Of a stretch of 33,579 nt of DNA, positions 1-33,579 are shown one piece after another (the first letter of the stretch is position 1; each line of letters starts with the position of its first letter). A program made the translations under genes and the position numbers. Source of the stretch: Chrysochromulina tobinii (lineage: Eukaryota); contig JWZX01003120.1 of the NCBI GenBank assembly GCA_001275005.1, positions 1 through 33,579 on the forward strand, read 5' to 3'. The notes below the pieces were generated by a model. The model saw nothing but the letters and a program-made list of their open reading frames with translations, ran no database searches and was not told the DNA's origin.

Positions 1-1094
1 GCCGCCTCCTCGGCCGCCGTCTCCTCAGCCGCCGCCGCCGCCGTCGCCGCCGCCGCCTCGGCCGCCGCCGCCTCGGCCGCCGCCGCCTCGGCCGCCGCCG
101 CCGTCGCCAGTGCCTCTGCTACGGCCGCCTTGGCCGCCACCTCCACTTCCGCCGTCTCCTTCTCCGCCGCCGCTACCTCATCCGGCGAGTCAGCCGGCAT
201 CGTTGAGCTGGCCTGTGGCGGCTCGTTACCCTTCGCCCCCGGCGCGTCCACAGGCGCCGTCTTGGGCGCCACCTCCTGCGCTGGCGCCGTCTCGGGCGCC
301 CCCTCATGGCTCGCCTCCATAGGCGCCGTCTTGGGCGTCACCTCCTGCGCTGGCGCCGTCTCGGGCGCCCCCTCGAGGCTCACCTCCTCGTCCTCTTCCG
401 GCGCTCGCGCCGGTGCTTGGGCCGGCGACGCCTCGATCTTCCCCATCCACCGCGCCGCCTCGCGCTCCGCTTGGGCTCGAAGCTCGGCCTCGGCGGCAGC
501 CTCGCGGTCGACGAGCTCTCTATGCAGTTCGGGAGCCGAACGGGCCAGGGCCCTTTCCCGCCGCTCTTGCTCTGCGCCCATACCACCGGCGGCCGCGTTG
601 GCCGCGTCGGCGAGCAGCACGTGCAGCGCCGCCACCCAGTGCGCGAAGGAGACGTCGTCGGTGCAACGCACGTCGAGCGAGTCCTTCTCCTTGCTCCCGG
701 ACTCGTCGGTCGAGTCGATGAGCAGCGATAGACATAGCGATACGTCGCCGTCGCCCTCAATGCTACGACGGAAGACTTCGGATTCGGCACCGACTAAGAG
801 CGATGCGCAGTCGGCAATGCGAACCGACCGCTTCTTGCCCATGACCGACCCTGCCAGGCTGGACAGCGAGCCGGCGAGTCCACTGCGACTGTCTTCCCAG
901 CTAAGTACCGTCTCGTCTTGGGAGAGTCGGAAGACAGCTTCGTGACCCTTCCCGTTCCGGCCAAACTTGATCGCGGGTGCGCCGCGCTTCAGCATGTTGA
1001 TTCCTTCAGCGGTCGCAGATCCCGCTGGTGCCGATCTGGTCAGCCGCTGCCCTGGCACTGGCGGTGGTGGCTGCGGGACGCCGCGGTCCGCCAT
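1..1094 (-). CDS. PH-domain protein (PLC/PRAF-type PH) with Ala/Glu-rich coiled-coil region; 3' end runs off the window
   Basis: Absent from the ORF track because no stop lies in the window. Manual translation from ATG 1094 gives MADRGVPQPPPP...MLKRGAPAIKFGRNGKGHEAVFRLSQDETVLSW...KRSVRIADCASLLVGAESEVFRR...CLSLLI...KDSLDVRCTDDVSFAHWVAALHVLL. This follows the plant PRAF/RLD-type PH pattern (KxGRxGK..F.LS.DE..L.W ... SLDL.C.D..E...W..GL). The frame continues into EEAAAA-type low complexity at the left edge. Confidence 0.8.
   Translation of the reverse strand, partial: MADRGVPQPPPPVPGQRLTRSAPAGSATAEGINMLKRGAPAIKFGRNGKGHEAVFRLSQDETVLSWEDSRSGLAGSLSSLAGSVMGKKRSVRIADCASLLVGAESEVFRRSIEGDGDVSLCLSLLIDSTDESGSKEKDSLDVRCTDDVSFAHWVAALHVLLADAANAAAGGMGAEQERRERALARSAPELHRELVDREAAAEAELRAQAEREAARWMGKIEASPAQAPARAPEEDEEVSLEGAPETAPAQEVTPKTAPMEASHEGAPETAPAQEVAPKTAPVDAPGAKGNEPPQASSTMPADSPDEVAAAEKETAEVEVAAKAAVAEALATAAAAEAAAAEAAAAEAAAATAAAAAEETAAEEA
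253..374. repeat. Two ~53-bp in-frame direct repeats (period 69) encoding EGAPETAPAQEV(A/T)PKTAP
   Basis: ggcgccgtcttgggcg(c/t)cacctcctgcgctggcgccgtctcgggcgccccctc at ~253-305 and ~322-374. Confidence 0.85.
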
Positions 1095-1228
1095 TGACTT
1101 TTTCTGCATGTGACCAAAACGGCGCGTTCGGTAAATTACGGTGCCTCCGACGGTGTCTCCGACGGACGTGAACGACAGTTGTCACGACACCTTACGCGGT
1201 GACCTCTCTCCAACGTGCTTGCTACTCA

Positions 1229-2170
1229 TCATGAGAGTGTGGCACGCAGCAGCTCGCGCGGTGACCGAGGAGAGAGCGCGATCGTCAAGGTCGCCTCCTC
1301 GCCGTCGTCGAGCTTGATGCGCGTCCGGCACGACTGTCGCCACCGGGCCACGTTGCGCAAGAGCTGGCGCTCGCCCGCCCGCTTCTCGGAGAGGTTCTCG
1401 GCGCCCGCAAGCACACTGATCACACACGTGGCGCATAGGCCGTTGCCGCCGCACGTGCCAGAGCCCGGCGCTTTATTGTCGTAGCGCTGGGCTCTCATGT
1501 CATTCGGCGCGAGGCCCTCACGAATGAGCCGCATGCGCAGATTCTCGCCATTGTACGCGACAAACTGCGCCTCGGTGCCGTCAGGCTTGCGCGCCGTCAC
1601 GAGCGCGCGCCCCAAGGGCACCATCCGTTTCAGCAGCAGAGTAAGCGGCCGGCCATTCGCCTTCGCGACTGCATTGCCTAGGACCTCGATGAGCGCCTCG
1701 TAGGAGGCACCCTCCGTCACGATGCAGCCGTTGCTCAGGTCCTCCTCACCACCCACGCCCACGATGGTATCGCCGATCTTCACCACCTGACTCAGCACAC
1801 TGGAGCCTGCGTCGTCAGCAGTGCCACGATGCAGTTCAGCGCTGCGGCCCTCCACAAGGCCCGTGACGACAACGAGAGCAGCACTCGCTTCAGATCCGTC
1901 GTTGCTGTAGCCAGCCCCACCCAGCTCAGTCAGTTCAATGCCAAGGCTACCACCCACGATTGGCAGAGTCACTTCTATGGTGCGCACGACGTAAGTTGGG
2001 TCGGACGGCTCCAAGAGCGTTTGCTGCTCTACGCGGTCGAGCCCGCCGGATGAGCGCCGCGCCAGCCGTGTAGCCAGGCGCCACTCGGAGGCGCATATGC
2101 TCGAGCAGCGAGGAGGTGAGCTCGGAGGGAAAAGCATGCACGGTAATAAAGAGGCGCATGTGCGCATCAT
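1229..2170 (-). CDS. PDZ-like domain + 2Fe-2S ferredoxin domain protein, probably plastid-targeted
   Basis: C-terminal GENLR...CGGNGLCATC...WRQSC gives four Cys ligands of a 2Fe-2S ferredoxin. The central SLGIELTE...VVVTGLVEGRSAE...VKIGDTIVGV...SYEALIEVL...LTLLLKR is PDZ-like. The N-terminus is hydrophobic then Ser/Arg-rich, like a targeting peptide. Confidence 0.8.
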   Translation of the reverse strand: MMRTCASLLPCMLFPPSSPPRCSSICASEWRLATRLARRSSGGLDRVEQQTLLEPSDPTYVVRTIEVTLPIVGGSLGIELTELGGAGYSNDGSEASAALVVVTGLVEGRSAELHRGTADDAGSSVLSQVVKIGDTIVGVGGEEDLSNGCIVTEGASYEALIEVLGNAVAKANGRPLTLLLKRMVPLGRALVTARKPDGTEAQFVAYNGENLRMRLIREGLAPNDMRAQRYDNKAPGSGTCGGNGLCATCVISVLAGAENLSEKRAGERQLLRNVARWRQSCRTRIKLDDGEEATLTIALSPRSPRELLRATLS

Positions 2171-2379
2171 GTGTCTGACTCGCGGTGCGGGCTTTCGAGA
2201 TTGATTGGAATTTGCAGGAATCCTTGATAACCCGTGACGAAACCCCTCGTCCTGCCGTCAGGGACACAACGCCAGAGGCGGACCACAGAGATGTCCTCTT
2301 TTTCCATAAAAAGGTCCGTTTCACGGCCATTCGCCGCGCACGCCATACGCACGGAGTGCACGAGTCCCGATGGAGCGTG

Positions 2380-3327
2380 ATGGAAAAATGTGGGCCTTGT
2401 ATCGAGCAACCACAAAAACAAGCCCGCATCTGCAAGATGTGGGCGCGCGGCGAGACGTGCAGGCATCGCGGATGCCCATTCCGGCACCACACGAGCTCGG
2501 CCGCTGATGATAGGCGGGTAGCAAAGGCGACTGCCCAGCGCCAAACGGACGTCGCGGCCAATGTTCACCCCGATGACCCGCATTCGAGTGCAGAAATATC
2601 TACACACGGTGGCCGTTTCATTGAGTTTGCGCGCTGGCTGCTCGCCACGTTCGGTGCGACAGCACTTCGTGCACGGGCTGGGGTCGTCGACGTTGCTGGC
2701 GGCCGTGGTGGTCTTTCGTTCGAGCTGCACTGCCGACTGGGCATTCCATGCACTCTGCTCGAGCCTCGAGCCGTCGAGCTCAAGAGCAACCAAATAAGGC
2801 ATCTTCGTAAGCATCCGGAACGCGGCTGCTACCGACATGTTCGCGCGCGGCTTGATGCTTCCTTTGAGGAGACGGCCGAGGGTCACGCTCTGCTTCGAGA
2901 TTGCTCCATGCTTGTGGGGCTGCACTCAGACGAGGCCACAGAGGCACTGGTCGCGGCCGCTGGACGGTTTGGCAAGCCGTTTGCTGTGGTCCCCTGCTGT
3001 GTCTTTCCGACAGTGTTCAGCACCCGGCGCCTCGCTTGCGGCAAGCCAGTCCGAACGTATGACGATTTTTGCGCGTGGCTGTCCGAGCAGGCGGAAGGCA
3101 GCCAGATAGCCTTTTTGCCGTTTGCCGGGCGGAACCGCGTGGTCTTCCGTACGTCTGCCACCTCAGCTGAGTGCATCCACCGCCACGTTGTTCTTGTTGA
3201 CGTGTCGCTGCAGCCGGTGGAGAGGGAGCTCGAAGAGAGACTAGATTGGAGGAGAGACGGGGGCATCCATCTGTCGTCGACGAGGAGGCTCCGACTGGGA
3301 GTGCGACTAAAGATAAGCTTTCGTTAG
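2380..3327 (+). CDS. CCCH zinc finger + class I SAM-dependent methyltransferase (putative RNA methyltransferase)
   Basis: CKMWARGETCRHRGCPFRH (C-x8-C-x4-C-x3-H); motif I VVDVAGGRGGLSFEL; LVGLHSDEATE; KPFAVVPCCVFP; GRNRVVF. First ATG of the ORF taken as the start. The C-terminal ~55 aa are uncertain. Confidence 0.8.
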   Translation: MEKCGPCIEQPQKQARICKMWARGETCRHRGCPFRHHTSSAADDRRVAKATAQRQTDVAANVHPDDPHSSAEISTHGGRFIEFARWLLATFGATALRARAGVVDVAGGRGGLSFELHCRLGIPCTLLEPRAVELKSNQIRHLRKHPERGCYRHVRARLDASFEETAEGHALLRDCSMLVGLHSDEATEALVAAAGRFGKPFAVVPCCVFPTVFSTRRLACGKPVRTYDDFCAWLSEQAEGSQIAFLPFAGRNRVVFRTSATSAECIHRHVVLVDVSLQPVERELEERLDWRRDGGIHLSSTRRLRLGVRLKISFR

Positions 3328-3484
3328 TGGTGCAGTCTAAGTTCATCCGCGCGTGAGCGACGTGCGTGCCCAGTGGCGCTCTTCCTCTTCGGCACGCTCC
3401 TCTGACACCTCTCACTATACCGTACGCTCGATCTGTCACATTCCGGGAAGCTCGGTACCAGCTCGGTACTGGCCTCCTGCGTCA

Positions 3485-3928
3485 CTATACTCCTAGAACA
3501 TCGACTCCAGCGATCAGCACCAAAGCGCCGGATGCAAACGCGAGCGCAAACAGGATGCGTGCAGTGATGATGGCATCTGTGCCGAGCACGCGCCGCAATG
3601 GCGTCGGCCGATTGCCCGACGAGTCATTGATGATGACCGAATCGGACCCAGTGCCGAACGGATCTCCAACCGCGATGCGCCGCCAGAACTCCACGCCTGC
3701 CCATACGAACGGCACGCAGCCTATGATGAAGACCACGGTGTCCTCAGTGGTGATCCCACGCGGCTCAAAGGTCATTTTGGGCGCCGCGTCGACGCTGGCT
3801 TCGGCGATGGCATGTGCAGCTCTCGACGTGAAGAGACTGATCGCACCGATCACCGGTCTTACCGGCGGCAGGCGAAGCGCGTAGGCATGCATAGGCGATA
3901 AACACAGCACGCCGAGCACGAACTTCAT
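3485..3928 (-). CDS. Small two-TM membrane protein with signal peptide (plastid/thylakoid-type hypothetical)
   Basis: MKFVLGVLCLSPMHAYAL signal peptide, then a transit-like segment, then two hydrophobic helices (VVFIIGCVPFVWAGV; ILFALAFASGALVLIAGV) around FWRRIAVGDPFGTGSDSV. Confidence 0.7.
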   Translation of the reverse strand: MKFVLGVLCLSPMHAYALRLPPVRPVIGAISLFTSRAAHAIAEASVDAAPKMTFEPRGITTEDTVVFIIGCVPFVWAGVEFWRRIAVGDPFGTGSDSVIINDSSGNRPTPLRRVLGTDAIITARILFALAFASGALVLIAGVDVLGV

Positions 3929-4075
3929 CGCGATTCCTGGAAAAGTCACGGAAGTGAGAAAACATGACAAACGTGTTGTCCTCGGAACTTCCTGTGCCAC
4001 TACATGTACAATGTTTTGAGCAATCCGCGCAGTTTCATGGAAAATACCACTGAGGATTCCCCAGCGGTCACCCTT

Positions 4076-5836
4076 ATGTTTTGGACGCTATACGCAGCGA
4101 CGCACGCTGCGGCGCTGCTGCAGCCGCCGGCCCATATTGCCATCGTGGGTGGCGGGTGGAGTGGCTGGGGTGCGGCCAAGGCGCTGATTGAGAACGGCGC
4201 CAAGGTGACCTTGCTCGATGCTGTGCCGGATCCCACGGGGAAGACGCCCTTCCTGACGCCAACGGGCAAGCCATTTGAGGCTGGCACGCGTGGCTTCTGG
4301 ATGGACTACCCAAACATCGTCAGCCTGGTCACTTCTGATCTCGGCCTCGATGAGAACGCCGTCTTCACCGACTACACTAACAGCAGCTTCTACTCGCCTG
4401 ACGGCCTCGAGGCGACGGCGCCGGTCTTCTCCAAGGGTGCCAAAATCTTCGGCCAGACGATCCCCGAGCTGCCGTCGCCGCTTGGGCAGGTGGTGGCCAC
4501 CGTGGACCTCTTCGAGCGCGTTCCAATCGCCGACCGCGTCACGATGCTCGGCCTCCTGTACGGCATGCTCGACTTCGTGCGTGACGAGACCACGTTTGAG
4601 GCGTACGACCGCATGTCGGCGCATCAGCTCTTTATCAAGATGGGCATCTCGAAGCGGATGGTGGACGACTTCATCAAGCCGACGCTGCTCGTGGGGCTCT
4701 TCAAGCCGCCCGAGGAGCTCTCGGCTGCGGTCGCTATGGAGCTCCTCTACTTTTACGCTCTCGCGCATCAGACCGCATTCGACGTTCGCTGGATCAAATC
4801 CAAGTCGATCACTGAGCTCATCCTCGCGCCGCTCGCCGACAAGCTCGCCTCATACAAACTGCCCATCCCGCCCGCCCAGGGTACGGCCGGCGAGGTGGTC
4901 GCTGTTCCAGAGGCGGAGGCGGCACTCACTGTGCTGGGCGGGAGTTTCGTCTCCGGGCTGCAGCTCGACCCGGGCACTGGACAGGTGAGCGGGCTTACGT
5001 ACACCGACCGGGCCACCGGCGAGAAACGCTCTCTCGAGGGACTCTCCGGGTGCGTGCTCGCCCTCGGTGCCAAGGGCATGAAGTCAGTGGTGCAAGGCTC
5101 CCCAGCCTTGGCACGCCGTGCGCCTGAGCTCTGTGCAGCCGCGTCTCTCGACGCGATCGATGTGATTTCCGTTCGCCTCTGGCTCGACCGCACCGTGCCA
5201 ACGCGCACGCCGGCCAACGTCTTCTCGCGCTTCGAGGAGCTGCGCGGCGCGGGCGGCACGTTCTTCATGCTCGATCAGCTGCAGGATGACAACCCGACCC
5301 TCCTGTGGGGAAATGCGGAGCCTCAGGGTTCAGTGGTAGCGTGCGACTTTTACAACGCGGGTGCGCTGCTCGCGCTGCCGGACGAAGAGCTCACGCGCAT
5401 CCTCATGGAGGATCTGCTGCCCGTCGCCGTGAGCGCTTTTGGTGAAGCGAAGCTCGTCGACTCGTACGTGCAGCGCTTCCCCGGCGCTGTCACATGGTTC
5501 TCGCCAGGCTCTTACCGAAAGAGGCCGCCACTTCAAACGCCGGTGAGCAACCTCGTTTGCGCGGGTGACTGGGTGCGTATGGGCGAGCGCGAGCACGGTG
5601 CCAAGGGCCTCTGTCAAGAGCGTGCTTACGTGAGCGGCCTCGAGGCGAGCAATGCGCTCGCGCGCAACGGCCACCTCGGGGTGGGCATGGGCCGGCAGCA
5701 CATAGTGATCCCTATCCGCGACGATGAACCGCAGGTGGTCGCGGGACGTGCGGTCAACAAGGCCCTCGCCGATGCCTTCACTGCCAACCCACTCGTCAAG
5801 GCACTTGGTCTCAAGGCAAGCCCATGGGTGCGTTGA
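4076..5836 (+). CDS. FAD-dependent oxidoreductase, amine oxidase / phytoene-zeta-carotene desaturase-like family
   Basis: Dinucleotide-binding HIAIVGGGWSGWGAAKAL..G.KVTLLD; EAGTRGFWMDYPN; C-terminal TPVSNLVCAGDWV...QERAYVSGLEASN typical of PDS/ZDS-like enzymes. The signal-like N-terminus begins at ATG 4076; the ORF is open from 4004. Confidence 0.85.
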   Translation: MFWTLYAATHAAALLQPPAHIAIVGGGWSGWGAAKALIENGAKVTLLDAVPDPTGKTPFLTPTGKPFEAGTRGFWMDYPNIVSLVTSDLGLDENAVFTDYTNSSFYSPDGLEATAPVFSKGAKIFGQTIPELPSPLGQVVATVDLFERVPIADRVTMLGLLYGMLDFVRDETTFEAYDRMSAHQLFIKMGISKRMVDDFIKPTLLVGLFKPPEELSAAVAMELLYFYALAHQTAFDVRWIKSKSITELILAPLADKLASYKLPIPPAQGTAGEVVAVPEAEAALTVLGGSFVSGLQLDPGTGQVSGLTYTDRATGEKRSLEGLSGCVLALGAKGMKSVVQGSPALARRAPELCAAASLDAIDVISVRLWLDRTVPTRTPANVFSRFEELRGAGGTFFMLDQLQDDNPTLLWGNAEPQGSVVACDFYNAGALLALPDEELTRILMEDLLPVAVSAFGEAKLVDSYVQRFPGAVTWFSPGSYRKRPPLQTPVSNLVCAGDWVRMGEREHGAKGLCQERAYVSGLEASNALARNGHLGVGMGRQHIVIPIRDDEPQVVAGRAVNKALADAFTANPLVKALGLKASPWVR

Positions 5837-6227
5837 GCGGCAGCGGGGTACGCGCATGTCTGCTCCCCCTGAATGTGGCATTCACCTTACAGAAAACGAA
5901 CGTAAGCGAAGCATGACATTTCCTGGCCCGGCAGGCTGCCGTCGGGGCGCATGGCACAGTCTGCAGATTTTCATCGCATGGTTTGACGGTCTTGTCCGGT
6001 CAAATTCCGATCCGACGGTGAACAGTACTCGACTCGTGTCGGCGAGTTACGATCGTTTCTCGATCTATCGATTAATTTCGATAACACTAAATTCAGGAGA
6101 ACTCAGACTAACCCAGGCCACTGGCCAGCCATTACTAATCGATTGTTGGGGCGTGTACGCAATTTTCTCAGAGAAGGAGTGGCTGGCAGGAGCTTGAGCT
6201 TCTCGATACTCGATTATTATTGATGGC

Positions 6228-9200
6228 TTAGATGTTAGGCGGCCAATACTCATCCCAGAATCCGTTGTACGTGTTGGTCTGGAAACTAAAGAAGTGGTAC
6301 TTCTGCTTTGCGGTGATGGACATCGGGATGCGTTCCTTCTCATAATGAGCTGCCGCGGTTTTCTTGCCCTTCCCGCGGTCAGGCGATCCGTCATTGCCGC
6401 CTGACTTTTGAAAGAGCTGAGATGCCCAGGGAGGGGGCGGCTCGTGGTCTAAGTTGGCAATCGAGATGCCAAGGAGGTTGATCATCTTAATGGCCTGGCC
6501 GCGCAGCCAGGTGGCAGGTGAGCGCGCGAGCTCGAGGAGTGCATCACTCGCCCCCAGCTCGATCATGGTCCGCTTCGCGTCTGGATCGCGACAGAGGTTC
6601 GTGAGGCAAGCGGCTGCAAAGCCGCAGGTTTGGTCGTTGCCCCTCTGCAGCGCGTGTAGCAGTGGCGGCAGCCCGATGTACTCGATGATTTGCTTGTCGT
6701 AGATGCCGTCGGGCCCATCAGTCAGGCCCCACAGCGAGCACGCGGCGTGCCTCTGCGTCAAGACACGCGTGTCGGAGAGCAACGCGATCAAGGCCGGGAT
6801 ACCCCCTGCCTGCACAATCATCTTCTTGTTGTTGCCTCGTGACACGGCCAACGCAGAGAGGACCGAAGCCGCGTGCTCACGCGTGTCCGGCAACTTTGAG
6901 TGGATGAGCGTCACGAGGCTTGGAATGGCGCCAGCCTTGACGGTGGCCACGCGGTTATCACCATTAGAGGCCAGATGAAACAGAGCCCCTGCAGAGTACA
7001 TTTGAGCATTTTCCATGGGGCTACCGAGCAGCGCGACAAGCGGTTCGATACCACCTGCTCCAGCAATTATCGTCCTATTCTTCTCCAGGAGCGCAAGATG
7101 CCACAGAGCGCCGGCTGCATGCGTCTGCGCCTCTGGGGATGGGCAAGAGAGCATGGCAACCAGCGGCGGCACACCCTTCTCCGCCACGATGGTCTCCTTA
7201 TTCTCGGCGCCACGCGCAAGATCGCAGAGCACAGCAGCCGCTCGCTCCTGCGGCGTGTCGGTTCGCGCGCTTTTGCCGTCGCCCATCAGCCGGATGAGTG
7301 GTTGAATTGCTCCGTGGGCAGTGATGGCCGTCCGGTTGTCGGCGTTGCGCGAAGCGAGGACGGCAAGGGCAACCGCCGACTTCATTTGAGCTGAAGCGTT
7401 TCGCGTGTCGAGCACTTCCACAAGGTGGAAGATCACTCTGTCGCGTGATTCAACGTCATTAGAGGCAATGTTGAGCAGCGCGCCGACTGCGTGCTCTTGC
7501 GTTGCAACCGAGTCTGTGCCGAGCAGCGCCACAAGAGGGATGATGGCGCCCCCTTTCATGAGCGCGACCTGATTGTCCAGGTGATCACGCGCCAGCGACT
7601 CTATGGCTGCCGCCGCGTACTGCTGGGTGATCTCATTTGCGTCGGAGAGCAGCTCAACGAGGGGCGGAAGCCCTCCCGCCAAAGCAATGGCCGTCTGGTT
7701 CTCCTCGCACGCCGCAACGCGCCAAAGCGCCTTGGTCGCATACTGATACGTGATATGAGCTTTGCGCTTCAGGAGCTCGACTAAAGGCACGATGCCGTCC
7801 TCCTCGGTGATGGTCACCTGGATGACAATGTTATCCTTGGCGAGTGTGGCCAGCGCTAAGGCAGCCATATTGGCGTGTTTCATCGCCGTCACCGCAGCAC
7901 TTGACGGGCGTCCGCTACCAGTTAAGAGCTTGGTGCCGGCTGCCACCATGGAAATGAGCGGCGCGATTGCGCCTTCCTCGGCAATCTGAGATTGTGTGTC
8001 AGTACTGTCGAGTGCGATATCGGAAAGAGCCCGCGCTGCAACTTCCGGCGGTCCGAGGGTGGGATCAGCGAGCCACCCCACGAACGCTGGGATGGCTCCA
8101 GCTCTCGAAATGTCGAGCGCCGCCCCGGCACGCAGGGCGAGCTGGGCCAGAGCGTCGGCGGCGTGGACCTTGGCATCAGGGGTGCCCTCCAGAAGAAGGC
8201 GCACGAGCGGTTCGATGCCTTTCATCTTCCGAATGGCCTCAGCATTCGTGCCGATGGGGGCAAGCCAGGAGAGTACAGCCGCAGCATGCTCCTGTGCGGT
8301 CGGGCTGATCTTTCCGCCGACGAGAGCCGCAATGAGCGGCTTGATACCACCTGCCTGTACGACCGCTTCCTTCGCAGCCTGATTGGTGATCGACGAGAGC
8401 GACCACAGCGCATACTCCTGCGCCTCAACACGCCCGTCCTTGAGACCATCCTTCAGCAGATTGACGAGAGGTCCGCCGCCACCGGTACCGACGGCCTGCG
8501 CTTTCGTGGCCGACTTATCCTCGTCGGCAACCCCGCGCAGCGCCTCGGAGGCGCGCTGGCGCACAGACTCTGCTTCGGAGGCGAGCAGTTTGACGAGCTC
8601 CTGCGTCACAGTTGCTTTCTCTGCCTGTGATTTGAGCGAGATGAGCACCAGGCCCGCTGCCGCCATTTCCATCGACTTCTCGGACCCTGACTCGAGTTGC
8701 CGGACAAGCTCCGGGATGGCACCAGCCTTGGCGATGGCGCCGCGATTGTCGGGATTCGTGGCGAGATTGCGCAACAACTCCGTGACGTGCTCCTGCGCCA
8801 AGGCTGAGCCAGTCTTTATCAGGCGAACTAGATCCTGAGATACCGCCACCTGATTGGGGACGTTGTCGACCACGAGGGTCTGCAGGGCGCCGGCAGCTTG
8901 CGCCTTGGCGTCGTCCGTGCCACCGTCAAACAGATCGACAAGCGGCGTGATCCCTCCTGCGCTCGCAATCGCCACGCGGTTTGCTGAGGTCTCGGCGAGC
9001 GAGTGCAGGGCGGCTGCCACGGTCTCCTGTGCTTCTCGGCTGGCAGTCGAGAGCAATCCCACGAGAGGAACGATGCCACCCGCATGGGCGATGGCAATCT
9101 GGTTGGTACTGTGGCTGGCGAGGCTCGACAGAGCGCCCGCCACGTCGCGATGGACCTCTGGATGCCCTTTGAGCAGCGCAATCAGCAGCGGGATGCCACC

Positions 9201-12200
9201 CGTCTCCGCAATCACAATTTGATTTGGTAGATTGTTGACCGCCATAGACCAGATCGCAGAGGCCATCTCTTTCTGAACCTTAGCCGACTCCAGGGCCTTT
9301 GCCTCCAAAGCCAGACTTTTGTCTTCAACCGGCTCAGACGGGAGAATCGGGATTTCCCTGGTTCCTGTGCGCAACCTGAGTCTCGGAGGCTCCAGGGGCT
9401 TAGACTCCTCCATGGGCTTAGACTCCGGAGGCTTAGACTCCATGGGAACGCCACCTTCTCTGATGTCGAGCAAACTAACGAGGAGCTGGATACCTCCTGC
9501 TACTGCAATTGCATCTTGGTTCGAGGGGTGCGCGCGCGCTAGGCGCGAAATGCCACGCGCAGCCTTGGCAGAAGTTTGCTTGTCTGTTGAGCCGAGCAGC
9601 TCAACGATCAGCGTGGCAATCGAGGATTCATTCACCTTGTTGTCCAACGCCAAGGCTGCGAGCGCACCCGCGGATTGCTCCTGCGCTCGAGTGCTAGCCA
9701 GACCCAAACATGCCACAAGCGGTGCAATCCCACCCGCCTGAGCCACGGCCACCTGGTTCTCGTAGTGCTTCTTCGCGAGCGACATGAGGGCTGAGGATCC
9801 TTGCTCCTTGGCGTATTCGGATGTGTCCTCCTTTAAGAGGCCAACCAGCGGTGCAATACCTCCATCCGCAGCCAACTTATCCTGGTTTTTCCTATTGTCG
9901 AGCGCAAGCACGGCAAGAGCAGCCGCTGCCTCTGCACGAACCTCGTCGCTGATCGATGCACCCAGGAGACCGACGAGCTTGCCAATACCCATGAACTTCT
10001 CCACGGCATCCTGATTCTGAAGCATGTCTAAGCTGAGCGCCGCGATGGCGCCCGCCGCCTTTTTGCGAGCGAGGTTATGGTCTTCACCAAGCAAAGCCAC
10101 AAGGGGTTTGATAGCGCCGGCCTCTGCGATGAGCTTCTGCGTCTCCGGATTCCCTGCACTGAGACTGTGGAGCGCGCCTGCCGCCTCTGCCTTTGCATCT
10201 TGAGTGCCTTGGGTCAGGAGGGCAATGAGGGGTGCGACGGCGCTTTCATTAAGAATCACGTTGCGGTTGCGCTTGGAATGTCGGCCCATATCTGCGAGCA
10301 CCGTCGCCGCATGAGCCTGTCCGCTGGTCGAGTCTGATGTGAGCAGCGCCACCAGCGGTCGGATACCGCTGGCCGCCGAGATGGCGGCAACGTTCTCATC
10401 AGAGTCACCGGAAAGACGAGCAAGGACGGCGGCTGAAATCTCCTGCGCCTTCATTGATGTCTGGGCGCCTCCTCGCAGCTGAATAACAAGGCGAGAGATG
10501 GCACCAGCCTTTGAAATGGCAAATCGATTAACATCATCGTACGACAACGTAAGGAGCAGTTGCGTCACGTGCTCCTGTGCCTCGATCGATCCAGCCCCAA
10601 GGAGCGCCACGAGGCCACTTGCGATAGCCAACTGATTTGCAGGAGAGGCGAGAGAGAGAGTTGACAGCGCCTTTGCCGCTTCCTTTTTGACCTCAAGTAC
10701 GCCGTTACTCAAAAGGTTCACGAGGGGTGAGATGGCACCAGCATTGACGATGATTCCAGGCGAGCCTGGATGGTTTGCAGCCAAATCACAGACCGCATGA
10801 GCGGCTCGTCGCTGGGCGCCTGCGCTCTGGTTGCCCAGCAAGCCGACGAGATACTTTGCAATCTGAGCTTGATTTTCAGCGCTGTCGATGGCGAGACGAG
10901 CGAGCGCATCAGCCGCAAGGCTGTGCGCCTTCGGCGTCCCATCGTCCAGAACCGTGACAAGCGAAGGAACGCCGTTGAATTTAGCGATCTGCATCTGGTT
11001 GCCGGTGTCCAGTGCTAAATGCCACAGCGCTCCAGTGGCATTTTCCCGTGCCTGCGCCGTGCCACTGCTGAGTAATGCAATGAGGGGTTGGATGCCTCCA
11101 GCCTCGGCAATTTGCTCAAGGTACGGCGAGCCGAAGTCATCTTCGTCCTCCTTCTTTTGCTTCTCCTTCTTCTCCTTCTCGGACGGAGGGTTCGCCGCTT
11201 CAGCGGCAGCGGCTTCAGCAGCGACCTTCGCTAGAATGTCAGCGTACTCGGCCGCCTCAGCATGGAAATGCTTGGCTTTGAGTGCATTCCTCTTTCCTGC
11301 CGCCGCAAGTTTCTTCTGCTGCTCGACCCACTCCGCAATTGCGCCACGCCCAAGATCCATCAAGCCGGCGGCCGCGTATTCTTGCGCCTTGGGTGATCCG
11401 CTCTTGACAAGCATGACGAGATCAGGTATCGCACCGCAGTTGATAAGCGCCATCTGGTTGCTGTTCTGTTCAGCCAAGTGCCATATGGCACGCGCACCGT
11501 GCTCCTGGCCAAGTGGCGTCCCCGATCGAATGAAGGCAAGCAACGGAGGGATTCCACCATCACCAATGATTAAGTCCTGCATGTTGAAATTGTCGTGAGC
11601 AATGTCAGCCAAGGCCGCCGATGCATGCTCTTGCATGGCACTGCGAAGGGTAGACTCTGGTGGTAGAGGTCCACCGCCCTTGTCCTTCTCGTCAATGACG
11701 TGAGGCGGCATAATCCAAGTTTTCTTCTTCTTGATTTCGGTAGTCTTGATCGAATTATCGAACAGGTTGGAGCTATCAAGCAACGCAATGAGCCGCTGCA
11801 AACCGCCCACGGTGTGGATCACTGCACGCCGCGCCGCGCAGCCGTTGATCATATCTTCGGGTCTGATGTCCTCCACCAGAGCCTTTCGACGTTTGCGAAT
11901 ATTTCGAGCTCTCTCACTGTTGTCCTCTGGATCGATCCACTCGTCCTCCATGTCCACGTCTTCGCGACTTATGTGAGCGATCGCACGTGCCGCAGTCTCC
12001 GGCGTGCCAACCGTCGAAGAATCCATCAGGTGCACCAGAGGCTCTATGCCGCCGGCACTAGCGATCACGTCGCGGGTCTTAGATACGAGTGCAATCTCAG
12101 CAAGCGCTGAGGCTGCTTGCTTCTGCGCACCGGGCGATGCGTGGCTGAGCAGCTTGACCAGGGGCTTAATGCCACCAGTCTCCGCGATGTCCATGGCCAC

Positions 12201-15200
12201 TGCCGCGTTGGATTGCGCAAGTCGGACCATGACGAACGCCGATAATTCTGGTAGGATATCACCCTCAGCAGCCAGCATGCTGACCATTGGCTTGAAGCAT
12301 CCTGCCTCGACGATTAGCGGATGGTTCTCCTCCTGCGAGGCCAGGTGCCAGATGGCGCGGGTAGCATGCTCCTGCGCGGCAGGTGTGCTCCGCTTCATGA
12401 GTGCGACTAGCGGTGGAATCGCGTCAGACTTTGCAATTAGCTGTTGCGTGGTAGTATTATTCTGCGCCAGGCAGAACATGGCGTGCGCCGCGTACGCCTG
12501 AACCTTGCCTGACGCGGCCTGGAGACACTGAATGAGCGGCGGGATCCCGCCAATCTTGGCAACGGCAACCTGATTCGAATGATGATCATTGAAAAAGGAC
12601 GAGCACGTCATCAGCACGCGCGTGGCTTTCTCAGCTGCTTTTGCTTGCGACGATCCTAGCAAGCCTACCAGACGCTTGGCGATGAGCTGCCGATTGTCTG
12701 GATGTTTGAAGGCGAGTGCCGCAAGCCCACCTGCAATACACATTTGCGACTTTTCGCTATCGGATGTGATAAGCAGGCCAACAAGTGGGTCGATGCCACC
12801 GAGCTTTGCGATTGTGTCCTTGTTAGGCGCATTGTCAGTCGAGAGCGCCCACAGTGCCGAAGCTGACTGATCTTTGGTCTCCGCAGAACCTTCACGCACG
12901 AGGGCGCACAATGGCGCGACTGCACCTGTTTTTGCAATGGCTGACTGATTGGGCTGGTTGCCACGCGCCAAGTTGGCTAGCGCACCTGCGGCGTTTGCTT
13001 GCATCTGAGCTGATGGGGAGCCGAGCATCGCAACCAGTGGAGCAATCGCGCCTTCGGCGGCGATGGCTTCCTGGTTCTTCTTATTGCCCTTAGCCATCTC
13101 CTTCACAGCCTCAGCGGCGAGCGTGCAAAGCTGGGATGATGGCCGAATCCTTCATCGTGGCACCCGAAAATCCGAGCAGCACGTTCACCAGCTTAGGGAT
13201 GCCGCCAGCCCTAGCAATCTGGCTTTGGTTCTCTTTAGACCTACGACAAAGCTGCTTGAGCGCACCGACTGCGTTCTCCTTGGCTTTGGGGCTAGAGTGT
13301 CGGTCGGCGTCGAGCAGGGCGAGGAGCGGCACGATGCCATTGGCGTCGACAATCGTCTTGCGGTTGTCCTCTGACTCGCGAGCGAGGTTGGCGAGTGCTG
13401 CGGCGGCCTGCTCCTGAGCTGCGTTGCCAGAATCTTGGAGCATGTCGACCAACTTCTTGATAATCTGCACGCGATTGCTGGTTTCAATCGACAGTCGCAC
13501 CAGTGCACCCTCGGCGTGCTCTCTTGATCGTGGGTTGGGGCAGCCGAGCAGCATCACGAGCCAACCGATGCCGTCCGCCTCTGTGATTCCGAGGCGGTTA
13601 CGTTCGTGATCAGCGAGTGCGAAGAGGGCACCTGCAGCCTCCTCCTGCGCTTCTAGGCCCTCTTTGCCATCGAGGAGCGCGACGAGCGGCGCGATCGCGC
13701 CCGCCTCCGCGATTGCAGTCTGAGTCGCCTCGTGCTCCTTGGCCAGGCGTGCGAGCGCCATCGAAACGAACTTCTTGGTGTGGTGTCCATCGTCCTCGAG
13801 GAGGAGCACGAGTGGACGGATACCACCCATACCGACAATCTCGTCGCGGGCCGCGGTGTCGACTGCCAGATCGGCGAGGGCCGCGGCAGCGTTCTGTCTC
13901 ACAAGCTCGGAGGACGATGGGCCAGGAACGAGCTGCCGAATAAGCGGCTTGATGCCGCCTTCCTTAGTGATCTGCGACCGCGTGTCATCGTTGTTGTGCG
14001 CAAGCTTGGCCAGAGCAGCTGCCGCCTCCTCTCGGTTTCTCACGCGATAATCGTCGAGCTGTTTGATGAGCGGCGTCACCCCGCCGGCACTGGCGACGAC
14101 GCCTTGAATGGGACCGCAGATTGAGAGGCTCAGCGACCACAGTGCATAGTCCTTTGCCTCAGGGATGCCCGCCTTGAGAAGATCGACGACAGGCTCGGGC
14201 TCGCCTGCATCAGCGATCGTTTGGTGTGAGGATGGATTCTCGGCGCGAATCGTCTGTAGCACTTGCACAGCACGCGTTTGCCCATCTTTCGTCCCTAGGG
14301 ACAACAGCTCGATGAGCAGCCGCGTAATCTGTATCAGGTTGTCTTGGTTCTCGAACCCGATGCTTGCGAGAGCCTTGGCGGCGTGCATCACCGCCAAACC
14401 TTCGCCAAGGCCAAGGAGCTCCACGAGAGGCTGGATGGCCGACGCTCCGGCGATGGAGATTTTGATCTTGGGGTCCTCAGACATCGACCAAAGTGCGCCC
14501 GCCACGTGAGATTTCACCTCAGCGTGTTGGCTGTTCTTGATGAGGCCTGCGAGCTGGGAGATGCCGCCATGGTCAACGATCGACGTCTGGATGCTGTGGT
14601 TAGAGCGTGAGACTTCTGCGAGTGCGAATGCCGCCTGCGTCTGCACGTCTGGACTAGAGCTGAGGCCGAGGTGGGGGATGATAATCTTGACCCCACCCAA
14701 CCTCGCGATAAAATCCTGATTCTCACGGTTGTCGTGTGCGAGTTGTGCGAGGGCCCCCATCCCACGTGCCTGCGCGGCAGGGCTGCGCGACGCAACCAGC
14801 GAGAGCAGCGGACTGATGCCACCGGCTTTGGCGACAGAGTCTTGCACCTCTTTGTTATGCCACGACATTTCTGCGATAGCAGCTGCTGCTTTCACCTGAG
14901 CGTCGGTGTTGACTCCGTTGAGCAATGACAGGAGCGGTGCAATGCCTCCTGCGGCACTGATCTCGGTTTGGATGGCTGGATTCTTCCGGGCGAGTTGCGC
15001 CAGCGCGTGTGCTGCAGGCATTTGAGCCTTTCCGACAGACAGCAAATTAAGCAATAGCTGGATCGCGCCCGCCGCTGCGATGGCGTCCTGTCCTGCCACC
15101 TTGTCGAAGGAGGCGATGTTAGCGAGTCCCTTTGCAGCCGATGCCTGTGCGACAACGGATCCGCCCTTGATCATGGCGACTAATGGGGTTATGCACCCTG

Positions 15201-15786
15201 CGTCGGTCAACATCCTTTGGTGCCCGATGTCATCATCGATCGCAGCAAGGGCTGAGGCAGCCTGTGGACGCACGCACAATCACCAGCAGTCACGGCGCAG
15301 GTCAGATGTGAGTTGGGAGCGGCAGGCTGCTGAGACACTGAGGTGCAAGCAGGCTGGAGTCGTTTATCTCAGGCTGGAGTCGTTTATCTCGAGGCGTTGC
15401 CCGCTCACCTGCTCCTGAGCCTTGGAGCTGCCCGTCTTCAGGAGCTTCACAAGCGGCAAAAGAGCGCCCGCCTCCACGATGGCAGCTTGATGGCTCACCT
15501 TGTGTTGCGCGATCTCGCTCAGCGCACTGCAGGCTGACGTCTGTGCGTCCGTACTGCCAGACGACAATACACGGACCAGGGGGCCGACGGCTCCACAAGT
15601 AACGAGCGCGTCTGCGTGCTCGCGATGGCCTTGCTCCGCGAGGCTCTTGAGCATCGCTGCGCCACCCTCGACAATGCTGCTGTTAGGATCGGAGAGTTTC
15701 TTCACGAGGTCTTTGATCAGAGTTGGCACATCTCCAGCTTTGGCAATATCCTGAGCGGTGATGCGAGTATTTCCTTTACGGACCAT
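6228..15786 (-). CDS. Giant armadillo (ARM) repeat protein, Vac8-like repeats, ~3,136 aa; join(15786..15409, 15261..6228) with a 1-nt frameshift at ~13134
   Basis: Dozens of ARM repeats (GGIPPLVxLL...AQExAAxALxxLA). Exon 1 ends KAQEQ|GTGAG, and intron 15408-15262 ends CCACAG|GCT, which rebuilds KAQEQ-AASALAAI. The ORFs 13111-15279 and 6228-13106 join by deleting one base of the GGG at 13133-13135, giving DSAII-QLCTLAAEAVKEMAKGNKKNQ. Confidence 0.9.
15262..15408 (-). other. Spliceosomal intron (147 nt, GT-AG, phase 0) of the ARM gene, containing a 20-bp tandem duplication
   Basis: Donor GTGAGC and acceptor CCACAG; splicing restores an ARM helix; aggctggagtcgtttatctc x2 at 15351-15390. Confidence 0.85.
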
Positions 15787-16222
15787 GCGAACGAGCGGCT
15801 GACCAAGCTCGTGAGCACCCGCGAGGGGACCACCCCGTCCAGCTCCAGGAGCGAGCGAGAGACGAGGTCCAAAGTCGTTTTCAATACTGTACTTCGATCG
15901 CGCGCCGTCGTGGCCGCACGCGTAACGAGCCTACTGAAGGAAGAAATCAGTCAAACATAGTAAGCTGTAAGGGTGGTCCAGAGGTGTGGCTACGTGAGTT
16001 CCAACCCCCTTTTGCGCACGTCGCCCGGACGCGCGGACGCAGAGACGCCCGCCGCGCCGTGCCTCTCCAACGGATGCCAGTAGTGAAGTCTAAACTAAAC
16101 AGGCCACCAGATCATTACACAATGCGCAATCGGGACACTTGCCCGATTAGGGAGAGGCCCGTCGCCCCGCGACGCTCCAAGACGCTTCAGAGCGGCCCCG
16201 CGCGCAATACTGCACGAGGAAA

Positions 16223-16786
16223 ATGGCCGCCGAGAAGATTGTGGTGCCGGGCGACAAATTGCCGGCGAGTACCTCGGCTGACGCCGGTTCGACGTTTGTG
16301 TGGGACGGTGCGCTGCGTGCGTCGGTGGCTGGAATCGCTACAGGCAGCAGCGTGCGGGCCAGCCGCAAGCGGTCCGCCGCGGCGTCCTCTGTCCTGAGCG
16401 TGGGCGACACTGTTGTGGGCCGAATTACGCGCATCACGCCGCGGCTGGCACATGTGGACATCCTCTCACTTGGCATCGATGCTCCACTGCGTGATCCGTG
16501 CGCCGGTATCCTTCGACGCGAGGACGTACGTCCCGCAGAGCACCGCACCGCTGAAATGCTCGAGATGCACCGGTGCGTGCGTCCAGGCGACGTGGTGCTT
16601 GCGGCCGTGCTCTCGCTCGGCGACTCGCGCGCGTACTACTTGAGCACCGCAGCTAACGACCACGGCGTTGTGATTGCCAAGAGCTCGGAAGGAGCGACGA
16701 TGAAACCGGTGTCATATTGCGAGATGGAGTGCCCGGTGAGTCACGTGCGCGAGAAGCGCAAGGTCGCCAAGCCGCCAGGCATGTAG
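16223..16786 (+). CDS. CSL4: Exosome complex component CSL4 (EXOSC1)
   Basis: IVVPGD N-terminus; S1 domain VGDTVVGRITRI...GILRREDVR...RPGDVVLAAVLSLGDSRAYYLSTA.NDHGVVIAKS; C-terminal EMECPVSHVREKRKVAK. Confidence 0.93.
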   Translation: MAAEKIVVPGDKLPASTSADAGSTFVWDGALRASVAGIATGSSVRASRKRSAAASSVLSVGDTVVGRITRITPRLAHVDILSLGIDAPLRDPCAGILRREDVRPAEHRTAEMLEMHRCVRPGDVVLAAVLSLGDSRAYYLSTAANDHGVVIAKSSEGATMKPVSYCEMECPVSHVREKRKVAKPPGM

Positions 16787-17666
16787 TCTCCAAACTTAAA
16801 AAGGAAAATCACCGAAACCTCATCACATTTGCACGTGCAGGCCCAATGCACCACAAGGAAAGGATGCCCCGCGCGCGCCGCGCCCGATGCCGATCGACCC
16901 CGGTCCCGCGGCCAGACCACGGACCACGTGCACCAGCTTGGGCTGCGGCGGATGCTGCGTGGGCGGCAAGCCTGACAAGTGCTTTGAGGATGGCGTCTCC
17001 ACTAACCGTCGGCACAGTGCGCGTGCGCCACGCGCAACCGACGCGCGTGAGATGACTTGTGAGATGAGTTGAGATGAGGACGCGGCGCGACCTCCAAAGG
17101 GCGTTGGCGGCTCCTTGTGGCGGTCGTATCCATCTAGGCATCTGAAGGCGGTGACGGCCGAAGAGAGTGCGGTCGGGGACCATGTACCTGACGTGCACGG
17201 GAGCACGGCGAGCCGCGTCGACAATTGCGCGTCGACGAGCCGCGCGGTCGACGGTGCAGCCGTGCAGGCTGCCCGAGTGACCCGGGGCGGCTTTGCCAAG
17301 GAGGCCCGGCGCGCTCGCGCCGGCGTCGCGCACCATATGGACATGGCGTCGTGGTGGCTGGTGAGACACGACGTCGTGACCGGGGCGCGGGGGCTGGGGA
17401 GTCGGCCACGCCCTCCCTCTGAGGGGAAGGCGGTGACGGTTAATGACGGTTAGAAAGTACCTGCGCGTGGAGCGGTTGGCAATTGGGTGCAGCTTGCTTG
17501 CTTGGGTGCAGCAGGGTGCGATCGCGCTCGCAGAGATACTGACGAAACGGACGATTCCGTTTTCCCCAATAGAGGTTCCAAAACCTCCGAGATCCGCTCG
17601 TCTCTGTTTTCAACGCATCCATCCACATTGTGGCGCCAACGCACGCCCACAGTCCATTTGTCTCAG

Positions 17667-18383
17667 ATGGGCCCTCCCGCCTTCATGGGCATGGCCTGGC
17701 TCGTTCCAGTCGTGTACGCCGCCGATATCACCGTCATACATACTGCCAGCACGCAAGGCGGCTTAATCTCGGTCGTCGCCGCCATGTTTATCGTCGCGTT
17801 TGCGGTGTCAACCCTCCGAATGCCGTCGGAGGCTGCTGTGGCCGTGCATGAAAGTGCTGTCGTGCCGTCGCTCTCAGTTCACGCACCCGAGTCATTGCCT
17901 GCTCTGCAATTGCCTGCTCCATCGCAGCCACCTTCGCAGCCACCTTCGCCGCCCACACCACCACCGCCCCTAGAGGAGGCTGTACCCCAGCCCGTCACTT
18001 CACAACAGAAGGTCGGGCTCACGATGAGCTTATTAGAGGCGGAGCGCTTATTTGATGAGGAGCAGCGCCTGCTCGAGGCCTTTGGCATCGACGAGGCCGA
18101 GGAGGCGGAGGGCATCTCGGCGGATGACATCGCCGCCTTTAAGGCGGCGCACGGCGGGCATCGGCGCACGGCCAGCGGCAGCGTGAAGGAGGCGCCGCTG
18201 CTGAGGTACAAGGACAGGGCCGACTCAGAGCCGCTGTGCGACGTCATCTCGCGCTGGCAAAAGCAATCGCCAACCAGCGCCTCGCTCACCAGTGAAGACA
18301 AGGATTCGCAACGCCTGATGCGCCGTCCGTCCCGAAGCAGCAGTAAACGCCACAACAAGATACAAGAACTGGTGAGGCGCTGA
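17667..18383 (+). CDS. Hypothetical membrane protein with Pro-rich and acidic regions
   Basis: ATG 17667; two hydrophobic segments (MAWLVPVVYAA, LISVVAAMFIVAFAVST); poly-Pro; coding-like codon usage in the 3' half; no recognisable family. Confidence 0.55.
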   Translation: MGPPAFMGMAWLVPVVYAADITVIHTASTQGGLISVVAAMFIVAFAVSTLRMPSEAAVAVHESAVVPSLSVHAPESLPALQLPAPSQPPSQPPSPPTPPPPLEEAVPQPVTSQQKVGLTMSLLEAERLFDEEQRLLEAFGIDEAEEAEGISADDIAAFKAAHGGHRRTASGSVKEAPLLRYKDRADSEPLCDVISRWQKQSPTSASLTSEDKDSQRLMRRPSRSSSKRHNKIQELVRR

Positions 18384-18703
18384 AGCGAGTACGTGTTCCA
18401 GCCCCCTTGCGGCCTCAACACTACTTCAACGCTTGGTGTGCTCGACCAAGTGCAGAGGTGCCATGACCTCAGCCCAACCATGGGCTACTCGTCACTGCTC
18501 TCGAGCACAAACCATAACGACGGAGCGCGCGCTTGGCGTGGGCACGCATGTGTGTGTCATTAGAATCTTGTTCCGCGCGGCGGCTCGATTGCTGCCGAAT
18601 GGTGTGTATCATATCATGCGTTTAGAGTGCTTGCACAAGAGCTAGTGTAGTAGTGGATGCCCGTGTATCAGAAATTTGGCTGTTTTATACAGGGTAACAG
18701 GCA

Positions 18704-18931
18704 CGCGTGAGACCAGGATGGTCTCACCCCTTTAAGTGAGGGAATACACACCACCAAGTGTCGGCGGCATGCCTGGCATGCATGCGGGCTGTGTGAAGGT
18801 TGTTTCCTAATTTGTGTTTGACAGAAACCGTGGAAGCGCACTCCGCTCTCCCCGTCAACTTTGACGTGGCCGAGTCGATCGCACGGCCAACAAGGGGCTG
18901 CGGCGTTCAGTGGAACCCACAGTGTCAAGCG
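18704..18931 (+). repeat. 5' LTR (228 bp)
   Basis: CGCGTGAGACC...CAGTGTCAAGCG; aligns with 25843-26071. Confidence 0.88.
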
Positions 18932-18947
18932 TGGTAGCTACGTGGAG
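18932..18947 (+). promoter_or_regulatory. Primer-binding site (TGGTAGCTACG...), probably for initiator tRNA-Met
   Basis: Begins with TGG directly after the 5' LTR. TGGTAGC is complementary to the ...GCUACCA 3' end typical of eukaryotic tRNAiMet. The full match length cannot be checked without the host tRNA. Confidence 0.7.
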
Positions 18948-18953
18948 CTAAAA

Positions 18954-21900
18954 ATGGCTCGCCAATTCAATTCAGGAGTCGACCTGGACAAGCAGGCCGT
19001 CTCAACACCGAGGCGCAGTGGTGGGCAACTGACCCCAACCACTCAATCCACAATGCGAGTGGATGCACGGCGCACAATGCGCAGTGGCGCAGGCGAGCGG
19101 AGTCATGAACCCTCGTCATCTTCGCGTACGCTCGATACTCGACATGTGCAAGTGGACAAATCACTGGCACTCGGGGGCCTCAAGGGCTCCGGCAAGTCGA
19201 TGCCGAGCCCCGGTGCTGTCACCGATGCTCCCAAGGGGCACCAGTTGGTGACGGCCTATGAAGAGGAGCCGCAAGGGCCCTTCAAGATGAGCATCAACAC
19301 GCTCTACCAAACGACACCAATGATCTTCTACACGTTCGCGTGCGTATCTGGTCTCCTCAACATCGGAAGCCTCCTCGTGAACATGCCAGGCGTGCGCCAG
19401 AAGGTGCATGACCTGCGCTGCAAGATCATGGAGTATCTGGTGCGCAAGCAACGTGCATCGAGCAGCCAAGCGCTCGTGCTCGTGCTGAAGCTAGCTGGAT
19501 GGATGATCGTGTCCGCCACGACTGCTGCTCGCCTCAAACATGCTGCGCGACGCGCCGGCCTGCTCTCGCTTTTGAGCGATGTGCCGAGCATGCATGCCGT
19601 CCAACGTGCCCTCAAGTTCGACGACCAGATTGAGGCGCCAGATGTTCTGGAATCGGAGGCCGATTCGACACGCTCCGAACGAGAGTCCGAGAGTGATGCT
19701 GACGAGCATGCCGAACCGGCCACAGATTGGGACACGTTCTGGACGCGCAAGCCGACGCGCGACATGATCCGCACGCTCTCCTCGCAAGAAGTGGAATCCA
19801 ACAAGACGGATCTGACGGTCGCGCGCCTCGACGAGTGGATGCTCAAGTTCATGACGTTCGCTCGGCGCCGTTACCCACAGTTCGGCGAGCTGCTGGAAAT
19901 TGTGTGGACGCTTGCGGACCTCGAGGAGGCCACTTCGCTCGTCACCACTTCAGTGCTTGCGAACGATGCGAACCTGTGGGGCGCGTCCGCGCTCATGTCC
20001 GTCATTGATGTGACGAAGCCCGCCGGCAAAGTCTTCGAGACGGCGATGCTCGATGCAGAGCGTGCCATCGCTGGCACCATGTCCTCGGGCATCGAGATCG
20101 CAGTACGGATTGCTAAGTTGCTCAAGGATCGCCACACGGGTGATGAGGAGGCTGACTATCTCAAGTTCGAGGCCAAGCAGTACCTCAAGCTTGGCCAGGA
20201 CGAGAACTCCATTCGCATCGCGTTCGGCATGATCAAGTCCGACCTCTCCATCTGCCCTAAGCGCATCCGGGAGGCCCCGCATGCGTACCTTCGCTGGCTT
20301 CTCAAGAAGGCGCCGACGGAGATTACCAAGAAGTGCAAGGAGATTGAGCACCAGATCAACGTGGCTGAGCGCCGCCAAGTCGAGCCCATGTTCAACAGCG
20401 AGCTGCTCACCGTCGAAGTTCTCACCTACGAGATGATCGAGATGATCTCGGCGGCTTCGAAGGAGAACCAGATCTCGATCGTCGAGGTGGCGGCCGCTGA
20501 CAAAAAGCGCAAGCTCGCTGCGGACCGCGTCAAGATGTCTAAGAGCCCGCCGTGCGCCAACTGCGGCAGCGCTGAACATGGCTGGGGCGACTGCAAGGCA
20601 ACGACTCTTTGCGGCCTCAAATTCTGCCAGTGCGCGCGGAGCATGGCATGCTGGGTGGAAGCGGACGTGATGCCGACCAAGGACGAGCTCAAGACGGCGC
20701 AAGGGCGCAATCTTCCGGACTCGCTCATCAACAAGCTCAAGGAGACCCGCAAAGGGAAAAACAAACAGGTCTCCGCTGTGGAGATGCTCGATGCTCTCGG
20801 CACCACGACGATGCCCGATGCCCAAACTGATGGCATGCTCGGCCTCGCACTCGTTGACCTGCCGACGCCACTGATCGCGCGGATCTTTGAGCTCGTTCAG
20901 CCTACGCTCGATTCCACGCCTTCGGCCTTTGACCTCGCCACGCTGTGTCATGCCTTCAAAGCGGCTACTGGTGAGTTCATCGAGATGTCCTTCGTGGCGG
21001 ACGATGAGCGCATTGCGCTTGAACGCCAAGAGGCTCGCATCAGCGCCATCGAGGGCTCGGCCGTGCTCGAGGCGAGCGGAGTTGAGCGTGACTATAGCAT
21101 GCAATCTCCAACCTCAGTTACCAGCGATCTTGCAAACCATCGCGCCCAGCTGCCCTGGATGTCACTCGGCCTCCTCGAATGCCTCGCCATCCACTTCCAA
21201 TCGTACGTCCGCATGCAACTCGCCAAGAAGCGCGTGCGTGCTGTGCGCTCTGCACGCCTGCCCAAGCATCCGCAGGAATGCACGCAGATGAGCGCGCCAA
21301 TCGAGACGGAGGTGTGCAGCGCCAGCGTCACGGTCACACGATCGCTCATCGGTGTACCACGGCCGGCAGGACCCGTCTTCGATGGCGAGTATGCTCTGGG
21401 AGTCTGCTGCCGCGAGGTGCACACGCACACGCCCAAGTGCATTCGGCCGCGTGCTCCGACCTCGGAAGACCTCGTGCTCACCATGGTGCACGGCGCCGAA
21501 TGTGAGATCAGCCTTGCCGATCGTCACAGCGTGCCCAAAGGCATGCTCGAAGTGCAGATCGATGGCGGGGCCAATACATGCCTCATCGTCAGCCCCCTGC
21601 TCCGATCCGTGTGCCACGTTAAGCCAGGCACCTCGGGTTCTCTCGGACTCGCAGGAGCAAGCAGCATCCTCGGCCATCAGGGTGAATGCACCTTGACTCT
21701 GTATGGCGGTGCCCACGATGGGACGGCGCCGGTGGCGACCGGCGTGCTGCACGGCGTGAGTGTGGCTGCGGGCAGACGCGACCTCCTCGGCGTTTCGTGC
21801 ATCTGGACGGCGGCACGCATCGCCGTCCTTACGGAACCATGGCTGCTCGCCGTGCACCCGGCCACAGGCCGTGCAGGCCGACTCATTGCCTGGAACGGCC

Positions 21901-24900
21901 TGTACTTTCTCCATGCGGCTCTGGAGTCTGATGGCATCCGTATCATCCTCGATCGGCAGCTCAGACCGCTGGACCTGTCTAGCATGATCGAGTGCTGTGC
22001 GGTCGACGTCACGGCGCACCACACTTATGCCCTGTGGGCTGCTCGGCTCCTCGTCGACGCTGCTGCCCTCAGAAAGCACGTGGGCACGTCGTACGCGATC
22101 GATATCAAGTCCGTGCCGCCGGCGGCGGCGCGCTTCCTCGACACGTGCATGATTCGCGCGTCTACGCGGATGCGCAAACTGCCTCCAATGGAGCGCGCGC
22201 CTGCTGTGAGCCGACCGGTCACGATCGGCGAAAGCTTTCAACTCGACGGCTTCGGGCATGTGTCGTGCAAGGTCGTCGGAGGCAAGGAGACATACCAATG
22301 GCTGGCTCTCGATAGCGTCTCAGACTATGCGCACGAGATGCTGACGGCCAGCTCGGGTCAAGAGTCCCTCTTTGCGTTCCTCGACATCGTGCATGCATAC
22401 GAGACACGCCTCAAGCACTGCCCCAAAGAGCTGCGCTTCGATGCCTGCCCCGTTTGGGCCAACGAGAACGTCAACCTCTTCAAGCAGGCGATCGCCGCTC
22501 GCTACAAGTGCATCGCGATCATCGCAGCCGGAGGAGATCACAACGTCATCCCGAAGCTGGAGGCGGCCCAAGATCCCTTTACGCGCATGGCGGAGGACAT
22601 GCTGCAGCGGGCGCACAAGGAGAAGCCATTCTTCCTCCGCGCGCGTGCCTATGCAGTCCAAGTGCGCAACGACAAGTGCGCCTACGACCAGAAGGCGACT
22701 CGATTCCATCGGCACCATGCAGCACCGTCGGACGTCACGCACTACATCTTCGGTACGCTGTGCGCGGTCCTCAAGGATGGCCACAACTCGCAGCGCGCTC
22801 CTGTGGGCTCGGCCGAGCGCACCGACAACGCGCTCCTGATCGGTTACGAGCCCCTAGCTCGCAAGCGCATGCTCCTCAAGGTGGACACGCAGCAGATCAT
22901 CTACCGCAAGGACGTGCAGCCGCTCAACGAGATGGTGCTCGCGCTCGTGGGCATCCCCTCGGGAGGCGACCTCGCCACGACCGCGGTGCAGACCGATGAT
23001 CCTGGCGAGCTGGCACCCCTGCTCGCGCCAGTGCAGCCGGTGCAGCCTGTGCCTGCGCCGATCATCATTCGCGCGGCCTACGACCCGATCCCGAACGGCA
23101 CCAAGATCGAGATGGGCTTTCATGACACCAAGTCCGGCGAGCTCCGCTACTATGAGGCGACCGTGCGTGGCTCGACGGTCCTTCCAACGGGCAAATGCAT
23201 GACAGACCTCGCCTGGACTGACCCGTCCTGGGATGAGGACAAGCGCTGGCAGGGCAAGCTGTTCGACCTCGCGTCCCAATACACGCCGTGGCGTCTGCCC
23301 AAGCCGACTGCCCCGCCTGCCCTGGCGGTCCGAACGGCGCCAATTCGCGCATCGGCTCGCCTTGCTAAGCCGGTGACTGCCGCTCTCAGCGCTGCGCTCG
23401 AGACGCGCAAGACGAGCGCGACTCAGATCGCCGTGTGCAACGCGATCATCTTCCAAGCCTTCGGAGATGCTCTCGATCTGCACGTGAGTTCCCTCGAGGA
23501 GCTTGACGCCGCGCGGCAGCACATCAGCGACCTTGAAAGCAGCATGGCTCAAGGGGATCCGTACGCTGTGACCGGCCTCGACGAAGTCGCGCCCCTCGAG
23601 TGCAACGGACTGACCCTGGAGGCCTCCAAGGTGCTCAAGAACGTCGTGGAACTCACCGCCGCGGACGGCTCGCCGTACACGCTCGTCGTGCCCAAAGGCG
23701 CCCTCGCCGGGCTGCCTGACGAGGTGGAATGGGGCCTCGCCGATGCCCTCGGGCATGAGTCCGTCCTGTCTCACCCTCTCAATCGGATGGTGAAGCGCAA
23801 GGATGCCAAGGCCACCGGCGCTGTCATCGCACCGTGCGTGGTGCAACGCAGCATCAAGAAGGACCCGGCGACCAACGTCCTCATCACCCGCAAGACGCGC
23901 ATCTGTGCCGACGGCGCTCGCCTGAAGAGGATCATGCTCTCGCAGGGTAAGGAGGATTACGCCCCGACGCACGCGGTCATCTCGGACGACCTCCAGTTCA
24001 AGATGGCACTTGCGACGGCGGCCGCTGGCGACATCCAGGATGCCGACGGCAAGCTGCTCTCGCCGCTCAAGCAGGATTTCCCTCTCGACGGCACCGAGGA
24101 GTCCCTCATGAAGGAGGCCCTCCTCATCGATCAGGCGCTGCACGACCGCCTTGCCGCCGATTCGACGCTTCGCATCGTCCCGCGATCGACGGCAAGCTCT
24201 GATTTCAAGAACGCCTACGTGAAGGCGAAGCGCTTGCGCCCAGTTGGCTTCCTCGACACGGTCACGCCCATGTTCGATGACGAAGGCGACCGCCTGTGCT
24301 ACGAACTCGGTGCTCCGATCTGGGGTGAGGCGCCCGCCGGAAATGAGTGGGAGCAAGATCGCAACGGCAAGATGCGGGCGGCCGGCCTCACGGAGAGCCT
24401 CGAAGTGCCCGGCCTTTGGTACATCGTCGACGCTGCCGTGGACAGCCGCCTCGCGATCATCACCAACGTCGACGACCTCTTCTACACTGAGACGGGCAAC
24501 CGCAACTACGTGCTCACCAACCGCGTCATCAAGTCCTTCAAGGGGGCCTACGGCGAGGACCAGATCACGGTCAAGTACAAGCCCACCTCCTGGAAGGGAT
24601 ACAAGATCGACTGGTCCAAGGATGGGTCTGTTGTCACCATCTCCATGGCTGCCCATGCCGTGGCCCTCGCGCTTGACTGGGTGCCCGAGCTTCTCGACCC
24701 GAGCGTGCCCACGCCGAGTGACATCCTCACGGGCATGAAGCTTCAGGAGGCGTGCGATCGCCTCACCATGCAGGACCCGCGACCCCTCAAGATGAGCCCT
24801 GACGAGAAGGCCACCCAGCAGATCTGCGGTGGCACCAAGTACATCGAGCAGGGCTGCATGCCACGCATGACGCTCATGCAGCACCGCCTCTCGTGCGTCG

Positions 24901-25571
24901 CCTCCGGGGCTGTGCAGCCCCTCGGCAAGCAGGTAGCGCGCTCGCTCGTGGCCTGCATCTACAAGCACCGGCACGAGGGCATCACGTATGGCGGCAACCT
25001 CAACCTTCGCAAGACGATCAAGGGCGGCATGTACGCGCAGCTCGATCTTGCCGACGGCGCTCCCTCCGACATCGAGGTGCACGGCGATGCGACGGTCGAC
25101 GATCGCTCTGTCTACGCGGCTGCAGTCACCTGCAACGGCGGCGCTGTGCTGCACATGGTCAAGAAGCTAAGCACCGCCTCCATCATCAACGATGAGTCCT
25201 CGTGCGAGAATGAAAGCGTCGCGACCAGCCGTTGCTCGCACTTTGCTGTGTACGCCCGAGCGGTCGCGACCGCCTTTGGCATGCCCCCGACGGCGCCGAC
25301 CATCGTTGGCACGGACAACTCGGCTAACCTCACGCTCAGCGCGGGTTCGGCCACGCCCGGACGCGCGAAGCACGCCCTGCGCAGGTGGGCGGCAATTCGC
25401 ATGCGAGTCGCCAGCGGCGCGTGCCGCGTCGTCAAAGTCGATACTGACTCCATGCCGGTCGACTTCATGACAAAGCACAAGGGCCGCAAGCTCATCGACG
25501 CGTCGGTCGCGTATCTCACCAACTCTCGCAACCGCGTCGAGTCCGACGCGGGCGAGGTGGAGGGCGCTTGA
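18954..25571 (+). CDS. Copia gag-pol polyprotein (2,205 aa from ATG 18954)
   Basis: Zinc knuckle CANCGSAEHGWGDC (20553-20594); protease VQIDGGANT (D at 21561); integrase D/D/E at QLD 22245, RFD 22440 and KLE 22560; RT motifs KTRICADG, SDFKNAY, PIWGEAPAGNEW and NVDDL (24465-24476); RNase H HGDA, SSCENES, TDNSA and DSMPVDFMTK. Confidence 0.93.
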   Translation: MARQFNSGVDLDKQAVSTPRRSGGQLTPTTQSTMRVDARRTMRSGAGERSHEPSSSSRTLDTRHVQVDKSLALGGLKGSGKSMPSPGAVTDAPKGHQLVTAYEEEPQGPFKMSINTLYQTTPMIFYTFACVSGLLNIGSLLVNMPGVRQKVHDLRCKIMEYLVRKQRASSSQALVLVLKLAGWMIVSATTAARLKHAARRAGLLSLLSDVPSMHAVQRALKFDDQIEAPDVLESEADSTRSERESESDADEHAEPATDWDTFWTRKPTRDMIRTLSSQEVESNKTDLTVARLDEWMLKFMTFARRRYPQFGELLEIVWTLADLEEATSLVTTSVLANDANLWGASALMSVIDVTKPAGKVFETAMLDAERAIAGTMSSGIEIAVRIAKLLKDRHTGDEEADYLKFEAKQYLKLGQDENSIRIAFGMIKSDLSICPKRIREAPHAYLRWLLKKAPTEITKKCKEIEHQINVAERRQVEPMFNSELLTVEVLTYEMIEMISAASKENQISIVEVAAADKKRKLAADRVKMSKSPPCANCGSAEHGWGDCKATTLCGLKFCQCARSMACWVEADVMPTKDELKTAQGRNLPDSLINKLKETRKGKNKQVSAVEMLDALGTTTMPDAQTDGMLGLALVDLPTPLIARIFELVQPTLDSTPSAFDLATLCHAFKAATGEFIEMSFVADDERIALERQEARISAIEGSAVLEASGVERDYSMQSPTSVTSDLANHRAQLPWMSLGLLECLAIHFQSYVRMQLAKKRVRAVRSARLPKHPQECTQMSAPIETEVCSASVTVTRSLIGVPRPAGPVFDGEYALGVCCREVHTHTPKCIRPRAPTSEDLVLTMVHGAECEISLADRHSVPKGMLEVQIDGGANTCLIVSPLLRSVCHVKPGTSGSLGLAGASSILGHQGECTLTLYGGAHDGTAPVATGVLHGVSVAAGRRDLLGVSCIWTAARIAVLTEPWLLAVHPATGRAGRLIAWNGLYFLHAALESDGIRIILDRQLRPLDLSSMIECCAVDVTAHHTYALWAARLLVDAAALRKHVGTSYAIDIKSVPPAAARFLDTCMIRASTRMRKLPPMERAPAVSRPVTIGESFQLDGFGHVSCKVVGGKETYQWLALDSVSDYAHEMLTASSGQESLFAFLDIVHAYETRLKHCPKELRFDACPVWANENVNLFKQAIAARYKCIAIIAAGGDHNVIPKLEAAQDPFTRMAEDMLQRAHKEKPFFLRARAYAVQVRNDKCAYDQKATRFHRHHAAPSDVTHYIFGTLCAVLKDGHNSQRAPVGSAERTDNALLIGYEPLARKRMLLKVDTQQIIYRKDVQPLNEMVLALVGIPSGGDLATTAVQTDDPGELAPLLAPVQPVQPVPAPIIIRAAYDPIPNGTKIEMGFHDTKSGELRYYEATVRGSTVLPTGKCMTDLAWTDPSWDEDKRWQGKLFDLASQYTPWRLPKPTAPPALAVRTAPIRASARLAKPVTAALSAALETRKTSATQIAVCNAIIFQAFGDALDLHVSSLEELDAARQHISDLESSMAQGDPYAVTGLDEVAPLECNGLTLEASKVLKNVVELTAADGSPYTLVVPKGALAGLPDEVEWGLADALGHESVLSHPLNRMVKRKDAKATGAVIAPCVVQRSIKKDPATNVLITRKTRICADGARLKRIMLSQGKEDYAPTHAVISDDLQFKMALATAAAGDIQDADGKLLSPLKQDFPLDGTEESLMKEALLIDQALHDRLAADSTLRIVPRSTASSDFKNAYVKAKRLRPVGFLDTVTPMFDDEGDRLCYELGAPIWGEAPAGNEWEQDRNGKMRAAGLTESLEVPGLWYIVDAAVDSRLAIITNVDDLFYTETGNRNYVLTNRVIKSFKGAYGEDQITVKYKPTSWKGYKIDWSKDGSVVTISMAAHAVALALDWVPELLDPSVPTPSDILTGMKLQEACDRLTMQDPRPLKMSPDEKATQQICGGTKYIEQGCMPRMTLMQHRLSCVASGAVQPLGKQVARSLVACIYKHRHEGITYGGNLNLRKTIKGGMYAQLDLADGAPSDIEVHGDATVDDRSVYAAAVTCNGGAVLHMVKKLSTASIINDESSCENESVATSRCSHFAVYARAVATAFGMPPTAPTIVGTDNSANLTLSAGSATPGRAKHALRRWAAIRMRVASGACRVVKVDTDSMPVDFMTKHKGRKLIDASVAYLTNSRNRVESDAGEVEGA

Positions 25572-25589
25572 GCGGTACAGGGCCGTCAC

Positions 25590-25604
25590 ATTGGGGGGGA
25601 CGCG
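25590..25604 (+). promoter_or_regulatory. Upstream copy of the PPT + LTR-start motif (ATTGGGGGGGACGCG)
   Basis: 15-bp identity with 25832-25846. Confidence 0.75.
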
Positions 25605-25715
25605 GTGCACCGAAGCACTGCCGTACCTACAAGAGCTCGTGCACACGGCAAAACATCGAGCGGGCCTCTGGGCCATGCGCTTGAAAGCGACGTCGGTGAC
25701 GGGCTCGGGAACAGA

Positions 25716-25798
25716 CGCCTAGGGACCGCTGAAGTACCAGGCGACATCGCAACAGGTCGCCTCGGGACCACTGAGGTACCAGGCGACATCGCAACAGG
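25716..25798. repeat. 42-bp tandem repeat x2 between the pol stop and the 3' LTR
   Basis: cgcct(a/c)gggacc(g/a)ctga(a/g)gtaccaggcgacatcgcaacagg at 25716 and 25758. Confidence 0.9.
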
Positions 25799-25831
25799 GA
25801 ACGACAATGCCAACGCCATCAAGGACGTCGG

Positions 25832-25842
25832 ATTGGGGGGGA
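25832..25842 (+). promoter_or_regulatory. Polypurine tract (G7A) adjacent to the 3' LTR
   Basis: ATTGGGGGGGA directly precedes the CGCGTGAG LTR start. Confidence 0.8.
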
Positions 25843-26071
25843 CGCGTGAGACCGGGATGGTCTCACCCCTCTACGTGAGGGAATACACACCGCAAGTGTC
25901 GGCGGCATGCCTGGCATGCATGCGGGTTTGTCGGAAGGTGTTTCCTAATTTGTGTTTGACAAAGCTGTGGAGCAAAAGCCCGCCGCACCCCGCGTCCGCA
26001 TCGACGCGGTCAGGCCGACCGTGCACCCGATCAGGGGCTGCAGCGACCAGTGGGATCCGCAGTGTCAAGCG
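25843..26071 (+). repeat. 3' LTR (229 bp)
   Basis: CGCGTGAGACC...CAGTGTCAAGCG; similarity to the 5' LTR stops after AAGCG. Confidence 0.88.
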
Positions 26072-26466
26072 GCTAAAGGTGTTGAGCCCTGTAGTGTACT
26101 AGACTTAGCAAGACTTTGTTCGGAAAAAGGTGGGCAACCGGCAAGAGCTAAGCGCGACGAACTTGACCGCGGAGACCTGAGACCTTCTGAGTCCAGGCCC
26201 ACATCGCATAGATACATAGTTAGGGTCCCTACACCGAGGTAACAATCGTGTCTCAGTCTTAGGAGTCTGTTCTGATCCAGATCGAGGATCCTACTTCCTA
26301 CCGGTACCGCGATTGCCGCGGTCTTCTTGCGCAGCGACGGGGCAGACTCGAAGACCGCACATCGAGCATCGTGGCAAACACTGCTGGTGATTGTGCCCGC
26401 CACGGCGCGAGAATGCCAGTGTCTGATTGAGATACCGAGAAGCGCAGACGAAGACCGGGGGGTGGC

Positions 26467-27748
26467 TCATTTGGCCTTGAGGTCAGACTTGGGGGTGGAC
26501 TCGACGCGCCCTTTGATGGTCGCGTCGGCCGCGGAGGCGAGGGTGTCCGACTCGGCCTTTGCCTTCACTGGCTTCCCGCCCTTTTTGTTGAACACGTAGT
26601 TCTCGAGGAAGAGCTGCGCGGAGGAGACACTCAGAGGCGATCAGAGGCGATCGCAGGCAATCAGAAGCAAGTGCATGCAATCAGAGATCATCAAAGGAAG
26701 GCTGTGCAATCAAAGACGTTGCCTGTCGCACCTGCAAGAAGAGAAAAAAGTACGAGACGTACATGGCAAGGCCGAAGCCGCTGTTGACAAGGCTCACGTA
26801 GCAGACTCGGCCCTGTGCGTGGTAGATGACCGACGAGACGGTGACTGCGATCCCAAAGACCATCTGGGTGAGCTGGAGGGTCGTAATGAGCATCGCGAAC
26901 TTCTTGGCGAACTTGCGCCCGCGCTCGCCCGTCTGTGACGCGAGGGCCGAAGAAATCACGTGGTGAGCGCGCGTGGTGGTAAACGAGCGTCGTGCTGAGC
27001 ATCACCAGCTGGGCAGTCGTGTGCATGAGCGCCGTGCTGGGCGCACCTGCGTGAGCCCAAAGTAAAAGTACATGATAGAGTGGACACCGTAGTTCATCGA
27101 TGCGAACCAGAGGCCAGTGCCGATGCGCGCGGAGTACGCATGCCAGCAGTAGAGCAGCACCGAAAGGTGGTGGTACCAGTGCAGCAGGATCACAGGCGAC
27201 TTGCGCACAAGAAGGAAGAAGGTGTCCACTAGCTCTGCAAGCTTCGAGTAAATGAAGAGGCAGACGAAGAGGCCGCTGTAGCCGTAGCCGTACGACGTGG
27301 CGTGCGCGCAGACGGACGGGTACCAGCCACGCGAGAGCAGGCCCGCGTCCGAGCCCACCAGGAACTTGGGCCAGCACGCGATGCAACCCGCAAGCGAGAA
27401 GATCGAGAGGAAAAAGTTCCAGCAGATCACCCAGTTCTGGAGCCGGAACTTTTCGCGCTTGGCCATGTACGACTTGAGGCCGACGATCATGACGAGATAG
27501 AACGCGCCCGCGACGAGCGCCACCTCCCAGTGCTCGGACGTCCATCGCGTCCACCAGTACCCGTCGAAGATCTGGGCCTCCTCGATGTTCTGTGGTGGAA
27601 GAACGTCGCACTTGATCGGGTAGTGCGGGGTGAGACCTTGGACGAAGGCATCCTGGTTGATCGAGTCGAAGGTGTAGTACAGGCACTCGGTCGTCTGCAG
27701 GGCCTTGTTACTGTACAGCGGAAAAGGCTCGGGCGACGCCTTATCCAT
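26467..27748 (-). CDS. ELO/GNS1/SUR4-family fatty acid elongase (ELOVL3/6-like), 349 aa; join(27748..27047, 26932..26732, 26613..26467)
   Basis: KLAELVDT, LHWYHH His box, MNYGVHSIMYFYF, TTLQLTQM, MYVSYFFLF. Two phase-0 GT-AG introns (27046-26933, 26731-26614) join into one frame ending in a Lys-rich tail (...SDLKAK*). Confidence 0.93.
26631..26670. repeat. Degenerate 10-bp tandem repeat inside elongase intron 2
   Basis: tcagaggcga tcagaggcga tcgcaggcaa tcagaagcaa. Confidence 0.8.
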
Positions 27749-27985
27749 TTTTTTTGCGCTGGCCACCGACGAAGACCTGTACCACGTGTGAACGTTAACA
27801 CGCCAGACACAACTGACACCTTCACACACGCAGGTGCTCGAGGTCTGCCCCTTGGGTAAGCGCGCGTCTCGCGACCAGATTATCGAGTGACGACTCCCTG
27901 TAGTTTTCAACCACTCTGACGAGGGGCCTCGCGAAGAGGTCAAACAGCGCCTCCGCATTCTGCCGGTGCGCTTCCTCCTCGCCGC

Positions 27986-28318
27986 ATGGTCAAACGTGGT
28001 AAGGGGGTGGTCCCGCCGACCGAAGGTGGAGCTTCGGAAGAGGTGGACGACTCGCCCTCGAAGAAAGCCAAGCTGGCAAAGCTCGCTGCGGACGAGTGGC
28101 AGTGGGATAGGCCGGCGCTGGTGGAGGTTGAGAAAGGCGGCCACCAAGCCACCTGCAAAGAGTACAAGCAGTGGATCAAAAAAGCCGGCGGCACTGCGGC
28201 TGGGTACAAGCCGCTCGCAACCAGAATCGGGGATACGGAAAAACCCCTGCACAAGTTCTCCTGGCCCTACCAGAGGTTTATGGCGGCCCTCGTTGCGGTA
28301 CGCGTTGAGAACTGCTGA
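27986..28318 (+). CDS. Small hypothetical protein or gene fragment (110 aa)
   Basis: ATG start; protein-like composition with an NLS-like PSKKAK; possible donor GTACGC at ~28298; no family recognised. Confidence 0.35.
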   Translation: MVKRGKGVVPPTEGGASEEVDDSPSKKAKLAKLAADEWQWDRPALVEVEKGGHQATCKEYKQWIKKAGGTAAGYKPLATRIGDTEKPLHKFSWPYQRFMAALVAVRVENC

Positions 28319-28544
28319 CTTCACTGCTGACTGACTGCTGCCCACGTCGTGAACATGGGATTCGTCACGGTCACAATGGATTCCTACGGAAAGACTACGG
28401 AAAGCGGCAACCCCCGAGTCCATAGTGATTTCAATTTTGATTGAAAAGTTGACCTCTTTTTCGTGTTGGTCTGCGATTGCGTGAAGGACCCACCTCAACG
28501 GCACTCTCTCTGCCGCTCAGCGTCGCGGGTTGCCGTCCGCGCCA

Positions 28545-29120
28545 ATGGACTCGGTCCGCGCCAAAGTGCTGGTCATCGGCCCGAAGCGCTGCGGCAAGAC
28601 GCGCATCGCCGACTTCCTCGCCGGCCACTCCGCAGCTGCCGCGCCCAGCTTTGAGGTCTACAACCCGACCAAGGGCGCCAGGATCCTTGAGTTCGAGCAG
28701 GTGGCGGCGTCTGGGCGGAAGAACATGAAGATGTCGGTGCAGCTGTGGGACTGCTCGGGTGATCGCCAGTACGAGAACTGCTGGCCCGCCATCCTGCGCG
28801 ACGCGGTCGGCGTCGTGCTCGTGTACGATCCGACGATCAAGGAGCAGGAGAAGGACATCGAGCTGTGGTACAAGACGTACACGAGCCGTCTCGGGCTCAA
28901 GGACTCGCAGGTGCTCCTCTTCGCCCACCAGGGCGGCGCCGCCAGCTTTCGCCAGTACCAGGCACCGCGCGCCCTCGACCACTTCTCCTTCCTCAACACG
29001 ACGCTCGATTCGGAAGAGCAGACGGCGGCGATGAAGACGGTGTTTGGCAACTTTCTCGGTGCGGTGGGTGCCGCGGCGCTCGAGAAGTCGGCCGTGGATA
29101 TCGACGCCTTCGGCCGATAA
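28545..29120 (+). CDS. IFT22: Intraflagellar transport protein 22 (RABL5)
   Basis: KVLVIGPKRCGKT P-loop, YNPTKGARILEFE, VQLWDCSGD..YENCWPAI, GVVLVYDP, LLFAH (atypical G4 characteristic of IFT22). Confidence 0.93.
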   Translation: MDSVRAKVLVIGPKRCGKTRIADFLAGHSAAAAPSFEVYNPTKGARILEFEQVAASGRKNMKMSVQLWDCSGDRQYENCWPAILRDAVGVVLVYDPTIKEQEKDIELWYKTYTSRLGLKDSQVLLFAHQGGAASFRQYQAPRALDHFSFLNTTLDSEEQTAAMKTVFGNFLGAVGAAALEKSAVDIDAFGR

Positions 29121-29461
29121 AGGCGGCGGCGCGCGACGTCGAACCGAAGCAGGCACGTCTCGAGCCTCTTCATGAGCTTTCGTGTCTCCCACTGCGGCTC
29201 GCGCTATGCGCTGGCATACTTGTAGACCACGATACGAACAAATCATACACTCAGAGGAGAGTCGTTCGTTCTGTGTGCCGCCATATGTTTTTGTACAAAT
29301 CTTTCCAATGGCAACACTCAAGATCAGAGCACTGGGCGCCACGGCGGGCAGCGTGGCCGGAGTCCGACGCGCACTGCGCTGTGCACCGACCCCCCGGGCC
29401 CCCGCCTCTGGCCTTTCTGCCCGTCCGTGACGACAGTCTGAGTCGACTAGTGTTGAGGGCA

Positions 29462-29565
29462 TCAGTTACGTCAGTGCCCTATCCGGTCTCTCGACGAGAG
29501 AGGGCGTCAGTTACGTCAGTTACGTCAGTGCCCTACCGGTCTCTCGACGAGAGAGGGCACTGACG
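29462..29565. repeat. ~44-bp direct duplication spanning the stop codon of the 31007-29520 gene, with a 12-bp inverted repeat
   Basis: tcagttacgtcagtgcccta(t)ccggtctctcgacgagagagggc at 29462-29505 and 29516-29558; CGTCAGTGCCCT (29523-29534) / AGGGCACTGACG (29554-29565). Confidence 0.85.
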
Positions 29566-31007
29566 AGGGCCGCAGCCTCGTCGTCTGTCAACGTGAAGGC
29601 GAGCGCCTCGATCGCCCCCAGCCGCCCGGCGGACGAAGCACCCACGGACACGGGGGGCGCGCTTTCCTGCCCGACACGCGCCGCGCCGCCGGCCGGTGGT
29701 GGCAGCGGCACCCGAGATTCGCTCCGAGATTCGCTCCGAGATTCGCTCCGAGATTCGCCCGCGCGCGAGAGAGTGAGGTCGAAGCTGCTGCTGGTATTGA
29801 CGCGAGCGTCGGCCTCGGCCACCGCCCGGTCGGTGAGGGCGTCGTGCGCGTGCAAGATGACCTCGAGGGCGATGCGCTGCGTGTGCACAGGGTAACTCCC
29901 GAATAACGTCAGGAGGGGCTGCAGCTCCGGCTCCAGCTCCGCCACGCCGCCGCCGCCGCCTCCGCCGCCGCCGCCGCCTCCGCCGCCGCCTCCGCCGCGC
30001 TTGGACTGATGGGGCGCGGAGCCGGCGGCCGCCGCCTGCTTCTCCGCCTGCGCCCGCCAGCGCCCAAGCTCGCCCAGCAGCCCTTCATTCGCCATCTGGA
30101 GCGTCAGAGAGCGAGCACGAGCCGATGACGCATCTTGCTGGGCGGTGCGCAGCTGCTGCGCGAGCGCGGCGTTCTCCTTTTGGAGACGCTGGCACTGGGC
30201 CTCGAGCGGGTGCCGCTGGCCACCCATCGCCTCGCGCGCCGCCACGTGTAGGCTCACCTCGGCCTCGAGGGATTCCACCCGATGCGATAGCTCCCCCACG
30301 CGCGCCTGCGACGATGCGCGCGCCTGCTGTGCCTCACGTAGACTCTCGTTGAGCTCGAGCCACTGCGAGTGCCAGCGCTGGAGCTCGAACTGGAGCCGCT
30401 GCGACATCGAGAGCGTCGTCGCGCACGCCTGCGCCAGCCGGCTGCGGATGCGCCCGATCAGCGTGCACAGCGCGGGCGAGTAAAAGTGCGCGAGCCGCTC
30501 CGTCTCGGAGAGCCCAATGTCCCAGATGCGCGCCTCCTCGAGGGTGCACCAGATGTCGTAGATGCACATTTGGAGCACGCCCCACCGCGCCGCGCCGAGC
30601 GGGAAGCTCGGCTTGTTCGCGTCGAGCCGTTGGCGCCACTCTTTGAGCATCGCTCCGAGCGTCGCCGCGAGGATCGATATGTCCTTCTCGCCGTCGGGAC
30701 GCTGCGAGGGGAAGACGAGCCGGCCGGCCGCATCGTGCACGTGAAAGTTAGCCGGGATGTGTGATGGCGGCGGCGGACCCGAGGACGCCGCGGCTGAGGG
30801 CCTGGACGGAGGCTGCGGCGGCATCGGCGGCATCTTGTTGGCGTCGTTGTGCGCCGCGGCAACGTCGGAGACCGTCGGATCGGGATGGCTAGGCTGCACC
30901 GTGTTGAGTCGCCCCACGGGTCGCGGCAGCTGCATCAGCTGCCGGCGCTGCGCAGGCGGGAAGGTCGTCGCGCCGCGCATGCCGATCTGCTCAACAACGA
31001 CAGTCAT
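29520..31007 (-). CDS. Hypothetical coiled-coil protein, possibly axonemal dynein light chain-domain-like
   Basis: 495-aa ORF with long heptad-rich helices, poly-Gly and SESR repeats. IWDIGLSETERLAHFYSPALCTLIGRIR weakly resembles the p28/Ax_dynein_light core; this is a tentative call. Confidence 0.65.
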   Translation of the reverse strand: MTVVVEQIGMRGATTFPPAQRRQLMQLPRPVGRLNTVQPSHPDPTVSDVAAAHNDANKMPPMPPQPPSRPSAAASSGPPPPSHIPANFHVHDAAGRLVFPSQRPDGEKDISILAATLGAMLKEWRQRLDANKPSFPLGAARWGVLQMCIYDIWCTLEEARIWDIGLSETERLAHFYSPALCTLIGRIRSRLAQACATTLSMSQRLQFELQRWHSQWLELNESLREAQQARASSQARVGELSHRVESLEAEVSLHVAAREAMGGQRHPLEAQCQRLQKENAALAQQLRTAQQDASSARARSLTLQMANEGLLGELGRWRAQAEKQAAAAGSAPHQSKRGGGGGGGGGGGGGGGGGVAELEPELQPLLTLFGSYPVHTQRIALEVILHAHDALTDRAVAEADARVNTSSSFDLTLSRAGESRSESRSESRSESRVPLPPPAGGAARVGQESAPPVSVGASSAGRLGAIEALAFTLTDDEAAALVSALSRRETGRALT

Positions 31008-31174
31008 GGTTCGATTCGATGTGAGTCAGAACGAACACAGTGAACGAAAACGTAAAACTTGGGATTGCACCGCCGTTACGAGCGGACACAATTTTCTCGT
31101 CACCATCCAAGGTCCGTCAAAGAGACACACTAGAGACACACGAGATTGCCGAGCAGCCGACGACGTCCGATCTT

Positions 31175-32308
31175 ATGCATCCCATGATGCGCGGTGGCTT
31201 AACGCGGGTGTATGGGCGGGGTTTCTCGACGGCAATTGTGCGCACGACGTCGCACCTCCTCGCGGGACAGTGCCAGCTCATCCAGCCGCACGAGCTGCGG
31301 ACCGAGGCCGTCATCGACAGGCTCACCGGCAGGCCTGTGAAGGCGACCAACGACTCACTGGGAGTGGAGCTGCCATGCGTGGATCTGAGCCAGCAGTTCA
31401 GCGCCGACGAGATCGAAACACTCAAGCAGGCGTGCGACGACGCGGGGGGTATCGCCGTCTTCACCAACCAGCGGCTCGAGATGACCATCCACGACCTCGT
31501 GCGCTTCGGCCAGCAGATCGCCAACTCGGACGATACCGAGATCGAGCCGCACTCGACGGTCAAGGGGCATCGGGACGCACCCGAAGTCCTTGAGATTCAA
31601 CGCGAGGCCAACGCCCAGGTCGTCTTTGGCGAGAACTGGCACAGCGACAACAGCTTCCTCGCACGCACCGCCTCGTACTCGATCTTGCGCGGCGTGGTGG
31701 TGCCTCGGCTGGGTGTGAACGACACGCTGTTCTCGTCGACGCAGGACGCGTACGATGCGCTCTCGCCGACGATGCAGGGCATGCTGCTCGAGCTAAATGC
31801 CTTCCACTCGGCCAACCGCGCGTATGGCGCAGGCCACTCGGGCAACTCCCGCGCGGCCATGGAGGGCACAGGGATGGTGATGCGCACCGACACGAATGTG
31901 CTCAAGGAGGATGTGCTGCAGCCGGTGGTGGTGGTGCACCCGCGCACGGGCCGGCGCGGCCTGTACGTGAGCCCCACCTTCACGACACGCATCGACGGGA
32001 TGCATGCGGACGAGAGCGTTTCGCTCCTCCGCTTTCTGTATGAGTGGATCGCGCGCCCCGAGTTCTGCACGCGCGTGTCGTGGAGGCCGAACCAAGTGGT
32101 CATGTGGGACAACCGCGCGCTCGCGCACAAGGGGCTCGCGGATGACGTGAGCCAGCCGCGCGTCGTGCAGCGCGTGAGCATCCGAGGGACTGCCCCCGTC
32201 AACTATCGCGGCCAGTCCTTCTCAGAGAAGGTGAAGGTCCAAGCGGCTCCACCTAGCCTCTTCGACTGGGCAGAGGGGAAGCTGAGCCAGCAGCAGCAGC
32301 AGCAGTAG
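31175..32308 (+). CDS. TauD/TfdA family Fe(II)/2-oxoglutarate dioxygenase
   Basis: WHSDNSF (HxD), DTLFSSTQDAYDALS, QPVVVVHPRTGRRGLYV, WRPNQVVMWDNRALAH..., R-V-S; Arg/Thr-rich presequence-like N-terminus; poly-Q tail. Confidence 0.92.
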   Translation: MHPMMRGGLTRVYGRGFSTAIVRTTSHLLAGQCQLIQPHELRTEAVIDRLTGRPVKATNDSLGVELPCVDLSQQFSADEIETLKQACDDAGGIAVFTNQRLEMTIHDLVRFGQQIANSDDTEIEPHSTVKGHRDAPEVLEIQREANAQVVFGENWHSDNSFLARTASYSILRGVVVPRLGVNDTLFSSTQDAYDALSPTMQGMLLELNAFHSANRAYGAGHSGNSRAAMEGTGMVMRTDTNVLKEDVLQPVVVVHPRTGRRGLYVSPTFTTRIDGMHADESVSLLRFLYEWIARPEFCTRVSWRPNQVVMWDNRALAHKGLADDVSQPRVVQRVSIRGTAPVNYRGQSFSEKVKVQAAPPSLFDWAEGKLSQQQQQQ

Positions 32309-32369
32309 ACGCAGTGGCGGTAATGAATGTCTTAGTGTGAAGCCAGCAGCAGCAGCAGCAGTAGACGCA
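32285..32369 (+). repeat. 29-bp direct repeat containing (CAG)6 and the TauD stop codon
   Basis: agccagcagcagcagcagcagtagacgca at 32285-32313 and 32341-32369. Confidence 0.9.
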
Positions 32370-33316
32370 TTGGCTGGGGAGGCGGAGGCACTGGCGGTGG
32401 TGGAGGCGGCGCTGAAGAGGCGACATGCTCACAAGCTAAAAGCCTTGGCGCTGGATTGTTTCTTATCTATTTTAGATAGTGTGCTTGCGGTATAGCAGCT
32501 ACGTCGGGCGGCGGGCGGCGCTATGTACTCGGCGACCTAATATGGTCGTGTTGATTCGATTGTCACGAGGAACACGACGCCAGCTTCGCCGGAAACCACT
32601 AAGACTAACGCCAGGCGGTGCACTGCGAGCCGGGAGCTGCAGCCGTGCAGCGGCGAGGGAGGTATTGTTTAACTGCATCGTGTGTTTCGAGCCCCGCCTC
32701 GCCGACCCCGGCCGAACCGTAATCCAGGCCACCCGAAATTGGCGCATACAAAAACCCGCTCCTACGATATCGGCGAATCCCGCGGTACCGGTCGGGTCCA
32801 TTCCCCGTTCCGGACGCCGCGTCGCCGATGCCGATTGCCGTGCAAACTGCAATATTTGACGTTTATTGACGTAAGCAATAACAATTGAACGCTCGGCCCC
32901 CGCGCCCCGGCCGCACAAAACGTCCAATTACGTTAATATATGTCTTACGGTGATATGTGTACACGTATCGTCCGGTATCCGGACCCGCCGCGCGCGCGGC
33001 AGACCCTCTTCTCGGACGGCACACCGCACCGTCTATCTGCACACTGCAGTGGGTCCGCTGTCCCGACATCATCATGCACACACGTGCTACAATGATGTAC
33101 CTAACCAAAAAGCGAGAGCACAGTCCAGAGAGTCGCAATCGAATCAAACTCATCTACGTAATATGCATCTTTGCCACTGGCGGGGTGGCGGAACCGTTCG
33201 CAGCGCGCCATAGCGCTGCTGGTCTGTCACCTGGCGCCAGTCACTGCGCAGACGCCGCACCGCCAAAGGCCACGCGCCTCCCTTCTTGTGTGGCGGCCGG
33301 TTCGGCTCGAGCCGGA

Positions 33317-33579
33317 TCACAACATACCATACCAGTCGTCACTAGTCACGGTCGCGGGGCCGACGATGGCGTTCTTCAAGGTGCCGCTGGTGAAGCTGCT
33401 GTTGCCGCTGTTGAAGCTGTTGTTCTTGGAGTCGAATGTGCGCGGCGGCGACGACGGGCCGAGCATCTCGTCGGGCGAAATGACGTCACCTCGGCGCAGC
33501 AGGAAATGCGTCTCCATGATACCCTTGCCCTTGACTGTGATGGCGCCGCGCGGCTGCAGGTAGAAGGGCAGGGGGGGCG
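33317..33579 (-). CDS. 3' end of a class III adenylate/guanylate cyclase (5' part beyond the window)
   Basis: The frame reads FYLQPRGAITVKGKGIMETHFL, the RGxIxVKGKGxMxTY/F motif that closes the cyclase catalytic domain. Confidence 0.82.
   Translation of the reverse strand, partial: PPLPFYLQPRGAITVKGKGIMETHFLLRRGDVISPDEMLGPSSPPRTFDSKNNSFNSGNSSFTSGTLKNAIVGPATVTSDDWYGML

Follow-up and report, generated by a model that had tools for sequence, protein, structure and literature searches.

A terminal CA is regarded as nearly invariant for the integrases of retroviruses and LTR retrotransposons. The copia element in the window, by which we mean the whole analyzed stretch of 33,579 nucleotides, is bounded by CG...CG and shows no 4-6 bp target-site duplication (TSD) between its left (...AGGCA) and right (GCTAA...) flanks. 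This raises the question of whether these ends, and the missing TSD, characterize a family of elements or only the copy assembled here. The element extends from position 18704 to 26071 and consists of LTRs of 228 and 229 bp, a PBS (primer-binding site), a PPT (polypurine tract) and one intact open reading frame (ORF) of 2205 aa. The earlier note had placed it at 18699-26076, an extent that takes in five flanking bases on each side and is corrected here.

All features lie on the + strand. The left target flank AGGCA occupies 18699-18703. The 5' LTR (18704-18931; 228 bp, CGCGTG...CAAGCG, type A by LTR comparison) opens with a GTGAGACC/GGTCTCAC hairpin according to fold prediction. It stops right before the TGG of the PBS (TGGTAGCTACGTGGAG, 18932-18947), as had been noted earlier, with no spacer between them. 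From the general architecture of tRNAs, we take the primer to be probably initiator tRNA-Met; tRNA scans of the window and of 21 loci detect no matching primer tRNA gene. The single gag-pol ORF (18954-25571) is a mosaic drawn from two or more copies. Behind it comes a run of seven G and ACGCG (25593-25604), which precedes the PPT by about 240 bp and is retained in diverged subfamilies. This run is possibly a second plus-strand primer. A relic LTR behind it was rejected by similarity, because 484 and 451 of 500 shuffles scored equally high. The PPT (G7 and one A, 25835-25842) precedes the 3' LTR (25843-26071; 229 bp, CGCGTG...CAAGCG, type B), which is followed by the right target flank GCTAA (26072-26076). 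Both LTRs begin with CGCGTGAGAC and finish with GTGTCAAGCG, and the imperfect inverted repeat described for them earlier is borne out at 8 of 10 positions.

The element is a divergent Ty1/copia (Pseudoviridae) retrotransposon. It has direct LTRs, although of different types, with PBS and PPT, and its ORF has the Ty1/copia order GAG-PR-IN-RT-RH, with motifs at residues 534, 870, 1098-1203, 1749-1838 and 2043-2168. These are, by motif, a Gag zinc knuckle CX2CX4HX4C (20553-20594), an aspartic protease motif DGGANT (21561-21578), an integrase (21981-23003), the reverse transcriptase core motifs SDFKNAY...NVDDLF (24198-24482) and the RNase H motifs D...E...DN...D (25080-25475), which are copia-like by eye and contain three invariant acidic columns. 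A Pfam search of the 2205-aa polyprotein gives no hits, and sequence searches against solved structures gave nothing informative. The protease region matches retropepsin profiles weakly, at E values of 0.14-0.4 that are not significant alone. The assignment of a copia-type reverse transcriptase rests on relatives, not on the protein of the window: RVT_2, the copia-type Pfam family, is detected in 14 of the 24 aligned sequences (best E 1e-12) but not in the window's own, and RVT_1 is detected in none of the 24.

The integrase is identified by alignment, AlphaFold and Foldseek. Its catalytic residues D1098, D1163 and E1203 fall in columns occupied by D, D and E in 23, 25 and 22 of 25 rows respectively. 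The AlphaFold model (pLDDT 86.5) most closely matches the integrases of MMTV, RSV and PFV in Foldseek (E ~1e-10), and as modeled the integrase has the retroviral DDE fold. A DIRS-like tyrosine-recombinase element, which would lack a TSD, is ruled out by this fold and by the absence of any tyrosine recombinase family match in the window protein. An HHCC zinc finger in the integrase N-terminal domain is typical of canonical Ty1/copia elements. It is found in none of the 22 rows that cover this domain (the window and 21 scorable relatives, 3 of the 25 rows being too short to score), and the helix motif around the catalytic E is altered.

The polyprotein is 97% identical to the Chrysochromulina tobinii polyprotein KOO30772.1 over the searched IN-RT-RH region. 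This protein, annotated only as 'polyprotein', belongs to the same family, and the host of the element is likely a haptophyte, likely Chrysochromulina. Relatives form 311 clusters at 50% identity (E up to 1e-10). An RT/RH tree was built by a quick method from 61 rows, with near-duplicates dropped and no named reference elements. Protein-based locus searches for relatives of 81-85%, 52-57% and ~30% identity found none in viral or prokaryotic genome contigs. A search for much longer fused forms had no hits, a result of little weight.

Other copies were gathered from metagenome contigs (loci numbered with L) with a scan pattern that sits at the LTR start and excludes the termini themselves. Thirty-four of the 48 scanned loci are assigned to the family by bases inside the LTR; the other 14 were discarded as chance matches, since they show no LTR similarity beyond the pattern. 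Seven matches of an LTR-end/PBS pattern in viral contigs proved unrelated by blastn and tblastn, and the LTR hairpin pattern occurs in no viral contig. Each of the 13 distinct left target junctions begins with CGCGTG after variable DNA, and each of the four right junctions ends with CAAGCG. With the scan pattern placed at the start of the LTR, right ends are under-sampled. Loose ends seen in two runs also fit CG termini. Most loci have flanks in common across assemblies, probably represent one strain, and are thus not independent lineages. In the broken copy L011/L012/L025, whose ORF is frameshifted, the inner end of the 5' LTR is CA rather than CG.

These results indicate that the CG ends of this copia family are real. 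The TG...CA pair four nucleotides inside each end, pointed out in the earlier note, exists, and lies symmetrically at positions 5-6 in all intact LTR types compared. However, none of the 13 left and four right junctions ends at the canonical TG...CA, and a model with these termini would demand CGCG and AGCG as target DNA at every site. ACGCG and AGCG had been assigned to the element as well. This holds for CGCG and AGCG, but not for the leading A: the base ahead of CGCG is C at six, A at four, T at two and G at one of the 13 distinct left junctions, and the A of the window is therefore the last target base. A single A separates the G7 run from the 3' LTR in all seven loci that hold this junction, but is not carried into the target, the integrated ends being exactly CG and CG. 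Blunt, unprocessed cDNA ends, with the A staying on the primer, are possible, but they are unproven because removal of one base per end (A/CG...CG/T) fits equally well.

The earlier observation that a TSD is missing holds for the window copy, but apparently not for the family. In two cases a left and a right junction together yield a 5-bp TSD (CACTA and TCAGC), the members of each pair lying on separate contigs. Among 52 left-right pairs, these two 5-base matches compare with 0.05 expected (P ~0.001), and no 3-base or 6-base match is found. In the CACTA pair, L050 and L044 carry LTRs that match at all of 229 nt and whose type occurs in no other locus; in the TCAGC pair (L019 and L020), the LTRs are of type A on both sides. 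One 4-base match, CAGC (~0.2 expected, as estimated from base frequencies), unites discordant LTR types. A duplication of 2 bp, GC, around an element starting with A was rejected, because this A lies outside the element. Eleven of the 13 left and two of the four right junctions are unpaired, including both junctions of the window. The AGGCA left junction recurs in L018 and, with 0 differences, in a run X2 contig of 13.8 kb, and the GCTAA right junction recurs in L014, L023 and a contig of run X2; the partner of neither flank was found among the scanned metagenome loci. A loose end at 18937 in run X2 would fit a third pair (CGGTA, L052/L055); its first base is missing and it was left uncounted. 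No metagenome locus holds a whole element with both TSD copies on one contig or an empty site, and no flank matched the flank of another insertion. Thus, insertion by this family likely produces the usual 5-base target duplication, and the absence of a TSD, most likely not inherent in the element, appears to be specific to the assembled window copy.

One cycle of reverse transcription yields identical LTRs. The LTRs of the window, which surround an intact ORF, are identical at only 186 of 232 positions (80%; ~92% within the first 120 columns, ~68% thereafter), and therefore they cannot stem from one fresh insertion. The 5' LTR is identical over its full length to those of L018, L019, L020/L021, L039 and L042. 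From 18704 to 23905 the window differs from L020 at no position, and from 24633 onward it equals L023; the zone between (23906-24632), where the haplotype switches, carries private variants that match neither. L014 and L023 arrive at the GCTAA flank through different internal sequences, and L020 itself unites unmatched flanks, AATAC on the left and TCAGC on the right, although a left partner for TCAGC exists in L019/L031. A type-A LTR, identical over the bases recovered, is present in at least seven insertions, suggesting that the family spread very recently and that mis-joins of collapsed repeats are likely.

An assembly mis-join of two copies is more likely than real recombination. The earlier note had proposed a recombinant insertion, and the mosaic halves do come from different copies. 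A family with CG ends and 5-bp TSDs, in which a type-A and a type-B insertion recombined homologously (by deletion or translocation) and left a real hybrid with unmatched flanks, would account for the private variants at 23906-24632 and for the intact hybrid ORF, and recombinant copia elements without TSD are described for Phaeodactylum in the part of the diatom survey at hand (PMC2806351). We nevertheless consider it rather unlikely, because three assemblies take three internal paths to one right flank, of which at least two must be wrong, because L020 would then have to count as another real recombinant in a set of about 10 copies, and because no contig spans the whole element in the runs whose loose ends were examined.

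Integrase-independent insertion without TSD, also proposed earlier, is unsupported, since the window ends are as precise as the others and its halves come from different copies. That the family as a whole inserts without a fixed TSD, by integrase-independent or variable joining, so that the two matching pairs arose by chance, is highly improbable. Both window flanks are unmatched, as are those of L038 (left ATACG) and L054 (right CAGCC), which have a common LTR variant; to explain the latter mismatch, more type-B copies or additional mis-joins would be required. However, two 5-base matches have P ~0.001 and concordant LTR types, the ends are base-precise at 17 of 17 junctions and the DDE integrase is intact. 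The remaining alternative concerns only the recognition step, the integrated ends being CG in either case: the integrase would read the internal TG...CA and join four bases outward, the CG ends having extended an ancestral TG...CA. The symmetry of TG and CA, together with the altered zinc finger and end-binding helix, agrees with it, yet this symmetry comes with the 8/10 inverted repeat, and no special history has to be invoked for it. In intasomes, the joined base is adjacent to the recognized dinucleotide, a geometry against which this reading runs. The CG ends of Troyka elements (CGCCA...TGGCG) work without an internal TG...CA, as far as their description at hand goes (PMC12440569), and we judge internal recognition to be quite improbable.

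The reading that we prefer, and hold to be probable, is that this is a CG...CG-ended copia element whose DDE integrase likely joins CG-3' in place of CA-3' with a 5-base stagger, and that the TSD is absent from the window likely because halves of two insertions were joined in assembly. A tRNA, likely iMet, annealed to the PBS adjoining the CG of U5 would prime minus-strand synthesis, and plus-strand synthesis would start from the G7(A) tract. The integrase is predicted to keep the penultimate C and to accept G for the terminal A, and an ordinary stagger would produce the 5-bp TSD, as the two cross-contig pairs suggest. In the window, the left half of one insertion was likely assembled onto the right half of another, and AGGCA and GCTAA are predicted to be single TSD copies of different insertions. 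A copia lineage with an integrase joining CG ends, one of the options originally raised, is thus supported by all 13 left and four right junctions and the two 5-bp pairs, the kind of result that the earlier note had named as support, though each pair spans separate contigs.

A recently amplified, intact copia family that probably combines CG joining and a 5-bp stagger with a zinc-finger-less integrase lends itself naturally to testing how an integrase encodes its end specificity. The family escapes Pfam, and LTR finders that demand TG...CA would either overlook it or misplace its boundaries; the LTR content of haptophyte genomes may therefore be undercounted. The missing TSD of the window is a caution about collapsed repeats and not new biology. 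More tentatively, and with more doubt than belief, this family may belong to a large copia clade in aquatic protists, so far without a name, whose integrase lost HHCC and had its end-binding helix rewritten alongside the switch from CA-3' to CG-3'. This would represent a second independent CG-ended origin besides Troyka that Pfam and TG...CA-requiring tools miss.

No published example of a CG...CG-ended copia element was found. Among microalgal Ty1/copia elements, to which the window element is likened by description, 3 of 26 diatom CoDi families lack TG/CA, the actual ends not being stated in the portion of the paper at hand (Maumus et al. 2009, PMC2806351); the available part of a paper on Tisochrysis lutea transposable elements does not give termini. 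Plant non-TGCA Copia elements (Tos17, AtRE1, TARE1 and those of lotus; Ou and Jiang, 10.1101/137141; PMC9804982) resemble the window element in Copia order, short LTRs (~270-320 bp on average) and non-canonical terminal dinucleotides, and a 5-bp TSD is their norm. In the accessible sections of these surveys, they invariably begin with T, and the lotus copia set ends in A or T, whereas in the window element both outer bases are changed symmetrically (T to C and A to G), so that the inverted dinucleotide stays perfect. Among LTR elements at large, CG...CG termini have a precedent. According to the part of the report at hand, Troyka (Kojima 2025, PMC12440569) has 5'-CG...CG-3' termini, LTRs of 100-400 bp, a single gag-pol ORF and aquatic hosts; short LTRs, CG termini, the single ORF and aquatic hosts are common to both. 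The two differ in domain order (RP-RT-RH-IN in Troyka, PR-IN-RT-RH with IN preceding RT in the window element), in target duplication (3-bp TSDs in Troyka, against 5-bp pairs here, with no three-base and two five-base matches among the 52 pairs), in terminal sequence (CGCCA...TGGCG against CGCGT...AAGCG) and in the Gag knuckle (CX2CX8-10HX4C against CX2CX4HX4C). Troyka occurs in metazoan hosts only, whereas the host here is likely a haptophyte. The CG ends of Troyka and of this copia family are likely convergent, and the two unrelated groups can be compared directly.

Comparison of junctions across the metagenome loci places the copia-type element of the window at 18704-26071, with 5'-CG...CG-3' ends. 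When metagenome contigs are scanned with a 19-base LTR pattern from which the termini are left out, 48 loci are detected, 34 of which belong to the family. All 13 distinct left target junctions start with CGCGTG, and each of the four distinct right target junctions is preceded by CAAGCG, confirming the CG...CG termini proposed in the earlier note. The base before CGCGTG varies (C, A, T and G at six, four, two and one of the left junctions), indicating that the leading A, which had been counted as part of the element, is target DNA in the window copy. Of four sequencing runs, two were covered, one to about half and the other to about a quarter, and loose ends in both are consistent with CG junctions. 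TG...CA ends were rejected, because they would require CGCG and AGCG to be target DNA at every site. The CG...CG termini are real and apparently undescribed within copia. In one broken copy (L011/L012/L025), a frameshifted and truncated derivative, the 5' LTR carries CA at its inner end, through decay or as a remnant of the ancestral state. Other derivatives are locus L010, in which window position 18957 is joined to 20643 by an internal deletion, and the L013 group, in which the LTR is cut after ~130 bases.

The two direct repeats in the window start with CGCGTGAGAC and end with GTGTCAAGCG. The primer-binding site (PBS), TGGTAGCTACGTGGAG, is located at 18932-18947 without a spacer, the single ORF (2205 aa) at 18954-25571, and the G7 tract followed by one A at 25835-25842. 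The LTR start forms two stem-loops (18707-18742; GTGAGACC/GGTCTCAC, then CCC...GGG) in the LTR half best kept between the LTR types. A second G7/G8 run, followed by (A)ACGCGG, is located at 25593-25604, ~240 bp upstream of the polypurine tract (PPT), and is also present in L020, L044, L054, L014, L023 and L037. It is retained in diverged subfamilies and may serve as an additional start for plus-strand priming. The 3' untranslated stretch contains two near-identical copies of a ~40-base unit (about 25722-25799). A tandem PPT-LTR-PBS junction with the variant PBS TGGTATC is present at L037 500-760, and this variant is also present behind a type-B LTR end in sequencing run X2.

The 2205-aa protein gives no match in a Pfam search. 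Its motifs, a CX2CX4HX4C knuckle, DGGA protease, integrase (D1098/D1163/E1203), RT and RNase H, are arranged in copia order. The integrase stretch, as modelled with AlphaFold (pLDDT 86.5), matches MMTV, RSV and PFV integrases, and Pfam RVT_2 is found in 14 of 24 aligned sequences, the window's own being without a match. In a full HMMER search, 699 clusters have E-values no higher than 0.001, and 311 have E-values no higher than 1e-10. A haptophyte host is inferred, because just one of the close relatives is named, a Chrysochromulina tobinii polyprotein (97%). In a tree built by a quick method from 61 RT-RH stretches, with near-duplicates dropped and no named references, the family lies within a deep unnamed radiation and separately from three copia proteins of more canonical appearance. 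In some subfamilies the pol ORF continues for ~115-140 aa beyond the stop codon of the window copy, and this extension is proline-rich and acidic (L020 9567-9922, L044 1065-1489). Elsewhere in the window, a very long armadillo-repeat coding region (a 2307-aa frame with additional upstream frames; Pfam Arm, E 2e-171) occupies 6228-15930 on the minus strand, and ARAGORN calls a tRNA-Glu(CTC) at 30369-30443 (minus strand). The surrounding stretch is GC-rich and contains long open frames, and the tRNA call may be false.

The window copy has no 4-6 bp duplication at its CG boundaries, as the earlier note stated. Among 52 left-right combinations of flanks, two 5-base matches are found where 0.05 are expected (P about 0.001), with no 3-base or 6-base match and one 4-base match between discordant LTR types. 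The 5-base pairs are CACTA (L050/L044) and TCAGC (L019/L020), the members of each lying on separate contigs; in addition, both members of the CACTA pair have one 229-nt LTR that is present in no other locus. Eleven left and two right junctions are unpaired, and the flanks of L038 and L054 do not pair despite a common LTR variant. No empty insertion site is found when flanks are compared among insertions. Most of the metagenome loci probably derive from one strain. Of the 15 distinct 5-base words in the flanks, 11 have A or T at the central position, which hints weakly at a target preference centred on the 5-base stagger. An exact 281-base duplication lies in the flank to the left of the AATAC insertion (L020 1012-1292 and 2304-2584) and is also present in L043.

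It had been overlooked that the LTRs of the window copy are just 80% identical (186/232), with ~92% identity over the first half and ~68% over the second. Four other full-length LTR copies match the 5' LTR at every base (type A), and the 3' LTR is of the other type (B). One retrotransposition event yields identical LTRs, and therefore the window copy joins two insertions. Its internal sequence is that of L020, with no difference, as far as 23905 and that of L023 from 24633 on; in between, at 23906-24632, it matches neither locus. Real recombination between insertions possibly produced this copy, and the available text of one report gives a precedent for diatom copia (PMC2806351). The simpler cause of the missing duplication is, however, that copies of a young multicopy repeat were mis-joined. 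L014 and L023 arrive at one right flank through different internal sequences, and AATAC is connected with TCAGC in L020, though TCAGC has its own left partner. The missing duplication is most likely an artefact.

The CG ends are base-precise, the A after the G7 run is not retained at the integrated ends, and the type-A LTR is identical over the bases available in at least seven insertions. Priming would be by a tRNA, likely iMet as judged by its A1:U72 hallmark; no primer tRNA gene is found in scans of the window and 21 loci. The integrase would join the CG-3' end with a 5-base stagger, the cDNA being either blunt or trimmed by one base. The HHCC zinc finger is present in none of 22 scorable rows of the integrase alignment, its places being occupied by W-A-A-R and D-S-D in most rows. 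The motif around the catalytic E is H-x-x-[VI]-[GP]-x-x-E-x-x-x-D, and that of two canonical-looking relatives is N-G-V-[AV]-E-R. The helix around this residue presumably contacts the DNA end, as in intasome structures. We hypothesize that the altered helix and the loss of HHCC are linked to the CG ends. Non-canonical ends seem to be frequent among protist copia elements, which makes a CG-ended one less surprising, and the zinc-finger-less integrase clade adds to the surprise.

No description of a CG-ended copia or of this family is found in the literature covered, most subscription journals and Repbase lying outside it. In the available text of surveys of plant non-TGCA copia, the first base is always T (10.1101/137141; PMC9804982). 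Three diatom copia families without TG/CA are described in the accessible part of PMC2806351, and a CG-ended copia has possibly been published among them. Troyka retrotransposons also have CG...CG ends, but, according to the part of the source available, differ from the window element in gypsy order, 3-bp duplications, terminal pentamers and restriction to animal hosts (PMC12440569). The window element is thus Troyka-like at its ends and not a member, and its CG ends are likely convergent with those of Troyka.
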